NCBI GenBank assembly: GCA_035517015.1
Contig: DATIZQ010000008.1
Coordinates: forward strand, 4,440-68,439
DNA from: Candidatus Acidiferrum sp.
GTDB lineage: Bacteria > Acidobacteriota > Terriglobia > Acidiferrales > UBA7541
Direction: 5' to 3'
Length of the DNA stretch: 64,000 nucleotides
Part shown: positions 1 to 64,000 of the stretch, in pieces
Layout: every line of letters starts with the position of its first letter
Position numbering within the stretch: position 1 is the first letter of the stretch
Notes under the pieces: generated by a model
Databases searched by the model: none
The model's input: the letters and a program-made list of their open reading frames with translations, nothing else
Told to the model about the DNA's origin: nothing
Position numbers and translations under genes: made by a program

Positions 1-2157
1 AGCCTCCCTGGAGCACAGCTGGCGGAGAGTGACTATGAGCGCCTTGCAAGGTGTTTCATTCTCCGCGAGTTGGCGGATGCTGCTTTTCTGCGACGCGTGA
101 CAGACGCCCAGGGGCGCGAGCTGATCGGGATTAACGGCCGTCGAGGGGATTTCTCAGGCATTGTCTATCCATACGTTCAACCTGCGAACGGCGAGATCTG
201 TGAATATCGTTTACGGCGCGATTACCCGGACCTGGAAGATCATGACGGGATGGTCATCGAAAAAAACAAATACATGACGGCGCCAGGCAGCGGGAACCGC
301 TTGTACTTCGTCCCAGGGACACGGTCCGAGTGGCTTTCACACTCGGGCGTCCCCGTAGTAATCGTGGAAGGCCCCAAAAAAGCGTTGGCTCTTTGGGCCG
401 TCGCCTGGCAGGGACTTGGGGATGCTGCCGAACGCCCACGTTTTGTTCCGATCGGTCTGTCGGGTGTCTGGAGTTGGCGAGGCAGAACTGGCAAGGCTCC
501 AGGCCCCAACGGCAGTCGGCGCGATGTCTACGGGGTCATTGCGGACCTAAGGTCTCTCAAATGGCAGGCACGCTCAGTGCGGATCCTCTTCGACGCAAAC
601 GTCTACTCGAATCAAAACGTACGGTCTGCACGGCAACAGTTCGCCGGCTGGCTGACGGAGCAGGGGGCGAGCGTTCAGCTAGCAAACCTGCCCCCTGAAG
701 AGGGCGTGAATGGCCCTGATGACGCCGCCGCTAAACATGGCTCTCAGTACATCCTAGACATTTTGGACCGAGCCCCTGCGTTTGAAAGTTATGAACCGAG
801 CCGCGTGCTGACGCCTGAAGAAGAGGAGTTGGTCGGGAGGGAGGCTTATTCTGGTTGGCTCCGCGACTATGCTTGCTACGCGAGGTCGCGCTTGCCACAA
901 GTCCCCATCGACTATCACATTCTCACGGCTTTTATCCTAGCCGGCGGCGTTTTGGCGGCTAGGCTTCAGACCGACAGCGGCCTAAGACCCAACTTAGCTG
1001 GCGTGATTGTAGCCCTCCAAGGATCTGGCAAGAGTCTACCTTCTTCGATTGCGAGACAAATCATCGAACCCATCGAAGACGAAGAAGAGCACCTTTTCAA
1101 GTCTAGATTGTCCGACTTATCGACCGAATTGGAGAGCATCAAGGGCAAGGGACCGAGCGGTGATAGTCGTCGCGCATCAGAGTTGAAACGGGAAATTCAG
1201 CTATTGGAGCGGGCTGGGCGTCCCGCAATCATAATCGCGACACAAGCGAGTGTTGAGGGCCTCCTCGAGGCGCTTAGTTTTCAACCTTGCGGCATAGCCG
1301 ACTTCGATGAGTTTGGGGCTTTCCTGAAAGATTGCCGCCGAGACCATATGCACTCGGCTCGCGAAAACTTGATCAAGGCACTGGACGGGCGCCCGATTTT
1401 CTACCGTCGGGCAAGGGGAGAAAGCGTTGACGTCCGCCAGCCCGCTCTTTCTCTTTGGGGAACAGTAAATGTTGAATCACTCCGACTAGCAGCCTCGGAT
1501 GAGGATATGTTCGGCGGCTTCTTCAGCCGGATTCTGTTTTGCGCACCCGACTACGATTTCGAGATTCCCTTACCGCGGCCAGGGAATCGCGAACAGGCTG
1601 AACAGCTCTCTTCAACTATCCGCCATTGGCGTCAGATGGGCGATGTGAGAGTTGAGTTTGGATCCGGAGCACTCGAGCGAGCCATGGATTACGCATACGC
1701 CGTGGCACCCTTCAGCAAAGGTGATCGCGTAGACATCACAAAACCCGAGGATCAAGTCGCCGCTGTCGCCTACGTTAGATATGGCACTCATGTTCAAAAA
1801 GTGGCCGTCTTGATTGCGGCGAGCGAACATCTGCGGAAAGACTCTGTCGCGCTAACCGTCACTGTGCGCCACGTATTGTTGGCCATCGCGCTCGTAGAGA
1901 ATTTTCGTCGACAAGCGCTCCGACTCCTTCGCCACCTTGAGACACGCGACCCGCTCATGGTTGACGCGGAAAAGCTGCTCGCGAAGATACAAAGTCATCC
2001 GGGAAGAGAGAGGGCTTACTACCATCGCCTGATGCACTGGCCAGCAGAACGTTTTAGCAGAGCACTTGCCGAAATCGAGCGTGCTCAACTTACCAGATGG
2101 GACGATGAACAGACTACGGGCGGCAGGAAACGGCGAATCTACTTTCCTCGCCAATAA
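1..2157 (+). CDS. Primase/helicase-like protein of an integrative element (Toprim-like DUF3854-type N-domain + DUF3987-type P-loop domain); 5' end probably outside the window
   Basis: The frame is open from nt 1, with no stop before the first in-window start (TTG at 70). The translation shows VVIVEGPKKALALW (Toprim-like), P-loop LQGSGKS and an FDEFGAF acidic box. It sits with Xis-like and integrase genes next to a tRNA. Confidence 0.7.
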   Translation, partial: SLPGAQLAESDYERLARCFILRELADAAFLRRVTDAQGRELIGINGRRGDFSGIVYPYVQPANGEICEYRLRRDYPDLEDHDGMVIEKNKYMTAPGSGNRLYFVPGTRSEWLSHSGVPVVIVEGPKKALALWAVAWQGLGDAAERPRFVPIGLSGVWSWRGRTGKAPGPNGSRRDVYGVIADLRSLKWQARSVRILFDANVYSNQNVRSARQQFAGWLTEQGASVQLANLPPEEGVNGPDDAAAKHGSQYILDILDRAPAFESYEPSRVLTPEEEELVGREAYSGWLRDYACYARSRLPQVPIDYHILTAFILAGGVLAARLQTDSGLRPNLAGVIVALQGSGKSLPSSIARQIIEPIEDEEEHLFKSRLSDLSTELESIKGKGPSGDSRRASELKREIQLLERAGRPAIIIATQASVEGLLEALSFQPCGIADFDEFGAFLKDCRRDHMHSARENLIKALDGRPIFYRRARGESVDVRQPALSLWGTVNVESLRLAASDEDMFGGFFSRILFCAPDYDFEIPLPRPGNREQAEQLSSTIRHWRQMGDVRVEFGSGALERAMDYAYAVAPFSKGDRVDITKPEDQVAAVAYVRYGTHVQKVAVLIAASEHLRKDSVALTVTVRHVLLAIALVENFRRQALRLLRHLETRDPLMVDAEKLLAKIQSHPGRERAYYHRLMHWPAERFSRALAEIERAQLTRWDDEQTTGGRKRRIYFPRQ

Positions 2158-2260
2158 TGCGAACTATGCGAATGGCGAACTCATTTGGGAGGAACAACTT
2201 GATGCTTCACATGATTCACGAAGAGATGGGACAGATTGGCCGTCGAGTACCACGCGAGCG

Positions 2261-2560
2261 ATGATCAGTAACGCACAAATCGGCGGAGAGTTGGACAGTA
2301 CAGACACGCCCCGGGCGCCTTCAGGTGAAGCGCGGTGCTTCGCGGTACGGCACTATTCGGTTCCTGAAGTTGCATCTCTCTGGAAGCTAAGCGACGATGC
2401 CGTGAGAAAGATTTTCGCGAAGGAGCCAGGCGTGCTGGTACTGACAAACGAGGGCGGCAAGTACAAAAAGCGGCGGTACACGACGTTGAGGATTCCGGAG
2501 TTCGTTCTGGAACGTGTTCACAGAAGATTGACACGGGGTGTAGACTCGGCGCCATGCTGA
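2261..2560 (+). CDS. Small helix-turn-helix DNA-binding protein, excisionase/AlpA-like
   Basis: The ORF spans 2066-2560. I chose the ATG at 2261 because it lies after the upstream stop (2157). The segment YSVPEVASLWKLSDDAVRKIF resembles an excisionase-type HTH. The 3' end overlaps the integrase start by 7 nt. Confidence 0.5.
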   Translation: MISNAQIGGELDSTDTPRAPSGEARCFAVRHYSVPEVASLWKLSDDAVRKIFAKEPGVLVLTNEGGKYKKRRYTTLRIPEFVLERVHRRLTRGVDSAPC

Positions 2561-3717
2561 CCATCTACCGCAGACATAAGAGGAATTGCGAGCACCAGGG
2601 GGAAGGCCGGAAATATCGGCGGTGTCGCTGCCCAATTTGGGTTGACGGCTTTGTAGGAGGTAAGGAAGTCCGTAAATCGATCGACATCACGGATTGGGGG
2701 AAAGCACAAGATAAGGTGCGGCAGTGGGAGTCACAAGAGAGTGAACCGACGCCCGTACTCGAACCGATCACCATTCAAGTGGCCAGCGAACGATTCCTTA
2801 TGAACGCAGCGACACAGAAGCTAAACGAATCCACAATATACAAGTACCGGCTGTTGTTCAAACAAATCGGCGACTTCTCGCAGAAGCGCGGCCTGCGCTA
2901 CGTCAAAGAATTGGACCTGGTGACACTTGACGATTTCCGAGCGGGATGGAAAGACGGAGCGCGTTCAAGCGCGAAGAAACTAGAAAGGCTTCGCGCATTC
3001 TTCCGTTTCGCCCAAGAGCGGGAGTGGATCACAAAAAATCCGGCTGCGGGCCTCAGGGCTCCTAAGGTGACACTGTGTCCGACAATGCCCTACACAGGCG
3101 AAGAGATGCTGAGGATTCTCGCGGCAATAGACAAATACAGAGACGCGTTCCCCGCTCGCGGCAGAGAGAACGCGCTACGACTTCGCGGGCTCGTGTTGTT
3201 GCTGCGGTACAGTGGAATGCGAATCGGAGACGCAGTCAGCCTTTCGGCGGATCGAATTGAGGGTGACCGGCTTTTCCTTTATACGCAAAAGACAGGCGTG
3301 GCAGTAAATACCGTGTTGCCGAACTTTGTGGTAAAAACCCTAGAGGCAATCCCCAAAGTCAAGGACAGGCATTTCTTCTGGAATGGCATGGGCAAGCTCG
3401 AGACCATCGTTGGGAGTTGGCGCAGGCGGCTGGCGAAGCTCTTCGAACTCGCAGGAGTATCAAAGGGCCATGCGCACCGATTCCGTGACACCTTCGCCGT
3501 GGAACTTCTCCTCAGTGGCGTGCTGATCGAGCGAGTGTCTGTGCTTCTCGGGCACCAAAGCGTGCGCATCACAGAAAAGCATTACTCACCGTGGGTGCGA
3601 GCGCGCCAGGAACAGCTTGAAGCCGATTTGCGGCGCTCATGGGAGCTCGATCCGGTCTCACTCATGGAGGCGAAGGGTACACCTGGGGTACACGAGAAAA
3701 ACGAGAGGATTAACTAA
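2554..3717 (+). CDS. Tyrosine site-specific recombinase (phage-type integrase)
   Basis: 387 aa. The C-terminal catalytic signature is RYSGMRIGD ... HRFRDTFAVELL ... LLGHQSVRITEKHY (R..HxxR..Y). The gene ends 22 nt from the 3' end of tRNA-Cys. Confidence 0.9.
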   Translation: MLTIYRRHKRNCEHQGEGRKYRRCRCPIWVDGFVGGKEVRKSIDITDWGKAQDKVRQWESQESEPTPVLEPITIQVASERFLMNAATQKLNESTIYKYRLLFKQIGDFSQKRGLRYVKELDLVTLDDFRAGWKDGARSSAKKLERLRAFFRFAQEREWITKNPAAGLRAPKVTLCPTMPYTGEEMLRILAAIDKYRDAFPARGRENALRLRGLVLLLRYSGMRIGDAVSLSADRIEGDRLFLYTQKTGVAVNTVLPNFVVKTLEAIPKVKDRHFFWNGMGKLETIVGSWRRRLAKLFELAGVSKGHAHRFRDTFAVELLLSGVLIERVSVLLGHQSVRITEKHYSPWVRARQEQLEADLRRSWELDPVSLMEAKGTPGVHEKNERIN

Positions 3718-3738
3718 TGGTTTTTCATGAGGATAGCT

Positions 3739-3813
3739 TGGAGGCGCGGGTGGGAATCGAACCCACGCATAAAGGTTTTGCAGACCTCTCCCTTACCTCT
3801 TGGGTACCGCGCC
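3739..3813 (-). tRNA. tRNA-Cys (anticodon GCA)
   Basis: The reverse complement folds as a 75-nt cloverleaf. Acceptor is GGCGCGG/CCGCGCC, T-arm is GTGGG-TTCGATT-CCCAC, the anticodon loop is CTGCAAA, and the 3' CCA is encoded. Confidence 0.9.
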
Positions 3814-3885
3814 CCAAATCGCCAAGTATAACGGAACTGCCGGGTTCTTTCAGCACCGAACCGGCGCCGACCGTCGCGGCGAATC

Positions 3886-5574
3886 CTATCGAATTTGCAG
3901 CTCGAACGGAACTCGCGCCTGCACGGAATCGGTGGCTCCGGCCAGCTTCCGCAGCATCGTTTCAACCGACGACGATTCGTTCATGCTCCGCTCGTGCTCA
4001 AACAGGAGCTCCCAGAAGGTCTTCTCCACCGGGTAGCGAATAATGCGCACGGACTCGCTCGGGGGGATATAGGCGAGCTGCTTCGCCACTTCGATCGCCC
4101 GATCCATTCCGCCTAATTCGTCCACCAGCCCGAGCTGTTTTGCCTGTTCGCCCGACCAAACGCGGCCCTTAGCGATCTGGTTCACCACTTCGATGGAAAG
4201 GTGCCGGCCCCTCGCGACGCCTTGTGTGAATTCGGCGTAGGTTTCTTGTAGTGATTTGTCGATGGCCGCGCGCTGCGCTGGAGTGAAATTTTGCTGATCG
4301 GAGAACAAGGTTGCGTTTTCGCTGGTGGCCACATAATCGGTGCTCATCCCCAGCAGCCCGTAGAGGCCCGAGATATTGAACTTCCCGATCAGCACTCCGA
4401 TTGAGCCGGTGATCGTGTCGGGATCAGCCACGATCTTTCGCGCCGGCGTCGCGATCCAGTATCCCCCCGACGCGGCCACGTCCGACATTGACACCACAAC
4501 AGGCTTCACGGCGTTCGCCAGCTCCACTTCGCGGCGGATCACCTCGCTGCCCACCACGGAGCCGCCGCCGGAGTCCACGCGAAGCACGATCGCCTTGATG
4601 CTCCGGTTCTCCCGGGCTGCGCGGAGGTCCGCCGCCACTGAATCGCCGCCCATGATGAAGCCGCCCGTCGGGCTGTCTTGCGAATCGCCCGAAACGATCA
4701 GGCCTGTCGCATGCACAACGGCTATCTCTTCGCCGCCGAATGTATTGAGCGACATCCGGTATCGGCCCAGCGATATTGGGTTCCACCCGTGGTAATGCTC
4801 CTTGAAATAGTCCTGTACCTGGTCCCAGTAGCCCAGCCGGTCGACGAGGCGGCTCTCCACCGCTTCGTGCGTCAGCAATGGCCCGCTCTCGACCAGTTGC
4901 TGGAATTTAGGTGTATCCATGTGCCGCGCTTTTGCCGTCTCGCTGAGGTAATGGTTGTAGACGCTGCGAAGCAGCGACTCGACCTCCTCTTTATGCGCAG
5001 GTGTGAACTTCTTCTCGGTGTAGGTGTTGCCGGCCGTCTTATATTCCGCGATGTGATAATACTCGGGAACAACCTTCAGCTTGTCGAGCGTTCCGCGGAA
5101 GAACAGTGCCTCCGCCATCATGCCGCGGATGCTCACCGGCACCGTTGGCACTAGCCAGATCTGCCCGCACCCGCTCGCGAGGTAATACTCAGGATTCCCT
5201 ACGCCGTCGTAGCCAAGATAGCAGATGCTCGGCTTGCCGCTCCTCTGAAACGCAATCAGGTGCGAACGCATTTCCTCGAGTTTCCCCCAGCCGGTCTCGA
5301 GCGGTCCGATGCGAACCACGATTCCCGTAATTCTGGGATCGCTGGCCGCGGAGTCGATGGCATCAAGGTAGTCGTGCAGCACGGGGGCCGCCGAGCCGCT
5401 GAACGCTGCCACCAAATCCAACGGCCGCTGCTCGTTAATCTCGCCGGCGGCGTTGATCACGAGGACGGAGTTCGAGAAAATCCGCTTGGGCCTCCATGCC
5501 GCCGCCCAGATGATCAGGACAAAGAAAACGATCAATGTTCCAATGACAATCCCTCGCCGTTTCCCCCACGTCAT
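3886..5574 (-). CDS. sppA: Signal peptide peptidase SppA, 67K (two S49 domains) type
   Basis: 562 aa with an N-terminal TM segment. It has duplicated S49 ClpP-like domains, including VVVSMSDVAASGGYWIA. Confidence 0.85.
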   Translation of the reverse strand: MTWGKRRGIVIGTLIVFFVLIIWAAAWRPKRIFSNSVLVINAAGEINEQRPLDLVAAFSGSAAPVLHDYLDAIDSAASDPRITGIVVRIGPLETGWGKLEEMRSHLIAFQRSGKPSICYLGYDGVGNPEYYLASGCGQIWLVPTVPVSIRGMMAEALFFRGTLDKLKVVPEYYHIAEYKTAGNTYTEKKFTPAHKEEVESLLRSVYNHYLSETAKARHMDTPKFQQLVESGPLLTHEAVESRLVDRLGYWDQVQDYFKEHYHGWNPISLGRYRMSLNTFGGEEIAVVHATGLIVSGDSQDSPTGGFIMGGDSVAADLRAARENRSIKAIVLRVDSGGGSVVGSEVIRREVELANAVKPVVVSMSDVAASGGYWIATPARKIVADPDTITGSIGVLIGKFNISGLYGLLGMSTDYVATSENATLFSDQQNFTPAQRAAIDKSLQETYAEFTQGVARGRHLSIEVVNQIAKGRVWSGEQAKQLGLVDELGGMDRAIEVAKQLAYIPPSESVRIIRYPVEKTFWELLFEHERSMNESSSVETMLRKLAGATDSVQARVPFELQIR

Positions 5575-5834
5575 CGTTCTTCACCCCTCGCCATTCTTCT
5601 GAACCTGTAAGTCGCGGAATAAGACGTTAGCACTTGCCGGGCCGAATCCGAAGATGGAAAAGCCGGCAAGTCGCGAAACCATCTCGGTCACGTCGTTTCG
5701 AGCGCGCGGGCTCCATGACCGCGATGAACCTCGCTCCCATAGTTCAACGGTACCGTTTGAACAATGCCACACGCCTAATCTCCGACGAGCCGCGCGCGCC
5801 TTGCTAACATTTGGTTTTGCCCCTGAAAACCCAG

Positions 5835-6797
5835 ATGAAACGCGCCTGGCTTGAACAATTGATGAAGGTCAACAAGGAACTGCTGTTGATCCTGTCGATC
5901 ATCGCCTTCGCCGCGATCGTGAATTTCTTTGTCGCCGGGCAGAAGCTGGTTCTCTCCTTCTACGATCTGCCGACTCTGTTCGCGGCGTACTACTTCGGCC
6001 GTTCGCGCGCCGTTCAGACAGCGCTCGCGTCGGTTCTGATCGTTTCTTGGCTGAACCTTATGAACCCCGTAGCGCTGGCCAGCGGGGCTAACGTTTCCCT
6101 GCGTCACATGATGGCGTGGTCGGACATCGCGATCTGGGGCGGATTCCTCCTGATTACCGCGTACGCAATGGGCTCGCTCTACGAGCGCAAGGAACAGAGC
6201 CTGGCTGAGCTTCGGGAGACGTACTACGGCGTGTTGCAGATCCTGTGCGGGGTGGTCTCAAACGACAAATACACGCAAAATCATTCCTACCGCACGTCTG
6301 TCTACGCGGCCCGTCTCGCCGAGGAAATGCGGCTGCCCGAGCAAAGGATCGAGGATATTCGCGCCGCTGCTCTGCTCCACGATATCGGCAAACTCGAGGT
6401 GAGCCGCCAGATTCTCTACAAGGCTGCACGTCTTAGCGACGAAGAGATCGTCGAGATGCAATCCCATTTGAACAAGGGCATGGACACGCTGAGGCCCGTC
6501 GGCGGAACGCTTCGCCGCGTGCTGCCTATCATCCTGAGCCACCACGACAAATTCGATGGCACGGGCTATCACCCTACGAAAGGCGATGACATCCCGCTCG
6601 AAGCCCGCATCATCAGCGTCGCGGACGCGTATGACGCGATGGTCAGCGACCGCCCATACCGCAAAGCGATCACGCCGTTCGAAGCGCGCGACATTCTTGT
6701 AAAGGGCGCCGGCAAGGATTGGGATCCAACGGTTGTCGATGCCTTCCAATCTGTCTTCCGAGCCGGCCGCATGGAAGTCCCCGAAGTCCTCGTGTAG
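5835..6797 (+). CDS. Membrane-anchored HD-GYP domain phosphohydrolase (probable c-di-GMP phosphodiesterase)
   Basis: Several N-terminal TM helices are followed by AALLHDIGK and HHDKFDGTGYHP (HD-GYP signature). The ATG at 5835 is preferred over the TTG at 5811. Confidence 0.8.
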   Translation: MKRAWLEQLMKVNKELLLILSIIAFAAIVNFFVAGQKLVLSFYDLPTLFAAYYFGRSRAVQTALASVLIVSWLNLMNPVALASGANVSLRHMMAWSDIAIWGGFLLITAYAMGSLYERKEQSLAELRETYYGVLQILCGVVSNDKYTQNHSYRTSVYAARLAEEMRLPEQRIEDIRAAALLHDIGKLEVSRQILYKAARLSDEEIVEMQSHLNKGMDTLRPVGGTLRRVLPIILSHHDKFDGTGYHPTKGDDIPLEARIISVADAYDAMVSDRPYRKAITPFEARDILVKGAGKDWDPTVVDAFQSVFRAGRMEVPEVLV

Positions 6798-6856
6798 AAT
6801 TGCCGATTACAAAACGAAAGTAGTGACTCTAAGGAATATGGGGCGCGAAAGGTTCG

Positions 6857-8533
6857 TCAGGCGGGAGTCGGCTTGGCGAACATTTGGCCGACCGCTTCGC
6901 GAAGCCGCGCGAGGGTGAACGGTTTGGGCAGAATCGGAACAGCCGCCAGTTCGGCCCCGTGCTGCTCCGCGTCGGCGAGGTTTCCGGTCATGAGCAGGAA
7001 ACGCGCCGCGAGTCCCGGGCGGATCGTTCTCACAAGGCGGTAGATGTCGAGGCCGCTCTGACCGGGCATCTTCAAATCACAAATTACAACGTCGAATTGT
7101 TCCTCCTGCAGAACAGCCTCAGCACGCTTTGGGCTGGACAGCAAGGTGACCCGGTAGCCAAAGCTCTCGAGCGCGTCGCCAACCATTTCGAGGAGTCCTT
7201 CTTCGTCGTCAATCACGAGCACGTGCCGCGCTGCGGAGGCTGCCGGACTTCCGGACGAAGTACTGTCTGAAGGCGCGGCCGACGCTTGGCGTGGTGGTGG
7301 TGACATCGGGAGTTCGATGTGCATCGTGACGCCTTCGCCGTCTGGAGCCTCCGCAAAGATGCGCCCATGGTGCTGCTGAATGATGCCGTGCGAAATGCTC
7401 AGCCCCAACCCGGTTCCCTGCCCTTGCGGCCGCGTGGTAAAAAACGGCTCGAAGATATGCTCGCGTATTTCAGCTGACATTCCCGGGCCGTTGTCTCGCA
7501 GCGTGAGATGCGCTCTCTGGCCATCCGTTCGGCAGTCGACCCAGATGTCTCCGCGATCGCGACAACCGCGGATGGCATCTTCCGAATTGAGCAGCAAGTT
7601 CAGCAGAACCTGCAGAAGCTGGTCGGGATCGGCAAGAACCCAGACGGGATTCGAAGGCTTCGTGATGTGAAGCTCAATGTTGTCTGCGCGGAGATGATAC
7701 TCGCGGAGGGCGACGAGACGGTCGACAACCCCGCGCAAATCGAGCCCCTGCGTCCGGTGCGGCGCGCGGCGCGCAAAGCTGCTCAGGTTCGCGACAACGT
7801 TCTTCAACCGCAGGGCTTCTTCCCGAATCGTGTGAACCGGCGTCGCGACGGACCGGTCGCCGCCGCGTTGGCTCAGGACGATCTCGCTGAAGCCGAGGAT
7901 CGATGTAAGTGGATTATTGATCTCGTGCGCAACGCCGGAGACAAGCTGACCGAGAGAAGCGAGTTTGGCAGATTGTAGTAACTCTTTCTGCGCGAGTTCG
8001 AGTTTGGCGGTTCGTTCGACGACCTTCCGTTCGAGGGAGGCGCGCGTTTTACGCAGCTCGGCCGCCATTTCGAGGAATCCGGTCACCAAAGAACTAAGCT
8101 CGATGCTTTCAGGGACCTCTGCGGTGATATTCAGGTTGCCGCGGCGAACTTCGGAGACCATTTGGCGCATCTTGTCGAGGTGCTGCCAGATATGCCTTTG
8201 ATGGGCGCGCCGAAACCATATCGACGCGAAGAAAGAAAACAGCGCAAAAGCAATCAGCACGATCAACAGCTGCCGCGACGACTCGCGCATTTGTTCGTTT
8301 AGCGCCTGGAGGCGCTGCACCTCGGGACCCGACACGTGGAGCGTTTGCAACGAGGTAGCCAGGCGGCTTTGATAGGCGTCCCGCACATAGAGCGCCGTCG
8401 ACACGAGCAGAATTGCCAGGAACAGCGTGCCTGCTTGCATCAGGCGAAAGCGACGCTCGATGGAATACGGCTTGGGCTTGGCCGAGATCACGGCAGCCCG
8501 CACCTTGCTCTGCGCTTCGGTTGGCACACTCAT
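6857..8533 (-). CDS. Hybrid sensor histidine kinase / response regulator
   Basis: TM + HAMP-like region, H-box SGVAHEINNPLT, HATPase blocks (DNGPGM, GTGLGLS) and a C-terminal receiver (VLVIDDE ... DLKMPG). Confidence 0.85.
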   Translation of the reverse strand: MSVPTEAQSKVRAAVISAKPKPYSIERRFRLMQAGTLFLAILLVSTALYVRDAYQSRLATSLQTLHVSGPEVQRLQALNEQMRESSRQLLIVLIAFALFSFFASIWFRRAHQRHIWQHLDKMRQMVSEVRRGNLNITAEVPESIELSSLVTGFLEMAAELRKTRASLERKVVERTAKLELAQKELLQSAKLASLGQLVSGVAHEINNPLTSILGFSEIVLSQRGGDRSVATPVHTIREEALRLKNVVANLSSFARRAPHRTQGLDLRGVVDRLVALREYHLRADNIELHITKPSNPVWVLADPDQLLQVLLNLLLNSEDAIRGCRDRGDIWVDCRTDGQRAHLTLRDNGPGMSAEIREHIFEPFFTTRPQGQGTGLGLSISHGIIQQHHGRIFAEAPDGEGVTMHIELPMSPPPRQASAAPSDSTSSGSPAASAARHVLVIDDEEGLLEMVGDALESFGYRVTLLSSPKRAEAVLQEEQFDVVICDLKMPGQSGLDIYRLVRTIRPGLAARFLLMTGNLADAEQHGAELAAVPILPKPFTLARLREAVGQMFAKPTPA

Positions 8534-8690
8534 AGCGGTCGAAATAGTGCTGGCATTTCAGCGTCCAAAGTCGTGGGAGTAGGGCTAGATCTGCTAGCGG
8601 TTTAGGAAAGCCCAACCAAGTACACCCGGGCCGATTACGCCGTTCTGAAACGGTTGTTCCGCTGCGGAGCACTCAGCGATCAGTAGTTCG

Positions 8691-10562
8691 TCAGGCGAGT
8701 TCCCCAGCGGCGGCGACGATATGACGAGCAGAAATACCAAAGGCATCGACCAACTCATCGGGCTTGCCGGAGTGCGGCATCCCGTGGATCGCAAGCATCC
8801 GGAACTTGGCGGGCGCGGCGCCAGCTTCGGCAAGCGCGCCGAGAACCGCTTCACCAAGGCCACCCTCAGGCCAATGATCCTCAACCGTAACAAGCCTTCC
8901 GCCTGTCGCCTGGATCTGCTCGACGAGGGCTCTGCCGTCAATTGGCTTCACACAGTAGAGATCAATTACTCGAAGCGCGACACCTTTCGATTTCAACTGG
9001 TCGGCAGCCTTCAGCGATTCGTGCAACGTGATTCCCGCGCCGATGATTGTGACGCGATCCTGCGCACTCTGGCGCAGTACTTTGAATCCCGGAATCGGGA
9101 ACGTTTCAGACGTCGAGTAAAGGATCGGCGTCTTGGGGCGTGACGTGCGCAGATAGGTGATTCCGTCCTGACGGGCCATGTATTCAGTGAGCCGTTCCGA
9201 AGAAACAGCATCGCTTGGATAGAGGACAACTGAACCGTGAACGGCGCGAAACATGGCGAGATCTTCCAACGCCATTTGCGAAGGGCCATCCTCGCCGATG
9301 GAGACGCCGCTGTGCGAACCGCAGAGGCTCAGATTAGCGCGGCTGATTGCAGCCATACGCACTTCGTCATAAGCGCGCGACTGAAAGCACGCGAACGTGT
9401 CGGCGAATGCCGTCTTGCCGCGCGCGGCAAGTCCGACGCCCACGCTGACCATGTTCTGCTCCGCAATGTAAGCCTGAAAGAAGCGGTCATGATACGTGTC
9501 GGCGAAGATCTCGGAGAACGTCGAATTGTCCACGTCGCCGGACAAAACAACGAGATGCGGGTTCACGGCGCCAAGACGCTTGAGCGCGTAGCCATAGGCC
9601 TCGCGAGTGGCGACGGGCTTCGATACATCGTAGTCGGGCGCGGCGGGAGCCGGAAAATCGGCGCGATGCGGTAGCGAAGCACGTTCGTAAGACTTGCCCG
9701 GATCCGGAGGAAGATCGATGCCGCCGCCAAGCTCCTTTATCGCGGCTGCGAGCTGGTCCTTCGAGAATGGCTTGCCGTGCCAGCCTTGCTTCCCTGCAAC
9801 CTCACTGAACCCGTGGCCCTTCTCCGTGCGAGCCAGGATTGCCTGCGGGCGCCCCTTGGTAGTTTTGGCGCGGTCGAGCGCGGCAAGCACAGCAGAGGCG
9901 TCGTGGCCGTCGATGATCTCGGTGGCCCAGCCCTGCGCCTCGAATTTATGACGATAGACGTCCATATCGTGCTGGTACATGGTCGGCTCGCTCTGGCCAA
10001 GCGCGTTGATATCCGCGAGCACCGTGAGGTTGTCGAGCTTATAGTGCGCACTAAACGCGGCCGCTTCCCAAATCTGGCCTTCCGCCAGCTCGCCATCCCC
10101 CGTTAGCACGTAGACGCGGGTCGAACTCTTGTCGAGTCGCGCACCGATCGCAAGCCCCGCGCCGACCGAAAGTCCCTGGCCGAGCGAGCCGGTGGCAGCG
10201 TCGACTCCGGGAATCCGCGGGGTCGGATGGCCCTCGAGTTCGCTCGAGAATTGCCGGAGCGTCATCACTCGAGACGCTGGGAAAACACCCGCTTCGGCTA
10301 ACGCGGCGTACAACACAGGAGCCGCGTGTCCCTTGGAGAGAACGAAGCGGTCGCCGTCCGGTGAATTGGGATTCTTGGGATCAAACTTCATCGCGTAGAA
10401 GAATGTGCCTGCAACGAGTTCTGCCGCGGACATGCACGACGTCGGATGACCTGAGCCCGCAGCCGTTGTGGCCATCATCGAAAGGATTCTCAGGCGGCGA
10501 GCCTTTTCCTGAATGGCGGTGATCGTCGAAGTGGAAGGCCCAGCGGGAGAGGTCACGCTCAT
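8691..10562 (-). CDS. tkt: Transketolase
   Basis: GSGHPTSCMSAAEL, the GDGELAEGQIWEA ThDP motif and the pyrimidine-binding/C-terminal domains are present. The start is set at the ATG at 10562, which is preceded by AAGGAG. The ORF-track start at 10598 is a likely over-extension. Confidence 0.9.
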   Translation of the reverse strand: MSVTSPAGPSTSTITAIQEKARRLRILSMMATTAAGSGHPTSCMSAAELVAGTFFYAMKFDPKNPNSPDGDRFVLSKGHAAPVLYAALAEAGVFPASRVMTLRQFSSELEGHPTPRIPGVDAATGSLGQGLSVGAGLAIGARLDKSSTRVYVLTGDGELAEGQIWEAAAFSAHYKLDNLTVLADINALGQSEPTMYQHDMDVYRHKFEAQGWATEIIDGHDASAVLAALDRAKTTKGRPQAILARTEKGHGFSEVAGKQGWHGKPFSKDQLAAAIKELGGGIDLPPDPGKSYERASLPHRADFPAPAAPDYDVSKPVATREAYGYALKRLGAVNPHLVVLSGDVDNSTFSEIFADTYHDRFFQAYIAEQNMVSVGVGLAARGKTAFADTFACFQSRAYDEVRMAAISRANLSLCGSHSGVSIGEDGPSQMALEDLAMFRAVHGSVVLYPSDAVSSERLTEYMARQDGITYLRTSRPKTPILYSTSETFPIPGFKVLRQSAQDRVTIIGAGITLHESLKAADQLKSKGVALRVIDLYCVKPIDGRALVEQIQATGGRLVTVEDHWPEGGLGEAVLGALAEAGAAPAKFRMLAIHGMPHSGKPDELVDAFGISARHIVAAAGELA

Positions 10563-10660
10563 GTCGGCTCCTTGGCTTCGTCTACAGTAAGGATGCAATT
10601 CTACCCGTTTCGGTCGCAGCGGGCGAGCACGTTCAAAGTTCTCATTTTGCCGCAGCTGCG

Positions 10661-11932
10661 TCAGCTTGTGTGAGAAAGGTCCGCGCCCTTGGCTTCTTTA
10701 CCGAGGCTCGTGACAACCACAACCAACGCCGCGACGATCAGCACCGTTCCCGCGAGAACCGGCGCGTAGTTCCCCGAACAGCGTCTCTCGGCGAGTTTGG
10801 CCTGAATCACGGCGTTGCGCGAGGCCAGGAGATTTCCGACTTGGTAGGCGAAACCGGGGAATGTGGCGCGCACGGCCGGCGGCGAAAGCTCATTCAAGTG
10901 CGCAGGAATCACTCCCCAGGCCCCCTGAACCATGAATTGCATCAAGAAGCCGCCGAGCATGAACATCCCGGCGCTACGTGAGTACGCCCACAGCGGAACC
11001 GCCGGAAGCGAAAGCAATGCCGCCACGACGATGGCTTTCCGCCGCCCAATTCGTTCAGACCATGTCCCGAAGACGATTCCGCCCAAGAACGCGCCGACGT
11101 TGTAGACCACGCCAATAAGTCCCACTATCTCGGGCGTGAAGCCGTGGTTCTTCTGAAGAAACGTCGGATAGAGATCCTGCGTTCCGTGGCTGAACAGATT
11201 AAAGGCGAACATGAGCAAGGCAAGAAAGATAAAGCTGCCGGAATATTTCAGAATGTCGCGGCCGAGATGAAGCTCCGTTCTTCGATCGACGCGGCCCTGG
11301 ACCCAAGCGGGGGATTCCTTCACCCGTGTCAGGATTAAGAAGATGACGGGGATCGCCGGCAGCGCGCCGAGAACAAACATCCCGCGCCAACCGACAATGT
11401 TAAAGAGCAGGCCATAGGAGAGAGCGGCCAGCAAGTAACCCAGAACGTAACCTTCCTGCAGAAGACCCGAAAAGAAACCGCGCCCCTCGACGGGCAACGT
11501 TTCGAAGGCGAGCGCCGCGCCGACGCCCCATTCGCCTCCCATGGCGACACCGAAGAGCGCTCGGATCACCAGGAATGCGGGGAGCGACGGTGCAAACGCG
11601 GACGCCAGCTCAAAGAACGAATAGCAGATGATGTTTGCGAGCAGAGCGGGCCGGCGGCCAAAGCGGTCCGCAAGCAAGCCAAAAAGGAAAGCGCCAACCG
11701 GACGCATCGCCAGAGTGATGAAGATTGCTTCGGCCACCGCGGAGACTTTGGTGTCGAATTGCGTTGCGAGGGCGCTGACGCAAAAGACGAGAATGAAGAA
11801 ATCAAAGGCGTCGAGAGACCAGCCGAAAAGGCAGGCTAAGAACGTGTTCCGTTGCGGCGGAGTGAGCCGACGAAAGTTCTCAAAGACGCTGAGGCGGCCA
11901 TTGGACTTGGGCGCGGGTGAAGATGTGTTCAT
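10661..11932 (-). CDS. MFS transporter (metabolite:H+ symporter-like)
   Basis: About 12 TM helices and an MFS loop motif, LADRFGRRP. The start at 11932 (MNTSSP...) forms an ATGA overlap with the folP stop. The upstream Arg-rich extension is rejected. Confidence 0.8.
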   Translation of the reverse strand: MNTSSPAPKSNGRLSVFENFRRLTPPQRNTFLACLFGWSLDAFDFFILVFCVSALATQFDTKVSAVAEAIFITLAMRPVGAFLFGLLADRFGRRPALLANIICYSFFELASAFAPSLPAFLVIRALFGVAMGGEWGVGAALAFETLPVEGRGFFSGLLQEGYVLGYLLAALSYGLLFNIVGWRGMFVLGALPAIPVIFLILTRVKESPAWVQGRVDRRTELHLGRDILKYSGSFIFLALLMFAFNLFSHGTQDLYPTFLQKNHGFTPEIVGLIGVVYNVGAFLGGIVFGTWSERIGRRKAIVVAALLSLPAVPLWAYSRSAGMFMLGGFLMQFMVQGAWGVIPAHLNELSPPAVRATFPGFAYQVGNLLASRNAVIQAKLAERRCSGNYAPVLAGTVLIVAALVVVVTSLGKEAKGADLSHTS

Positions 11933-12816
11933 CTCGACCCAGCCCGCTGCGGCAGGATCGATTTCGGATCGAGGATGGCGTCTGCGACGCGCGCCACTTG
12001 CACCATCTCTGCAACATCGTGCACCCGAACAATGTGCGCGCCACCGAGAATACTGGCGGTGACCGTGGCTGCGTTGCCCCACACGCGATCGTTGGCTGGC
12101 ACATTGCCGAGGGCACACCCGAGAAAGCTCTTGCGTGATGTGCCGATGAGCAGGGGAAAACCGAGCCTGGCAAGCTCCGGCAAGCGAGTCAGCAGTTCAT
12201 AGTTCTGCGGGTAGCTCTTGCCGAAGCCGATGCCCGGGTCGAGAACGATCTGCGACTTCGCGACGCCCGCGCGACATGCCACGGCAACAGCTCGGCGCAG
12301 ACCGGAGGTAACGTCGCGAAGAACATCACGGGCGAACGGTCCCTTCTGCATCGTTCGAGGCTCGCCGCGCATATGCATCAGGACCAACGGCAGGCGGCGA
12401 CGTCGCGCAATCTCGGCGATTCGCGGATCGTTGCGAAGCGCGGTGACGTCATTGAGGATTTCAGCACCCGCCTCGGCAGCGGCATCGGCCACTTCCGATT
12501 TCCTAGTATCGATCGAAATGGGGATTTTCAATTTTCCGCGGAGCTGTGCCAGCACCGGAAGGAGCCGGGACAGTTCCTCTTGCGCAGAAATGCCTTGGGA
12601 GCCGGGACGCGTGGATTCGGCACCGATGTCGAGAATGTCCGCACCGTGACGCTCGATTTGATAAGCACGTGCCGCCGCGGCATCGGGGTCGAAATGCAGG
12701 CCACCGTCGGAAAAGCTGTCCGGCGTAATGTTGAGCACGCCCATGACGAGCGTGCGGCTCCCCAGCACGAGCATGCGCGACGGAAGCCGCAGGCAGAATC
12801 TTTTCCGGCGGAGCAT
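11929..12816 (-). CDS. folP: Dihydropteroate synthase
   Basis: VMGVLNITPDSFSDGG, DIGAESTRPG and a pterin-binding fold pattern. The start is uncertain (ATG 12816 or 12774). Confidence 0.9.
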   Translation of the reverse strand: MLRRKRFCLRLPSRMLVLGSRTLVMGVLNITPDSFSDGGLHFDPDAAAARAYQIERHGADILDIGAESTRPGSQGISAQEELSRLLPVLAQLRGKLKIPISIDTRKSEVADAAAEAGAEILNDVTALRNDPRIAEIARRRRLPLVLMHMRGEPRTMQKGPFARDVLRDVTSGLRRAVAVACRAGVAKSQIVLDPGIGFGKSYPQNYELLTRLPELARLGFPLLIGTSRKSFLGCALGNVPANDRVWGNAATVTASILGGAHIVRVHDVAEMVQVARVADAILDPKSILPQRAGSR

Positions 12817-12855
12817 CGCGCACTATTGAATCACGATTCGGCCGTGAGCATAAGC

Positions 12856-14067
12856 CTAATGGGCTGACGCGGGAACGTAATAGGCGGCGCGGTGAGAGAC
12901 GGATACGTTCGGCTGATCGACCATCTGCACGCCAAGGTGATGCCAACCAGCTCTAGCAGGCACGGCAGAATCAGGCTGCGGATAGTAGCCCAGCGTATAT
13001 TCGGCGCGAATCCGCTGCGCGACTTTGCGGAACGTGTCCGCTAGGGTGGGCGCTTCGCGAAGAAAATAGAGCTGGCCCCCCGCTCGACGCACGAGTTCGG
13101 CGAGATAGAGGGTGTAAGTGGGGATTCCGGACTCGCGTGCATCAAGCGTGATGAGCGTCCGTCCGACATGCGATTCAAGCCACGCAGCGGTCATGATCTT
13201 CGGGCGATTCTCCGTGGAGACAGCAAACACCTGAATGTCTTGCGAGGCGAGGACGCGCGAGAGGTCGTCGAACGTCAGCCGATTTGGCGAGGCAGCCGAC
13301 GGAGTGGCGCTTGCGGGATCAAGAGTCAGGCCGAGCCCGCTGTCTTGCCCGTCGGTAAGCAGAACGATAACCTTTCGGCCCGTGCGCCCCGGAAAGAGCT
13401 GCTGCACCGTGAGGTACACGGCTTCGTAGATGTTTGATCCTCCCGTGTCTCCGAACAGCTCGCGAACATTCACGCGTGCGACCGCGCGGCGCATGAGTTC
13501 GCGCACGTCGGAAAATGGCAGCAAGAGATACGCGTGCGCCGCAAAATCGACGACGGCGGCCTGGTCCAGCGGCGCGAGCCCGTCAACGAGCGCGTCGGCA
13601 GCAGTCTTCATATCGTCGGAATCACGAAGCACGCTGGGACTCGCGTCAATCACGATAGCGACGCTTGCAGGCTGGTTCGAAGCGTCGAAATAGGCAATCT
13701 TTTGTTCAGTGCCGTCGTCGAAGAGGCGAAAATCGGCACGCGTGAGGCCGGGCACGGAAGTGCCATCCGGCATCGCCACCGTGCACGTCACCGAAACCAT
13801 TTGCGTTGTGCTGCGGATGGCAGCCGGCGCGGACGCCTCTGAGGCAGCCGTTTGCCCGGATTCGCTCTTGGCTACAACCGTCAGTTCGCCTGTCTCCGGA
13901 TCGCGCTGCCAGACGATTCCTGAATCGAGCACTCGCGGCGTCGGCAATTTCTGCCTCTGGGGATCGTGCGCGCGCGGGAACGCAGGGGCACAAAGCGCCG
14001 AAAGCATCAAGAAAAGAACTGGGATTCTGTTTGCAACGTACCGCTGCGAAGCGCCGTTCGCTCGCAT
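12856..14067 (-). CDS. Secreted VWA (von Willebrand factor A) domain protein
   Basis: Signal peptide MRANGASQRYVANRIPVLFLMLSALCAPAFP. A VWA-like core follows (VAIVIDASPS ... VIVLLTDGQDSG). The start is set at ATG 14067. Confidence 0.7.
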   Translation of the reverse strand: MRANGASQRYVANRIPVLFLMLSALCAPAFPRAHDPQRQKLPTPRVLDSGIVWQRDPETGELTVVAKSESGQTAASEASAPAAIRSTTQMVSVTCTVAMPDGTSVPGLTRADFRLFDDGTEQKIAYFDASNQPASVAIVIDASPSVLRDSDDMKTAADALVDGLAPLDQAAVVDFAAHAYLLLPFSDVRELMRRAVARVNVRELFGDTGGSNIYEAVYLTVQQLFPGRTGRKVIVLLTDGQDSGLGLTLDPASATPSAASPNRLTFDDLSRVLASQDIQVFAVSTENRPKIMTAAWLESHVGRTLITLDARESGIPTYTLYLAELVRRAGGQLYFLREAPTLADTFRKVAQRIRAEYTLGYYPQPDSAVPARAGWHHLGVQMVDQPNVSVSHRAAYYVPASAH

Positions 14068-14074
14068 GGCAGTT

Positions 14075-14383
14075 TCAATCGAGATCGAAATCGCGGAGCG
14101 GCTTCTCGATCGGCGCGTCCTTCGCCTTCTTGAGGCCCTCGGCAAATTTTCGCGCCAGGACATCTTCCTTGGTTCGCTCGGCCTCGACGGAAGCGCGAAA
14201 CTTTGCCTCGACGGCGTCCGCCTGCTCGCGAAGATGGCGCGCAGTGTCATCGAGATCGACTGAAGGAGGCGGCTTCGGCGGCGGGACATGAGACAGCACG
14301 ACGCCAAGCCCTCGGTCGACGGTCAGCTTCGCATGGCAGCACGGGCAGTCGAGTTCAAAGGTGTCCGCCGGTTTGTTTGCCAT
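14075..14383 (-). CDS. Small zinc-ribbon-like protein with a coiled-coil tail (hypothetical)
   Basis: 102 aa with N-terminal CPCCHAKL, followed by a Pro-rich linker and a charged helix. It sits 8 nt upstream of the VWA gene on the same strand. Confidence 0.5.
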   Translation of the reverse strand: MANKPADTFELDCPCCHAKLTVDRGLGVVLSHVPPPKPPPSVDLDDTARHLREQADAVEAKFRASVEAERTKEDVLARKFAEGLKKAKDAPIEKPLRDFDLD

Positions 14384-14534
14384 GCCGCTATTCTACGACA
14401 AATCGGAGTAAGTTGGACTGACGGAGAATCTGAACGCGAGCGCTGGCAGTCTCTGAGTTCGACCGATTTGAGACTACCGCCTAACAGCATCGAACACGAT
14501 TGATGCGACGATCCCGTTGCGAATTCCGCCGTTG

Positions 14535-16472
14535 CTATGCTGGGGCGGGCTTTTCGCCTTTGGCGAGGCCGGGGATTGGCCGCGGCTCGGGCCGCAACGT
14601 GAGCTGCGGCTCCTTGCTTGGCACGGGCGAGGCCGGCGGAGGCGGCAGCGGCTTCTCCGGCAGTGGCTTGCCGTCCATCAGGAGCTTGAGCTCGGTGGCG
14701 TCGAGGACCTCCCGGTCGAGGAGAGCCTGTGCGACGCGCTCAAGAGCCTCGCGGTTGGTCTCGAGAATGTTGCGGGCGCGCGAATAGCCCATGTTGACGA
14801 TAGCGCGAACTTCCCCGTCGATCTTGATCGCGGTGTCCTCCGAATAATCTCGGTGCTGCGCGATCTCGCGGCCCAGGAAGATCGCCTCTTCCTTCTTGCC
14901 GAACGTCAGCGGCCCGAGCGGGCTCATGCCCCACTCGCAAACCATCTGCCGTGCGATTTCGGTGGCCCGCTCGATATCGTTGCCGGCGCCGGTCGTAATG
15001 TGATGGAGGAATATTTCCTCGGCGGCCCGGCCGCCCATCAAAACGGCAAGCTGTGATTCGAGAAATTCCTTCGTGTACGTGTGTTTGTCGTCGATCGGCA
15101 GTTGCATCGTGACGCCCAGCGCCATTCCGCGTGGAATGATCGTCACTTTGTGCAGCGGATCGGCTCCCGGCGTCATAGCGGCCACAAGTGCGTGGCCCGC
15201 TTCATGATAGGCGGTATTGCGTTTTTCCTCGTCCGACAGGATCATCGACTTGCGCTCGACGCCCATCAGGACTTTGTCCTTGGACATCTCGAAATCGGCC
15301 ATCGTAACGAATTTTCGGTTCTGCCGCGCCGCCCAGAGCGCCGATTCGTTCACGAGGTTTGCCACGTCCGCACCCGAGAATCCCGGCGTGCCGCGGGCAA
15401 TCACCGAGAGATCGACGTCGTCTGCAAGAGGAACCTTCCGGGTGTGCACCCGAAGAATTTCTTCGCGCCCTTTGACGTCCGGCCGCGGAACCACGACTCG
15501 CCGGTCGAATCGGCCCGGCCGGAGCAAAGCAGGATCGAGCACGTCCGGGCGGTTGGTCGCCGCAATCAGGATTACGCCTTCGTTCGATTCAAAGCCGTCC
15601 ATTTCGACGAGCAGCGCGTTCAGCGTTTGCTCGCGCTCGTCGTGACCGCCGCCGAGGCCGGCGCCACGATGGCGCCCGACGGCGTCAATTTCGTCGATGA
15701 AGATGATGCAGGGCGCATTCTTCTTGCCCTGTTCGAAGAGGTCGCGCACCCGGCTCGCGCCGACGCCCACGAACATCTCCACAAAATCCGAGCCGGAGAT
15801 CGAGAAGAACGGAACGTTCGCCTCCCCTGCAATCGCGCGAGCGAGCAGGGTCTTGCCCGTTCCCGGAGGACCGACCAGAAGAACGCCCTTCGGAATTCGG
15901 CCGCCCAGTTTCTGGAACTTTTGCGGATCTTTCAAAAAGTCGATGATTTCGTACAGCTCTTCCTTGGCCTCGTCAATGCCCGCGACATCCTTGAAGGTCG
16001 CTTTCTTTTGCTGGGCGGTCAGAAGCCGCGCGCGCGATTTGCCGAAGCTCAGCGCCTTATTTCCGCCGGCCTGCATTTGCTTCATCATGAAGATCCAGAA
16101 CGCAACGAGCAGGATCAGCGGAGCGAAATTGATCATGAAGCTGATCCAGTTGGCGTCCTTCACTTCCTTGTAGTTGTAGATGATGTGCTGGTCTTGGAGG
16201 GCTTTCGTGAGATCCGGAATCGCGGTGTTCGCGACCGTAACGCCGCGGAACTTGGCACCAGAACTGTAATCGCCCTGCAGTTCGGCGCTGTTCTGGGAGA
16301 GAAAGATCGTAACATCCTTGACCTGGCCCGCGTGGACCTTGTCCAGGAAACTCGTGTACTGCGGCTCATCGTCATGCGCGGACTGGCCGCCTGTGGAGGC
16401 CATCCTCCACAACACGACTGCGAGCAAAATCATTAAGAGCCAGAATAAAATTGTACGTACTGTCGAGTTCAC
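14535..16472 (-). CDS. ftsH: ATP-dependent zinc metalloprotease FtsH
   Basis: Two TM segments, AAA+ Walker A GPPGTGKT, Walker B IIFIDEID and the zinc motif HEAGHAL. Confidence 0.95.
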
Positions 16473-16603
16473 CGTGTTACCTCACCCCTCAGGATCCGCA
16501 ACGTCCCAGTGCATCCTGAACCTTCAGCGTCCACTTACTTAGATGCCGTTGCCACGCTTTATATTCAGCTGGCTCAAGCATTGTCAGCTGCTAAGAAATG
16601 CCG

Positions 16604-18079
16604 CTACAGCAGATTCTCCTCGATCACCAGCCCGACGCGAGTGCCTTCGCGGGCGCAAAACGCTTTGGCAGCAGGCATTCCGCGCGCCCAAACCACGGAA
16701 CCCGCACTCTCCAGAACCGGCCACTCGCTCCTCCGGCACTTGGGAACACGCGCGGCCAGGAACATTTGCTTCAGCTTGCGAGCCTGGCGTCGGCCGCAGG
16801 GCGTGTACGCGTCGCCCGGTCGCCAGTTCCTCAAGATCAACGGCGCGCGGAGTGAATGGGCATCAAGAATCTGGTCGCTTTCAGTTTCCCTCTCCGCACC
16901 AGCCCAGTCAATCAATTTCAAGCTGAAGCGGCTGCCGAGTTCCGGAACGGAAACAGTCGACGAACCGGCGCTCGGTAGTGTCACAACATAGTGATACGCA
17001 GCCGGTTGCGAAACAGTTTCCCGGGCGCTGTCGGCTCCAAAAACTAGATCATTGAAACGGCGTTCCACCAGGATCCCGCCCGGTAGCTCGACCTTGCGCC
17101 CGCTCCCGGACTTGCTCGCTAGACGAATCACCTGTTCGACATGATCAGAGCCGAGCTCGCGGCGGTCCCCTCGCACCTCTTCATAGAGACGGCGAATCAG
17201 GCGTTCGGTGAGCGCTCGCTGCGGGGAGCTGGCGCGACCCATGCTTTCTTCTGTGGCCTTCGTTACGCCTCCGGAATGCACAAGGGGCTCGACAAGCTCG
17301 CGGATCGAGACTGCAAGTGTGCCGTCCTTCGCTTTCACACAGGCCCGAAGGCGGTCTTCGACCAGCGTCGACCAAAAGACATCCTCTTCGCGTGCTAGCC
17401 GGGCGAGGTCGCACAGGTGGTCTACGATGCCCGGTGAGAAATCGCGCTCGAGCACCGGCAGAAGGTTGGTCCGCACGCGCGCCCGCATTCGGCTCACGTC
17501 AGCATTCGAAGAGTCTTCGCACCACGGCTGCCTCAGATCCGTGAGGTACTCCCTCAGCGCCCATCGCCGAACCGATAACAGTGGCCGCACAATTGCGCCC
17601 GCAATCGGATAGATGCCGGCGAGTCCCGTCGGGCCCGTACCGCGAATTAGGTGAGCAAGCACAGTCTCGGCTTGATCGTCAGCGGTATGGGCAACGGCGA
17701 CGCGAGTTGCGCGGCCCTCGTCGACGAGGCCCCGGAAAAACCCGTAGCGCAACCGCCGCGCCCCGTCTTCCAGGTTCCAGCCGTTCCGCTGCGCTTCGGC
17801 GGCGACATCCTCGCAGTCGAGAGTCAGTTCCAAACCGCGCGCCCGTGCCAGATCGAGGACAAACCGAGCGTCCCGTTCGGACTCCTCGCCACGCAGCTGG
17901 TGGTTGAAATGAGCTACCGACAACGTGATTCCGAGTTCTGCGTGAACATTTTCAAGGATCCGCAAGAGCGCAACGGAATCCGCCCCGCCCGAAACAGCGA
18001 CCGCAACACGATCGCCCGGCACAAACACGCGCGCATCACGAATGTATCGGAGTACGATTTGTTCGAGTGGTCTTCGCAT
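16604..18079 (-). CDS. tilS: tRNA(Ile)-lysidine synthase
   Basis: PP-loop VAVSGGADSVALL at the N-terminus. Length and C-terminal domain are typical of long TilS, and it lies upstream of ftsH as in many bacteria. Confidence 0.9.
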   Translation of the reverse strand: MRRPLEQIVLRYIRDARVFVPGDRVAVAVSGGADSVALLRILENVHAELGITLSVAHFNHQLRGEESERDARFVLDLARARGLELTLDCEDVAAEAQRNGWNLEDGARRLRYGFFRGLVDEGRATRVAVAHTADDQAETVLAHLIRGTGPTGLAGIYPIAGAIVRPLLSVRRWALREYLTDLRQPWCEDSSNADVSRMRARVRTNLLPVLERDFSPGIVDHLCDLARLAREEDVFWSTLVEDRLRACVKAKDGTLAVSIRELVEPLVHSGGVTKATEESMGRASSPQRALTERLIRRLYEEVRGDRRELGSDHVEQVIRLASKSGSGRKVELPGGILVERRFNDLVFGADSARETVSQPAAYHYVVTLPSAGSSTVSVPELGSRFSLKLIDWAGAERETESDQILDAHSLRAPLILRNWRPGDAYTPCGRRQARKLKQMFLAARVPKCRRSEWPVLESAGSVVWARGMPAAKAFCAREGTRVGLVIEENLL

Positions 18080-18169
18080 GACCGCAAATCCATCCGCGAA
18101 GCGGATGAACTTATGGTAACAGCAAGGGCCGGAAGGAGGCGAGCGACACCTCAGTCGCGATGCAGCCGA

Positions 18170-18580
18170 CTAGAGGCAGTCCGTGACCTGCTGCGTGAAA
18201 AGGTCTCGACTGTAAGAAATTCTGCGGTCAAGCGCCACCGCGGCGAAATACGAGCAGCTCTGCCGCTCGTTTTCCGTCCAGGCAGCAACGCTCGGAACGA
18301 TGGGGCGGCTCATTCGGCCCACCACGTCAAGCAAGCCGTAATAGGCACCAACGACGCGGATCTCCTTGTGGTCATCCCCGCGCTCGGGACACAAGCGGAC
18401 GAGCTGAAGGAGCCGCGCGAAGTCGTCGGCCGCGAGATTTTGGCTGGCAAGACCGACAACTTCACGAACGCGATCCGAAAGCTCAACCCTCCGGCTGTAC
18501 GCCAGGATGGAGCGGCAATGCAGGACAAAGAACTGAAGCAAGGCCGCAAACGAGATTACGAAAATAAGCGCTGCGATCAT
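18170..18580 (-). CDS. Hypothetical protein with an N-terminal TM helix
   Basis: 136 aa. Its start overlaps the stop of the upstream membrane-protein gene (ATGA at 18577-18580). I recognise no motif. Confidence 0.45.
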   Translation of the reverse strand: MIAALIFVISFAALLQFFVLHCRSILAYSRRVELSDRVREVVGLASQNLAADDFARLLQLVRLCPERGDDHKEIRVVGAYYGLLDVVGRMSRPIVPSVAAWTENERQSCSYFAAVALDRRISYSRDLFTQQVTDCL

Positions 18581-19281
18581 CGGGCTCTCGCCAACAGACT
18601 GGCCGTTGCCAGCCTGGAGTCCTCCGGAACCTTAGTGAACGTGTACGCCCAGGCTAGCGGAAGCCACAGGCCCACGATCGGGAACAGGAATCGCAAGAGA
18701 GGCATGTACAAGTGCGGGAACAGATTGCCGATCGCATAGGTGCCCGCTGTACCGCTGAAATAGACGCCCAGCGCAAGCACGAGTTGAACCAGCCTGGTGC
18801 GCGTTTCTCGGAGCTTGAGGATAGCGCCCCACAGGAGATACGTCAGCACAACGCCAACGAAATACAGGTTCTGCCCCATTGCGACAACAAACCGTGATGT
18901 CAGATGATTGCGGTTTTGATGGACGACGCCGTACGAGAAAAAGGCAGTCGCAAGCAGCAGCAAAACGGCGGCCTTGCGGACGTAGCTGCTCGCTTTCAGT
19001 TCGCTAAAGACCTGCTGATAAAAGCTGATGATCACCCAGAACATCAGGATCGTCAGCAGACTGTCCGTGTAATAGTAGTAGTACGCGTAGGTGCTGGAAC
19101 TGGTTCCGTATCGCTGTGTGCACAGGAAGAGACCAAACGTAACTGCCGCCTCGCATAACATGTAGAAATTAATAGCGATATTGCTAAAGAAGCTCTTCTT
19201 GAAGAGTGTGCACACCACCACGTAGATTTCCACGAGGAAACCTGCAAGAGCCATTACGTTGAAGAATGAGCCAAGCATCAA
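18577..19281 (-). CDS. Polytopic membrane protein (about 6-7 TM), unknown function
   Basis: 234 aa with alternating hydrophobic segments and aromatic-rich loops (YAYYYYYTD). I recognise no family. Confidence 0.6.
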   Translation of the reverse strand: MMLGSFFNVMALAGFLVEIYVVVCTLFKKSFFSNIAINFYMLCEAAVTFGLFLCTQRYGTSSSTYAYYYYYTDSLLTILMFWVIISFYQQVFSELKASSYVRKAAVLLLLATAFFSYGVVHQNRNHLTSRFVVAMGQNLYFVGVVLTYLLWGAILKLRETRTRLVQLVLALGVYFSGTAGTYAIGNLFPHLYMPLLRFLFPIVGLWLPLAWAYTFTKVPEDSRLATASLLARAR

Positions 19282-19333
19282 TTCGTTCAGGCCTGGCCCT
19301 AGCCGATGGGCTGTTCCTCAGCCCATCCTCAAC

Positions 19334-19546
19334 CTAGTTCCACGGCACCGAAGGCGGTGGTGCCGTCGTGTTGTTCCACGGAACACTCGGCGGCGGTGCC
19401 GTCGTGTTATTCCACGGAACGCTAGGCGGTGGCGCCGTCGTGTTGGCCAACATCACGGTCGACGAATCTGAAGAAATTGCCTTCAGGCCCATCGCCGCGG
19501 TCAACACGGACAGAGCCAACACTACCAACATCAACCACTTACTCAT
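19334..19546 (-). CDS. Small secreted protein with three identical NTTAPPPSVPWN repeats
   Basis: 70 aa. The signal-like N-terminus is MSKWLMLVVLALSVLTAAMG. Three 12-aa repeats are identical in peptide but differ by synonymous substitutions in DNA, which supports real coding. Confidence 0.65.
   Translation of the reverse strand: MSKWLMLVVLALSVLTAAMGLKAISSDSSTVMLANTTAPPPSVPWNNTTAPPPSVPWNNTTAPPPSVPWN
19337..19444 (-). repeat. 3 x 36-bp tandem repeat inside the small secreted-protein gene
   Basis: Units are at 19337-19372, 19373-19408 and 19409-19444. Each translates on the minus strand to NTTAPPPSVPWN. Confidence 0.9.
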
Positions 19547-19806
19547 CTAGCTCCTCCGAGTAGGGAAACTACGCGGCGGAGTCTATAAGTGGTTGAATGC
19601 CGTCAAGAGGGAAATTTTAGGGGTGTGTGTCCAAACGGTACACACCCGCCCTCTTGGCTAGGCCAATGCCTGCTCCAAGTTCTGCGGGTGCAAAGTAACC
19701 TTCCGGAGTGATGCGGGTCAATGTTACGAAGGTACTACCCGCCAGGGCGGTTTCCAACCCGTCGCGAGTGGGATCTCAAGGGGTTAGAACCCGTTACGGT
19801 CGCTGC

Positions 19807-19836
19807 TTGACACTTTGCGCAGGGAAACCGTAGCAT
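19807..19836 (+). promoter_or_regulatory. Possible sigma70-type promoter for tRNA(CAU)
   Basis: TTGACA (19807-19812), an 18-nt spacer, then TAGCAT (19831-19836), about 17 nt upstream of the tRNA 5' end. Confidence 0.3.
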
Positions 19837-19852
19837 CGAAAATTGCTCGCGT

Positions 19853-19927
19853 GCCGGTGTAGCTCAGAGGTAGAGCGAGGGTCTCATAATCCCTAGGTCG
19901 TGGGTTCGAGTCCCACCGCCGGCACCA
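19853..19927 (+). tRNA. tRNA with CAU anticodon (elongator tRNA-Met, or tRNA-Ile2 if lysidinylated)
   Basis: 75-nt cloverleaf. Acceptor is GCCGGTG/CGCCGGC with a G1-C72 pair, so it is not an initiator. D-arm is GCTC..GAGC, the anticodon loop is CTCATAA, T-arm is GTGGG-TTCGAGT-CCCAC, and CCA is encoded. Confidence 0.85.
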
Positions 19928-20159
19928 TCTCTATTTTCCCGCAGTTGCGTGCCGCGTCCGCGCCGCACGCGTCCGACGCCCCTTTGCTGTCTCGACGTTC
20001 CTTGGAACTGCTTCTGACGGGCGTGGGCACCGCCCGCAGGCCGATAAAGACGCCTCGGCTGTCGCCTGGAAGTGGTAGCATACCGTCCCGAACGTTCCAT
20101 ATCAGAGCTACAAACTGGCGAATTAACGAGGTTTGCAGGGCTTGCATCCTAAGCTTCTG

Positions 20160-23100
20160 ATGAAAACTATCAGGGTCCTTAATTCGCGAGGGCCGCGCCG
20201 CGCGGACATTTTAGCGTTAGCGCCCGACTGGTCCAGGAATGCGCTTCGATTGGCTCTCTTCTGCGCGACGCTGTTCGCAGTTGCAATTCCCCTCGAAGCG
20301 GTGTCTTTGCGGAGTGTCCCCGATGGTTACACTCGACGTGTCTGGCAGACGGAGGATGGCCTGCCGGAGAACACCGTTCAGGCTTTTGCGCAAACTCCCG
20401 ATCACTATCTCTGGATCGGCACCAGCGGTGGCTTGGTCCGCTTCGACGGGGAACGGTTCGTAGTCTTCGACCGCGAAAATACCCCCGAAATCCACGACGA
20501 CAGCATTTTTTGCCTCACCGTTGCTCGCGACGGCACCCTCTGGGCTGGCACGGACGGTGGCGGCGTCTTCCGATACAAGGATGGCCTCTTCCATTCGTAT
20601 TCCAAGAGCGACGGACTGGCCAATGGTTTCGTTCGCTCGATCTATCAAGATAGTCGCGGCCGAGTATGGGTTGGAACCGATGCGGGGCTATTCCGCCTCG
20701 ATGGAGAACGCTTCACACGAATCGATGGTCAGGGAAAAGTTCCCGCGCTGGCAGTGCACGATATTCGAGAGGATCACGAAGGGCGCCTGTGGGTAGGCGG
20801 ATCGAAACTCTTAATGCTCGACGGCGACGACTGCCGTGAGTTTCTGTTGAGCGGAGGACGAAGCGCCAGTCGAGTGAAGTCGATTTTTGAAACTTCCGAC
20901 GGAACACTCTGGGTTGGAACAGTTTCCGGCCTGGATCGAATGGCGCCTTCGCACTCGTTCGAAAGCCGGCAATTCGAAGAAGTTCCCGAAATCACCAGCA
21001 CCGTGCGAATCCTGCGCGAGGATCGCGACGGGACACTTTGGATCGGAAGCATCGGCGCAGGATTGATTCGGTATCGCGACGGCCGCTTCACGCGCGTGAC
21101 GACACCTGAGGATCCACCCAGCAGCACCATCCTCTCGGTCTTCGAGGATTCTGAGCAAAACATCTGGGTAGGCTTGCAGACCGGACTGCTCCGTCTCAGC
21201 CGCACGGCGATGAGCACGTTCCCTCTCCCCGGCGCGCAAAACGCGGATTTCGGCACGGTGTACCCCGATCGGGATGGATCGCTCTGGGTGGCGAGCACCC
21301 ATCTCTATCGGATCGGGCCGAAACGCACTTCCTCGCAATTGGTTCCCGATCCCGGACCCGGGATCCGTGTCCGGAGTGTCTTCCGCGACAGCAGGGGCGA
21401 TTGGTGGATCGGCACCGAAGGCCACGGAGTGTTCTTGACCCGGGGATCGCGCCGTTTTCATTTCACCAAACGCAACGGGCTCGTGAACGATTTCGTGCGC
21501 GCCTTTCTCGAGGGCCGCGACCATAGCGTTTGGATCGGTACGGATGAAGGAGTCAGCCGCTGGCATGACGGCATACTGACCAGTTACCGGGAGAGCGATG
21601 GGCTGGCTTATTTCAGCGTTCGCACGATCTCCCAGGACAGCCACAATGACATTTGGATCGGGACCGAACAAGGTGTCACACACTGGCATGAGGGCCGTTT
21701 CGTCAGCGATGAAGTGACGCAAACGCTTCGAGACGAGAAGGTGTGGACCATCCACGAAGATCGCGACAGTGGACTGTGGTTCGGAACCCGCGGAAACGGC
21801 CTGTTTCGCTGGCGCGACAGCAAAATGACGCACTTCACGACGGAGCAAGGTCTTGCGAGCAACAGCATCTATCAGATATTGGAAGACCCCCGCGGCACCT
21901 TCTGGATGAGCGGCCCGGACGGGATTTCGTCGGTCACTCGCCACGACCTCGATCAATTCGCGAATGATTCGAGGTTTCGTCCGGCGGTGACGCTGTATGG
22001 TCTGTCGGACGGCGTCGAGGCGACCCAGATGCATGGCGGCGTTCAGCCGGCCGGATGCCTCACGCCGAACGGCGAAGTCTGGTTTCCCAGCAATCGCGGC
22101 CCGGTGCGGATTGTGCCGGACCAGACGCGCCCAGGCAGTCTACCTCAGGTGGCGGTCGAGCGGGTTCTAGTCGATGGTCGCGAAGCTCCCACGACGGGCC
22201 GATTGATTGTTCCGCCTGGCGAAGGAAAACTGCAGATCGATTATGCCGCCATTCGATTGCGCTCGCAGGAGCGGATCCGGTTCCGCTATCGCTTGATCCC
22301 ATTCGATCATCAGTGGATTGAGGCGCTCCGGAATCGCGTCGCTTATTACACCAATCTTCCGCCGGGTGAATATGAGTTTCAGGTGCAGGCATTCGAGATG
22401 AACATGCCGGACAACGTGACGGAGGCTTCGCTCGGAATCGAGTGGCGCCCCCACGTTTATCGCACCGCCTGGTTTCTGGCGCTGTGCGTGGCCGCCGTCA
22501 TCGGACTGTTCTTTTTCGCGTACCGTTCGCGGCTTGGGCAGGTTCATAAGAGATTCGAGGCTGTGCTCGAGGAGAGAAATCGCATCGCGCGTGAAATGCA
22601 TGACACGGTCATCCAGGGCTGCGCGAGCGCTTCCGCCCTTCTGGAGGCCGTTGTATCGCTCGAGCGGGACGAGGCGGGAGAGAAGCGGCAATTGCTCGAT
22701 TCGGCGCGTGACCAGGTCAGAGCCACGGTCGACGAAGCTCGCGCCGCCGTGTGGAATCTCCGCAGAAAAGAGGAAACCGCTCCGGAGATCGGCTCGATGC
22801 TCGAACAAATCTCCCGCCAGGTGAGCCACCTCTCTCACGTGCCGGTTCAGTTCGAAACCTCAGGGAAATCAGTTCCGCTTGATGGCGTCGTCGAGCATGT
22901 TGTACTGATGGTCGCGCGCGAGGCTGTCTACAATGCCGTGCGTCACGGCCAGCCCGGCCAGGTGTCCATCAAGGTCCGTTTCGAGCCGCTTTCCATGACC
23001 TTGGAGGTGGTGGACGACGGGTGCGGCTTTGATCCGGTGGAGGTGGCGGCAGTGGATGACACACACTTCGGGCTGGTGGGAATGAGGGAGCGAGTTGAAA

Positions 23101-23207
23101 GTCTCGGCGGCCGGTTCGGAGTTCGAAGCGCTCCTGGACAGGGAACGCGTGTCTCCGTTGAGGTGCCCATCCGGCCCGTTGTGGCCGAGAGACGAGTAGC
23201 GGTGTAG
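20160..23207 (+). CDS. Sensor histidine kinase with a periplasmic two-component-regulator propeller repeats + Y_Y_Y domain, and HisKA_3/HATPase
   Basis: Many W(I/V)GT..GL propeller repeats, Y_Y_Y signature IRFRYRLIPFDHQW...YYTNLPPGEYEFQV, one TM, H-box RIAREMHDTVIQ and an HATPase C-terminus. The ATG at 20160 is preferred over the TTG at 20133. Confidence 0.85.
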   Translation: MKTIRVLNSRGPRRADILALAPDWSRNALRLALFCATLFAVAIPLEAVSLRSVPDGYTRRVWQTEDGLPENTVQAFAQTPDHYLWIGTSGGLVRFDGERFVVFDRENTPEIHDDSIFCLTVARDGTLWAGTDGGGVFRYKDGLFHSYSKSDGLANGFVRSIYQDSRGRVWVGTDAGLFRLDGERFTRIDGQGKVPALAVHDIREDHEGRLWVGGSKLLMLDGDDCREFLLSGGRSASRVKSIFETSDGTLWVGTVSGLDRMAPSHSFESRQFEEVPEITSTVRILREDRDGTLWIGSIGAGLIRYRDGRFTRVTTPEDPPSSTILSVFEDSEQNIWVGLQTGLLRLSRTAMSTFPLPGAQNADFGTVYPDRDGSLWVASTHLYRIGPKRTSSQLVPDPGPGIRVRSVFRDSRGDWWIGTEGHGVFLTRGSRRFHFTKRNGLVNDFVRAFLEGRDHSVWIGTDEGVSRWHDGILTSYRESDGLAYFSVRTISQDSHNDIWIGTEQGVTHWHEGRFVSDEVTQTLRDEKVWTIHEDRDSGLWFGTRGNGLFRWRDSKMTHFTTEQGLASNSIYQILEDPRGTFWMSGPDGISSVTRHDLDQFANDSRFRPAVTLYGLSDGVEATQMHGGVQPAGCLTPNGEVWFPSNRGPVRIVPDQTRPGSLPQVAVERVLVDGREAPTTGRLIVPPGEGKLQIDYAAIRLRSQERIRFRYRLIPFDHQWIEALRNRVAYYTNLPPGEYEFQVQAFEMNMPDNVTEASLGIEWRPHVYRTAWFLALCVAAVIGLFFFAYRSRLGQVHKRFEAVLEERNRIAREMHDTVIQGCASASALLEAVVSLERDEAGEKRQLLDSARDQVRATVDEARAAVWNLRRKEETAPEIGSMLEQISRQVSHLSHVPVQFETSGKSVPLDGVVEHVVLMVAREAVYNAVRHGQPGQVSIKVRFEPLSMTLEVVDDGCGFDPVEVAAVDDTHFGLVGMRERVESLGGRFGVRSAPGQGTRVSVEVPIRPVVAERRVAV

Positions 23208-23212
23208 AAACG

Positions 23213-23842
23213 ATGCAAACGGTCACGAAGACAAGCGTTCTGGTCGTCGACGATCACCCGATCATGCGGCTGGGTGTCGCTGCTATCATCAATGCGCAGC
23301 ACGACATGAAGGTTTGTGCGCAAGCAGGGACGGGCGAGCAGGCAGTGGAGATGTTCAAGAAGCTCAAGCCCGACATCACCTTGATGGACCTGCGGCTCCC
23401 CGGCATGAGCGGCCTCGAGGCCCTTCGCGTGATTCGCCGCATCGACCCTCATGCGCGGAGCATCGTCCTCACCACGTATGAAGGTGACGAGGACATCCAT
23501 CAGGCGATTGCGGCGGGTGCGCTCGGGTACATCATCAAGGGCATGTCTCATGAGACGCTCGTGGACGCGCTGCGCAAGGTCCGCTCGGGAATGCGGTTTC
23601 TGCCGTCGCCGATTGTTCGGAGCCTCGCCGACCGCACGCCCAACTCGGACCTGAGCCCACGCGAGCGCGAAGTGCTGTCGTTGATGGTGCAGGGCAAGGC
23701 AAATAAGGAAATCGCTAGCGCTTTGGGAATCACGGAAGCCACCGTGAAGTGCCACGTCAGCGTGATCCTGCTTCGGCTCGGTGTGAATGACCGCACTCAG
23801 GCGGTCGTCGCGGCATTGCATCGCGGGCTCGAGCACTTGTAA
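23213..23842 (+). CDS. NarL/LuxR-family response regulator
   Basis: Receiver domain (VLVVDDHP ... DLRLPGMSG) plus a C-terminal LuxR HTH (LSPREREVLSLMVQGKANKEIA). It lies 6 nt after the kinase gene. Confidence 0.9.
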   Translation: MQTVTKTSVLVVDDHPIMRLGVAAIINAQHDMKVCAQAGTGEQAVEMFKKLKPDITLMDLRLPGMSGLEALRVIRRIDPHARSIVLTTYEGDEDIHQAIAAGALGYIIKGMSHETLVDALRKVRSGMRFLPSPIVRSLADRTPNSDLSPREREVLSLMVQGKANKEIASALGITEATVKCHVSVILLRLGVNDRTQAVVAALHRGLEHL

Positions 23843-23862
23843 GTCCCGGCCCGTGCCGGGGC
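23843..23862 (+). terminator. Weak GC hairpin after the response regulator gene
   Basis: GTCCCGGC-CCGT-GCCGGGGC lies immediately after the stop. No U-tract follows, so terminator function is uncertain. Confidence 0.3.
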
Positions 23863-23963
23863 AATGGCGCTCGGACTTGCTCCTCAATCCGACCTTAGGC
23901 TGATTCCCCTGGCCCTTCCTACAGATAGATTGTCGTGGGAGTTTGTGTCTCTCAGGCCGAGTC

Positions 23964-26426
23964 ATGAAATTGCATGTGGTTTATAGCGTCTTGGCGTCGC
24001 TGGCGCTGCTAGGCGTTAGTGTGGCACATTCGGGCACGGCTCCCAGTTCATCGTCCCCCGACGTTGCGATTCGCGCGACCAAGGCACCTTCTCCACCGAG
24101 CCCGATCTCTTTCACCGCCGGCGGCCGCTCGCCCAAAGGCGAAGTGCTCTCCGTCAACAGCCGCTACCTCGTGCGCGACGGCGTGCCATGGTTTCCGGTG
24201 ATGGGCGAGTTTCAATACTCGCGCTATCCCGAGAGTGAATGGGAAAACGAAATTCTGAAAATGAAGGCCGGTGGAATTCAAATCATCTCGACCTATGTTT
24301 TCTGGATTCATCACGAGGAAATCGAAGGGCAGTTCGATTGGGCGGGCCGGCGCAACCTGCGGCGATTCGTCGAGCTTTGCGCGAAGCACAGGCTCTACGT
24401 TTGGGCGAGAATCGGCCCGTGGGATCACGGGGAATGCCGCAACGGGGGCTTTCCGGACTGGCTGATCAAACGTTGCCCGACGCGGGAGATCAACGCGACC
24501 TACCTCGGCTACGTGAAGCGCTTTTATGGGCAAATCGGACTCCAACTGAAGGGATTGTTTTGGAAGGATGGCGGTCCAATCATAGGTGTTCAGCTCGAAA
24601 ACGAATACAGCGCGCGCGGTCCGGGCAAGGGCGCCGAATACATTCTGGCTCTCCGGCGTCTCGCGCGCGAAGCGGGCATCGACGCGCCCTTTTATACGAT
24701 CACGGGATGGGACGACGCTGTAGTTCCTTCCACCGGCGTACTTCCCGTGTTCGGCGGCTATCCTGACGCGTTCTGGAGCCGCAGCCTTACCGCGCTGCCG
24801 CCGAACGCCAATTATTTCTTCACTCGAATCCGCTGTGATGAAGACGTGATGGACGATCTGCGCTCGAAGCGGCCGGACATCGATGCCCTCGATTCGCACT
24901 ATCCCTACCTGACCGCGGAAATGGGCGGCGGAATGGAGCTCTCCTATCACCGCCGGCCTCTGATAACCGCAGACGACATCGCCGCGATGGAGTTGGCAAA
25001 GCTGGGCTCGGGGGTCTCGCTGTACGGGTACTACATGTTTCACGGAGGAACAAACCCCGACGGCAAGCTTACGACCTTGCAGGAATCGCAGGCCACCGGC
25101 TATATAAACGATTCGCCCGTGAAATCGTATGATTTTCAAGCCCCGCTCGGCGAGTTCGGTCAGATGCACGACTCCTTTCGAAATCTGAAAATCTTCCACC
25201 TGTTTCTCAGTGACTTTGGCAGCAGTCTGGCGCCCATGACTCCTTACTTTCCGGGCAAAATGCCGGCCGCGAAAAGCGATACGGAAACGACGCGAGTGGC
25301 GGCGAGACTCGAAGGAGATCATGGCTTTCTCTTTATCAACAATTACCAGCGACTCTATCCGCTGCCGGAGCGGAAGCAGTTCCGCGTCCGGCTGGAAATG
25401 CCGCCGGGCACGATGGAAGTGCCGCAAAATCCCGTTGATATTCCGAGCGGCGCGTACATGATCTGGCCCGTGAATCTCAATCTGGGCCCGGCGGTGCTGC
25501 GCTACGCGACGGCTCAGCTTTTGGGTCAACTGAGCGAGCCGAGAACATTCCTGTTCTTCGCGTGGCCAGGCGTGTCGCCGGAATTTGCAGTGGAAGAGAA
25601 GGACGGCAGCTCGGTGGAGGCTCCGCGCGCACGCGTGCGGCGTGAAGGAGGTGTGATCTACGTCGATGGAATCGAGCCGGGATCTGGTTTGGCATTCCAG
25701 ATTCGGGACCGTTCGGGAACGAGGACCCAGATCGTGGTGCTGTCGCGCGAGCAGGCGTTGAATGTATGGAAAGCCAAGTTGGCAGGCCGCGAACGCTTCA
25801 TCCTGTCCCCGGCTGAGTTGTTCTTTGAAGGCGACCGCATCCATATGCGCGCGAGCGATCCTTCGTCGCTGAGGGCTTCGTTTTTCCCTGCGTGGCAGGA
25901 ACCGCCCAAGGGCTTCGCGGATGCAGGCAGCGACGGCGTCTTCCACCAGTATGCGGCGACGGTATCGAATGCCGGGGACGTCAGCGCCAAGGTGGAGGAG
26001 GCGCAACCGGGAGACGATCCGCCGCCCGCGACGATCGGCAATGGCGTGCCCATGGCACCGGACGAGTCGGCCTTTGACAAGGCCGCGCGGTGGACAATCC
26101 ATGTCCCGCACATTGATGCGAGCGACGTTCACGAGATATTTCTCAGGATTCGATATGAGGGTGACATCGCGCGGCTCTATGCGGGCGGGCATCTGTTCAC
26201 CGATAATTTTTATAACGGGTCCGCGTGGGAAATCGGGCTCGGCCAAATTCCGCGGGAAGAACTCGATCGCGGATTGGAACTCAGAGTTTTGCCCATGCGC
26301 AGCGACACCACGATTTATTTGCCTCTTGGGGCGCGGCCGGCGTTCCCGGCGGGCGGCGAGATTGCGAAATTGGACGAAGTCCGAATCATTCCGGAATATG
26401 AAGTGGTGAGGGATTTAGGCAAATGA
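23964..26426 (+). CDS. Glycoside hydrolase family 35 beta-galactosidase (secreted)
   Basis: Signal peptide MKLHVVYSVLASLALLGVSVAHS. GH35 blocks are present: FPVMGEFQYSRYP, RIGPW...GG(F)PDWL and GVQLENEYS. Confidence 0.85.
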   Translation: MKLHVVYSVLASLALLGVSVAHSGTAPSSSSPDVAIRATKAPSPPSPISFTAGGRSPKGEVLSVNSRYLVRDGVPWFPVMGEFQYSRYPESEWENEILKMKAGGIQIISTYVFWIHHEEIEGQFDWAGRRNLRRFVELCAKHRLYVWARIGPWDHGECRNGGFPDWLIKRCPTREINATYLGYVKRFYGQIGLQLKGLFWKDGGPIIGVQLENEYSARGPGKGAEYILALRRLAREAGIDAPFYTITGWDDAVVPSTGVLPVFGGYPDAFWSRSLTALPPNANYFFTRIRCDEDVMDDLRSKRPDIDALDSHYPYLTAEMGGGMELSYHRRPLITADDIAAMELAKLGSGVSLYGYYMFHGGTNPDGKLTTLQESQATGYINDSPVKSYDFQAPLGEFGQMHDSFRNLKIFHLFLSDFGSSLAPMTPYFPGKMPAAKSDTETTRVAARLEGDHGFLFINNYQRLYPLPERKQFRVRLEMPPGTMEVPQNPVDIPSGAYMIWPVNLNLGPAVLRYATAQLLGQLSEPRTFLFFAWPGVSPEFAVEEKDGSSVEAPRARVRREGGVIYVDGIEPGSGLAFQIRDRSGTRTQIVVLSREQALNVWKAKLAGRERFILSPAELFFEGDRIHMRASDPSSLRASFFPAWQEPPKGFADAGSDGVFHQYAATVSNAGDVSAKVEEAQPGDDPPPATIGNGVPMAPDESAFDKAARWTIHVPHIDASDVHEIFLRIRYEGDIARLYAGGHLFTDNFYNGSAWEIGLGQIPREELDRGLELRVLPMRSDTTIYLPLGARPAFPAGGEIAKLDEVRIIPEYEVVRDLGK

Positions 26427-27484
26427 GCGACTCCAAATGGATGTTTACGCGAGCGGCTGAACTTTTCGTTCTCCTGCTCCTTGTCGCAGGGGCGGTTGTG
26501 CGTGCCTCTGAGAACAGCTACGCGGTGGGGGCGGACGTTTCGTTCCTGAAAGCGGCGGAAGACGGTGGAAAAGTGTTCCGCGACGAGGGCCAGGCGAAGC
26601 CGGGGCTCGAGCTCCTGAAGGACCACGGATACAACTGGGTTCGGCTGCGGATTTTCAACGCGCCGAAAGAGCTCCCGAATAACTTGCAGTACACGATCGC
26701 TCTCGCGCAGGCGGCGAAGAAGCTGGGATTCCACTTCCTGCTGGATTTTCACTACTCGGATACGTGGGCCGATCCCGGCAAGCAGTTCACGCCGGTGGCG
26801 TGGCAGGCGATGTCGCACGCGCAACTGGTGCAGGCGGTATTCGAATACACGCGGGACACGATTGCGTCGATGCGCACGGCCGGCGTGCTTCCGGACATGG
26901 TGCAGGTCGGCAACGAAATTACGAACGGCATGCTTTGGCCGGACGGCAAGCTGCCGGCGAACTGGGACAACTTTGCGGAACTGGTGAAGGCGGGCATCGC
27001 CGGCGTGCGGGTGGGCGCCGGAGATCAGCCGTGCCCGCGCATCATGATTCATATCGACCGAGGCGGCGACAAGGTTCGCACGAAGGAGTTTTTCGACAAG
27101 CTCAATTCGTACGGCGTCGAATATGACGTGATCGGACAATCGTATTATCCCTGGTGGCACGGCAGTCTCAACGATCTGCGCGACAACATGGTTTTCATGG
27201 CGCTCGAATACAAGAAGGACATCATCGTGGTGGAGGCCGCATATAACTGGAGACCTACGGTGTACACCAAGAAGCCGGGGCCATTCCCTGAGACGCCCGC
27301 CGGGCAAGCGGAATTTCTGGACGAGGTGAACCGCGTGGTGCAGGAGACTCCCAATGGATTGGGGAGGGGCGTGTTCTGGTGGGAGCCGGCAGTGACCGGC
27401 CCACTCGTCTCGCGGGGATTCTTCGACGAGAACGGCAACGCCCTGCCCGTGGTCGACGTCTTCGACAAGTACACGCGGCGCTGA
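26423..27484 (+). CDS. GH53 arabinogalactan endo-beta-1,4-galactanase
   Basis: ATGA overlap with the GH35 stop. It has a signal peptide, YNWVRLRIF, the acid/base block VQVGNEITNG, the nucleophile block IIVVEAAY and QSYYPWWHG. Confidence 0.85.
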   Translation: MSDSKWMFTRAAELFVLLLLVAGAVVRASENSYAVGADVSFLKAAEDGGKVFRDEGQAKPGLELLKDHGYNWVRLRIFNAPKELPNNLQYTIALAQAAKKLGFHFLLDFHYSDTWADPGKQFTPVAWQAMSHAQLVQAVFEYTRDTIASMRTAGVLPDMVQVGNEITNGMLWPDGKLPANWDNFAELVKAGIAGVRVGAGDQPCPRIMIHIDRGGDKVRTKEFFDKLNSYGVEYDVIGQSYYPWWHGSLNDLRDNMVFMALEYKKDIIVVEAAYNWRPTVYTKKPGPFPETPAGQAEFLDEVNRVVQETPNGLGRGVFWWEPAVTGPLVSRGFFDENGNALPVVDVFDKYTRR

Positions 27485-27536
27485 GGGGTTCGCACGCGAT
27501 GTAGCGCGCGGGCCGGAAGACACCTGAATACACCGC

Positions 27537-28748
27537 TCATGGCTGTTCCGGCGTATCGGGAATCTGTTCGTGACTCACGGGAGGGCGCTTGTTCATCTCC
27601 CGGTATATGATCTGGAGCCGGTCCTTGGCCTGCTTGATCTCCTGAAACAGTTTCATTTCCTTCGCGGATTCCTGGGGCATCTGCATCTTGCGGTATAGCG
27701 TGCCGAGGCGGTAGTGCGCTTCGCCATTGAGGGGATCGGTTTCGACAGCCATGCGAAGGTACTTCAACGCTTCCTCGTTCTTGCCCTGAGCCATCAGAAA
27801 GTGAGCAAGGCCCACCTGCGCGTCCACATCGGAAGGATTCAGAGCAAAGGCTCGCTGGTAGTGTTCAAAGGCCGCTTGCTGATTGTCGCGGCGGAGAGCG
27901 ATCCGCGCGAGTTCACATTCGATCCTGGAGCTGTCGCCTTCCTCCTTGATCGCGGTCTGCAGCTCATTTTCGGCCTCCGCTTGCGTGGGGGGATCGGACG
28001 GCAACGACTGGAAAATCGCTTCCGCCAATTCGTAGTGGGCACCCGGCAGATGAGGATCCATCTGCAAGCATTTCTTGTAGTGCTCGATGGCGTGCGGAAG
28101 GTCGCCCAAGTTCACCAAGTGCTCGGCAATCACCTGCTGCATGCGAGCGGAACCGGGCGCGATGATCGCGAGCTTGTTCAGCGTCTCATCGGCGAGTTCG
28201 TTGTAGACGAGCTGTGCGAAATACAAGATGTCGACGTTGTCCGGATTCAAATCGACGAGAGATTGCGCCGTGGCGGCGGCGTGCTCGAGGTCGCCGTTTT
28301 GAAAGTAGAGTGTGGCGAGCTCCATGCCGACGCGCACGCGAAGGTTCTTGTCCGTCAGTTTCGGAAACGAGCTTGCGAGGAGGCTTTCCGCATCGGCATG
28401 GCCCAGCCGCTTCTCGCAGATCCCGAGCATGGCTTTCGCTTTGAGAAGCGACGCGTCGCCGGCGAGGGCCGCGCGAAAATCGTCCGTCGCGCTCTTGCAA
28501 TCGCCCCAGACCAGATGGATGGCGCCGCGGTTCGAATGGGCTTCGGCATTTTTCGGGTCGAGAGCGAGAATCGCATCGAACTCCTCCAGCGCCGACTGGG
28601 GATCGTTCCGTTTTAAGTCTTCGGAAGCTTGCCGGAAATGATCCTGGATCAGCGAAGAGCGGGAACTCCCGGACTGCGCAGCGAAGGTTCCGGGCGATGA
28701 GGTGAGTACCAGGACCAGGGCCAGAACAGATGTCGATATGAGTTTCAT
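27537..28748 (-). CDS. Secreted tetratricopeptide (TPR) repeat protein
   Basis: Signal peptide MKLISTSVLALVLVLTSSPGTFA followed by repeated A..Y/F..AL..(D/N)P TPR units. Confidence 0.8.
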   Translation of the reverse strand: MKLISTSVLALVLVLTSSPGTFAAQSGSSRSSLIQDHFRQASEDLKRNDPQSALEEFDAILALDPKNAEAHSNRGAIHLVWGDCKSATDDFRAALAGDASLLKAKAMLGICEKRLGHADAESLLASSFPKLTDKNLRVRVGMELATLYFQNGDLEHAAATAQSLVDLNPDNVDILYFAQLVYNELADETLNKLAIIAPGSARMQQVIAEHLVNLGDLPHAIEHYKKCLQMDPHLPGAHYELAEAIFQSLPSDPPTQAEAENELQTAIKEEGDSSRIECELARIALRRDNQQAAFEHYQRAFALNPSDVDAQVGLAHFLMAQGKNEEALKYLRMAVETDPLNGEAHYRLGTLYRKMQMPQESAKEMKLFQEIKQAKDRLQIIYREMNKRPPVSHEQIPDTPEQP

Positions 28749-28955
28749 TTTGGGAATTGAAGACGACGAAAGTCGATTTTTTGGCGATTAGAAGGGATCG
28801 CCGTCCTTTGTTTCCAACAACTTAGGTGCGGTTCTAATATTCGAATTTGGCGATTAGGATTTGCCACAGAGACACAGAGACGCAGAGCCAAGGAGGCAAG
28901 AAAGGGCCGAACCGGCGGGCTTGGAAGGCTGGCGGCTGACCGGTCGCGGGCCCGG

Positions 28956-29041
28956 AAAGTGTACCGATTGAAATTTTTCATGTTATTGAATTGCAAGGAG
29001 TTGCGGCGATTTCCGTTTGCAAAGTGTACCGATTGAATTTT
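28956..29041. repeat. Pair of about 21-bp direct repeats, AAAGTGTACCGATTGAA(A)TTTT, in a 600-bp non-coding gap
   Basis: Copies are at 28956-28977 and 29021-29041, with starts 65 bp apart. A CACAGAGA microrepeat lies nearby at 28865-28887. Confidence 0.7.
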
Positions 29042-29305
29042 GGGCGAAGCGAAGACGGCCGTGCCCGGAGGGAAAGAGGAGGCAGGGAATGGCCCGCCTA
29101 CGGACAGGGGCGTCCGCGTTGACTGCGTCCTGCTACCGGTCGTCAATTTCTTCATCATCGCATCCGGGCCACGGTAGCAGAGCTTTGCGAAAATTAGCAA
29201 CGAAATAACATCGAACGGGGATTTTGAGGGGGCGAACGGCGAGGGTGAAAGGCGAGCGGGGCGGGTTTCGTCGCCACAGCGACTGGTTCGCCGTAAGTGG
29301 TGGGT

Positions 29306-29335
29306 GCGGGAGCCGGGGGTGGAGTCGGCTCCCGC
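29306..29335 (-). terminator. GC-rich hairpin just downstream of the TonB-dependent receptor gene
   Basis: GCGGGAGCCG-10 nt loop-CGGCTCCCGC (10-bp perfect stem), 13 nt after the stop at 29349. There is no clear U-tract. Confidence 0.4.
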
Positions 29336-29348
29336 AGGGGTGAATACG

Positions 29349-32300
29349 TCAGAAAAAGAACTTCGCGCCAAGCTGAAAAACGCGCGCGCTGTTGGCTACA
29401 TCCGTAGGCGAGATTGTTCCAGCCGCGCCATCGACCAGACGGAGGGTGTAGCCGGCTCCGCAGGGGGGCAGGGTCCCTGCTCCGCTGGTCGGGTAGCAGA
29501 GATAGGTCACATTCGCGTCCGGATTGCCGTAGTCAACGTGATTCAGGAAGTTGTAAGCGTCGGCTCTGAATTCGAGCTTGAAACGCTCTGTGATGTTGAA
29601 CGTCTTGCCGATGCTGAAATCCATGTTGAAGAAGCTAGGCCCGTAGAGGCTGTTGCGAAGGTTGTCGCCGAAGCTGGCCGCCGCCGGATCCGCGAAAGCT
29701 GCGGGGCTAAACCAGTTTCCAGGCGCCTTTTGACCCGATACAGCGGCGCTGCCCACGCGAACCGGGAACAGTGTGCAACTCCAGCAGATACTCATTGCAG
29801 GAGTCAGCATGCTCTCGGTGGTGGAGTCGCCTATCACGGGCGTGAAGGGAAGCCCCGTGTGCCATTGCAAGACGGAAGAGACACGCCAGCCTCCGGCGAT
29901 CTGGTCGAGCACGCCATTGAGTGCGTGCTGGCGGCCGCGGCCGAAGGGGAGTTCGTAGAGGACCTGGCCGGCAATGAAGTGGCGCAGGTCGGTGGCAGAA
30001 GCCGCGTAGTTTGCGAGCGGGCTGTAAGCGTTCTGATAGACGTCCACGCCGCCTGAGCCCCAGCCCCGGGAAGTGCCTGTGTCGAGAGATTTGGAGAAGG
30101 CGTAGTTCGCCTGGAACTGGAGTCCGTAGGACATCCTCTTCTGGACACGGAACTGAAGGGCATTGTAGTTGGACCAGCCGTCGTAAATCATGCCGGCGAT
30201 GTACGGGAAATTCGGGTTGGGGTTGCAGGCATACCAGCCACCGGTACAACCGAGGTTGCTTTCCGTGGCCGCGTCCCAATCCGTAGTGAAGTTGAGATTC
30301 GTGCCGCGGGTGTACACATAGCTGCTATCCAGGAGAACGCTTCCCGGGAATTCATGCTGAACGCTAAACAGGAACTCCTGGATGTATGAAATCGGCATGC
30401 TGCGAGGATAAAAGGCGATGTAGCCGCCGTTCTCGACTTCGGGCGTCGAGGTTGCGAGCGTGGGGTACTGAACGGTGCTTGCGGGTGGGCCGACATCCAA
30501 GCTGAAAGCAGGGGTCGAACTGCTGTAGCCGAGGTACGGGCTGAAGGGATTCAAGCCGAGACCGAGCGTGCCGCCGTTTCCTCCGCCGTAGATATCGGCG
30601 TCGCGCGGAGCGTCGAAGATGCCGTAGCTGGCGCGGACGGACCAGTTGGGACGCGGAGACCAGGCGATGCCGACGCGGGGCGCAAATTCTTTGTAGACAC
30701 CGTTCTCGATCGTGTTCAGGTTGCTCACGCCGTAGGCCTTGTCGCTCTGCCCGCCGAAGAGAATGGCGCCGTTAAAAGCTCCCGCGTTCCAAGAGTTGGG
30801 GAGGTTGGGATCGAAGATGCCGAACAGGTTGTGCTTGACGCCCCAACCGGAGATCATCTGCCAGCGGAGACCGAGATTGAGAGTGATGTTCCGGGAGATC
30901 CTGAAATCGTCCGTGGCGAATAGAGCGGAAGTCCATGAATGGATGCTGGTGGGAACGTATTCCTGGACGTGCCAGGAGTAGACGTCGCCCGACAGGAAAT
31001 CCGCGTAGGGAATGCCCGTATAGGCTCCGCTAAATTCGAAATGGCCGGAGTCCAAGTCGCCCCAGCTTGTGTAGTTCTGGTAGAGACGGTCGTACTCGCC
31101 GCCGACCTTGATGGTATGGCGGCCGTGGACGAGGGTGAGGACGTCCGAGGTATTAAACGTGCCGTCGCCGAGGATCGCGTCAATGTTGCCGTTGCCGGTC
31201 CCTGCGCCCAGCGCGGTGGCGTACTCCGTTGAGCCGGAATCGATGGTGATATGCGGAAACAGGTTGGCGTCGGGCGGAACGTTCGAGCCGTAGGCAGGTT
31301 CGAGGCCGAGGGATGTCGGGTCGTTCTTGCCAAGGGACCACGGCTTGTATTTATCGAGTTCGCGGGCCTCGCCGATGCGGAACTCGTTCACGAGGTTCGA
31401 ACTGATGGTCCAGACGTGGGACAACTGGCCGGAGAGATTGTAGTTGTTGCCTTGCGCGATGGCAGAAGCGTCGTTGGGATAGAGCGGATCGGCCGGAACG
31501 AAAGTGGCGAGAGTCGGGAAATAGTTGAAGGTAAAGGAAAGGCGCTGAGAGGAGGAAAGATTGTAGTCGACTCTGCCGGTGTACCAGGTGCCGCGATTGG
31601 GGCTGCTGCCGTTAAAGATGTAATTGTAGTTTGTTCCGGGCGCCACGTTGCAGGTCTGAGCCACGGTGGGTCCGACGTTCGCGGGACCGGGGCAGCCGGC
31701 AATCCAGCCGGACGAACTGATCGCCTGGATGGATTTCTGCAGATTCGAGGCCACCGTTGAGTAAGTCCCTTGCAAAATGCCGTTGGCGTCGAAGAAGCCG
31801 GCATTCATTCCTGGCATGCCGTAGAAATCGCCGGCCTGCATCGCGGCCGTCGGGTAGTAATAGTTGCCGGTGACCGGAGTCGCGGAGGGATTGCGCTGAT
31901 AGGTGAAAAAGAAAAAGAGCTTGTCTCGCAGGATCGGCCCGCCCACGCTGCCGCCGTAATTGTTCCAGTGCTCGACGTTTTTCGGCTCGGGCGCGGGATT
32001 CCCTACGCTGCGGGCGTTGAAGACGGTGTTCTGGTTGTACTCGAAGATGTCGCCGTGCCACTGGTTGGTGCCGCTCTTTGTGATGACATTAATGGCGGCG
32101 AGGCCATTGCCATACTGGGCCGGTGCGTTGCTGGAATTGATGCTGACTTCGGACATGGAATCCAAGGGCATGTAGAAGTTGCTGCTGTTGTAGTCGCGCG
32201 GAGCGGTGGCGGCCGAGCCGTCTATCATGAAATTCATGTTGTAGGCCTGCGTGCCGTTGATGCCCACTCCCTGGCCACCAGCCGAGGAGCCGCCGTAGAG

Positions 32301-32816
32301 GCCGGGGTTCACGCCGGGGATCAACTGGGTCAACTCGCCGCGCCAATCGGTCCCGGTAATGGGTGCGCTTGACACCGCTTGCGCGTCGATATCCAGGTGC
32401 TGATCGCTGGTTTCGGTTTCGACGAGCGGCGGGGCGGCGTTCACGACGATTTCCTGAGTGGAGACGCCGACCTGGAGCGTGGCATCAATCTCGAGCGTGG
32501 TGATCTGGAGAACGATGCCCGAGCGGACAAAGTCGCGAAAGCCCTGCTTCGAGAACGTGATGGTGTAGTTGCCGGGCGCGAGAAAGGGAACGTCGTACAG
32601 GCCGGCCTGATTCGTCGTCGTGGGAGTGACGACTCCAGTCAGATCGTTCGTGATTTTGACCGCGACTCCGGGCATGAGGGCGCCTGAAGGATCCGAGACC
32701 GACCCTTTCAGTTCGCCCGAGTTGGCGTTCTGCGCGCTTGCGACGCGAGGTGCAAGACCCGCGATCAGCGCGAGGAACAGACAAATGCCGACGTACTTGC
32801 CGAATTTTCTCCGCAT
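29349..32816 (-). CDS. TonB-dependent receptor with an N-terminal carboxypeptidase-regulatory-like domain
   Basis: Signal peptide, a CarboxypepD_reg segment (GELKGSVSDPSGALMPGVAVKITN...AGLYDVPFLAPGNYTI), a long beta-barrel and a C-terminal aromatic residue (…LGAKFFF). The start at ATG 32816 is preceded by AGGAGG. Confidence 0.85.
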   Translation of the reverse strand: MRRKFGKYVGICLFLALIAGLAPRVASAQNANSGELKGSVSDPSGALMPGVAVKITNDLTGVVTPTTTNQAGLYDVPFLAPGNYTITFSKQGFRDFVRSGIVLQITTLEIDATLQVGVSTQEIVVNAAPPLVETETSDQHLDIDAQAVSSAPITGTDWRGELTQLIPGVNPGLYGGSSAGGQGVGINGTQAYNMNFMIDGSAATAPRDYNSSNFYMPLDSMSEVSINSSNAPAQYGNGLAAINVITKSGTNQWHGDIFEYNQNTVFNARSVGNPAPEPKNVEHWNNYGGSVGGPILRDKLFFFFTYQRNPSATPVTGNYYYPTAAMQAGDFYGMPGMNAGFFDANGILQGTYSTVASNLQKSIQAISSSGWIAGCPGPANVGPTVAQTCNVAPGTNYNYIFNGSSPNRGTWYTGRVDYNLSSSQRLSFTFNYFPTLATFVPADPLYPNDASAIAQGNNYNLSGQLSHVWTISSNLVNEFRIGEARELDKYKPWSLGKNDPTSLGLEPAYGSNVPPDANLFPHITIDSGSTEYATALGAGTGNGNIDAILGDGTFNTSDVLTLVHGRHTIKVGGEYDRLYQNYTSWGDLDSGHFEFSGAYTGIPYADFLSGDVYSWHVQEYVPTSIHSWTSALFATDDFRISRNITLNLGLRWQMISGWGVKHNLFGIFDPNLPNSWNAGAFNGAILFGGQSDKAYGVSNLNTIENGVYKEFAPRVGIAWSPRPNWSVRASYGIFDAPRDADIYGGGNGGTLGLGLNPFSPYLGYSSSTPAFSLDVGPPASTVQYPTLATSTPEVENGGYIAFYPRSMPISYIQEFLFSVQHEFPGSVLLDSSYVYTRGTNLNFTTDWDAATESNLGCTGGWYACNPNPNFPYIAGMIYDGWSNYNALQFRVQKRMSYGLQFQANYAFSKSLDTGTSRGWGSGGVDVYQNAYSPLANYAASATDLRHFIAGQVLYELPFGRGRQHALNGVLDQIAGGWRVSSVLQWHTGLPFTPVIGDSTTESMLTPAMSICWSCTLFPVRVGSAAVSGQKAPGNWFSPAAFADPAAASFGDNLRNSLYGPSFFNMDFSIGKTFNITERFKLEFRADAYNFLNHVDYGNPDANVTYLCYPTSGAGTLPPCGAGYTLRLVDGAAGTISPTDVANSARVFQLGAKFFF

Positions 32817-33029
32817 CGAGCCTCCTATGCCAGAACGCATCGCAGCGTTAGCGGTGACCAGAGACGCACGAACATGTCCATTTACGGAAGCCAGGATTTG
32901 GCACCGCCCTCACCCGAATCGACTGGCCGAATCTTAGGCCCGATGGGCGAGCTTGCAAATCAGACAAAAGTAGGATTGCACAAAGACGGGCGCCAATGGC
33001 CGGGATCGGCGCGCGCAGTTAGAAGGCCC

Positions 33030-35750
33030 CTACTGGGAGACGTCGATCAGGATCGCCACGCTCTGCGAGGAATTGGCGCTTCCACTGCCGGAGGTTGCGG
33101 TGGCGTTGGCCGTGACAGTGATGAGGGCGGGACCGAGCGGAGTGGGGGTGGGCGGCGGCGGAGGCGGCGGGTTGATGACGGAGGAGCCACCGCCACAACT
33201 GGCGAACGCGAGGATGCAGGCGAGGGAGACCGTCAGCGCAAGCAGGCGAACGGTGCGCCTGACGCGATCGGTTGACGATGTGATGCCGAGCGCGAAAAGC
33301 AGAAACAGGATCAAGATACAGAGGATTTTCGGAGCGGATGTGTCCGGCAGGCGCGTGGACGGAGCCGGCGCCACGCCGCTGGCGCCCTGCGTAGTGATTG
33401 TGAGAGCCGTCGTCTGGACGGTGTCTTTTCCGTCGAGTGTGACCATCGAAGGCGAGAAGGTGCAGGTGGCGTTCGCCGGAAGGCCGGCGCAACTCAGGCT
33501 CGCCGTTGCGGCATAGCCTCCCGACGGCGAAAACGTGATGACGGCAGAGCCGTTATTGCCACGGACGATCGTCAGTGACGGCGGATTTGCCGCGAGCAAG
33601 AATGACGGCGCACCGGCGGCGCCGATGTGGACCGGTACGATTTGCCACTGCTGAGTCTGGCTCGAGGCGCTCTGCGTTTGCTGGACGGCAAGGCCGCTCG
33701 CATTGAGATCGAGGACGAGGCCGCTGACGCGGTTCACAAGATTGAAGTATCCGTTTCCGGCGGAGACGATGTCCCATTCCTGTTCCTGCGACGTACTCGC
33801 GGACGCTTGTACGACCGGACTGCCCGCACTCTTCGCGCCTCCGGAATCATCGAGGACGTTCGGGACTCCGTTCTGCGCGGGGTTCAGGCTGGCGATGCGG
33901 AAATATCTGTCGCCATTGCTCGAGATCAGCCATTGCTGGTAGAGAGTTGCCATCCCAGTGTCGGCGGCGGTGTCCAAGGATGCGCCCGGGGCCGACGAAC
34001 CCTGCTGGGCTTCGAGGATGTCGCCGTTCGAGAGATTGACGAGCTTGTACGCGAGCGACGCGTCGAACTTGCCCCCGAGCGCATCGACGCCCGGCAGGAG
34101 CGCGGAGTAATTCGAGGCGTTCACGTTGGTGGTCCCGGACGTGTCCGCGTTTTCGAAGAGAGTGAGGCCATTCCACGCGTAGATCGCGTTCGGGAGATTA
34201 TCGCCGTTGAGGAAGCCGCCGGCCGGATTCGGAATGTTGACGCCGGCAGGATCCCAATACTCCATGCCCATGGCGAGATTGTTTGGGACGCTGCGCAGCA
34301 CGGAGTCGAGGTCTATCAGGAATTGCCGCTGCACGGCTTCGGTGAGCGGCGAGTACCAGGGATCGTTCGATCCAAAGCCGTTTTCGTAGTGTTCGCCGAC
34401 TTCGATGAGGAAAATCGGCTTGTTGATTGTGCCGGCGGCTTGGTTCAAGACCGTCTGTTCCACCGGCTTATTGCCGGGATTCGACGCGGCCGCCTGCGCG
34501 GCAGTCAACGGGCCGTGATAGAGAGGGTAGTAACTCTGGCAGATCGCGTCGTAGGGAATGGAATTGGAATTCGCCTCGGTGAAAAGCTGCGTGAGGTTCC
34601 ACGCCGGCGTGATGTGGATGCAGAGAAGCGGCGCCGGAATGGCGGGACCGATGGAAGTGTCCGCGGCAGCGGCGCGAACGGCGTTCATCGCGGTGATCTG
34701 GAGCTGGGAGAAATTGGCGAAGCTGGCGCCGGGATCGTTTCCGTTCAAGAAGCCGGTGTCCACTTCGTTGCCGATGGCGACGAGATCGGGCATCACGCCG
34801 GCGCTGCGATAGCTCTCGATTTCCTGGAAGACGTAATTGTAGAGGTCGGTCTGGAGTTGTGCGAAGGAATCGTTCGCCCACGCGGCGGGCATCGAGGAGG
34901 AGCTGCCGCCGTCGAACAGGAGCGTGAGCTCGATGGTCAATCCGAGGTTCTTCGCGCGCCTGGCAAGATCCAAATCCTGGGCATCCGTTTCGGCGTAGCA
35001 GAGATTTTGGATGCATGGGCCGCTGGAAGGCTGGGTGGCGTAGGGCGGCATCGAGGTCGGACGCAGGCGGACGGTGTTCAGGCCGTGATTCCTGAGCATC
35101 AGCAGCAAGTCCTGCGGATTGCCGGCGTCTTTCCACCATGTCAATCCCTGCGAGACGCGCGCGGCCTCCTGCTTTTCGAGCAGGGCGTTGTCGACTCCGC
35201 GAAGAAAGACGGGGCGCAACAGCCACTGCTGAGATTGCGTCGCAGCCCCGCTCAGAGATGATTGGTCGAGCCAGGCGCCCGCGCCAGCGGCGGGCTGCGA
35301 AGAGACGTCGAGCACGAGGGCCGTTCCCTGATTCTGAACCGTGTAATAGCCGTTCGCGGTGGGATTGAGGGACCACTGCTGCGTCGCGGTGGCGGCGCAC
35401 GGGTTCTGGACCGACCAAGTGGTCTGACCCGAGACGGATGCGTCAAGGCAGAGGCCGTTAAAGATGTTCGAGATCTTCCACGAGCCGTTGGTGAGTTGCG
35501 TCAACGCCCATCGCTGAGAGAGAGATGTGAAGCTGCGCTGCTGTTGCAGAATGTGGTCGCCGGCGGCGGTTGAGCCGCTGTTCAAATCGGCCTGAAGGCC
35601 ATCCGACTGGTTGATGAGGTAGTAGGTCTCGCCATTCAACGGGCTGACGTCTGTCGGCGGGGGCGGCTGCTGGGCAGCGAGCGAGGCGCCATAAAGGAGA
35701 AGCGCGAACAAAACTGTCCGGCAAGCGTAGAGCAGACATGTGCGGAGCAT
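33030..35750 (-). CDS. Large secreted multidomain glycosidase: ricin-B lectin + GH53-like catalytic domain + ricin-B lectin + Ig-like region + hydrophobic C-terminal segments
   Basis: Q-x-W ricin motifs (QRWAL, QQWSL, QQWLL, QEWDI, QQWQI). GH53-like blocks are NTVRLR, VAIGNEVDTG, IFLIEVGE and CQSYYPLYHG. The start is uncertain (ATG 35750 or 35795). Confidence 0.75.
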   Translation of the reverse strand: MLRTCLLYACRTVLFALLLYGASLAAQQPPPPTDVSPLNGETYYLINQSDGLQADLNSGSTAAGDHILQQQRSFTSLSQRWALTQLTNGSWKISNIFNGLCLDASVSGQTTWSVQNPCAATATQQWSLNPTANGYYTVQNQGTALVLDVSSQPAAGAGAWLDQSSLSGAATQSQQWLLRPVFLRGVDNALLEKQEAARVSQGLTWWKDAGNPQDLLLMLRNHGLNTVRLRPTSMPPYATQPSSGPCIQNLCYAETDAQDLDLARRAKNLGLTIELTLLFDGGSSSSMPAAWANDSFAQLQTDLYNYVFQEIESYRSAGVMPDLVAIGNEVDTGFLNGNDPGASFANFSQLQITAMNAVRAAAADTSIGPAIPAPLLCIHITPAWNLTQLFTEANSNSIPYDAICQSYYPLYHGPLTAAQAAASNPGNKPVEQTVLNQAAGTINKPIFLIEVGEHYENGFGSNDPWYSPLTEAVQRQFLIDLDSVLRSVPNNLAMGMEYWDPAGVNIPNPAGGFLNGDNLPNAIYAWNGLTLFENADTSGTTNVNASNYSALLPGVDALGGKFDASLAYKLVNLSNGDILEAQQGSSAPGASLDTAADTGMATLYQQWLISSNGDRYFRIASLNPAQNGVPNVLDDSGGAKSAGSPVVQASASTSQEQEWDIVSAGNGYFNLVNRVSGLVLDLNASGLAVQQTQSASSQTQQWQIVPVHIGAAGAPSFLLAANPPSLTIVRGNNGSAVITFSPSGGYAATASLSCAGLPANATCTFSPSMVTLDGKDTVQTTALTITTQGASGVAPAPSTRLPDTSAPKILCILILFLLFALGITSSTDRVRRTVRLLALTVSLACILAFASCGGGSSVINPPPPPPPTPTPLGPALITVTANATATSGSGSANSSQSVAILIDVSQ

Positions 35751-36022
35751 TCGCTTCCTATTGCGAGGAGGCCGCAACTCGGCAAAGTGGCGCATCGCAC
35801 CGCCCAACCCGTCGGTATCTACCCTTCTAGACGCACCCGCTATCCTATGCACGCGCGCGCGCGCTGACACCCGTCGAAAGTCGGATACGACCCGGCAAAG
35901 GCCAGAGGCGAGTGAGCCAGGGCGCCTCGCCCTGGCCGCAGCCCGTCTTCCGGTTTCCACCGCCTGATTCGGCACACAACAGTATTCCCAGCGTGCTTCC
36001 GTGCAGTACAATCCGGCCCGGC

Positions 36023-37135
36023 ATGAAACTCAGGCGGACTTTCATCATTGTGACGTTCTGGGCGCTCTTGGCGACCGGCGCGCGCGCGCAATCACTCACT
36101 CCGGACGGAGCGCAGCAGTTCGCATCGTTCGGGGATTTTAGATTGGTGAGCGGCGCCGTGATTCACGACTTCCGGCTCGGCTACCGGACCATCGGGAAAC
36201 TCAATGGAGATCGCTCGAACGCAATTCTCTGTCCCACATGGCTCGGCGGCCGGTCGGAGAACTTGCTTGCGCTCGCAAAGCCAGGCGACTGGCTCGACCC
36301 GGACAGATACTACGTGGTGTTCATCGACGCGATCGGCGACGGCGTGACGACTTCGCCCTCGAACAGCAAGGCGCAACCGCTCATGGCATTCCCCGAATTC
36401 ACGATTCGGGACATGGTGGAATCGGAGCATCGTTTGGCGGTGGAGGTGCTCCATCTCTCGCATGTCCATGCCGTGATGGGTATTTCGATGGGCGGTATGC
36501 AAACGTTCGAGTGGGCCGTCGCTTATCCCGACTTCATGGACGAAGCGATTCCGATCGTCGGATCGCCGCAGTCGACTTCCTACGATAAGCTGCTTTGGAC
36601 TTGCCAGATCGACGCGCTCGAGCTTGATCCAGCGTGGAACGGCGGGAAACCGACGGGTTCAATGGCCCGCGGATTCGCCCTGGAGAACGAAATCGGCACG
36701 ATGAACTCCACGTCCCCCACCCAGCGCGTGCGTCAGACGAGTCCGAAGGATTTCGGCGCGTTCCTCGCGCAAGAACGGCAAGTCCAGGGGCGCGATGGCG
36801 GCACAGCGGCCGACCACATTCGGCAGAGGCAGGCCATCATGAGCCTGGACGTCGCCAGCGAATTCGGGGGCACGCTGGAAGAGGCGGCCAAGCGCGTGCA
36901 TGCCCGGCTGCTGGTGACGGTGTCGCCCGAGGACCACGTGGTGAATCCGACGACTGCGCTCGCGTTTGCAAACGCAATTGGTGCGCCCGTGATATTGCTC
37001 GATTCGCCGTGCGGACACGCAAGCCCGAGCTGCATCTCCGCGGGAGCGGTAATCACGCAGTTTCTGGAGAATCCGTCGTCGGTGCGCAGCCAGACCCTGC
37101 ACGAGGCACCGGGCTCAAGTCCCAAAGTCAATTAG
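36023..37135 (+). CDS. Secreted alpha/beta hydrolase of the homoserine O-acetyltransferase (MetX)-like family
   Basis: Signal peptide [23 protein letters not shown]. Nucleophile elbow is [12 protein letters not shown], with the overall MetX-like block order. Confidence 0.7.
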
Positions 37136-37161
37136 GACAAGCGCTGACGCCACCTCCACGG

Positions 37162-38055
37162 ATGAAAGCCAGCACAATCGTAATCGTGAATCCCGCGGCC
37201 GGTGGCGGACTCGCGCGCAAGAGTGCGCCTGCCGTTGAAGACTACCTTAAGAGCCAGGGCTTGCGCGTTGAGCTCTCGGAATCGAAAAACCCGGAGGACC
37301 TGCGTGACCGGGCAGCCCGCGCGGCGGCTTCCGGCTTTCAGCACGTAGTCGCGCTGGGTGGCGACGGCACCTTCCAGAAGGTGGTGGAGGGAATCCTGGG
37401 AACAAAAGCCGTCGCGGGGTTCTTTCCCGCCGGCAATGGAAACGACATGGCGCGCGCCCTTGGGATTCCGCGCGATCCCGTACGCGCCGCAGACGCCTTT
37501 CTGCATTCGCGTCCGCGAGCGATCGACATGGTCCGCGCGCGACTATCCGGCGGCCGCCACGCGCATTACATCTGCGCGGGAGGAATGGGCCTTGATGCCG
37601 AGGCCGCTTACCTTGCAAACACGCGCTTCAAGGACTTGCCGGGAGCGAGCCGCTACCTCGCGGGCGCCCTGCGGTCCTTTTTCGATGGCGCGGCATTCGA
37701 TCTCAGCGCGGAGATTGACGGGACGAAATGGTTCGGGCGAGCGATGCTGGCAGTCGTCGCGAATGCCCCGTGGTATGGCTCCGGCTTTTGCATCGCCCCG
37801 CGCGCGGAAGTCGACGACGGCTGGCTTGACGTTGTTCTCGTTCGAGAAGTGACGTGGACACGCCTCTTCGAAGCGGTCCCGATTCTTCTCACTTCGGGCG
37901 ATCTTCAGTTCGAGGAAGTGGAACGCTTCCGCTGCTGGCGGCTCAAGCTCGAGACGGATCGGCCCGTGAAAGTGCACGGGGACGGCGAACTGCTCGGTGA
38001 GTCGCCTGCGGAGTTCGAAATCCTTCCGCGAGCGGTCCGCGTCATGATTCCTTAG
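37162..38055 (+). CDS. Diacylglycerol/lipid kinase family protein (YegS/BmrU-like)
   Basis: IVNPAAGGG at the N-terminus and VVALGGDGTF (DAGK catalytic motif). The start is set at ATG 37162 inside the longer ORF 36634-38055. Confidence 0.8.
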   Translation: MKASTIVIVNPAAGGGLARKSAPAVEDYLKSQGLRVELSESKNPEDLRDRAARAAASGFQHVVALGGDGTFQKVVEGILGTKAVAGFFPAGNGNDMARALGIPRDPVRAADAFLHSRPRAIDMVRARLSGGRHAHYICAGGMGLDAEAAYLANTRFKDLPGASRYLAGALRSFFDGAAFDLSAEIDGTKWFGRAMLAVVANAPWYGSGFCIAPRAEVDDGWLDVVLVREVTWTRLFEAVPILLTSGDLQFEEVERFRCWRLKLETDRPVKVHGDGELLGESPAEFEILPRAVRVMIP

Positions 38056-38492
38056 TGCTCGTTTTTCTTGTGCGAGAGCTTCAGAACCAGGTTGATATCG
38101 CGGCGGGAATCGTAACTCGAGATCGTACGAACGGCTGACATCAAGTCATTGTGCTCGGCGTGGATCTGGTAATCCACGTTCGGATCGAGCCCGCTGAACC
38201 GGTATTCTCCGGCGTCGTCGGCAATGTACGTCTTCACTCCCTGTGTCTTCACATTCTTCAAGTAGACAACGCTCGACGGAACCGGATTCTCGTCCTTATC
38301 GACAACGCTCCCGTGTACCGTGCGGAGTTCCGGCTCCTGCGAAGGCAGGGCGCCCGCGGAGAGGGCGCAAGCCAGCGCCAACGCCATCGCAAGTGCCAAC
38401 CAGACCGATTTCACGGCAAACGACGCAGATTCATGCTTCCGAGAGAAGCAACGCAAGAAGCCCTGGTGTAGAGAGATTCGGAGCGAGGTCAT
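38052..38492 (-). CDS. Small secreted carboxypeptidase-regulatory-like (single beta-sandwich) domain protein
   Basis: Signal/TM segment followed by HGSVVDKDENPVPSSVVYLKN...DAGEYRFSGL. It has an ATGA overlap with the upstream LysW-like gene. Confidence 0.6.
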   Translation of the reverse strand: MTSLRISLHQGFLRCFSRKHESASFAVKSVWLALAMALALACALSAGALPSQEPELRTVHGSVVDKDENPVPSSVVYLKNVKTQGVKTYIADDAGEYRFSGLDPNVDYQIHAEHNDLMSAVRTISSYDSRRDINLVLKLSHKKNEH

Positions 38493-38725
38493 TCGGCCTC
38501 TTCTTCCTCTTCCTCGTCTTCTTCTTCTTCTTCGACGCTCGACTCCTCGTCGTCGGTTGCCTCTTCATCCTCATCCTCGTCTTCGGAGAGAACGATCAGG
38601 TGGACCGGGTGCGTCTGAGTCACCTCGAGTTCCGAATCGCACTCGGGGCAACTCAGAATCTCGCCCTCTTCCACCTCGTCTTCGTCCAAGTCGATTTCAG
38701 CGTCGCATTCGGGACATCGCGTCAC
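38489..38725 (-). CDS. LysW-like zinc-ribbon protein with a long poly-acidic tail
   Basis: GTG start preceded by GGAAGGAG. CPECDAEI...SCPECDSELEV matches the LysW/ArgW amino-group carrier fold pattern. The C-terminal 35 residues are almost all Asp/Glu and end in Glu. Confidence 0.6.
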   Translation of the reverse strand: MTRCPECDAEIDLDEDEVEEGEILSCPECDSELEVTQTHPVHLIVLSEDEDEDEEATDDEESSVEEEEEDEEEEEEAE

Positions 38726-38815
38726 GTCAGGTCTCTCCTTCCAAGGACGAATCTCGCACGGCAGGGCGTATTATATAACGTCCGTGTCAAGCTTTCCTTC
38801 GCGGAAGAGGCCATT

Positions 38816-39262
38816 GTGCCGGACAGCCGTGAATACCCCGAGCGCCCCGTGGTGGGAGTAGGCGGCGTGGTGATCGCGAATGGCCGCGCCCTATTGATCA
38901 AGCGCGGACACCCGCCGCTCGAAGGCGAATGGTCGATTCCCGGCGGGACCCTGGAGCTGGGGGAGACGCTGCTCGAAGGCGTCCGTCGTGAGCTCGCTGA
39001 AGAAACCGGGATCGAGGTGCAGGTCCTCGATCTGATTGAGGTATTCGAGAGAGTTTTTCGCGACGAGGCAGGCAAGACGCGCTACCACTTCGTGATTCTC
39101 GACTACCTTTGCGAAGCCGTCCGCGGCCACGCTCACGCAGGAAGCGACGTGGTCGATGTCGCGTGGGCTACAAAACCGGAGCTTGCGAAGTATTCTCTCA
39201 CGCCTACCGCAACCAGGGTGATTCGGAAGGCCTTCGAGATGGCCCGAGCGCGCGGCAAGTGA
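38816..39262 (+). CDS. NUDIX hydrolase
   Basis: Nudix box GGTLELGETLLEGVRRELAEETGI. A GTG at 38816 is proposed as the start. The upstream 190 codons of ORF 38243-39262 are antisense to the acidic-tail gene and are rejected. Confidence 0.75.
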   Translation: MPDSREYPERPVVGVGGVVIANGRALLIKRGHPPLEGEWSIPGGTLELGETLLEGVRRELAEETGIEVQVLDLIEVFERVFRDEAGKTRYHFVILDYLCEAVRGHAHAGSDVVDVAWATKPELAKYSLTPTATRVIRKAFEMARARGK

Positions 39263-39283
39263 CGAAAGAAAGTACGCCTTGCT

Positions 39284-40045
39284 TCAGCTCGCGAGGCGCA
39301 GGTACACCTTCTTGTGCAGGACGCTGTCCTCATCGCCGATTAGCAGTCGGCCTATCCACGAGGGTTCGGTCGGAGAAGAAATCAACAGCTTCAGTCCCTG
39401 AGTTCCGGCGGGAACGTCGAAGACGAGCGGGGTCACGAACGATTCGCCGGGACGCAGCGGCTGCGTCAACGGCGTCCAATAGCTGCCTAGCGACGCCTCG
39501 AGGGCGGTTTGAGCTGCACCTGCAACAGCGTATTTGCGACCCTGACCGTCGACCAGCGCAACTTCTCGCGGGGACGGCGTGAGCGGCCCGTTGCCTCGGT
39601 GAGCCGAGATCGTGTGCTCGTCGAAACGAGTGCGCACGTTCACGACGTAGAACGTGCCGCTTGCGGTCTCCTGATTTGCGCCATCGCCCACTTTCTTCGT
39701 TTGCTCGACGCTCACGACGGAATAGGCAAGGTGACAATCGGTTTCGCAGAAATACTTTTCTTCGCCTCGAGCCAGCGTCCATTCATGGCTCGCGGCGGAC
39801 GACGTGACGAGTACAATTCCGTAACCTGTTACAAGCACCAGCCCGACGAGCACGAGCTTCCGCGCCAAACCCCAGCCCCCGAACACCCAACTCGAGATGC
39901 CGGAGGTCCAACGGGAGAGGCGCTCTTCGCCGGTGATCTTGGCAACGATCACCGCGGCGACGGTCGCCGCGAGCACTGCGAACGTTCCCAGAAAAGCAAG
40001 GGCTCCGAAGACAGCCATCATCTGCTTCGCTTGCATTGTCTTCAC
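39284..40045 (-). CDS. Membrane-anchored hypothetical protein (two N-terminal TM helices, beta-rich C-domain)
   Basis: 253 aa. I recognise no catalytic motif. The C-terminal part resembles DUF4352-like beta-sandwich proteins, with low certainty. Confidence 0.5.
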   Translation of the reverse strand: MKTMQAKQMMAVFGALAFLGTFAVLAATVAAVIVAKITGEERLSRWTSGISSWVFGGWGLARKLVLVGLVLVTGYGIVLVTSSAASHEWTLARGEEKYFCETDCHLAYSVVSVEQTKKVGDGANQETASGTFYVVNVRTRFDEHTISAHRGNGPLTPSPREVALVDGQGRKYAVAGAAQTALEASLGSYWTPLTQPLRPGESFVTPLVFDVPAGTQGLKLLISSPTEPSWIGRLLIGDEDSVLHKKVYLRLAS

Positions 40046-40086
40046 CTCCAGGCGGCGAGCCTGCCGGGTGCAGGTTCGACGCGCTC

Positions 40087-40821
40087 CTAGCTGGCCGCGG
40101 CCTCAGGCAGTCGGCCGAAGCGGCGTTCGCGGCCGAGAAAATCGTCCACTGCTTCCGCCAGATCGGCCGCTTCGAATTCCGGCCACATGCGCGGAGTGAA
40201 AAACAGTTCCGCATAGGCGCATTCCCACAGCATGAAATCGCTGAGGCGGCGTTCGCCTCCCGTGCGGATCAGGAGATCCACATCGGGCGTGGGCCCATCG
40301 GCGTATGTCACCTCGCCGAGCCGCTTCGCAAATTCGCGCTCCGAGACTTCCAGGCTCGAGAGCATCCAGCACGCAGCCCTCAGAATGGAATCTCGCGAGG
40401 AGTAGTCCAGCGCGATTCGAAGATCGAGCTTCCGTCCTGCCGCTGTCGTGCGCTCGGCGGATTCGATCGCCGCGACCAGCGAAGGAGGAATCCGGTCGCG
40501 CCGGCCAATCACGCGAATGCGAACGCCTTCCGCCGCGCACTTGGGCGCCTCAGCGCGCAGGAATTCCTCCAGCAGGCTTAGCAGCGAAATGACCTCGCTT
40601 GCCGGGCGATCCCAGTTGTTCGACGAGAACGCATAGAGCGTGAGGACGCCGATGCCAAACGAAGGAGCCGATCGGACGACGCGGCGCACGGCGACCACTC
40701 CGGCGCGATGCCCTTCCGAGCGCGGAAGCCCGCGGGAAGAAGCCCAGCGGCCGTTGCCATCGAGAAGGATGGCGACGTGGAGTTTCGGGTTCGAGATGAC
40801 GCCTAAAGTACTTTTATTCAT
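40087..40821 (-). CDS. uppS: Undecaprenyl diphosphate synthase (cis-isoprenyl transferase)
   Basis: [13 protein letters not shown] and the [15 protein letters not shown] signature. Confidence 0.9.
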
Positions 40822-40913
40822 AAAGTATAATCGCGTATCAAAATTCCCTTTCTGGTGCCGCTCAGTTCACCTTCTCGGTGGAATGCTTCTCGGAGCAGGA
40901 CTGCTTCGAGCTT

Positions 40914-41306
40914 TCAGCGCTCGCGCGTGGCCCGGATCAGCGCCTCCATGTGGTCCAGGTACTTCTCGAGCGCGCGCCGGCCCGACGCCGTCAGGCGGTA
41001 TTCCGTCTTCGGCAGCCGGTTGGCGAACGATTTCGTGCATGCGATGTAGCCCGCGTCCTCAAGCTTTCGAGCGTGAACGCTCAGATTGCCGTCGGTAGCT
41101 CCGAGCAGCTCTTTGACCTCGCTAAACGTGAGCGAATCGTTCACGGCAAGCGCACTGATGATCGCCAGCCGCGTGCGCTCGTGGATCAGGCGATCCAGGT
41201 TCGCCGGCGCCGTTTCCGCCGGATTCCCCGCCGACGTGATTCGCTTCGGTTTTTCCTCCCGCTCAACGCGGGCTGCGTTCGATTTAGCCGCCATATTTCC
41301 TCGCAA
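40914..41306 (-). CDS. Winged-helix transcriptional regulator (HTH_34/ArsR-like)
   Basis: LIHERTRLAIISALAVNDSLTFSEVKELLGATDGNLSVHARKLEDAGYI. It overlaps the upstream membrane-protein gene by 23 nt. Confidence 0.7.
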   Translation of the reverse strand: MRGNMAAKSNAARVEREEKPKRITSAGNPAETAPANLDRLIHERTRLAIISALAVNDSLTFSEVKELLGATDGNLSVHARKLEDAGYIACTKSFANRLPKTEYRLTASGRRALEKYLDHMEALIRATRER

Positions 41307-41904
41307 TCACCGCTCCAAAAGCAACGTGCAATCCCCCGAACCCCGCCGCCAGAAACGCATTGCTCCAGCTCGAAGGCGAGAAAAGCGCTACTGCGCCGAG
41401 AACCATGAAGCAGAGTCCCATCAAGGGAACGATCCGGATTGAAAACGCACCGCCGGTCACAACGGCCGTTCCGTACAGAAGGAGCCACATTCCTGCGATC
41501 GCCGCAACCAAGTCCATACGTACGAGCAGAAGCGTCAGCAGGGCGCCGACAAAAATAGGCGGCGCAAAGCTGTAAACAAACCGCCGGCCCGGTCCGGAGA
41601 AGAGAGAGAGTCCCGATTCGCGGGCCTTCGTGAACGTGGTCCAGGACGCGATTCCGATGGCCACGACGGCCTCGACCATCCACACGATGAGCCACCCCAT
41701 CGGCGTTGCTTGCCGCGAGGCGATCGCTGCGGCACCGAACGCGGTGATCCCCATGGCCACACCACCCCATCCAGGCACGGCCGTGAATGACCCGGCACGC
41801 TCCATCGTTTCCCGAATGAAGCGAAGATTGTCTCGGGCGCGGTCATCCAAAGCGACCGGATCGCGTGGGTAGGGGCGAAAGGGCTGCTGACCGGACATGA
41901 GCAC
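41284..41904 (-). CDS. Polytopic membrane protein, unknown function (operon with the wHTH regulator)
   Basis: 206 aa with 5-6 hydrophobic helices after a short cytoplasmic N-terminus. Confidence 0.55.
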   Translation of the reverse strand: MLMSGQQPFRPYPRDPVALDDRARDNLRFIRETMERAGSFTAVPGWGGVAMGITAFGAAAIASRQATPMGWLIVWMVEAVVAIGIASWTTFTKARESGLSLFSGPGRRFVYSFAPPIFVGALLTLLLVRMDLVAAIAGMWLLLYGTAVVTGGAFSIRIVPLMGLCFMVLGAVALFSPSSWSNAFLAAGFGGLHVAFGAVIARKYGG

Positions 41905-42023
41905 AGTCTAGAGCAACGGCCCTTGCGTGTCAAGTACTTTGTGAGGCAAAGTACAACGGCTCCCTTGTGAGTTCGCGCCTCCGGGACTATCCTCGGGGGC
42001 CGACATCATCCAAGGAGAAGAAC

Positions 42024-42563
42024 ATGAAACAGACGATTCTGGCGATTGCGGCTATCATCCTCTCCCCGTTTGCGCTGTTTGCTCAGGGCGCACCGCCGAG
42101 CAAGAATCCGGTTTCCGATGCGGTGCGAAGTCTGGTGGAGCGCGAGTCGAAGAATCTCGTCGCAGCGGCGGACGAGATGCCGGCGGACAAATACAGTTTC
42201 CATCCCACGCCTGACCAGATGACGTTCGGACACTTAGTGGTCCACATGGCCGGTTCCAACAATTTTCTCTGCTCGAAGATTTCCGGCACGCCCGCGCCCA
42301 CCGGCGAGAAACTGAGTGACACCGATCCGAAGGACAAACTCCTCGGCGCGCTGAAGGCTTCGTTCCAGTACTGCACGGAAGCGCTCGCCAAGGTGGACGA
42401 TTCGAACCTCGGCGAGGAACTTACGCTGTTCGGCGGGCGAACGATGACTCGAGCCGCGGCGATGATCGCGTTGACCAACGATTTCGCCGACCACTACAGC
42501 ATGGCAGCCACGTATCTGCGGCTCAACAGTCTGTTGCCGCCCACAGCCCAAAAGAAGAACTAG
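42024..42563 (+). CDS. DinB-family (four-helix bundle, metal-binding) protein with a signal peptide
   Basis: ATG 42024 preceded by AAGGAG. It contains MTFGHLVVHMAGSNNF and a C-terminal DHYSMAATYLR pattern. Confidence 0.65.
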   Translation: MKQTILAIAAIILSPFALFAQGAPPSKNPVSDAVRSLVERESKNLVAAADEMPADKYSFHPTPDQMTFGHLVVHMAGSNNFLCSKISGTPAPTGEKLSDTDPKDKLLGALKASFQYCTEALAKVDDSNLGEELTLFGGRTMTRAAAMIALTNDFADHYSMAATYLRLNSLLPPTAQKKN

Positions 42564-42569
42564 GCTGCG

Positions 42570-43328
42570 CTACCGGACGGACAGCCGCTTCGGGTAGCGG
42601 CCGAGCAGCCAGTTCCAGCGGATATAAATCAGATCTCCGAACATCGTGAGGCTGTCCCGAATCACGTGGACCTTCGTTGCCGGATCGTGCGCCCAACGCA
42701 CCGGCACTTCCACGCTGCGCAGGCCGTGGCGCTTGGCCAGAAACAGCACCTCAGGGTCAAAGCCGAAGCGCTCGATTCGCTGCTGTTCGAACGCGATGCG
42801 CGCCGGCTCGCGCTCGAATGCCTTGAAGCCGCACTGCGTATCGTGAAACGGCAGCCCGGTGAATATCCGCACGAAACAATTAAAGATAATTCCCGCGAAT
42901 TCGCGAAACGGCGATTGGTGCGTCTCGATGAGCGAACGATCGAGAGCACGCGAGCCAATCGCCACCTGGTTCCCCTCTGCGAGAGCGGCGAGCAGCTTCT
43001 GCGACTCTTCGATCGGCGAGGAAAGATCGGCGTCGGTAAACAGCGCGATGCGCCCTCGCGCTTCGAGCATCCCGTGCCGGACGCTGTAGCCCTTTCCGCG
43101 ATTTGTGCCGTTCGGCACCACGCGCACGGACGGCATTTGCCGTGCGCACTCCTCCGCGACCTTGATCGTGCCGTCGGTCGAGCCGTCATCCACGATTATG
43201 ATTTCGACTTCGGGCAGGGCCTGCGTGGCCGCAAAGTAATCGCGAATTCGCGCTAAGGTGCGAGGCAGCCGCTGCTCCTCGTTGTAGGCGGGAACGATGA
43301 TGGAGAGTTCCGGTGCGCGCTCGCTCAT
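42570..43328 (-). CDS. Family 2 glycosyltransferase (dolichyl/polyprenyl-phosphate glycosyltransferase-like)
   Basis: LSIIVPAYNEE, IIIVDDGSTDGT and the FTDADLS (DxD) motif. The start is set at ATG 43328. Confidence 0.8.
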   Translation of the reverse strand: MSERAPELSIIVPAYNEEQRLPRTLARIRDYFAATQALPEVEIIIVDDGSTDGTIKVAEECARQMPSVRVVPNGTNRGKGYSVRHGMLEARGRIALFTDADLSSPIEESQKLLAALAEGNQVAIGSRALDRSLIETHQSPFREFAGIIFNCFVRIFTGLPFHDTQCGFKAFEREPARIAFEQQRIERFGFDPEVLFLAKRHGLRSVEVPVRWAHDPATKVHVIRDSLTMFGDLIYIRWNWLLGRYPKRLSVR

Positions 43329-43348
43329 CCGCGGATGCTTCCTGTGTC

Positions 43349-44023
43349 CTAGCGCCAGCCGTAGTGCCCCAGGAGCGGCACGAAGCGGCAAGCGTACAGC
43401 GACTCCTGCGATATACGACCGCCGCGATTTACAACGCGCAGCAATTCCTGGTGCTCGGCACGGCCCACGGGAATCACAAGGCGCCCGCCGTCCGCAAGTT
43501 GCTCGACGAGTGGGGGCGGCACCGCAGGAGCGCCGGCGGTGACGAGAATCGCGTCGTACGGCGCACCGGAGGGCCATCCGAGAGAGCCATCCCCTTCTTC
43601 GACGCGAACGTTCGCGTAGCCCAGGCGCGCTAGACGTTCGCGCGCCAATTCCGCAAGAACCGATTGAACCTCGACCGCGATCACGTCGCGCGCCAACAGC
43701 GAGAGCACAGCGGCCTGGTATCCGGAGCCCGCCCCGATCTCGAGGACGTGCTCGCCGCCTTCAAGCGACAGCGCTTCGGCCATCGCGGCCACCATGAACG
43801 GCTGCGAAATCGTCTGGCCCTCGCCGATGGGAAGCGGTTCGTCCTCATATGCCGCGGAGACATATTCTGGAGGCACGAAGAGGTGGCGCGGAACGGACTG
43901 CATGGCCTCCAGCACGCGCTGCGAGTGGATGCCCCGATCGCGAATCTGCTGAGCAACCATCTCGCGGCGCTCCCCCTCAAAACTCAGGCTGGTATGCGGA
44001 GCGCGATTGCCGTTATTCCTCAC
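43349..44023 (-). CDS. pcm: Protein-L-isoaspartate O-methyltransferase
   Basis: GQTISQPFMVAAM and the SAM motif LEIGAGSGYQAAVL. Confidence 0.9.
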   Translation of the reverse strand: MRNNGNRAPHTSLSFEGERREMVAQQIRDRGIHSQRVLEAMQSVPRHLFVPPEYVSAAYEDEPLPIGEGQTISQPFMVAAMAEALSLEGGEHVLEIGAGSGYQAAVLSLLARDVIAVEVQSVLAELARERLARLGYANVRVEEGDGSLGWPSGAPYDAILVTAGAPAVPPPLVEQLADGGRLVIPVGRAEHQELLRVVNRGGRISQESLYACRFVPLLGHYGWR

Positions 44024-44166
44024 CGATGCCCCTCAAGGCGTCCTGGGAGAGTCCTCGCTGCGCCGGAGATTGAGTTCAGTTCACGTTGACGCGTGGCCAT
44101 CCCTCGTTGAACCTATCACAGCCGTGTGCGAACCTGCCACCCAAAGGCCAGAGAGAAAACCGAACG

Positions 44167-44195
44167 ATGACGCAGAACGTCAACTTCGCTAGAAT
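44167..44195 (+). promoter_or_regulatory. Possible sigma70-type promoter upstream of the 44239 gene
   Basis: ATGACG, a 17-nt spacer, then TAGAAT (44190-44195). An AAGGAG SD lies just before ATG 44239. Confidence 0.3.
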
Positions 44196-44238
44196 GAAAA
44201 TCTGCGCCCAACGCGCCAGCCCCTAAGGAGAACACGCA

Positions 44239-44913
44239 ATGACATTTAAGACTGCAATGCTAGCTGTGGCGTTCCTCGTTCCCGGCTGGACCATGGCGCA
44301 GACGTCGTCGCAACCTCCACACCAGCCAGGAGTGGCAGCCCCAGCCAAGCCCCAATCGAAACTGGAAACGCTGGGAGATGCGCAGGCTCCGGCGGGACAA
44401 GTCGATCCCGCGAAGGAGAAAGCGATTCGGCAACTGATGGAGTTGACCGGGTCGGCGAAACTCGGCGACAGCATGACCGAGGTGCTCACCTCCCAGGTAA
44501 AGACAGCCGTGGGCCGCAACATGACCCAGGACCGCCTGCAAAAGTTCATGGAGGACTTCAACCAGAAGCTCAGTGCGCGCGCGCCCGCGGGTGCGGTCAC
44601 CAACGCGGAAGTGCCCATCTATGCGCAGCACTTCTCGATGGAGGACCTGCAGGGAATGATTCAATTCTACGAGTCGGCCATCGGTCAGCGGATGGTCAAG
44701 GCGCTTCCGCAGGTGATGCAGGAATCGCAGCAGAAGGGCGCCAACATCGAGCGCGGCGTCGCACTCGACACCCTGAAGGAAATGGCGGGCGACTACCCTG
44801 AGCTGAAAGCGTTCTTGCCCGACGAGCAGAAGCCAACGCTCGCTCCAGGCTCGCAGCCCGCGCCTGCTAAACCTCAGGTGCCGAATCAACCGCCTCAGAA
44901 GCCGCAGCTCTAA
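44239..44913 (+). CDS. Secreted DUF2059-like protein with a Pro/Gln-rich tail
   Basis: Signal peptide MTFKTAMLAVAFLVPGWTMA. The core contains FSMEDLQGMIQFYESAIGQRMVKALP, typical of DUF2059. Confidence 0.6.
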   Translation: MTFKTAMLAVAFLVPGWTMAQTSSQPPHQPGVAAPAKPQSKLETLGDAQAPAGQVDPAKEKAIRQLMELTGSAKLGDSMTEVLTSQVKTAVGRNMTQDRLQKFMEDFNQKLSARAPAGAVTNAEVPIYAQHFSMEDLQGMIQFYESAIGQRMVKALPQVMQESQQKGANIERGVALDTLKEMAGDYPELKAFLPDEQKPTLAPGSQPAPAKPQVPNQPPQKPQL

Positions 44914-44995
44914 CCAGCGCCGCGATTTCGATCCGGATTCAAACGGCCGCAAAAAACAAGCCAGTCTAGGCTGATGCGGCTACAATCCTGTGGCC

Positions 44996-45670
44996 ATGGA
45001 TTGGTCCCCCGTCTGGATCTCGCTGGCGACGAGCGTCACCGCAACGCTCATCACGATGGCAACGGGCCTCGCCGCCGCGGCGTGGCGCGAGCGCCGCACC
45101 GGGGCGACGATGGCCTTCGTCGATGGCGTGCTGCTCCTCCCGCTCGTTCTTCCGCCCACCGTCGTCGGGTTCTTTCTTCTGCTGCTCTTCGGCCGCAATG
45201 GTCCGCTCGGGAAGTTGCTGCTGCGTTTCGGAACGACAGTCGTTTTCTCCTGGCCCGCGACCGTTATCGCGGCGGCGGTCGTTTCGTTTCCGCTGATGTA
45301 CCTCACCGCGCGCGCCGCTCTCGAGCAGGTCGATCCTCACTTCCTTCAGGCCGCGCGGACCCTCGGTGCATCCGAATGGCGCGTGTTCCGCGAAGTGGCG
45401 CTGCCGCTCGCCTGGCCCGGTATTCTTGCGGGAACAATTCTTTCGTTCGCGCGCGCCCTCGGCGAATTCGGCGCCACGCTAATGCTCGCCGGCAACATCC
45501 CCGGCAGGACCGCCACGATCCCCATCGCCATTTACTTTGCGGTTGAGGCGAACGATCTTCAGCGCGCGATCGCCTGGTGCTCCGTCGACGTCGGAATTTC
45601 GTTGGCGCTGCTCGGGGCGCTCTACTATTGGACTCACGCGCGCGGCCCTGCGCGATGGGTGCGGCGCTAA
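44996..45670 (+). CDS. modB: Molybdate ABC transporter permease
   Basis: Five to six TM helices and an EAA-like loop (LQAARTLGASEWRVFREVALPLAWPG). The alternative GTG start at 44990 is in the same frame. Confidence 0.8.
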   Translation: MDWSPVWISLATSVTATLITMATGLAAAAWRERRTGATMAFVDGVLLLPLVLPPTVVGFFLLLLFGRNGPLGKLLLRFGTTVVFSWPATVIAAAVVSFPLMYLTARAALEQVDPHFLQAARTLGASEWRVFREVALPLAWPGILAGTILSFARALGEFGATLMLAGNIPGRTATIPIAIYFAVEANDLQRAIAWCSVDVGISLALLGALYYWTHARGPARWVRR

Positions 45671-45671
45671 C

Positions 45672-46760
45672 GTGACCCTCGAAGTCCAAATCGCGAAGGA
45701 ACTGCCGAATTTCACTCTGGACGTCTCGTTTCACGCGGAAGCCGGTGCGCCTCTCAGCGTCCTCGGACCGTCGGGCTCCGGCAAGACGATGCTCCTGCGA
45801 TGCATTGCGGGGCTCGAACGGCCCGCTCGCGGGCGCATCGCTCTCGACGGCCGCGTCCTGCTCGACTCCGAGCGGAAAATTCGCGTTCCCGCGCGCTTGC
45901 GCCACGTGGGTCTGCTGTTCCAGCACTACGCGCTGTTTCCTCACCGGACGGTCCTCGAGAATCTTGCTTTCGGCGTGAGAAGGCTTGCGCCGGCGGATCG
46001 GGAGCGCCGCATCGCGGGCGTAATCAGCCGCACGCACCTTTCCGGCCTCGAACACCGTTATCCGCGCGAACTTTCCGGGGGTGAACAACAGCGCGTCGCG
46101 CTGGCGCGGGCCCTCGCGATCGAGCCGGAAGCGCTGCTGCTCGATGAGCCGCTTTCGGCGCTCGACACGCATCTGCGAAGCCAAATCGAGGGACAACTGC
46201 AGGAAACGTTCGCCGAGTATCGCCGGCCCACGCTTCTCGTCACCCACAACATGGAGGAGGCGTATCGCCTGTGCGACCGGCTGCTGGTGCTTTCCCGCGG
46301 ACGCATCGCCGCCTGGGGAGCCAAGGAGGATATCTTTCGCAGGCCCCCGACCGCCGAAGTCGCTCGGCTCACAGGCTGCAAGAATCTATCGCGCGCGACG
46401 CCGATTTCCGACGACACGGTGGAGGCCGTCGACTGGGGCTGCCAGCTTCACGTCGCGCGGCGAACCGCTTCTCGCCCCCCCGCATTCGTAGGGATTCGCG
46501 CGCATCACATCGATTTCGCAGAGTCCGCGATTCCCGGCACATCGATGGAAAACGTCGTGCCCTGCTGGCTGGTGCGTTCGTCGGAGACGCCCTTTCGCAT
46601 CACGCTGTTCTTGAAGTTGCACGCGCCTCCGGCGGGCAACTCGACGGAATTTCATCTTCAGGCGGAAGTCTTCAAGGAAAAATGGGAGCGTTTCCGTGAC
46701 CAGCCGATGCCCTGGCACGTTCGGCTCGCGCCCAGCTCGCTCTTCCTGACGCCCGAATAG
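45672..46760 (+). CDS. modC: Molybdate ABC transporter ATP-binding protein with a C-terminal TOBE/Mop-like domain
   Basis: A GTG start 1 nt after the modB stop. Walker A is GPSGSGKT, the signature is LSGGEQQRVALARAL and Walker B is LLLDEP. Confidence 0.8.
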   Translation: MTLEVQIAKELPNFTLDVSFHAEAGAPLSVLGPSGSGKTMLLRCIAGLERPARGRIALDGRVLLDSERKIRVPARLRHVGLLFQHYALFPHRTVLENLAFGVRRLAPADRERRIAGVISRTHLSGLEHRYPRELSGGEQQRVALARALAIEPEALLLDEPLSALDTHLRSQIEGQLQETFAEYRRPTLLVTHNMEEAYRLCDRLLVLSRGRIAAWGAKEDIFRRPPTAEVARLTGCKNLSRATPISDDTVEAVDWGCQLHVARRTASRPPAFVGIRAHHIDFAESAIPGTSMENVVPCWLVRSSETPFRITLFLKLHAPPAGNSTEFHLQAEVFKEKWERFRDQPMPWHVRLAPSSLFLTPE

Positions 46761-46771
46761 CGCGGGAATAG

Positions 46772-49700
46772 CTACTTGACGTGCTTGACCCACTTGATGT
46801 CGAAGCCGTACGTCCCGTTGATGTCGCGCAGGAACTCCACGGAAAGCTCGCGGCTCACGTCATACTGCACCTGGATCAGTTGGTACTGGTTTGTCGTCGC
46901 GGCGTTCGTCGAGTACGTGATCGTCAGGTCGCGCGCCACCTGCTCCTGAATCGTGACGCGCGCCGCCGCGTTCGATTCCGTCGCCGTCCCGGCCACGAAC
47001 GGATCCACGCGGAACTGGCTGATCCCAAACAAGTGCTCGATTCTGCCGCCGATCCCGGTCGAGATCGCCTCCGATAGCAGCGCCGTCGCCCCGTAGTTCT
47101 GCGAGCTCGCCGATTGTTGCCGCAAGCCCGCTTCTTCCCCGGGGCTGCCGAGCGCAAGCAGCGCGATGATGTCGCTGTCCGGCAGCGGCGGATCGGACCG
47201 GTACGTCATCGAGAGGCGGCTCGCGGGTCCCGAGAAGTTGATCGTCACCTGGTACTGCGCGATCGTCGACGTCGCCTCCACGTTCAGCACCGGATCGAGA
47301 CGGAACGGGTTCGCGAAGTTGATGTCGCCGCGTGTGAGATCAAAGTTGTTTCCGCGAAACGCCATCTGCCCGCCGAGCAGGTGCACGTTGCCCAGCAAAA
47401 TCGGGCGGTCCCAGGTGCCGCGAAGGCGAACGTCGCCTTCGATCCCCACCTGTGCGCCGGTCCACTGGATCTGCGCTCCCGGCGCGGTTCGGCCTTCGAT
47501 GTCGAACGAAAGATTGCGCAGAAATGTGGAACCGGAAGGCGGCCCGACGGTCGTCTCCGACGCCGTCGCGAAGAACGACGCCACGTCCACGCCTTGCGCG
47601 AACAGCAGCCGCTGCACCTGGATTCGCCCACTCAGCAGCGCCGCCGTGCTCGATCCCGATAGTTGCAGGCTGCCGCCTGCCAGCCAGCTCATGCCGACGG
47701 GATATCGAATCCGAACCAGTGGAGTCGACACATTCACCTCGTAGCGAGGTCCCCCTTCGCCATACACGACGTTGCCACTCAGCGTCAGTTGCCCGCCACC
47801 TGATTCCGCCGTAAGCCGGTCGAACAGCAACCGGCTCTCGTCGAAAACGATATCGCCGTTCACTTTGCTCAGCCCGACCGGAAAATCCGCGTAGCTCGCC
47901 GACGCATCGTGAACGCTGGCTCGCCCCGTAATGCGCGGCCGCGACATCGTGCCGCCAACCGAAACATTTGCCTTCGCCTGCCCCTGAGTCTCAAAGTCAG
48001 GCAGGAACCCCGCGAGCAACCGCAGATCGAGGACACCTTGGACGGCCAGGCGCAGCGGCCGGTCGCGATCGAAGCGCGCCGAGCCGCTCACCTGCAGGTC
48101 AGTGTCGGGACCATGGAGATGAGCCTGGTCGATGCGAACCTCGTTGCGGTGATATGTCAGGCGAATGTCCTGATCGTTCGTCAGCCGGACAAGCTCGTAA
48201 TCGAACGAGATCCGCGTGACGTCTGCAACGACCTCGATGGAATCCGGCTGGCGCAGTGCGCCCGAAATGGTGAAGACGCCGTCGGCGCTGCTGTGCTTCG
48301 TGATCTGCTTCAGGTGAAGCCCCGCGACGATGAACGGGTCCAGATCGAACTGCTCGAGTGACAGCTTGCCGGAAATCGGCTGGTCGTCCCCCAGGCCGAT
48401 GGTGGCTTGCCCGTGAAGTTTCGCCTGGGCGGATTCCGAATCGATCGACACGTTCGCGTTGCGGCCATCCGATACAAGCTGTCCGTGAAAGTCGCCTTCC
48501 ACGTCCGTGCCCAGCCGCAGCTTCAGGACGTGCAAGTCGCCCTGCCCGGCCGGCGCTCGCAGCGGGCCGCTGCCTCGCAGATCGAAATTTAGCTCGCCGC
48601 CGATGGGAATCGACGCGCTCTGGATCGAGCCGATTCTCTCCAGCGCGATTCCGGTACCGCTGACGTTGAATTCCGCGGTTTGCTCGCCGGGATGATAAGT
48701 CACCTCGCCGGTGATCCGGCCCGTGTCGCGCCGCAGGTCTGCGTTCGACAATCGCACTTCGTCGTGCGCCAGGTGAAGGTTGCCGGTCAACCGGTCAAAG
48801 TGCATCCCTTTTGCGTCGATATTTTCAAAAACGAAGTCGCCATCCATCACCGGGGACGCGCGCGTCCCTCCGCCGTGGAACGTCCCGGTCAGCAAGCCGC
48901 TCACCGGATAGTCCATTTCGAAAATCTTCTGCAGGTCCTCGGTCGGAGAGTGATCCAGCCGCGCTTCGAGTGACCACGTGCTGCTTGGCAAGAAGCTCCA
49001 GGCGCCGTCGAGATGAAGCACAAGGTCCATGGTTGCGGACGTGCGTCCCCGCCGTACGTCCGTGTTCGTCAACCGAAAATCGTCCGGCGAGTATTCCAGG
49101 TCGCCGTTGATTGTGTCCCAGTACAGTTTGTCGTACGTGGCGTTTGCCGCCTGCATATGCCCGGTAAACGTCGGACCTCCGAGCGGGCCCAGAATGCGCC
49201 CGCGCCAGTCCACCCTCCCTCCGATGGGCAAAGCCTCGCTCTCGGGGCCGCGCAGGATGTTGATGAAATCATCCCAATCGTGAAGATCGTCCGTGTGAAG
49301 TTTGAGTTCGAGGCCCGAATCGGCCGCTCCCAACGGGCCGTAAAAGGAGAGCTGCGTCTTCGGCATCGAGATTTCGCCCCCCTCCCGAATTTCGACCGCG
49401 CGGCGGTCCGTCGAATAGTCGTAGTCGATCTTCGCCGAAGCCGGAATCATCCCCGGCGCAAGAGTCGGCGGCGGCGACCAGCGCGTTTCGCCTTTCGTTT
49501 CGAAATGCTTGAAGTTCTTCGACCACGTATTCACGGAGTCGACGTCCACCAATCCGTCCCAGTGCAGCGTCCGAACTGGAAATCCCGGATTGTCGAGGGC
49601 CGCGAGCACTCCTGATAGGCTGGCTCCGCGAAGTTGCGTCTCCGTCCGGAACGCGAGCGTCTGAAGGTCCATGTCCAGCTTGCCACTGAGGAAGCCGCCG

Positions 49701-50716
49701 AACGCCGTTACGCGCAGGTTCGGCACCACCAGCTTCTGCTGCGCCACTTCATAGTCGCCCCAGGTTCTCATGCCGCTCGCGTGGAACCACAGATAAGGCA
49801 TCCGAATGTCGTGTCCATCGTAGTAGCCGTTCGTGGTCCACTGCCCCGTCGCGTAGTGTGCCTGGCCGGAAAAATCCGCGATGCCGCCCGGAGTCGTCGG
49901 CGCATGAAGAATCGTCGCCACATCCTCCAGGGAGAGCCTCCCGCGATACCACAAATCCCAATCCGGACGCTCAAAACTCGGCATCTGCCCTCGCAGATTC
50001 AGTTCCGAATGCGGCAGCTTGCAGGCGAGCTCATCCAAGTCGAAAGAATTCCGGTGCAGGGTGAACTTGCCGGATACATCGAAGGCGAACGGCGTGTCGT
50101 GCCGCTCTGCGATGTGAACCTTCTCAAACCGGAAAGTACCCAGATACACGTCATCGCCGGGCGTCGTCCCGTTGTAGCGCATCGTGAAGTCGAAATTGTG
50201 GGCTTCGAGAGAAAGGGGCACGCGGCGATTGTTGAAGTTGGCGGCGCCGTCGTGCAATTCCAAGCGGCTGATCTGCAGCTTGAACAGCGAATCCTGCCAC
50301 GGCCCGCTGTTTGCGCGAGGCTTTGGGCGCGGGACGTTGCTGTGCCCGTCCGCATCCACGCGAATCGTAAGCTCGGGGCGCTCGACCACCAATTCGTCGA
50401 CGGAGTATTTTCGCGCGAAGAACGAGTCGATGCGGATGCCTGCGTCGACCCGATCCGCGTGAAAGAGCGGCGGTGCGACGGAGTTCTCGAGGCCATGTAA
50501 TGTTAAGCCGTCAATTTCGGCCTTCAGGCTCCAGATGCGAAGGTGGAATCTCTTCATCTCGACGCGCGCGCCTGTGTGCTCCTCGATCCCACGAACGATC
50601 GCGTGGCGAACGTACCCGTGCACGAAACCGGTGACGACCGCGAGATACACCGCCAGCGCTGTCCCGGCCACGAGCAGCACCGTGAACCAGATTCCGTGTT
50701 TCCAGCGGAATTTCAC
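46772..50716 (-). CDS. tamB: Translocation and assembly module protein TamB (DUF490 C-terminus)
   Basis: 1314 aa with an N-terminal TM anchor, a very long beta-rich body and a C-terminal DUF490-like region (…TIQEQVARDLTITYSTN…). Confidence 0.8.
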   Translation of the reverse strand: MKFRWKHGIWFTVLLVAGTALAVYLAVVTGFVHGYVRHAIVRGIEEHTGARVEMKRFHLRIWSLKAEIDGLTLHGLENSVAPPLFHADRVDAGIRIDSFFARKYSVDELVVERPELTIRVDADGHSNVPRPKPRANSGPWQDSLFKLQISRLELHDGAANFNNRRVPLSLEAHNFDFTMRYNGTTPGDDVYLGTFRFEKVHIAERHDTPFAFDVSGKFTLHRNSFDLDELACKLPHSELNLRGQMPSFERPDWDLWYRGRLSLEDVATILHAPTTPGGIADFSGQAHYATGQWTTNGYYDGHDIRMPYLWFHASGMRTWGDYEVAQQKLVVPNLRVTAFGGFLSGKLDMDLQTLAFRTETQLRGASLSGVLAALDNPGFPVRTLHWDGLVDVDSVNTWSKNFKHFETKGETRWSPPPTLAPGMIPASAKIDYDYSTDRRAVEIREGGEISMPKTQLSFYGPLGAADSGLELKLHTDDLHDWDDFINILRGPESEALPIGGRVDWRGRILGPLGGPTFTGHMQAANATYDKLYWDTINGDLEYSPDDFRLTNTDVRRGRTSATMDLVLHLDGAWSFLPSSTWSLEARLDHSPTEDLQKIFEMDYPVSGLLTGTFHGGGTRASPVMDGDFVFENIDAKGMHFDRLTGNLHLAHDEVRLSNADLRRDTGRITGEVTYHPGEQTAEFNVSGTGIALERIGSIQSASIPIGGELNFDLRGSGPLRAPAGQGDLHVLKLRLGTDVEGDFHGQLVSDGRNANVSIDSESAQAKLHGQATIGLGDDQPISGKLSLEQFDLDPFIVAGLHLKQITKHSSADGVFTISGALRQPDSIEVVADVTRISFDYELVRLTNDQDIRLTYHRNEVRIDQAHLHGPDTDLQVSGSARFDRDRPLRLAVQGVLDLRLLAGFLPDFETQGQAKANVSVGGTMSRPRITGRASVHDASASYADFPVGLSKVNGDIVFDESRLLFDRLTAESGGGQLTLSGNVVYGEGGPRYEVNVSTPLVRIRYPVGMSWLAGGSLQLSGSSTAALLSGRIQVQRLLFAQGVDVASFFATASETTVGPPSGSTFLRNLSFDIEGRTAPGAQIQWTGAQVGIEGDVRLRGTWDRPILLGNVHLLGGQMAFRGNNFDLTRGDINFANPFRLDPVLNVEATSTIAQYQVTINFSGPASRLSMTYRSDPPLPDSDIIALLALGSPGEEAGLRQQSASSQNYGATALLSEAISTGIGGRIEHLFGISQFRVDPFVAGTATESNAAARVTIQEQVARDLTITYSTNAATTNQYQLIQVQYDVSRELSVEFLRDINGTYGFDIKWVKHVK

Positions 50717-51414
50717 GGTCCTTCTCCTTCCGGAACGATTTCAACCTTCAAGCGCTCGCGCGTGTCTTCGAGCCACTTCGTTGCGCGATCGTTGATCGCG
50801 CGCTGGATCAGCACCTCGCGAATCGTGTCCTCCACGTCGTCGACGGGCGGCACCGGCTCGCCTCGCGCCTTGAGTTGCGGAGCAAACTCCTTCTCGTAGT
50901 AGTCCTCGATCTGTTGCCGGTCGACCTGCGCCGCGGGCCGGAAGCGATAATCCAGGAACCGCGCCAGATAGAGCTGCTCACGGAGCAGGCGGCGAATCAC
51001 AGCGTCGCTCAGGTTCAGTGTCGCAGCACGTTCCTGAAACGCGGCCGGTGAGCCGAACTGTTTTGCCAGCGCATCGTACGCGCGATTCACTTCCTCATCG
51101 GCTGGCTGCCTGTAGTTTGTCGCCGTCGCCTCCTGCCGGACGATCCACTGGTCGGTCAGTTCGCGAATGATTTCCCCGCGGGATTTGGCGCGCCCGTCGA
51201 CCAATTCCTGGAAGGCGGCGAGTTCGCGTACTTCGCTCGACGTGATGATGTCGTCTTCGATTCGCGCCGCAATGCCGTCAATCGTTCGGTCCGCGCGGCC
51301 GTCGGCAAGATCGGCGGGGGTTGACGAAGGCGGCCGGGCCTGCGCGAGGGCCGGCTCCGCGGCGAAAGCGCCGAGCGCGGCGAGCAAGCCGAGAATCAGG
51401 ATCGCGCGAACCAT
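50713..51414 (-). CDS. SurA N-terminal-domain chaperone-like periplasmic protein (no PPIase domain seen)
   Basis: Signal peptide MVRAILILGLLAALGAFAAEPALA followed by a SurA_N-like helical region. The start overlaps the bamA stop (TGATG) and the stop overlaps the tamB start. Confidence 0.6.
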   Translation of the reverse strand: MVRAILILGLLAALGAFAAEPALAQARPPSSTPADLADGRADRTIDGIAARIEDDIITSSEVRELAAFQELVDGRAKSRGEIIRELTDQWIVRQEATATNYRQPADEEVNRAYDALAKQFGSPAAFQERAATLNLSDAVIRRLLREQLYLARFLDYRFRPAAQVDRQQIEDYYEKEFAPQLKARGEPVPPVDDVEDTIREVLIQRAINDRATKWLEDTRERLKVEIVPEGEGP

Positions 51415-54400
51415 CAGAAAACCGGTCCTATGTTGAAGGAAAACTGGAAGTGGGGCAGACGGATGTTTTGAAGCTGCTGCGTCGTCCCATTGTAAAACTG
51501 GTACAGCGCCGGGTTCAGTTGATAGCCAAAGTCCACGCGCACGGGCCCCACCGGCGTCGGGTACCGCAAGCCGAAACCGACGGTATGGGAAAAATAGTTG
51601 ATCTCGGTCACCGACGGCGGTTTCCAGGCGAAGGAAATGTGATTGAAATCGGTGAACACGTTGCCGCCGTCGTAGAACAGGGTGCCGCCGAGGCGATTGC
51701 CCACGAACGGCAGCTTCATCGGAAAACGCAGTTCCTGGTTCAGCGCCAGGATCGCGAGCCCGCCCACCGGAAATCCCGAGCACGGATCGCGCGGCCCCGC
51801 TTCGTTCAGCCCGAAGCCTCGAAGGGATGTTCCGCCGCCCGCGAAGAATCGTTCCGGCAGCGGAATCACCTCCTGCGTGGGAGCGGGCGTTGTCGCCGTG
51901 CATTGGGACGGATCGAACGGCGCGTTTCCCTCGATCGTATTGCCCAGCGTCTCCTCCACGCCGAGGCGCGCCGACCGCGCGAAGACGAAGTCGCGGCCGA
52001 AGGAGGTGAACGATGAGTTCTGAAAGAATCCGCGAAAGAAGCTCGCGCTGGACCCGAGCGTAGTGGACGCGACGCTCACGTCCGCCGTATTGAACGTTCC
52101 GTGTTTCGGGTCGCCCGGATTGTCGCGATGATCGCGCGCGTACGTGATGCCGAAGCCGGAGACGAGAGTCGGCTGGCTCAAGAGAGGAACTTCTTCGAGA
52201 GTCACCTTCAGGTTTGCCGCAGTGACGTGACGGTAAAAGTAGCGGTACAGGAGCGCACTGAAAGGCGACACCTTCTGCACCAGCTGCAGCGCGCCCTCAT
52301 AGCGAGTGGAATTGAACGTTGTCACGTCCTGCGCCTTTTCGGCGAAACCCGTGAGTTGAAGGCTCAGATTTCGGTTCGTCAGGAAGTTGTCCGCCGTGTA
52401 TCCCAGCGCCCCGCGGTATTCGAGCGTGCTTGCGCGCGCCTTGAACGAGAGCGTTTGTGCCCGGCCGAACATGTTGGAACGCGCGATTTCGAAGATTCCT
52501 CGTGGGCTCGCTGCGAGGACGGTTGCGTTCGGGTTGCACGTTGTCGTGGTGCTGGAGCTGTTGCAACTTGCGCCGATCCGCTGCACTTCGAAGCCGAACC
52601 CGTATCCGACGGTATAACGCTTCCCTTCTTGGGCCTCGACGACCACGACCTTATCCGGGTCCGTGCCCTCGGGATTCTGCGGCGCAATCTGAACGCGAGT
52701 AAAAACTCCGAGGTTGTAGAGCTTGCGCTGCGTGTCCGCGACGTCGCCTTGACGCAGCGGCTGCCCCGGATGAATCTCCACCTGCCGTGCGATGATGCCG
52801 GGACGCGTGAACTGATATCCCGTCAGCAGCACGTTCGATACCTCGATCTGGGGTCCCTCCGTAATGTGGTAGACCAGTTTCAGCCTGTCCGCTTCCGGCT
52901 CGCCAGCGGGCGTCACTTCCTCCTGAAACCGCGCTTTCGGAAAACCCTCGTTGTAGTAGAGAGCAAGGATGTTGTTGCGGTCGCTGGCAACGTCTTCCGA
53001 CGAATAGGGCTGGCCGGGTGTCGAACCGACGACCGCGAGCAATGCGTTAGTTGAAATCGCGTGATTGCCTTCGATGCTGAGCGACGCAACCCGGCTTTGC
53101 GATCCCTCCACGACGTGGAACGTCACGAAGAGACTCCCCTTCTTACCTCCGTGGCTTTCGTCCACGTCCGCGCTCACTTGGACGTCGCGGAAGCCGTTCG
53201 AAGTGTAGAGAGAGCGAATCGAATCGACGTCCGCGCGAAGAAGCTGCTGGCTGAACCGCCCGCTCGAGGCAAACGAAGCCGTTTGAATCTGGAGGATTCC
53301 GGAAAGCAAGTCCGGGCTGAAGTATTTGTCGCCCACAAACGCGACTCCGGCCACGCGAAAGCGGTCGCCGCGGGAAATGTTATAGACGATCAAGCGCACG
53401 TTATCCGCTGCGTCCTGGGACCGTACTTGCACGTTCGCGTCGAAGTAGCCTTGCCGTTGGAAATAATCGCGGATGTTCCGGCGGCCCTCCTGGAGCAGGT
53501 CCTCGTCGACTCCGCCTTCCGCATAGATCGGCAGAAGCTTGCGGATCTGGCCCTTACTTAGGTGTGCGCCCTCGATCTCCACCCGAACGCGCGGCCCCGT
53601 CGTGACCGAATACGACAGGGGCACTAGGTTCGTTTGCGAATTGTATGAGCCGGGTGTGATCGCCGCTGTCGCGCCCAGATACCCCTCGCGAACCAGGTGC
53701 TGCTTCAGCCGCTGCGCGCCGCGCGAAATGCGCGACGCAGTGAACTCCTGCTTCGCCTTGATCTTCGACCGGCGAAGCAGTTGCTTGTCGGAATAGGGCG
53801 TGTGATTCTCGATCGCCACGCCGCCGATGCGCGCCCGCGGCCCCGGATCCACGGTCACCAGGATGTCCATTTGCCGCGTGTCCTCATGCGGACCGAGCAA
53901 CCACTTGACGTTGGCCAGGTAAAGGCCGTCCGCACGCAGCGCCTCTTGCAGCCGCTCGATTCCCTCCAGCAGCGAGCTTTCGTGGTACGGCTGTCCGAGT
54001 TCGAGGTGCATCGCCGCAAGCCCCGCGGATTCCGTCGGGGGCTCTTTCAATCCCTCGATCCGAATCACGTTGTTGTAGAAGTTCCGTCGCACGACGAAAT
54101 CCACCCGCACGCCGGAAGCCTCGAGCGTGGCGTTCACGCGGATGTCTGCGTAGTCCCCGAGATGGTAGAGTGCGCGAAGGCTTTCACGTTCTGCCGCAAA
54201 ATCGAACGGCTTTCCGGCTTCAAGGGCCAGTGGCGGCAACGGATTTTGCACCTCGCGGCCTTTCTCATCGATCACGTGCACCGCCGTCACGGTGCGCCCT
54301 TCAATCGAAACTTCCGCCGCGTGCACGGAAGACGCAAGCGCAAGACATTCCACTGCGACGACGAGGATTCGACGCGCCGCTCGCCGCGAAAGGAAGCCAG

Positions 54401-54431
54401 CCGTGAATTTTGTTTTGCGAGCGGTCGCCAT
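51414..54431 (-). CDS. bamA: Outer membrane protein assembly factor BamA (POTRA repeats + Omp85 barrel)
   Basis: About 1005 aa with a signal peptide, multiple POTRA-like repeats, a C-terminal Omp85 barrel and a terminal aromatic residue (…FSFNIGPVF). Confidence 0.85.
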   Translation of the reverse strand: MATARKTKFTAGFLSRRAARRILVVAVECLALASSVHAAEVSIEGRTVTAVHVIDEKGREVQNPLPPLALEAGKPFDFAAERESLRALYHLGDYADIRVNATLEASGVRVDFVVRRNFYNNVIRIEGLKEPPTESAGLAAMHLELGQPYHESSLLEGIERLQEALRADGLYLANVKWLLGPHEDTRQMDILVTVDPGPRARIGGVAIENHTPYSDKQLLRRSKIKAKQEFTASRISRGAQRLKQHLVREGYLGATAAITPGSYNSQTNLVPLSYSVTTGPRVRVEIEGAHLSKGQIRKLLPIYAEGGVDEDLLQEGRRNIRDYFQRQGYFDANVQVRSQDAADNVRLIVYNISRGDRFRVAGVAFVGDKYFSPDLLSGILQIQTASFASSGRFSQQLLRADVDSIRSLYTSNGFRDVQVSADVDESHGGKKGSLFVTFHVVEGSQSRVASLSIEGNHAISTNALLAVVGSTPGQPYSSEDVASDRNNILALYYNEGFPKARFQEEVTPAGEPEADRLKLVYHITEGPQIEVSNVLLTGYQFTRPGIIARQVEIHPGQPLRQGDVADTQRKLYNLGVFTRVQIAPQNPEGTDPDKVVVVEAQEGKRYTVGYGFGFEVQRIGASCNSSSTTTTCNPNATVLAASPRGIFEIARSNMFGRAQTLSFKARASTLEYRGALGYTADNFLTNRNLSLQLTGFAEKAQDVTTFNSTRYEGALQLVQKVSPFSALLYRYFYRHVTAANLKVTLEEVPLLSQPTLVSGFGITYARDHRDNPGDPKHGTFNTADVSVASTTLGSSASFFRGFFQNSSFTSFGRDFVFARSARLGVEETLGNTIEGNAPFDPSQCTATTPAPTQEVIPLPERFFAGGGTSLRGFGLNEAGPRDPCSGFPVGGLAILALNQELRFPMKLPFVGNRLGGTLFYDGGNVFTDFNHISFAWKPPSVTEINYFSHTVGFGLRYPTPVGPVRVDFGYQLNPALYQFYNGTTQQLQNIRLPHFQFSFNIGPVF

Positions 54432-54522
54432 CGCCAAGAGGTTAAGAGAAAAGGTTAGCACGCCGCGTTGCCCGCCCGATGCGAAAAGGCGCTATGATGA
54501 AGTTCGAGCCTGGAAACATCGC

Positions 54523-55560
54523 ATGAATCGCGAGCAATCCGACCGATATTCGCGCCAGATTCTCTTCGCCGGCATCGGCGCCGCTGGTCAGGAGCGGCTG
54601 CTGGAATCCAGCGCCGTTCTCGTGGGCTGCGGCGCGCTGGGGACCGTCGTCGCCAATTTGCTCGTCCGTGCGGGCGTGGGCCGGCTGAGGATCATCGACC
54701 GCGACCTCGTCGAGCCTTCCAATCTGCAGCGCCAGACTCTTTTCGAGGAATCGGACGCGGCCCAGGCTCTGCCGAAAGCCGTCGCGGCCGAACGCCGCCT
54801 GCGCGCGATCAATGCCGATGTGCGCGTCGAAGGCGTCGTCTCCGACGTCACCTCGCGGAACGCGCGCGACCTTCTTTCCGGATTTCCGCTCATCCTCGAC
54901 GGCACGGACAACTTCGAAACGCGCCTTCTGCTGAATGACGCCGCGATTTCTCTCAGCGTTCCGTGGATTTACGCGGCCGCCGTCGGCAGTTACGGCGTGA
55001 CCATGACGATTCTCCCGGGCGACACCGCCTGCCTCGCTTGCCTCCTCGAAGCACAAGCGGAGAACGCCGCGATCGCCGCGGAAGAGACCTGCGACACGGT
55101 GGGCGTTCTCAACGCCGCCGCGAGCGCGATCGCGTCGCTCGAAGCGGCCGAAGCAATCAAAATCCTCGCGGGGAAATTGGGAGCCCTCAGCAACCGTCTC
55201 GTCTCTTGCGACGTTTGGGCCGGTCGGTTCCAATCAGTTCGCGTCGCGCGCAACCCCGACTGCCGCGCCTGCGGCCGCCGTGATTTCCGCCACCTGCAGG
55301 TCGACGCCCAGCCGCACATCACGATGTGCGGACGCGACTCAGTGCAGATTCACGAGCGCAGCCGCAAACTCGACCTTGCCGAACTCAGCCGCAGGCTCGT
55401 GGCCGCTTCACCGGGCGACGTCCGCAACAACGAATTTCTGCTGCGCTTCCGCGTTCCGCCGTACGAGATGACCGTCTTCGCCGACGGCCGCGCCATCGTG
55501 AAGGGCACCAGGGATCCCGCGATTGCTCGTTCGCTGTACGCCCGCTACATTGGCGCGTAG
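54523..55560 (+). CDS. ThiF/MoeB-family adenylyltransferase (Bacillus ThiF-like long form)
   Basis: RYSRQILF, the nucleotide loop GCGALG, two CxxC pairs (CLAC, CRAC) and a C-terminal domain. As I recall it, the protein is colinear with B. subtilis ThiF. Confidence 0.8.
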   Translation: MNREQSDRYSRQILFAGIGAAGQERLLESSAVLVGCGALGTVVANLLVRAGVGRLRIIDRDLVEPSNLQRQTLFEESDAAQALPKAVAAERRLRAINADVRVEGVVSDVTSRNARDLLSGFPLILDGTDNFETRLLLNDAAISLSVPWIYAAAVGSYGVTMTILPGDTACLACLLEAQAENAAIAAEETCDTVGVLNAAASAIASLEAAEAIKILAGKLGALSNRLVSCDVWAGRFQSVRVARNPDCRACGRRDFRHLQVDAQPHITMCGRDSVQIHERSRKLDLAELSRRLVAASPGDVRNNEFLLRFRVPPYEMTVFADGRAIVKGTRDPAIARSLYARYIGA

Positions 55561-55590
55561 AAAATCCGGAGGGAAATCCCGCGGAAGGAA

Positions 55591-55956
55591 TCAGCCGACG
55601 AATCGCCGCACGGCGGACTGCCTCATTGCCGCGCGGTCCATGTTTTCGCGGCAATTCATCAGCGTCAGAAGCGTGCTCAGAATCCGCGCCTTGATTTCGT
55701 CGCTCATCGAAAAGCCGCTCGTCGCCACGTTAACCAGCACCTCGCCGCGGTCCGCTATCTTCTTCATGAACTCACTTTGCCGCTCGTGGCTTGTCTTGCC
55801 GAGGTTCGATTCGCGCCGCATCTCGGCGCACTCCTGCTCCACGAAAAGGGTGAAGTGGAGAATGCACATCCGCTCCGCGGCCAGACCCGCGGGCACGGTC
55901 GCCTTGCAACCTTTGGCTGAGCAAATTTCCGGCACGGACACACTCGGGAAGCGCAT
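55591..55956 (-). CDS. Hypothetical protein
   Basis: 121 aa from ATG 55956 within the longer ORF 55591-56220. I recognise no motif and the start is uncertain. Confidence 0.35.
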   Translation of the reverse strand: MRFPSVSVPEICSAKGCKATVPAGLAAERMCILHFTLFVEQECAEMRRESNLGKTSHERQSEFMKKIADRGEVLVNVATSGFSMSDEIKARILSTLLTLMNCRENMDRAAMRQSAVRRFVG

Positions 55957-56120
55957 CTGCTTTGTAGCATTAACGGCCCCTCGATTTCCATACGCCCGGC
56001 CCAGCCCTGCGTCGAATTCGTCAGCACCCCCGCCCGGCCGTCCCCTTCGAACCTCCCCTGCCCTTCGCGCATCTAAACTCTTGAGCCCAAGCGCCGAAGC
56101 GCGCAGAAAGGTGGTGCAAA

Positions 56121-56705
56121 ATGTCCACATCGTTTCGTTCCCGTTCAAACGGTTTCCTCGCAGCAGCCGTCGTATTGACGTTGTTCGCGGCCTCGGCAGG
56201 CAGCCTCTTCGCCGCGGCATCGAAAAACCAGGCCCCGCGCGACCCGCAACACTATGAGGAGTGGCTCAAACAGGAAGTGCGACACCGGCTCGTCATGCTT
56301 CCGTGGCTCTCGATCTTCGACAACCTCGAATACAAGGTCGAGGGATCGAAAGTCACCCTGATGGGCCAGGTGGTTCGCCCGGTCCTGAAGGATGACGCCG
56401 CGCGCACCGTGAAAAGCATCGAAGGCGTCACCGAAGTCGTGAACCAAATTCAGGTTCTGCCGCCTTCGCCGATGGACGACGGCATCCGGCGTGCTGAATA
56501 TCGCGCCATCTACGGTTTCGCCGATTTGTGGAAGTACGCGATGGGCGCGCTGCCGCCGGTTCACATCGTCGTCGACAACGGCCGCGTCACGCTCTACGGT
56601 GTGGTTGACAGCGAAGCCGACAAGAACCTCATCGGGCTTCGCGCCAACACCGTGCCCGGCGTTTTCAGCGTCACCAACAACCTCATCGTCGAGAGCGGAA
56701 AATAA
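56121..56705 (+). CDS. Secreted BON-domain protein (two BON domains)
   Basis: Signal peptide followed by two V.V..G.VTL.G.V...... units typical of BON domains. Confidence 0.7.
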   Translation: MSTSFRSRSNGFLAAAVVLTLFAASAGSLFAAASKNQAPRDPQHYEEWLKQEVRHRLVMLPWLSIFDNLEYKVEGSKVTLMGQVVRPVLKDDAARTVKSIEGVTEVVNQIQVLPPSPMDDGIRRAEYRAIYGFADLWKYAMGALPPVHIVVDNGRVTLYGVVDSEADKNLIGLRANTVPGVFSVTNNLIVESGK

Positions 56706-56733
56706 CCGGCTCGCCACACACTGAGCCCGCTCT

Positions 56734-58341
56734 CTACTGCGCAGCCTGCGCGGCGTGGTCCCCGGCCTTGAATTGAGTCCATGGCCCGGCGTTCATGTCG
56801 CGCAGGACCGGCGCCTGCCACGAATAATCGGTGTGCTCCTCCAGGAATTTCGTCGCGTTGAAGTTCGTCCCGCACGGATGCCCGATGCGCGCGATGAAGC
56901 TCATCGCCTCGGCCATCTTGCTGTCGGTCACCTTCGCTTGCACCGCGCCTGACGGCCGGAACGGCTCCTTCTCATTCGTCGGATCGCCCGGAGTCTCCGC
57001 GTCGCCGTGCCCGCACAGCGTGCGGCGGTTTCCGGTGGTTTCCTTCTTCGCGTACGAATCGTAGTGGTCCGATTCGAACGCCTCCGCCATCGTCGTATCG
57101 ATCTTCCCCTTGTTCTCCGCCATCAACTGGTCCCACCGGACGTGCCGCGCGTTCGCCGACGCCGCCATATTCGCCGAATCGAACGTCGTCTCGTCTTTCA
57201 GCACGTCGGGATCGCTCGCGAAATTCGACCCCACGAAGTAGCCGTCCTTCGTGCGCCACACCTTCGTATGCTTCAAGCCGTTTTCGAACCGCGCGATTTC
57301 GCCGGTCTTGCGGTCGCCGAGCAGCCAGTCGTTCGCGTACCCGCCGTTATTGCCGTCGAGCATGATTTTCACGAAGTCGTCGATCGAGCCCGCATACTGC
57401 ATCGCCTTGCGCGCGCGGACGAATTCCGCCTTGCCCGTCGGATCCCATCCGTGAAAATCGGTGATCGTCGTCTCCGTCACCATCAACCCCGCCGAATTGA
57501 TCGTGAAATCGTCGTCGCTGACGATCACGCCCGGAAAACCGTCCATCAACATCCGGTAGCCCTTGTCCGGCATGATGTCGAAAACAATCTTCCAGCGCTC
57601 TCCGTCGGCGTAGCTCGTCCAGTTGTTGTGCGCCATGACGATCTGGCCGCCCTTCGTCCAGCTTCCCGTCGCCACAAACGCGCTGCACGCTTCCGGCGCC
57701 TTCAGGTTCGGCGGATTCGCGGCCTTCGTCACCGAGTTCAGCCACGGGACGTAATAATCCGCCAGCTCCATGAACCCGTTCATCGCCACGATGTCGTCGA
57801 TATCGAGCTTCACCTTCTGCGCTTCGAGCCCGCCGACGATTCCCTGCAGCTCCGCCTGATACTCCGGGTCGATGCGGTGCCAGATCATTTCGTGCGCCGC
57901 GCGGCGGAAAAAATCCCAATCGCGCCCGCTCGCGTGCGTCATCTCCAGGCTGACGGCCGCAAACGCGTCCGCGATTTCGTTCGCGAGCAGGTAGCCGTGC
58001 TGGTAGCCGAGGTCGTACGGCGTGCCTTCCAGGTGGACGTACGTCCAGCCGCCGCGATCGAACCGGTACGCCTTCGCCAGCCGCGGATCGTCCGGGTAGC
58101 TTTGGTAGTGTGAGTCCGACGGCGTCGCTGCGCTCGATTGCGCCGCAGGCGCCGACTGCGTTGCCGCAGCCGATTGCGTCGCGGGCGCTGCCGCTTGCGC
58201 CTGCTGGCCGTCCGCCGCCCGCAGCGACGTCGCGAAGACCTGCGTCGCCGCCAGCGCGACGCCCAGCGCCATCACCAAAACCATTGCGAGCCGGTTCCTG
58301 TCGTTTCGCATCAACGCTCTGCTCCTCTTCGCCCCGTGCAT
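56734..58341 (-). CDS. Secreted Ntn-hydrolase-like protein (peptidase C45 / phospholipase B-like)
   Basis: Signal peptide and an Ala/Gln-rich linker. A candidate nucleophile lies in the context EACSAFVATGSWTKGGQIVMAHNNW. The family call is tentative. Confidence 0.55.
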   Translation of the reverse strand: MHGAKRSRALMRNDRNRLAMVLVMALGVALAATQVFATSLRAADGQQAQAAAPATQSAAATQSAPAAQSSAATPSDSHYQSYPDDPRLAKAYRFDRGGWTYVHLEGTPYDLGYQHGYLLANEIADAFAAVSLEMTHASGRDWDFFRRAAHEMIWHRIDPEYQAELQGIVGGLEAQKVKLDIDDIVAMNGFMELADYYVPWLNSVTKAANPPNLKAPEACSAFVATGSWTKGGQIVMAHNNWTSYADGERWKIVFDIMPDKGYRMLMDGFPGVIVSDDDFTINSAGLMVTETTITDFHGWDPTGKAEFVRARKAMQYAGSIDDFVKIMLDGNNGGYANDWLLGDRKTGEIARFENGLKHTKVWRTKDGYFVGSNFASDPDVLKDETTFDSANMAASANARHVRWDQLMAENKGKIDTTMAEAFESDHYDSYAKKETTGNRRTLCGHGDAETPGDPTNEKEPFRPSGAVQAKVTDSKMAEAMSFIARIGHPCGTNFNATKFLEEHTDYSWQAPVLRDMNAGPWTQFKAGDHAAQAAQ

Positions 58342-58403
58342 TTCTTTCGCCCCATTCTGAACGGCTGGGGCGATGGAGGCAAGAACGCAGTCGCCGGGAG
58401 CGC

Positions 58404-58453
58404 CACCTCTTCCTCATCTCGTGGGTCTGGCGGGATGAATCTCCCAATTGGCG
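58404..58453 (+). repeat. Repeat module B (copy 1): CACC.CTTCCTCATC.CG.GGGTC..GCGGGATGAATC.CC.ATTGGCG
   Basis: About 85 percent identical by eye to 63037-63085. Both copies open a REP mosaic. Confidence 0.7.
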
Positions 58454-58605
58454 TTCTTCGGTTTTGACTCACTCCGGAAAACGCCTTTGTACCGCTGGCG
58501 TCCCGCCGGCTCAATCTCCCGCTTGGCCTCTTGAGCGCCGGAGGCGCGATTGTACTTAGCCCGGCACGCAGCGCAGCGGAGTGCCGACTCATCGTTCCTG
58601 CCTTG

Positions 58606-58701
58606 CTTTGGGGTGGGAGCCCCCGACTTCAGTCGGGGGAGCACGACCGCTTTTCGGTCGTGCGAAAGAAGCCCCAAAACTCGCAGGGGCTTTAGCCCCG
58701 G
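58606..58701 (+). repeat. REP-like three-hairpin element, copy R1
   Basis: TTTGGGGTGGGAGCC + hairpin CCCCCGAC-TTCA-GTCGGGGG + GAGCA + hairpin CGACCG..CGGTCG + GCGAAAGAAGCC + hairpin GGGGC-TTTA-GCCCC. Confidence 0.8.
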
Positions 58702-58770
58702 CCGTTTCCCCCGGGGGGATCACACCTTGACACCGTTGCCTATTCGATCAACGATCCGGCCTGTCCGGCA

Positions 58771-58845
58771 TTTTAGGGGGTCGGAGCTTTAGCTCCGACA
58801 TGACTCCGCCTTTTTTATTTTTGGGGGGGGCTTCAGCCCCTGAGG
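58771..58845 (+). repeat. Partial REP-like element
   Basis: TTTTAGGGGG + hairpin TCGGAGC-TTTA-GCTCCGA ... hairpin GGGGC-TTCA-GCCCC. It ends 10 nt before the methyltransferase start. Confidence 0.6.
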
Positions 58846-58854
58846 ACTCCCGGC

Positions 58855-59970
58855 TTGCCCTTGCCCAAAACCGCTCCAATCTCACACGCTTCCCCCTCCG
58901 ACGCCGCTTCCTCCCCGCCTCTCCCCGCTCCCGTTTTTCACGACGCCGCGCACCACATCAAAATCTATCAGGGCGACTGCCTCGAAATCCTCGCCGCCAT
59001 TCCCGAAGCCTCCGTCGACCTCATTTTCGCCGACCCGCCCTACTTCCTCTCGAACAATGGCATCACCTGCCACGCCGGGCGCATGGTCAGCGTCGACAAG
59101 GGCGATTGGGACAAATCGCGCGGCGCTGACGCGAATCATCAGTTCAACCGCGACTGGCTCGCTGCCTGCCAGCGCGTCCTGCAGCCGAACGGCACCATCT
59201 GGGTCAGCGGGACCAGCCACGTCATCCATTCCGTCGGCTTCGCCATGCAGCAGCTCGGCTTCAAGCTGCTCAACGACATTTCCTGGGTCAAGCCCAATCC
59301 GCCGCCCAATCTTTCTTGCCGCTACTTCACCCACGCCACCGAAACCATCATCTGGGCCGCCAAGAACTCGAAGAGCCGCCACACCTTCAATTACAAGCAC
59401 ATGAAGCAGCTCGCCGGCGGCAAGCAGATGAAAAGCGTCTGGACCATTCCGCCTCCCGAGCCTTGGCAGAAGAAATTCGGCAAGCATCCCACGCAAAAGC
59501 CCGTCGCCCTCCTCGAACGCATCCTCCTCGCCGCCTCCGCCGAAGGCGACCTCGTCCTCGACCCCTTCTCCGGCTCCGGCACGACGCTCGTCGCCGCGCT
59601 TCGCCTCTCTCGCCGCGCGCTCGCCGCCGAATTCGACGCGACCTGGATTCAGTTGGCCCTCGTTCGAGTGTGTTCCGATCTGGTACAGGTGCGGATTTTC
59701 GCTGCCTGCCTTCACTTCGATCTTGATCCCGACCGCGACCCTGTGGATCGATCCAGATCGCCCGTGCCCGACGCTCCGCCAACTCGCCTCGTTCGCCGCG
59801 ACCGCAACTTTCATTTCGTCGGCGCATCGCAGCGCGACGTTGTCTTCTCGGTCACCGCCGACGACCTGAGCGACGCATGGACGAGATTCCATTCCAGCGC
59901 CACATCGAAAACAGAGATTCTCTTCGTCATCAAGACCGAAACCGAGATTTATCTCGCGCAGGGAAAATGA
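58855..59970 (+). CDS. Beta-class N6-adenine (N4/N6 amino) DNA methyltransferase, DpnA/M.DpnIIB-like, with a C-terminal extension of about 105 aa
   Basis: Motif IV IFADPPYF (DPPY at 59032-59043) precedes motif I LDPFSGSGTT. Blocks VSVDKGDWDK, NLSCRYFTHATETIIWA and GKHPTQKP are present. The first in-frame start is TTG and there is no ATG in the first about 80 codons. Confidence 0.85.
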   Translation: MPLPKTAPISHASPSDAASSPPLPAPVFHDAAHHIKIYQGDCLEILAAIPEASVDLIFADPPYFLSNNGITCHAGRMVSVDKGDWDKSRGADANHQFNRDWLAACQRVLQPNGTIWVSGTSHVIHSVGFAMQQLGFKLLNDISWVKPNPPPNLSCRYFTHATETIIWAAKNSKSRHTFNYKHMKQLAGGKQMKSVWTIPPPEPWQKKFGKHPTQKPVALLERILLAASAEGDLVLDPFSGSGTTLVAALRLSRRALAAEFDATWIQLALVRVCSDLVQVRIFAACLHFDLDPDRDPVDRSRSPVPDAPPTRLVRRDRNFHFVGASQRDVVFSVTADDLSDAWTRFHSSATSKTEILFVIKTETEIYLAQGK

Positions 59971-59982
59971 TCTAATGCGGCG

Positions 59983-60753
59983 GTGCAACTTGCCCTTCCG
60001 ACCAAAGGCCTCGCCGCATATACGAGCGCATCCCAACGGGCGCGTGTCGCCACAGAGGCATGGGGCCTCGAAAATCTCTACTGCGCGAACTGCAGCTCGC
60101 GCGCGCTGAATCCATCGCCCCCGAACACGCCGGCAATCGATTTCGAGTGCCCGAAGTGCCGCATCCGCTTCCAGCTCAAATCGCAGTCGCACGGGTTCGG
60201 CGAGCGAATCCTCGACTCCGCCTACAACAAGATGGTTCGCGAAATTAAAGAGAACCGCACGCCGAACCTCTTTGCCCTGCACTACGAACTCGATTCATGG
60301 AGAGTGGCGAACCTGCTCCTGATTCCGAGCTTCGCCTTCCCCCTCTCAGCCATCGAGAAAAGGAAGCCCTTGGCGCCGACCGCGCGGCGTGCAGGCTGGG
60401 TGGGTTGCAACATCCTCCTTGGTGCGATTCCGGGAGATGCCCGAATCCCGCTCGTCATCGATGGCGTTCCGTCTCCCGCGAAACAGGTGCGCGAACTGTA
60501 CGCCCGAGTGCGTCCGCTGAAGGCGCTCGGAGCCGAACAGCGCGGATGGACTCTCGATGTGTTGAATGCGGTTCGTTCCCTCGAAAAGACGGAATTCTCG
60601 CTGGCCGACGCTTACGAACTCGAGGACGGGCTGTCGGCCCTCCACCCGGACAACCGCCACGTCCGCGACAAGATCCGCCAGCAGCTTCAGATTCTCCGCG
60701 ACATGGGCTTGCTGCAATTCCTCGGCGGAGGCGCGTACAGACTCAGGCGCTAG
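59983..60753 (+). CDS. DpnI-family (Dam-replacing protein family) PD-(D/E)XK endonuclease homolog with a C-terminal winged helix
   Basis: 256 aa with a GTG start 12 nt after the MTase stop. As I recall it, the protein is colinear with R.DpnI: Cys4 (CANC...CPKC), D53, K66, RKPLAPTARRAGWVGCNI and KIRQQLQILRD. Position 64 is Gln, not Glu. Confidence 0.8.
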   Translation: MQLALPTKGLAAYTSASQRARVATEAWGLENLYCANCSSRALNPSPPNTPAIDFECPKCRIRFQLKSQSHGFGERILDSAYNKMVREIKENRTPNLFALHYELDSWRVANLLLIPSFAFPLSAIEKRKPLAPTARRAGWVGCNILLGAIPGDARIPLVIDGVPSPAKQVRELYARVRPLKALGAEQRGWTLDVLNAVRSLEKTEFSLADAYELEDGLSALHPDNRHVRDKIRQQLQILRDMGLLQFLGGGAYRLRR

Positions 60754-60766
60754 CGAAGGTCTTAGG

Positions 60767-60860
60767 TTTGGGGTGGAAGCCCCGGACCTTCAGTCCGGGG
60801 AGCATCGCGCCTTTTGCGATGCGAAAGAAGCCTCAAAATTAAATTGGGCTTTAGCCCTGG
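60767..60860 (+). repeat. REP-like three-hairpin element, copy R2 (3' flank of RAYT)
   Basis: TTTGGGGTGGAAGCC + CCCCGGAC-CTTCA-GTCCGGGG + AGCATCGC..GCGATGC + GCGAAAGAAGCC + GGGC-TTTA-GCCC. The last hairpin loop contains the RAYT stop codon. Confidence 0.8.
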
Positions 60861-61327
60861 GTCGTCCGCTCAAACCATGCCGGCCGCGCATCAACCTCAG
60901 CTCCCGGGGTCGCCGACGAATATGGATATTTCTCCGCTCGATCGACAAGAAACCTCGCGACGGGATTCTCCCAAATGTACTTGCGATGGCTTTCGTAGTC
61001 TCGAGCGTCCTTGATTCGACGCTCACCGAAGCCCGCCTGCCAGATCTCCGTTTTCACTCCGAATTCCTTGCCTGCGCGAAACGAAAATCCGCCTTTGATG
61101 TATTGAACGGCTTTTTCCACCGGAACGTTTTCTGCGGGTGTCACGAGCACGTGAAAATGGTCCGGCATCACCACGAACTCGTGCAGCAGGAATCGCCCTT
61201 TCTTCCTGTTGTCCTGCAACACATCCAGGAAGAGTCGCGCCATCCTCTCCGTTTGAAAAACTCGACGCCGATCCTTCGCTGTCGAAGTGATGAAGAACGT
61301 GCGAATTTCTTGAGGAGCGTGCGCCAT
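60851..61327 (-). CDS. REP-associated tyrosine transposase (RAYT; IS200/IS605 Y1 TnpA-like)
   Basis: HUH motif MPDHFHVLV and catalytic Tyr motif RKYIWENPV. 159 aa from ATG 61327. REP elements flank it in inverted orientation. Confidence 0.85.
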   Translation of the reverse strand: MAHAPQEIRTFFITSTAKDRRRVFQTERMARLFLDVLQDNRKKGRFLLHEFVVMPDHFHVLVTPAENVPVEKAVQYIKGGFSFRAGKEFGVKTEIWQAGFGERRIKDARDYESHRKYIWENPVARFLVDRAEKYPYSSATPGAEVDARPAWFERTTQG

Positions 61328-61334
61328 TAGAATT

Positions 61335-61407
61335 CCCGGGGCTAAAGCCCGCCGTATCCTAACGAACTTTTCCCGGGCCTGAAAGGCCCGGGCTTCCACC
61401 CTAAAAC
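61335..61407 (-). repeat. REP-like element in inverted orientation (5' flank of RAYT)
   Basis: The reverse complement reads TTTTAGGGTGGAAGCC + CGGGCC-TTTCA-GGCCCG ... GGGC-TTTA-GCCCC. It lacks the middle hairpin. Confidence 0.75.
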
Positions 61408-61470
61408 CCACGCCACACCCCAAAACCCCACGCGCCCCGTCGAAGCTCTCAAGTTCGGGTGGCTGTTAGC

Positions 61471-61566
61471 TTTTAGGGTGGAAGCCCTGCGCTTTAGCGC
61501 AGGGAGCATCGCGCCTTGTGCGATGCGAAAGAAGCCCGCCCCCAAAAATTGGGCTTCAGCCCCGGG
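61471..61566 (+). repeat. REP-like three-hairpin element, copy R3
   Basis: TTTTAGGGTGGAAGCC + CCTGCGC-TTTA-GCGCAGG + GAGCATCGC..GCGATGC + GCGAAAGAAGCC + GGGC-TTCA-GCCC. Confidence 0.8.
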
Positions 61567-61661
61567 ACTTCCCCCTTGCTTTTCCACATTCCCTTGGGTG
61601 TAGAATCCGCCCAATTTCGGACCCGGACAAAACGATTCAGGCGTGACAGGGGGCAAGGGCG

Positions 61662-63023
61662 ATGCCGCACTTCACGTGGGCGTTTCGTTTGTCGGCCATT
61701 TTCAGTACTACTGCGCTTCTCGCTGCGGCTTCGCCGCCTCCGGCGCAAGCTCGCCCGCAACCTCCCTCACCGCAACTCGATTCCGTCCAGCGCGGCATGG
61801 CGGAGAACATGCTCACCGAAGCGCACGATGTCCTGAAGCGCAACTATTACGACTCCTCGTTTCACGGCGTCGATATCGACGCGCGATACCGCGCCTATGC
61901 CGACCGTCTCCACGCCGCGCCAAATCTCGCCGCCGCTTATCGGACCATCGCCGCGTATCTCTCCGGACTCAACGACTCGCACACGATTTTCGTGCCTCCC
62001 GAGGCCGGCAATCGCGTCCTCTTCGGCTACCGCCTCCAGATGTTCGGCAATAGTTGCTTCATCACCGCCGTTCAGCCCGCTTCCGATGCCGCTCAAAAAC
62101 TCCATCCGGGCGATCAGGTGCTGTCCCTCGATGGATACGCCGTCGACGCGCAGGACCTTTGGCAGCTTCAATACTTCATGAGCGCCATCGCGCTGAAATC
62201 GCGGTCTGACTTCGTTCTGCGCGGCACTGACGGGAAAATCCGCCGTGAGAGCGTCGAGTCCGGCGTCGAAAAAGGACAGGACTTCCGTTACCTGAGCCTC
62301 ACGGACGGACACGGAGACACGGATACTTGGCGCCTGAGGCTCGACCGCGAAGAACAGCTGCGGCTTCGCAGGTCCCGCACCGCCGAGGAAGGCAACGTCC
62401 TCCTCTGGAAGTTTCCCGCATTCTTCGCGAGCGAAGCCGAAATCGACCATCTATTCGGGCTGGCGCGCAAGCACGACACCGTGATTCTCGATCTCCGCGG
62501 GAATTCCGGCGGAGCGGAAGAAGTTCTCGCGCTGATGGTGGGAGGTGTCTTCGACCATGACGTCACCATCGGCCGAAAAATCATGCGCAAGGGCGAGAGG
62601 CTCCTGAAAGCAAAATTGCACGGCCATGACGCATTCACCGGCCGCCTCATCGTTCTCGTCGACAGCGGCTCCGCTTCGGCGGCGGAAGTCTTTGCTCGCG
62701 TTGTGCAGCTCGAGCATCGCGGCACCATCGTCGGCGACCGCACCGGGGGCCGCGTGATGGACGCCAGCGTCTACCCCTTGCGAGAAGGCATCGGCGCCGC
62801 GCTTTTCTATGCCGTCATGATCTCCACTGCCGACCTCGTCATGTCCGACGGCAAAAGCCTGGAAGGAGTCGGCGTCACGCCGGACGTTGCCGTTCTGCCC
62901 ACCGCTGCGGATCTCGCCGACGGCCGCGACCCTGCCCTTTCGCGCGCCGCCGAATTGGCGGGCATCGCCATCGACTCCGCCGCTGCCGGCAAAATCTTCC
63001 CTCCCGCCTGGCCCCCGAAGTAG
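61662..63023 (+). CDS. S41-family (tail-specific/C-terminal processing-like) serine peptidase with a PDZ-like domain
   Basis: Signal peptide, a PDZ-like segment (KLHPGDQVLSLDG), ILDLRGNSGG and LVDSGSASAAE blocks. Confidence 0.8.
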   Translation: MPHFTWAFRLSAIFSTTALLAAASPPPAQARPQPPSPQLDSVQRGMAENMLTEAHDVLKRNYYDSSFHGVDIDARYRAYADRLHAAPNLAAAYRTIAAYLSGLNDSHTIFVPPEAGNRVLFGYRLQMFGNSCFITAVQPASDAAQKLHPGDQVLSLDGYAVDAQDLWQLQYFMSAIALKSRSDFVLRGTDGKIRRESVESGVEKGQDFRYLSLTDGHGDTDTWRLRLDREEQLRLRRSRTAEEGNVLLWKFPAFFASEAEIDHLFGLARKHDTVILDLRGNSGGAEEVLALMVGGVFDHDVTIGRKIMRKGERLLKAKLHGHDAFTGRLIVLVDSGSASAAEVFARVVQLEHRGTIVGDRTGGRVMDASVYPLREGIGAALFYAVMISTADLVMSDGKSLEGVGVTPDVAVLPTAADLADGRDPALSRAAELAGIAIDSAAAGKIFPPAWPPK

Positions 63024-63036
63024 CCCCTGGGAGCGT

Positions 63037-63085
63037 CACCCCTTCCTCATCCCGCGGGTCACGCGGGATGAATCCCCGATTGGCG
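63037..63085 (+). repeat. Repeat module B (copy 2)
   Basis: CACCCCTTCCTCATCCCGCGGGTCACGCGGGATGAATCCCCGATTGGCG, with an internal hairpin CCCGCG-GGTCA-CGCGGG. It starts 14 nt after the peptidase stop. Confidence 0.7.
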
Positions 63086-63127
63086 CAGTTCGCGTGATGA
63101 TTACAGGAGGTCGGGGCTTGTGATCGC

Positions 63128-63244
63128 TCTTGGGTGGGAGCCCCCCACTTCAGTGGGGGGAGCACGGCCGATTCTTGGCCGTGCGAAACACGCAGTCGGC
63201 GCGCAGCGCCTACCTCAGTCGAGCCTCTCCCGGCGCGCAGCGCC
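63128..63244 (+). repeat. Long REP variant, copy R4
   Basis: GGGTGGGAGCC + CCCCCAC-TTCA-GTGGGGG + GAGCACGGCC-GATTCTT-GGCCGTGC + GAAACACGCAGTCGGCGCGCAGCGCC...CGGCGCGCAGCGCC. Confidence 0.8.
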
Positions 63245-63297
63245 TTGCCTCCCGCTTGGCCCTCCGAATAGCTTCCGGCTCGCTTTGCCTTTATCGC

Positions 63298-63414
63298 CTT
63301 TGGGTGGGAGCCCCCCACTTCGGTGGGGGGAGCACGGCCGATTCTTGGCCGTGCGAAACACGCAGTCGGCGTGCAGCGCCTACCTTAGTCGGGCTTCTCC
63401 CGGCGCGCAGCGCC
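63298..63414 (+). repeat. Long REP variant, copy R5
   Basis: Near-identical to R4 with a few substitutions. It is preceded by the shared leader GCTTGGCCCTCCGAATAGCTTCCGGCTCGCTTTGCC (63254-63289). Confidence 0.8.
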
Positions 63415-63566
63415 CACTTTGCTGCCGTTTATCCTGAGCGGAGTCGAAGGGCAGGCCGTCGCGCAGGACGCAAGTCCGGAGCCACGCGCGCTGGCCCTCG
63501 GAAGAACCTTCCCTCGCGCTTGGCCCTCCAAATAGCTTCCGGCTCGCCTTGCCTTACTGTGGTCGC

Positions 63567-63688
63567 CTTTGGGTGGGAGCCCCCCACTTCAGTGGGGGGG
63601 GGGGAGCACGGCCGATTCTTGGCCGTGCGAAACAAGCAGTCGGCGCGCAGCGCCTACCTTAGTCGAGCTTCTCCCGGCGCGCAGCGCC
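63567..63688 (+). repeat. Long REP variant, copy R6 (with a G-tract expansion)
   Basis: Same unit as R4/R5 and the same leader (63520-63555). Its G-run at 63594-63604 is 11 G, against 6 G in R4/R5. Confidence 0.8.
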
Positions 63689-64000
63689 TACCTCTCTGCC
63701 GCCGCGTTCTCCTGGTTCTAGGACTACTACTCGAATTTTGAACCTACCCATTTTTCTCGACTCGTGCTACCGTGGCCCGTTTTTATGTTTGGCAAAAATG
63801 AGCGCAGAGGGAGCAGGGTTTCAGGGTTTGTACTTGCAAACCCTGAGCTAAAGACGGCCGGAAAGGAGAGCGCTGTGACGAAGTCGCAGTTCACGGGTCG
63901 CCGGGCGCAGATCGCCGATCGCGTGGTTCTAATATACAGTTCCGCGATTAGAAATCGCCGTAACTCGTTGAAAACACGGGACCGGCGCCATGTCTAATAT

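Follow-up and report, generated by a model that had tools for sequence, protein, structure and literature searches.

The DNA at 58855-60753 of the window (the whole 64-kb stretch that was analysed) carries two adjacent genes which we tentatively read as a conserved methylation-gated writer/cutter defence cassette. A methylase of the Dam/DpnA type (M) would write Gm6ATC, and a nuclease of the DpnI/Drg type (R) would cut DNA that is fully methylated in this way. The observations on which this reading builds are the families of the two genes, their conserved residues and conserved operon, three cis-elements containing GATC, avoidance of GATC in the rest of the cassette, and R genes that occur without M. 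Such a cassette would not be a protect-and-cut restriction-modification system, since the nuclease would be harmless without the methylase and the product of the methylase would be the substrate of the nuclease. The original prediction had two co-directional genes separated by 12 nt. Both ORFs were found exactly where it had placed them, and the observation as a whole is real and stronger than originally described.

58855-59970, + strand: ORF1 (M), beta-class N6-adenine DNA methyltransferase, 371 aa, TTG start
59983-60753, + strand: ORF2 (R), DpnI/Drg-family protein, 256 aa, GTG start

Judged from the homologs, which have a conserved M-P-K, the TTG at 58861 is the likely true start of ORF1.

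The methylase and its extra domain

About 58960-59673 (about aa 36-273), + strand: MTase domain of ORF1
59032-59043 (aa 60-63), + strand: DPPY
59566-59580 (aa 238-242), + strand: FSGSG
59743-59967 (aa 297-371), + strand: C-terminal domain, predicted beta-hairpin/beta/alpha/beta-hairpin

Motif IV (D/S-PP-Y/F) placed ahead of the AdoMet motif I (FxGxG) is the hallmark of the beta class, and the form DPPY goes with methylation of adenine at N6. The beta-class order claimed for ORF1 was confirmed: DPPY precedes FSGSG, both are invariant in 40 homologs, and a profile search matches PF01555 to aa 54-266 with E=3e-56 (191 bits, cut-off 26.7). More than 100 positions, the catalytic motifs among them, are invariant in the alignment of these homologs.

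Against DpnA proteins encoded in Dam/DpnA/DpnII operons ORF1 shows 53-56% identity with one gap (54% for the DpnA-like gene of pSRQ700), whereas the identity to CcrM is 45% with four gaps and to the CcrM group 44-47.5%. The nearest annotated relative, at 57%, is the truncated MTase gene which adjoins drg in the gonococcus. The blocks which had been listed as characteristic of the DpnA group (ADPPYFLSN, VSVDKGDWDK, NLSCRYFTH.TETI.WA and GKHPTQKP) are present in ORF1 and common to authentic DpnA-family proteins. The base-reading loops, Loop-2B, Loop-45 and Loop-6E, are defined on the CcrM structure; all three indels of ORF1 relative to CcrM in these loops are common to DpnA, and Loop-45 (NPPPNLSCRYFTHATE) is nearly identical to that of DpnA. 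The centre of Loop-2B is unlike DpnA (ITCHAGRM vs FSNSGGQV). The identities and Loop-45 thus support the assignment to the DpnA group. The comparison suggests that ORF1 writes Gm6ATC, with the reservation that MTases at 53-57% identity can differ in specificity. In meningococci an intact dam gene renders the DNA DpnI-sensitive and MboI-resistant (PMC4269198).

A different model postulates that M reads another site, e.g. GANTC or a novel motif, and that R restricts Dam-methylated invaders while M serves some other end, so that the two genes are merely compatible neighbours in a defence island. This would remove the paradox with no added assumptions. The best PDB and NCBIfam matches of ORF1 are to CcrM, in libraries without a DpnA-type entry, the middle of Loop-2B differs from DpnA, and DpnA has no extra C-terminal domain. 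However, by identity, indels and Loop-45 ORF1 is nearer to the GATC enzymes, and the NCBIfam CcrM equivalog NF050803 reaches only 249 bits, where 830 would be needed, and matches the MTase domain only. A CcrM/GANTC enzyme was dropped as the best reading of ORF1 after authentic DpnA-family sequences had been retrieved. The model also leaves unexplained the co-evolution of M and R in a tight operon in two phyla, the selection of GATC in the M promoter and linker, and the avoidance of GATC by R only when it is linked to M (see below). We find it rather unlikely.

DpnA proteins have a single domain of about 255-270 aa; ORF1 continues with a linker predicted to be disordered (AlphaFold pLDDT <50) and then a C-terminal domain of some 75 aa that is predicted to fold (pLDDT 88.6 when modelled alone, 90-97 in the full model). 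With a beta-class MTase domain, a C-terminal extension and about 360-370 aa overall, ORF1 resembles CcrM and M.HinfI (GANTC), but it differs from them in following DpnA in the base-reading loops, and its C-terminal domain is unrelated to the SAND-like domain of CcrM in sequence and fold searches. The domain had no match in Pfam, PADLOC or a PDB-sequence profile search. In Foldseek the best match of the domain model was phi29 p6 (E=0.11, not significant) and CcrM (6pbd) was not retrieved, while the whole ORF1 model retrieved MTase domains only. No known fold matches the modelled domain, and its fold appears to be novel. Three Pyrinomonadaceae cassettes have instead a winged-helix-like C-terminal domain without homology to that of ORF1.

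At the start of the domain there is in every case an ATG or GTG in frame, with GATCGATC after it, and position 297 is Met or Val in 40/40 aligned homologs. Because of this conserved start a separate translation of the domain is possible; no convincing -10/-35 arrangement for a separate protein was found upstream of the in-frame [AG]TG.

The nuclease

60172-60174, + strand: Q64 of ORF2
60178-60180, + strand: K66 of ORF2
60361-60414, + strand: methyl-cleft segment RKPLAPTARRAGWVGCNI of ORF2
60667-60690, + strand: recognition helix DKIRQQLQ of ORF2

Profile searches with ORF2 do retrieve the DpnI family: PF06044 (3e-52, 177 bits, cut-off 26.7), PF17726 (9e-26, 90 bits, cut-off 23) and PADLOC mREase_II, a methyl-directed REase call covering 1-255 of the 256 positions. 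The full-length colinearity with R.DpnI that had been noticed holds, 4esj aligning over residues 10-253 with 1e-58. In DpnI numbering E25, the zinc ligands C34/37/56/59, D53 and K66 are kept. The residues that read Gm6ATC are all identical in ORF2 and near-invariant in its homologs; N48, R126, L129, R135, W138 and G140 belong to the catalytic domain and K229, R231, Q232 and Q235 to the winged helix (G:C pairs and the two methyl groups). E228 of DpnI is Asp in ORF2. ORF2 is predicted to be an active, methyl-dependent nuclease which cuts Gm6ATC.

The motifs listed in the original prediction are present (the Cys4 site, RKPLAPTARRAGWVGCNI and DKIRQQLQILRD), except that the presumed PD-(D/E)XK core has to be corrected to D53...Q64-x-K66 (D...QLK). 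The catalytic Glu64 of DpnI is Gln in ORF2 and in all 120 close homologs. Every M-linked R protein is D...QxK, and the sequences of two characterised enzymes, DpnI and gonococcal Drg, are D...ExK. Gln64 was ruled out as an inactivating change specific to this clade, as it is also found in 32 stand-alone genes and Q and E occur in the ratio 65:56 among 125 diverse representatives of the family. No characterised enzyme of the Q form was found in the DpnI-family literature. MspJI and Mrr are other active modification-dependent nucleases with D...QxK.

The loss of Glu64, a metal ligand in DpnI, could also be taken to mean that the protein does not kill, but binds or only nicks Gm6ATC and is a reader of the mark or a regulator of a Dam-like methylase, the GATC clusters being operators. 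The winged helix alone binds Gm6ATC specifically, and the conserved GATC arrays described below resemble operator sites. However, a pure binder would not need the invariant D53, K66, E25 and zinc site, the alternation of Q and E is family-wide and includes solitary genes, and the cassette has defence genes for neighbours and coding DNA in which GATC is avoided. We regard such a writer-reader module as improbable.

Conservation of the pair and loss of the methylase

A survey of related genomes found the pair, M followed by R, at 47 of 79 species-level loci, in Acidobacteriota and some Verrucomicrobiota and in differing chromosomal contexts. The identities of M and R co-vary. The recurrence in different contexts argues for a cassette and not for an accident of rearrangement, the possibility that the adjacency was unique to this genome and made by REP elements. 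REP-like repeats of about 100 nt do bracket the present copy, where they are seen as direct-repeat families D1, D2, D4 and D5 and inverted pairs I1-I3, but conservation of the pair in many contexts led us to reject a REP-mediated origin.

58607-58701, unstranded: REP-like element, first copy (about 100 nt), upstream of the cassette
60762-60867: REP-like element, second copy, directly after ORF2
60851-61423, - strand: RAYT gene (Y1_Tnp, PF01797, 1.5e-13)
61466-61572: REP-like element, third copy, beyond the RAYT gene

Six loci have further genes inserted within the pair, separating M from R (AIPR, HD, GHKL, DndB-like and BglII-type restriction-modification genes), AIPR abortive-infection genes at two of them. 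The context of the cassette is a defence island.

The cassette resembles the dam/drg locus of Neisseria (NmeBII, gonococcal Drg), where the gene for a GmeATC-specific DpnI-family nuclease adjoins a DpnA-like beta-class MTase gene. In Neisseria, however, drg is inserted into dam, which it truncates, and according to the literature GATC adenine methylase and DpnI-type nuclease activities exclude each other there; here M and R have both stayed intact and are inherited together in two phyla. The order is R followed by the M remnant in Neisseria and M followed by R here, the nuclease core is D...ExK there and D...QxK here, and here the methylase has an added C-terminal domain and three GATC-bearing cis-elements are conserved. 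That drg replaces dam in Neisseria, as had been pointed out, is essentially right, with the refinement that a truncated DpnA-like MTase gene remains beside gonococcal drg, at what the literature describes as the locus of the dam gene truncated by drg.

Like DpnI/DpnII of S. pneumoniae and LlaDCHI of pSRQ700, the cassette is centred on GATC. The pneumococcus keeps the methyl-dependent nuclease and the GATC methylases in alternative cassettes of different strains, whereas here they are in one genome. DpnA of DpnII-type systems is found with a Dam-like methylase and the DpnII nuclease, and the relatives of ORF1 in S. mutans, pSRQ700 and Staphylococcus have this context (a Dam-like D12 methylase and a DpnII-family nuclease); ORF1 and the 47 cassette homologs have neither, the next gene being of the DpnI family.

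A DpnI/Drg gene is expected to be solitary, in a genome lacking an active GATC methylase. In a survey of more than 1000 winged-helix nucleases 87% had no neighbouring methylase gene and adjacent methylases were described as frameshifted (PMC11037411). Here an intact DpnA-like methylase gene is located 12 nt upstream, as in most of the 47 cassettes: about 39 of the M genes are intact and about 8 cassettes have a fragmented one. Literature searches found no relevant GATC methylome from Acidobacteria and no description of an MTase/DpnI operon.

The fragmented genes could indicate that the pair is a decay intermediate of a Neisseria-like dam replacement, R having landed beside an inactive or vanishing GATC methylase gene; the remnant beside drg in N. 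gonorrhoeae and the frameshifts of that survey would fit. This is at variance with the many intact M genes, with catalytic motifs that do not vary across a 43-86% divergence in sequence that parallels that of the nuclease, and with the conserved cis-elements. In addition several of the frameshifts may be sequencing errors, since they occur in long-read assemblies at runs of identical bases. Decay is a very improbable explanation.

R persists where M has been lost. In locus L038 M is largely deleted and R intact, and in L009, L032 and L045 there is no M within 6 kb while their R proteins nest among the M-linked ones. This argues against a classical type II restriction-modification system with inverted methyl preference, in which ORF1 would protect, ORF2 would cut unmethylated GATC, and the GATC elements would hold back R until methylation of the genome is complete, because loss of M would be lethal with a classical enzyme. 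The order M then R, site self-avoidance and methylation-sensing promoters are all typical of such systems, but neither the methyl cleft (L129, R135, W138, G140) nor the winged-helix pockets have changed, and no residue tells M-linked from solitary nucleases at thresholds of 80%/20%. We give this model little credence.

GATC elements and a possible switch

58727-58756, + strand: promoter-like element upstream of M, TTGACA (58727-58732), 13 nt, GATCAACGATC
58746 and 58753, + strand: GATC sites in the promoter-like element
58750-58755, + strand: candidate -10 hexamer AACGAT of M, 17-nt spacing
59677-59759, + strand: intragenic GATC cluster in the disordered linker of ORF1, sites at 59677, 59719, 59725, 59746, 59750 and 59756
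59968-59976, + strand: TGATCTAAT, which overlaps the stop codon of ORF1; the GTG of ORF2 follows 6 nt further on

GATC is common in the window and present in the cassette, as had been noted: there are 381 sites, among them those at 59719 and 59725, which is 0.86 of the Markov expectation (1.0 for GANTC). The coding DNA of the cassettes has an observed/expected ratio of 0.35-0.55, against 0.75-0.8 in the flanks. R genes are depleted only when linked to M (48 observed/116 expected vs 80/92). The flanks of M-linked and solitary R genes are similar (0.77 and 0.86), with mild depletion only, and no gradient of depletion with distance from the cassette was found. Site avoidance in the host, with GATC at 0.86, GANTC at 1.0 and the flanks alike, was thus uninformative as a clue to methylation.

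Against this background three elements stand out. The first, TTGACN-N12-14-GATC-N3-GATC, is found in 22 of the 32 cassettes with upstream DNA and in none of 1196 background windows, and only once in the 64-kb window. It may be the promoter of M. The second is the cluster in the linker, with the core GATC-TT-GATC-N8-11-GATC-N1-2-[AG]TG-GATCGATC. The 36 near-full-length cassettes examined have 3-8 GATC sites at the same place; the three from Pyrinomonadaceae have none. [AG]TGGATCGATC is found in 27/32 cassettes vs 1/1196 background windows. For Asp codons followed by C the cluster has GAT:GAC 104:8, compared with 36:148 for the remainder of M and 15:58 for R. The GATC sites of the linker are held by codon choice, i.e. 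there is selection for GATC at the DNA level.

The third element, TGATCTAAT, reads as an extended -10 box, TG-n-TCTAAT. GATC-N-AAT lies within 40 nt of the R start at 41 of 46 M-linked loci, stays with R when genes intervene between M and R and also where M has been lost, and is absent from distant stand-alone R genes. If it functions as an extended -10 box, ORF2 would have its own promoter and a leaderless mRNA. Both proposed -10 boxes are weak: AACGAT matches the consensus at only three of six positions, for which reason a consensus scan is silent on the M element, and TCTAAT lacks the conserved A at position 2. The scan of 58500-61000 gave no sigma-70 promoter, and terminator-like sites were not above chance.

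Expression that senses methylation is known from restriction-modification systems with self-methylated promoters and from the Dam-regulated IS10 pIN, pap and agn43. As in these, cognate sites are located inside the putative -10 regions of the system's own genes. In self-regulated restriction-modification, however, methylation protects from the partner nuclease and the circuit coordinates the two activities, whereas here methylation would create the nuclease substrate and the circuit would have to keep the activities apart.

The model we favour proposes that the coexistence of M and R depends on regulation by the Gm6ATC mark itself. The M promoter would have two GATC sites in its -10 region, R would be transcribed from its own GATC-overlapped extended -10 promoter as a leaderless messenger, so that read-through from M would be poorly translated, and a cluster of 5-6 GATC sites would lie between the two promoters. 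The methylation state of these elements would decide which gene is on. A given cell would thus either methylate its DNA and keep R off, or leave it unmethylated and express R, and any stray methylation of its own DNA would close the circuit down. Three ways out of the paradox had been offered in advance; the evidence weakens the first two, a different specificity of the MTase and a changed specificity of the nuclease, and favours a form of the third, a writer/reader module. It should be noted that a switch from nuclease-on to methylase-on would be dangerous for the cell and has no evident mechanism, and that the result of the promoter scan, the weak -10 boxes, the centre of Loop-2B and the D...QxK core of all M-linked R proteins also speak against the circuit.

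Two further models use the same pair of activities. The first hypothesizes a sensitiser, in which M completes the methylation of hemimethylated or single-strand-derived GATC of invading or replicating foreign DNA for R, and thereby extends DpnI-type restriction to DNA which would otherwise escape. For this M would have to be poor at methylating the unmethylated duplex chromosome de novo, owing to a maintenance or single-strand bias or to targeting by the C-terminal domain. DpnI-type enzymes cut hemimethylated sites poorly (PMC3424567, PMC11037411). DpnA is a single-strand methylase, and CcrM, besides working on single strands, has a preference for hemimethylated sites. The lineage-specific C-terminal domains could target M, the GATC elements could be a fail-safe, and the defence-island context fits. 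On the other hand DpnA methylates unmethylated DNA de novo, any leaky methylation of the chromosome would perpetuate itself and kill the cell, and the model alone does not account for an independent, GATC-overlapped nuclease promoter. It is unlikely in our opinion.

In the second, an abortive-infection kill switch, R would be constitutive and harmless to an unmethylated genome, and infection would activate or derepress M, whereupon the genome and the phage DNA would both gain Gm6ATC and be destroyed together. It makes sense of two activities that are both needed and normally kept apart, AIPR genes have entered two of the loci, and the C-terminal domain could be a sensor or inhibitor. There is, however, no identifiable trigger or sensor and no precedent, and the strongly conserved near-consensus -35 of the M promoter does not suggest a silent gene. 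We consider it quite improbable.

Returning to the writer/cutter cassette, it is possible, though we would not put it higher, that it is either an epigenetic circuit (methylated with the nuclease silent, or unmethylated and armed) or a system in which the methylase marks invaders; modification would be a death mark either way. Both the exclusion stated for Neisseria and the survey with its frameshifted neighbours would lead one to expect otherwise than what is found here, an intact, co-evolving M/R operon that occurs in dozens of Acidobacteriota from soil and in some Verrucomicrobiota. Should M have another specificity, the cassettes would still define a large uncharacterised DpnA-like branch with a new C-terminal domain, and be the first glimpse of that half of the DpnI family which has D...QxK. 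The three conserved GATC-based control elements make the question of coexistence directly testable. If both predicted specificities are true, DNA is methylated in order to be destroyed, and writer and cutter alike are under the control of the mark. Such an epigenetic circuit, bistable or fail-safe and occurring in nature, would be of relevance to phage defence, to phase variation and as a compact module for synthetic biology, and a single clone would reproduce the complementary DpnI/DpnII strategy of pneumococcal populations.

The two genes and their families

The two co-directional genes lie where the original prediction placed them, 12 nt apart, in an Acidobacteriota metagenome-assembled genome. 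A protein identical to that of ORF2 is on record under 'Candidatus Acidoferrum sp.'.

58855-59970, forward strand: ORF1, methylase gene (M), 371 aa
59983-60753, forward strand: ORF2, DpnI-like nuclease gene (R), 256 aa

The beta-class motif order of the methylase was read correctly, with DPPY before FSGSG and a match to PF01555 (N6/N4 DNA methylase, E=3e-56). The claimed colinearity of ORF2 with DpnI also holds: PF06044 and PF17726 both match, and the alignment with the sequence of the R.DpnI crystal structure runs end to end (E=1e-58). In PADLOC, ORF2 falls under the type II methyl-directed restriction enzymes, with 255/256 profile positions covered.

The residues of ORF2 were mapped onto those defined in two papers on the structure of R.DpnI. 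In that enzyme N48, R126 and R135 hydrogen-bond the outer G:C pairs, L129, R135, W138 and G140 form the methyl-binding cleft, and the winged-helix contacts include E228, K229, R231, Q232 and Q235 (PMC3424567, PMC4117772). ORF2 keeps the three readers of the outer G:C pairs (N48, R126, R135), the cleft (L129, R135, W138, G140), the four zinc cysteines and E25, D53 and K66; in the winged helix K229, R231, Q232 and Q235 are kept and E228 is Asp. In the catalytic, zinc, G:C-reading and methyl-cleft set the sole change is that of the metal ligand Glu64 to Gln. Gln64, a possible sign of inactivation, is present in 120/120 close homologs but is not peculiar to this clade, as Gln is also found in 32 solitary nuclease genes of other phyla and in 65 of 125 diverse family representatives (Glu in 56). 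Other active modification-dependent nucleases, MspJI and Mrr, use D...QxK. DpnI and gonococcal Drg, which are characterised and whose sequences were compared here, have Glu at this position, and a literature search found no characterised family enzyme of the Q form. No alignment position separates methylase-linked from solitary nucleases, and the simplest inference is that ORF2 would be an ordinary Gm6ATC-directed enzyme. A protein which reads the mark and does not cleave is an improbable alternative. The nuclease gene has a single GATC (60672-60675), located in the K-I-R codons of the winged-helix recognition helix (DKIRQQLQ).

The top PDB and NCBIfam matches of ORF1 are to CcrM, which methylates GANTC; neither library includes any GATC enzyme of the DpnA type, and ORF1 scores 249 on the CcrM equivalog model, whose cut-off is 830. 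Authentic DpnA-type proteins were fetched from the database with a DpnA sequence serving solely as bait. They include P0272 of Streptococcus mutans, a member of a Dam-like/DpnA/DpnII operon, and P0337, which is named 'Modification methylase DpnIIB'. ORF1 is 53-56% identical to the DpnA-type proteins (1 gap) and 45% to CcrM (4 gaps), while DpnA-type proteins and CcrM share 42-45% (3 gaps). CcrM reads its bases with Loop-2B (G, A, N), Loop-45 (T, C) and Loop-6E (PMC6787082). ORF1 and DpnA depart together from CcrM at all three; their Loop-45 is near-identical (NPPPNLSCRYFTHATE), whereas at the centre of Loop-2B ORF1 is unlike DpnA. A translated search of annotated records ranked the relatives of ORF1 as follows.

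Neisseria gonorrhoeae, unannotated stretch: 57%; leuS, drg, then this gene, truncated by a stop that follows codon 125
Lactococcus plasmid pSRQ700: 54%; Dam-like, DpnA-like, type II nuclease (the LlaDCHI system)
Staphylococcal plasmids: 51-52%; the same three-gene layout
Alphaproteobacterial CcrM group: 44-47.5%

We consider it quite likely that ORF1 methylates GATC; a methylase with another specificity is a lesser possibility that we would still keep in mind.

Conservation, context and loss

The original prediction had proposed a survey of the two-gene arrangement in related genomes. A scan for ORF2 relatives, with one genome per species, gave 79 loci, and in 47 of these an ORF1-like gene is located directly upstream of the nuclease on the same strand, usually with a gap of 16-25 nt. 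The upstream methylase is near-universal for nucleases with 57% or more identity to ORF2 (Acidiferrales, Terriglobia, Solibacter, Pyrinomonadaceae) and is also present in five Verrucomicrobiota loci; within 6 kb of 33 more distant nucleases from many phyla, including archaea, no ORF1-like methylase was found. The identities of M and R to the window proteins co-vary across loci, and the flanking genes differ (serS, ffh/yidC, acs and others). M and R are thus inherited together as a cassette.

Repeats and a transposase gene surround the cassette in the window.

58607-58701: REP-like element of about 100 nt, first of two bracketing the cassette
60762-60867: REP-like element of about 100 nt, second of the two
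60851-61423, reverse strand: IS200-like Y1 transposase (RAYT-type) gene
61466-61572: REP-like element of about 100 nt, beyond the RAYT gene

Creation of the M-R adjacency by these repeats is ruled out, since the pair is conserved in differing contexts. A Y1_Tnp gene also adjoins the cassette in L001/L002 and L090, and REP/RAYT elements may help to move or shuffle it. In L090 (4830-6972) two more coding stretches come after the nuclease gene, a 309-aa gene that matches NmeDI_C (PF27126) and a 52-aa fragment that matches DpnI_C; they indicate that additional restriction genes and remnants are stacked at this locus.

Six loci (L008, L021, L023, L026, L036, L075) have extra genes between M and R. 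The inserted genes code for two AIPR abortive-infection proteins, an HD-domain protein (HD + HD_assoc_2), a GHKL ATPase (L008), a DndB-like protein and a complete BglII-type restriction-modification pair of methylase and nuclease. The cassette thus has a defence-island setting, and the M-R junction acts as a hot spot for insertions. That the cassette itself is an abortive-infection switch we regard as very improbable. The same GHKL-type ATPase gene (~487 aa) follows the ORF1-like methylase in L088 (3501-6206) and in L008 (3328-5959), with the nuclease further downstream in L008 and no nuclease within 3.5 kb in L088; the methylase may have the ATPase as a partner, in place of the nuclease or in addition to it.

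Either gene can persist without the other. The methylase gene of L038 is mostly replaced and the nuclease intact, L009, L032 and L045 have nucleases 71-81% identical to methylase-linked ones and no methylase within 6 kb, and L088 is the reverse case. The cassette is not a classical restriction-modification pair, because a nuclease cutting unmethylated GATC could not outlive its methylase, whereas a methyl-dependent one can. A classical system with inverted methyl preference likewise has very little probability, given that the nuclease has outlived the methylase in L038, L009, L032 and L045.

The classic dam-replacing-gene locus of N. gonorrhoeae (L093, NZ_CP119142.1) has the DpnI-like drg followed by the DpnA-like beta-class methylase gene that stops after 125 codons.

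102-2738: leuS
2889-3758: drg
3995-4687: methylase remnant

According to the drg literature, insertion of drg inside dam truncates dam. Identification of the remnant as dam rests on its position and on that description, and suggests that neisserial dam is of the DpnA type and not of the E. coli Dam type. The Neisseria literature treats GATC methylation and DpnI-type cutting as mutually exclusive activities. In a survey covering over 1000 winged-helix nucleases, the adenine methylases adjoining them were reported as frameshifted (PMC11037411). Among our loci most methylase genes are intact and about eight are fragmented; several breaks sit within homopolymer runs of long-read assemblies, and three fall at the intragenic GATC cluster. 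More than 100 positions, catalytic motifs included, are invariant among 40 methylase homologs. With intact genes and invariant motifs, a decay intermediate as in Neisseria is hardly credible. The cassette is set apart from DpnA and neisserial Dam by the added domain and the GATC-bearing control regions.

GATC elements and the added domain

Three conserved GATC elements are absent from the original prediction.

58727-58756: element (i), upstream of M; perfect -35 box and two GATC sites, TTGACA-N13-GATCAACGATC
59677-59759: element (ii), inside M; six GATC sites in a linker predicted to be disordered (AlphaFold)
59968-59976: element (iii), TGATCTAAT; overlaps the stop codon of M, its end lying 6 nt ahead of the R start codon

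The candidate -10 hexamer of element (i) would be AACGAT at a 17-nt spacer, with one GATC abutting it upstream and the other overlapping it. The pattern is found in 22/32 cassettes and 0/1196 background windows, and once in the 64-kb window. Element (ii) has the conserved core GATC-TT-GATC-N8-11-GATC-N1-2-[AG]TG-GATCGATC in surrounding DNA that is not conserved; [AG]TGGATCGATC occurs in 27/32 cassettes against 1/1196 background windows. The linker GATC sites are kept by selection at the DNA level, because Asp codons followed by C are GAT:GAC 104:8 in the linker, against 36:148 in the rest of M (15:58 in R); GATC is present in the other two reading frames of the linker too. Element (iii) reads as an extended -10 box, TG-n-TCTAAT, and its short distance to the start codon would imply a leaderless nuclease mRNA. 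It is present in 41/46 methylase-linked loci, stays with the nuclease gene at most M-R insertion loci (though not at L008), is kept where the methylase is lost and is missing from distant solitary nuclease genes. A consensus scan around the cassette found no canonical promoter; conservation and geometry are what suggest promoter roles for the elements.

Outside the three elements the cassette avoids GATC.

Observed/expected GATC
R: 0.35
C-terminal part of M: 0.36
MTase domain: 0.55
Cassette flanks: 0.75-0.8

Around the cassette the depletion has no distance gradient. Among nuclease genes, avoidance of GATC is confined to the methylase-linked ones (48 observed, 116 expected; solitary genes 80 and 92). 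Elements and avoidance tie the biology of the cassette to GATC independently of the protein comparisons.

Residues 297-371 of ORF1 form a small, confidently predicted domain (pLDDT 88.6). Searches of Pfam, PADLOC and PDB sequences gave no match to it, and the closest fold, that of the DNA-binding protein p6 of phage phi29, is not significant (E=0.11). The domain opens with an in-frame ATG/GTG and GATCGATC in 40/40 aligned homologs (GTG at 59743-59745 in the window), which makes it conceivable that it is also translated separately as a protein of ~75 aa. L017, L054 and L013 have frameshifts at this element. In Pyrinomonadaceae cassettes (L025, L035, L039; M ORFs ~4884-6074) a winged-helix-like C-terminal domain (...GRGRYRLRH) replaces it, the internal GATC cluster is absent and the M and R reading frames overlap. 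These cassettes keep a putative GATC-TTA-GATC promoter element, and their flanking DNA is almost free of GATC in L035 and L039 (O/E 0.02 and 0.07; 0.42 in L025).

How the two activities could coexist

At face value the cassette would pair an enzyme that writes a GATC mark with a nuclease that cuts DNA so marked. Long-term purifying selection acts on M and R as a unit, and the two genes must therefore be compatible. The best-supported reading, which we hold tentatively, is that the cassette GATC sites, through their methylation state, gate the expression of both genes. The nuclease would be made solely from its own leaderless transcript, from a promoter sensing GATC methylation, and the methylase promoter would sense it likewise. 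The two activities would then occur at different times or in different cells, or stray self-methylation would switch the circuit off. A role of the methylase as a sensitiser, which would complete the methylation of foreign DNA that is hemimethylated or derived from single strands, is unlikely.

The component families of the cassette are already known. For the intact conserved pairing, the added domain and the GATC circuit elements, no earlier description turned up in the searchable literature. The chance is substantial that the cassette represents a new kind of defence logic, with modification marking DNA for destruction.

Follow-up and report, generated by a model that had tools for sequence, protein, structure and literature searches.

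What becomes of a DpnI-family nuclease in which the glutamate that DpnI uses for catalysis is a glutamine, and how can the gene for such an enzyme lie 12 nt downstream from the stop codon of a methylase that probably makes the very mark that DpnI cuts? Both questions arise from two genes on the + strand of a 64,000-nucleotide stretch of DNA from Candidatus Acidiferrum sp., which we refer to as the window. DpnI, a standard tool of the laboratory, serves as the model of adenine-methylation-dependent restriction. The initial annotation of the locus held that the glutamine could abolish or weaken cleavage, or leave a nickase or a pure binder of methylated DNA, and that this would resolve the paradox of coexistence with the methylase.

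A DpnI-family nuclease with glutamine at position 64

The nuclease open reading frame matched both Pfam families of DpnI over their full length (DpnI, PF06044, 177.2 bits with a cut-off of 26.7; DpnI_C, PF17726, 90.2 bits with a cut-off of 23), and its domains are a PD-(D/E)XK domain at the N-terminus and a winged helix at the C-terminus. It also matched the R.DpnI structures (PDB 4esj/4kyw, E = 1.4e-58) and PADLOC mREase_II (1.8e-65, positions 1-255 of 256). The predicted fold is that of DpnI, as the AlphaFold model (pLDDT 97.5) was aligned by Foldseek to 4esj with a TM-score of 0.86-0.91 and an rmsd of 2.3 Å over 255 columns. The PDB chain of R.DpnI has three extra N-terminal residues and aligns without gaps to the window protein from residue 10 to ~116, so that the numbering of the window protein is that of DpnI across the active site.

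When the codons were read directly against this alignment, the initial assignment of D53, Q64 and K66 proved to be right (Table 1; window IDFECPKCRIRFQLKS versus R.DpnI ADFYCNHCSEEFELKS), as did the claim that all four zinc cysteines, C34, C37, C56 and C59, are kept; the zinc site of DpnI has been described (PMC3424567). Three members of the canonical set E25, D53, E64 and K66 are present and position 64 departs from it. The Q64 codon, CAG, is one base away from GAG. A Glu-to-Gln change at the equivalent position disables other PD-(D/E)XK enzymes, for instance EcoRI E111Q. D53, E64 and K66 are the catalytic residues of DpnI, and D53A, E64A and K66A are each nearly inactive (PMC3424567); the side chain of E64 is a ligand at metal site 1 (PMC4117772).

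Table 1. Positions in the window of the methylase and nuclease genes and of their main features
Feature	Position	Strand	Remarks
Beta-class N6-adenine DNA methyltransferase, DpnA/M.DpnIIB type	58855..59970	+	371 aa as listed; start codon uncertain
Methylase linker, predicted disordered	59656..59781	+	~40 aa; precedes the C-terminal domain
Novel C-terminal methylase domain	59782..59958	+	~60 aa; strand-strand-helix-strand
DpnI-family nuclease gene, Q-type (type IIM, Gm6ATC-reading)	59983..60753	+	GTG start; 256 aa
E25 (GAG), active-site glutamate of the upstream helix	60055..60057	+	Role per PMC3424567; invariant in 121 close homologs
Zinc cysteines C34, C37, C56, C59	60082..60159	+	Kept in 120-121 of 121 close homologs
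D53 (GAT), bridging metal ligand	60139..60141	+	Read from the sequence; invariant in every alignment
Q64 (CAG), position of the metal-site-1 catalytic Glu64 of R.DpnI	60172..60174	+	Sequence and R.DpnI alignment
K66 (AAA), catalytic lysine position	60178..60180	+	Sequence and R.DpnI alignment; invariant
Residue 87 (GAA, Glu in the window protein)	60241..60243	+	Strongest covariation partner of residue 64
DNA-reading loop R127, L130, R136, W139, G141 (DpnI R126, L129, R135, W138, G140)	60361..60405	+	All conserved
Winged-helix recognition helix D229-K230-I-R232-Q233-Q-L-Q236 (DpnI E228, K229, R231, Q232, Q235)	60667..60690	+	

All of the published Gm6ATC-reading residues are in the window protein, namely S17, Q18, N48 and D78 together with R126, L129, R135, W138 and G140 of the loop that provides the m6A methyl pocket and guanine contacts in DpnI (PMC4117772), and the same is true of the winged-helix readers K229, R231, Q232 and Q235 (all in DpnI numbering; roles of the recognition-helix residues from PMC3424567). 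The presence of every residue that binds Gm6ATC, when the residue that departs is a direct metal ligand whose replacement by alanine inactivates DpnI, favors the view that Gln64 cripples hydrolysis and leaves a protein that binds Gm6ATC, nicks it or cleaves it very slowly, in a writer-reader pair with the methylase. In a host whose genome is fully methylated, such a pair could, for example, regulate genes, sequester sites or mark strands. We consider this view unlikely.

Gln64 across the family and its covariation with residue 87

Is Gln64 a lesion? Glutamine occupied column 64 in all 121 close homologs aligned with MAFFT (64-100% identity), and the pattern D..C..C...[FYW]Q[L]K was present in 119 of the 120 closest database homologs. 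Among the 121, 59 of 256 columns were invariant, including E25, D53, Q64, L65 and K66 and nearly all of the Gm6ATC contacts, and the K, R, Q and Q of the recognition helix were kept in 120-121. A search for the family as a whole gave 2133 hits. The count was extended to diverged representatives, defined as clusters at 50% identity, and in the 134 of these that carry Q or E at column 64 there were 75 with Q and 59 with E; D53 and K66 were invariant, and E25 nearly so, among the representatives. Since Gln64 is common to 75 of 134 diverged relatives it defines a subfamily, and membership of the DpnI family stands. Put another way, roughly half of the nearest sequence relatives of DpnI that we sampled have Gln where DpnI has an essential residue. 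The Q and E states are clade-structured, and a single ancient split between them was rejected because a rough neighbor-joining tree, too crude to say more, needs ~7 switches.

Of all other columns, residue 87 had the highest mutual information with column 64 (0.71), being Arg or Lys in E-type proteins and Ala or Ser in Q-type proteins; E64 and R87 occur together in all 80 metagenome E-type loci. Residue 87 is placed by the AlphaFold model in the second core helix (81-89), beside the QxK strand. The net charge of E64 with R87 is the same as that of Q64 with A87, and the residue 87 change covaries with that at residue 64 as a charge-compensating change would. Could Glu87 of the window protein instead be a “migrated” catalytic acid, of the kind known from the PD-XXK-E active site of Cfr10I (PMC3424549)? 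We rejected this as a general compensation because residue 87 is Glu in just 10 of the 121 close homologs and Ala in most (A 89, K 19), although it is possible within the sub-clade of the window protein alone. No other conserved acid specific to Q-type proteins was found in the alignment, in which position 152 is D/E in just ~60% of these proteins.

The invariance of Gln64 in 121 homologs and its presence in 75 of 134 representatives, the invariance of E25, D53, L65 and K66 around it, the covariation of residue 87 and the fact that MspJI is active with a D...QxK site (PMC2938202) together tell against the initial interpretation of Gln64 as a disabling change that leaves a dead enzyme or a pure binder. 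By these alignments Gln64 is shown to be an old, selected state and no product of decay; it is the hallmark of a large uncharacterized branch of the DpnI family, rather than of a broken enzyme. Invariant E25, D53 and K66 over such deep divergence would be needless for a pure binder. Quantitative weakening, or nicking, is nonetheless something that Gln64 may cause. The prospect raised in the initial annotation, that family alignments would find Q to be common in demonstrably active members, was borne out as regards its frequency; as regards activity, the assayed members of the family are DpnI, neisserial Drg, FcyTI and Psp4BI (the last two ~58% identical to DpnI), residue 64 was read in DpnI and in the gonococcal drg product (L087) of these four and is Glu in both, and our literature search found no report of an assayed Q-type DpnI homolog. 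The phage and plasmid collections that we searched were without Q-type relatives. The matches in the plasmid collection were N. gonorrhoeae chromosomes filed as plasmids, and nothing else.

The adjoining methylase and its association with Q-type genes

The upstream gene encodes a methylase with the motif order of the beta class (DPPY, then DPFSGSGTT) and a match to PF01555 at 2.9e-56. It is 55% identical to M.LlaDCHIB of pSRQ700 over 233 aa with one gap, and 20 of 31 Loop-2B and 12 of 15 Loop-45 positions are identical, the Loop-2B tip being TCHAGR versus SNSGGQ. DPPY and FxGxG were invariant among 19 partner methylases, and on sequence grounds the methylase is intact. We rejected CcrM (GANTC) as its type since it scored 249 bits with the NCBIfam equivalog, for which the cut-off is 830, and its loops match those of M.LlaDCHIB; identity to the CcrM loops is 9/31 and 6/15, and R44 and P45 are absent. 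A methylase of the DpnA/M.DpnIIB type, and not of the CcrM type, is probably GATC-specific.

The methylase ends in a domain that is absent from M.LlaDCHIB and conserved in the partner methylases of Acidobacteriota and Verrucomicrobiota. AlphaFold gave a pLDDT >90 for residues 43-101 of the fragment modeled; there was no Pfam match, and the best hit in a fold search of the PDB (E = 0.49) was a weak resemblance to small phage inhibitor proteins that is not significant. This domain was found beside Q-type genes only (27 loci versus 0 E-type). A separate gene for the domain was considered and rejected, as most stand-alone calls came from frameshifted long-read contigs; many of the related assemblies, the MFD bins among them, have the look of long-read assemblies. 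Two short-read contigs (L172, L173) do split it from the methylase.

The short gap between the genes suggests that methylase and nuclease are in one operon. Spacing is 12-18 nt across cassettes, and the pair was found in ~30 species-level genomes of Acidobacteriota and Verrucomicrobiota, in differing genomic neighborhoods. A scan for promoters and terminators around the cassette gave nothing beyond shuffled expectation. With a GATC-type methylase and abundant host GATC, the conflict pointed out in the initial annotation is real: the window has 381 GATC sites in 64 kb, and if the enzyme methylates them fully, an active nuclease would be lethal.

One way out is that there is no conflict, because the methylase leaves duplex host GATC not fully methylated and the nuclease is a fully active type IIM enzyme. 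The methylase might have another specificity or act on single strands alone like pneumococcal DpnA, which is described as a single-strand GATC methylase (PMC4687349), and the genes might merely travel together. We regard this as possible, if somewhat doubtful. Just 55% identity to a proven GATC enzyme, with a different Loop-2B tip, leaves room for it, but Loop-45 and most of Loop-2B match that enzyme and the loop lengths are equal. The extra C-terminal domain could alter substrate choice, and in some genomes the methylase-plus-domain gene precedes other genes, for an Nhi/AbiO-like helicase or a DUF4262 protein, yet the tight spacing and co-conservation of the pair in ~30 genomes of two phyla favor a functional link.

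Did glutamine arise to allow tolerance of the methylase? The co-occurrence that the initial annotation asked about was found: an intact DpnA-type methylase adjoins 31 of 72 Q-type genes versus 4 of 91 E-type genes. That intact methylases are largely confined to Q-type neighbors is as expected if Q-type enzymes tolerate the mark better. The methylase neighbors of E-type genes are mostly truncated, with remnants at nine loci; the remnant at L127 retains TCHAGR and is of the same subtype as the window methylase, and the drg gene of gonococci has a disrupted methylase as its neighbor. Repeated truncation beside E-type genes suggests that the product of this methylase is the substrate of DpnI, which further disfavors an absence of conflict. 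The skew in partners, the intact GATC-type methylase in the same operon and a host rich in GATC would all suit a nuclease with crippled hydrolysis. About half of the Q-type genes, however, have no methylase within 2.5 kb, so that the variant does not depend on having a writer nearby and the idea that Q64 arose to tolerate the methylase fails. Canonical E-type enzymes, too, can be encoded between Dam- and DpnA-type genes that appear to be of full length (L095, L142). Further evidence against a crippled enzyme is that the cassette occupies variable, defense-like island positions with REP elements on both sides, which is no housekeeping context.

A third possibility is a classical restriction-modification pair, in which the methylase guards host DNA against a Q-type nuclease that has switched to cutting GATC without the mark. 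We think this very improbable, even though gene order and spacing are like those of an ordinary type II operon. The residues of the two-methyl pocket (L129, R135, W138, G140) are invariant, as are those with which the winged helix reads methylation, and for the half of Q-type genes without a nearby methylase such an activity would be lethal unless the genome encodes a methylase at another locus. Cassette loci are mildly depleted of GATC (observed/expected 0.75), as this reading would have it; the depletion is weak and solitary Q-type loci are similar (0.88). With 0.86 for the window, the three ratios are indecisive, and we rejected them as evidence that GATC is avoided under classical restriction.

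The pair might, finally, be a cooperative “write-then-read” defense or epigenetic module, which we judge to be distinctly improbable, and which could take one of two forms: 1. the methylase is restrained from acting on duplex DNA of the host and puts its mark on foreign DNA as this invades or replicates, and the nuclease cuts the DNA so marked, or 2. the Gln64/Ala87 site is tuned so that methylation of the host is tolerated and the nuclease becomes active in particular conditions only. The first would be a minimal two-gene analog of the logic of the Streptomyces Pgl system. If such a module exists, the switch from E64 to Q64 would be an adaptation that allows coexistence with a writer of the enzyme's own target.

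The Q-type enzyme and related systems

The explanation toward which we lean, with modest confidence, is that the window encodes a still-catalytic PD-QxK variant of DpnI in a mobile two-gene methylase-nuclease cassette. Its second metal ligand would be a conserved Gln (D53-X10-Q64-L-K66), with Arg87 of canonical DpnI lost, and it would act as a metal-dependent phosphodiesterase at methylated GATC. We infer that the metal would be held by D53, the carbonyl of L65 and the amide oxygen of Gln64 and that K66 would activate water, by analogy with enzymes of the Mrr/MspJI type that have D...QxK sites; the enzyme may differ in rate or in its affinity for the metal. A solitary gene, as found for about half of the Q-type, is what one expects of a working methyl-dependent nuclease (PMC11037411). 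Among the counterpoints are that R.DpnI E64A is dead (PMC3424567) and that invariant D53, K66 and E25 could serve metal-dependent binding or nicking only. The host, which is full of GATC sites, might escape in one of two main ways: 1. through control on the methylase side, by the extra domain, by single-strand or invader-directed activity or by tight expression, and/or 2. through a quantitatively attenuated nuclease. The first of these overlaps with the reading in which there is no conflict.

What would follow from either outcome? Activity of the Q-type enzymes would make D-X10-(E/Q)-X-K the motif of the family, and E64/R87 versus Q64/A87 a compact example of co-evolution within an active site. 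Should they instead cleave weakly or not at all, they would be naturally occurring readers of Gm6ATC, or nickases, of evident use as tools. In both cases a conserved operon couples an enzyme of the DpnI type to a methylase that is intact and of the type that makes its target mark, whereas E-type enzymes lie beside broken copies, an arrangement that bears on the discrimination of self from non-self.

The nearest relatives of the window nuclease are R.DpnI of Streptococcus pneumoniae (type IIM), Drg, FcyTI and Psp4BI. Compared with DpnI, the window protein has Gln64 in place of Glu64 and Glu87 in place of Arg87 (Ala in most Q-type proteins), and its gene shares an operon with that of a DpnA-type methylase that is intact, whereas DpnI itself is reported to be in a cassette without a methylase. 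Enzymes of the MspJI/Mrr type are alike in being modification-dependent PD-(D/E)XK nucleases with a natural Gln at the second metal-ligand position, and in MspJI, whose gene is next to a methylase, the D...(Q/E)xK site is active and Q355A abolishes activity (PMC2938202). The PD-QxK motif of that class is present in the window protein and its Gln is invariant in the 121 close homologs, a possible resemblance of mechanism and not of descent. There is no detectable homology beyond the superfamily fold (AspBHI is a weak Foldseek match), and MspJI differs in its sensor domain, in reading 5-methylcytosine and in cleaving at a distance. Cassettes of the DpnII type (S. pneumoniae DpnII; the LlaDCHI Dam/DpnA/REase operon of pSRQ700) have the DpnA-type methylase in common with the window, but the window nuclease is of the methyl-dependent DpnI family rather than of the DpnII family, a Dam-type gene is absent and the methylase has an extra ~100 aa C-terminal domain. 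The best match of the methylase core to a solved structure is CcrM, the GANTC cell-cycle methylase (PDB 6pbd, 2.4e-59), which likewise has a C-terminal extension after a linker, although the window domain is unrelated to that extension in sequence, is smaller and does not align with it.

Active site and probable target of the nuclease

The assignment of D53, Q64, K66 and four cysteines (C34, C37, C56 and C59, all found in the window nuclease), made in the initial annotation by gapless alignment to R.DpnI, was borne out by the codons read from the sequence, by full-length matches to both DpnI-family Pfam domains (PF06044, 177 bits; PF17726, 90 bits) and by the match to the R.DpnI structures 4esj and 4kyw (E=1.4e-58). 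Since no gap interrupts the alignment ahead of residue 116 and the PDB chain is three residues longer at its N-terminus, active-site positions have the same numbers in the window protein and in DpnI. The superposition on DpnI that the annotation had proposed gave the same picture, the predicted structure of the window nuclease (pLDDT 97.5) fitting 4esj with a TM-score of 0.86-0.91 and an rmsd of 2.3 Å. In DpnI, activity is essentially lost in the D53A, E64A and K66A variants, and E25 is the glutamate of the upstream helix (PMC3424567); metal site 1 has the E64 side chain, D53 and the L65 carbonyl as ligands, while K66 positions the attacking water (PMC4117772).

Features of the window, with codons as read from the sequence
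Feature	Position	Strand	Remarks
beta-class N6-adenine methylase ORF	58855-59970	+	DPPY, then DPFSGSGTT
DpnI-family nuclease ORF	59983-60753	+	GTG start, 256 aa
E25	60055-60057	+	GAG; absent from the initial annotation
D53	60139-60141	+	GAT
Q64	60172-60174	+	CAG
K66	60178-60180	+	AAA
REP-like palindromic repeats	58584-58701, 60762-60860, 61466-61536, 63105-63688		~70-120 nt, 69-94% alike
REP-associated tyrosine transposase (RAYT) gene	60851-61423	-	NCBIfam NF047646, 5e-31

All of the residues reported to read Gm6ATC, in the catalytic domain (S17, Q18, N48, D78, R126, L129, R135, W138 and G140) and in the winged helix (K229, R231, Q232 and Q235), are present in the window nuclease, and they are kept to an equal degree in Q-type and E-type proteins, that is, those with Gln or Glu at residue 64. 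By inference, both domains would bind fully methylated GATC, and the retention of these residues makes a change of target to unmethylated DNA less likely. GATC depletion gave no useful signal as an indicator of restriction mode; in the window, observed/expected is 0.86.

Conservation of Gln64 and enzymatic activity

Is Gln64 a disabling change, as the initial annotation had suggested it could be? The family itself speaks against this view. Gln occupies column 64 in all 120 of the closest cluster representatives (64-100% identity; 121/121 with the window protein), a set that is fully conserved at only 59 of 256 columns, among them E25, D53, Q64, L65, K66 and nearly all of the Gm6ATC-contact residues; three of the four cysteines are likewise invariant and the fourth is kept in 120/121. 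Searched exhaustively with HMMER, 1.84 billion cluster representatives yielded 2133 relatives, and scoring column 64 in the best 150 of these, which reach down to ~35% identity, found Gln to be common (Q in 75 vs E in 59, with N, K and P once each and the remainder fragments); both groups keep D53 and K66 without exception and E25 almost always. Q and E sort by clade, with ~7 switches needed on a rough neighbour-joining tree.

The strongest covariation with column 64 is that of residue 87, which is Arg or Lys with Glu64 (80/80 metagenomic E-type loci) and Ala or Ser with Gln64, the paired change leaving net charge unaltered. In the predicted structure the strand holding Q64 and K66 is immediately followed by helix 81-89, to which residue 87 belongs. 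Glu87, found in the window's own sub-clade, was not regarded as a general compensation for Gln64, being present in just 10 of the 121 close homologues.

The motif of the Mrr/MspJI group is D...(Q/E)xK, and the Q355A change kills MspJI (PMC2938202). Taken together, the conservation, the clade structure, the covariation of residue 87 and the working Gln in MspJI lead to the conclusion that Gln64 has been kept by selection in a large subfamily and is no lesion. On this evidence continued catalysis by the Q-type enzyme is more likely than its loss, short of proof; among accounts of DpnI-family members we found no report of an assay of any Q-type enzyme. Of the tested members (DpnI, the gonococcal drg product, FcyTI and Psp4BI), the two in which residue 64 was read, DpnI and the drg product of L087, both have Glu64.

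The adjoining methylase and its linkage to Q-type genes

The methylase gene stops 12 nt ahead of the nuclease start. Among solved structures CcrM (GANTC) matches the enzyme best, but an assignment as CcrM was rejected (249 bits vs an equivalog cut-off of 830, with loops nearer M.LlaDCHIB). In an annotated-plasmid search the enzyme was 57% identical to the gene adjoining gonococcal drg and 52-54% identical to the second methylase of lactococcal (pSRQ700) and staphylococcal plasmids; the pSRQ700 order is a Dam-type methylase, the M.LlaDCHIB-type second methylase and the restriction gene (LlaDCHI, a DpnII-type GATC system). BLASTP against M.LlaDCHIB gave 55% identity over 233 aa with one gap. Across the base-reading loops of the CcrM-DNA structure (PMC6787082), identity is 20/31 to M.LlaDCHIB vs 9/31 to CcrM in Loop-2B and 12/15 vs 6/15 in Loop-45, and CcrM's R44 and P45 are missing. 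By this identity and these loops, the earlier description of the neighbour as a GATC methylase is probably right as to type; its specificity, assigned by homology, is quite probably GATC. If the methylase acts on duplex DNA, its conflict with the nuclease would be real because the window contains 381 GATC sites.

The partner methylases have a common extension of ~100 aa that M.LlaDCHIB lacks, in which a linker of predicted disorder leads into a 60-aa strand-strand-helix-strand domain (predicted pLDDT >90). This domain matched nothing in Pfam and no PDB fold significantly. On two short-read contigs, adjoining polA, the methylase core (252-253 aa) and the C-terminal domain (79-108 aa) are separate ORFs (L172, 3207-4327; L173, 3120-4240). 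The small domain may be able to act as its own protein.

Within 2.5 kb of the nuclease gene, a full-length methylase of the window's type was found at 31/72 Q-type vs 4/91 E-type loci and its C-terminal domain at 27/72 vs 0/91, in a pooled set whose E-type loci come in part from a metagenome scan started from E-type sequences, and in which loci are phylogenetically non-independent and flank lengths unequal between sets. The coexistence with methylases proposed in the initial annotation thus stands for these intact partners, but about half of Q-type genes have no such methylase nearby, and therefore Gln64 did not arise as an adaptation to the partner; it could be a precondition for having one. 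A classical restriction-modification pair is very improbable, given that the methyl pocket never varies and that many Q-type genes stand alone.

Sixteen E-type loci have partial methylase hits only, and at nine of these an N-terminal remnant abuts the DpnI start (tblastn hits of 43-92 aa in the DPPY region, of the window's methylase subtype; L127, L090, L097, L100, L103, L108, L113, L115 and L131). L127 alone was read as an ORF (79 aa, 2247-2486, with the window enzyme's TCHAGR loop; DpnI gene at 2471-3247), the other eight being tblastn hits. At these loci most of the methylase gene seems to have given way to the nuclease gene. Such relics beside E-type genes stand in striking contrast to the intact methylases beside Q-type genes. 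A dead enzyme, a nickase or an m6A-DNA reader, as first suggested, would fit this contrast and is a serious rival, though less likely than continued catalysis.

On a N. gonorrhoeae chromosome filed as a plasmid (L087, 4923-7182), leuS, drg (an E-type homologue with H instead of W138), a DpnA-type methylase split by a stop into two ORFs downstream of drg (6029-6406 and 6452-6730) and a 151-aa ORF follow one another in that order. Two metagenome contigs (L095, 293-3045; L142, 64-2640) carry, in this order, a Dam-type (D12) methylase, an E-type DpnI and a DpnA-type methylase, the last 59% identical to M.LlaDCHIB with GSS instead of GSG in motif I; all three ORFs are apparently full length in L095, and the putative Dam-type ORF of L142 is only 188 aa. 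These contigs are a possible conflict case for the canonical E-type enzyme.

Distribution of the cassette and comparison with known systems

The methylase-nuclease pair recurs in differing neighbourhoods, a 67%-identity relative lying between ffh and yidD and an 80%-identity relative beside serS. When one genome was scanned for each species, Q-type loci made up 69 of the best 80, and this methylase is adjacent in ~31 of the 69, mostly directly upstream and co-oriented; the paired loci are from Acidobacteriota and, at 46-52% methylase identity, Verrucomicrobiota. Some loci, found via the methylase C-terminal domain and not via the nuclease, are arranged differently. In the interval that separates an enoyl-CoA hydratase gene from serS, the methylase with its C-terminal domain is followed by a Q-type DpnI gene and a DndB/DpdB-like gene (L088, 5001-7174), by an Nhi/AbiO-like helicase of 520 aa (L089, 4057-6822) or by a DUF4262 protein (L171, 3348-5245), and this shared position points to a variable, defence-type island or hotspot.

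In the window the cassette is flanked by the first two REP-like repeats of the table, and such repeats also flank the RAYT gene; a homologous RAYT ORF lies near a DpnI-like gene at 11 loci, the window included. One acidobacterial MAG has two cassette copies on separate contigs (L030, L031), and L053 has two Q-type DpnI genes ~5 kb apart (1126-1884, 7069-7797). At L040, L041 and L042 the Q-type gene adjoins a Dam-like (D12-class) methylase, not a DpnA-type one; at L040 (Methylacidiphilum MAG, 199-2186) the Dam-like gene is directly upstream.

On balance we lean towards a PD-QxK variant of DpnI that recognises Gm6ATC and is still able to cleave, carried together with a DpnA-type methylase and its novel domain in a mobile cassette of two genes. 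In such a cassette, self-cleavage would be averted through restraint of the methylase or through tuning of the nuclease. To a specialist, Gln64 by itself would be no surprise; what would be surprising is the conservation of a pair in which a methyl-dependent nuclease adjoins an intact methylase that probably writes its target, and the dichotomy of E64/R87 vs Q64/A87. Compared with known systems, the methylase is DpnA-like, being closer to M.LlaDCHIB than to CcrM in its recognition loops. The nuclease belongs to the DpnI family, with a residue 64 that is non-canonical but subfamily-wide. Gln at this motif position is a proven working residue in the Mrr/MspJI group; the nuclease resembles MspJI-type enzymes only in its motif.
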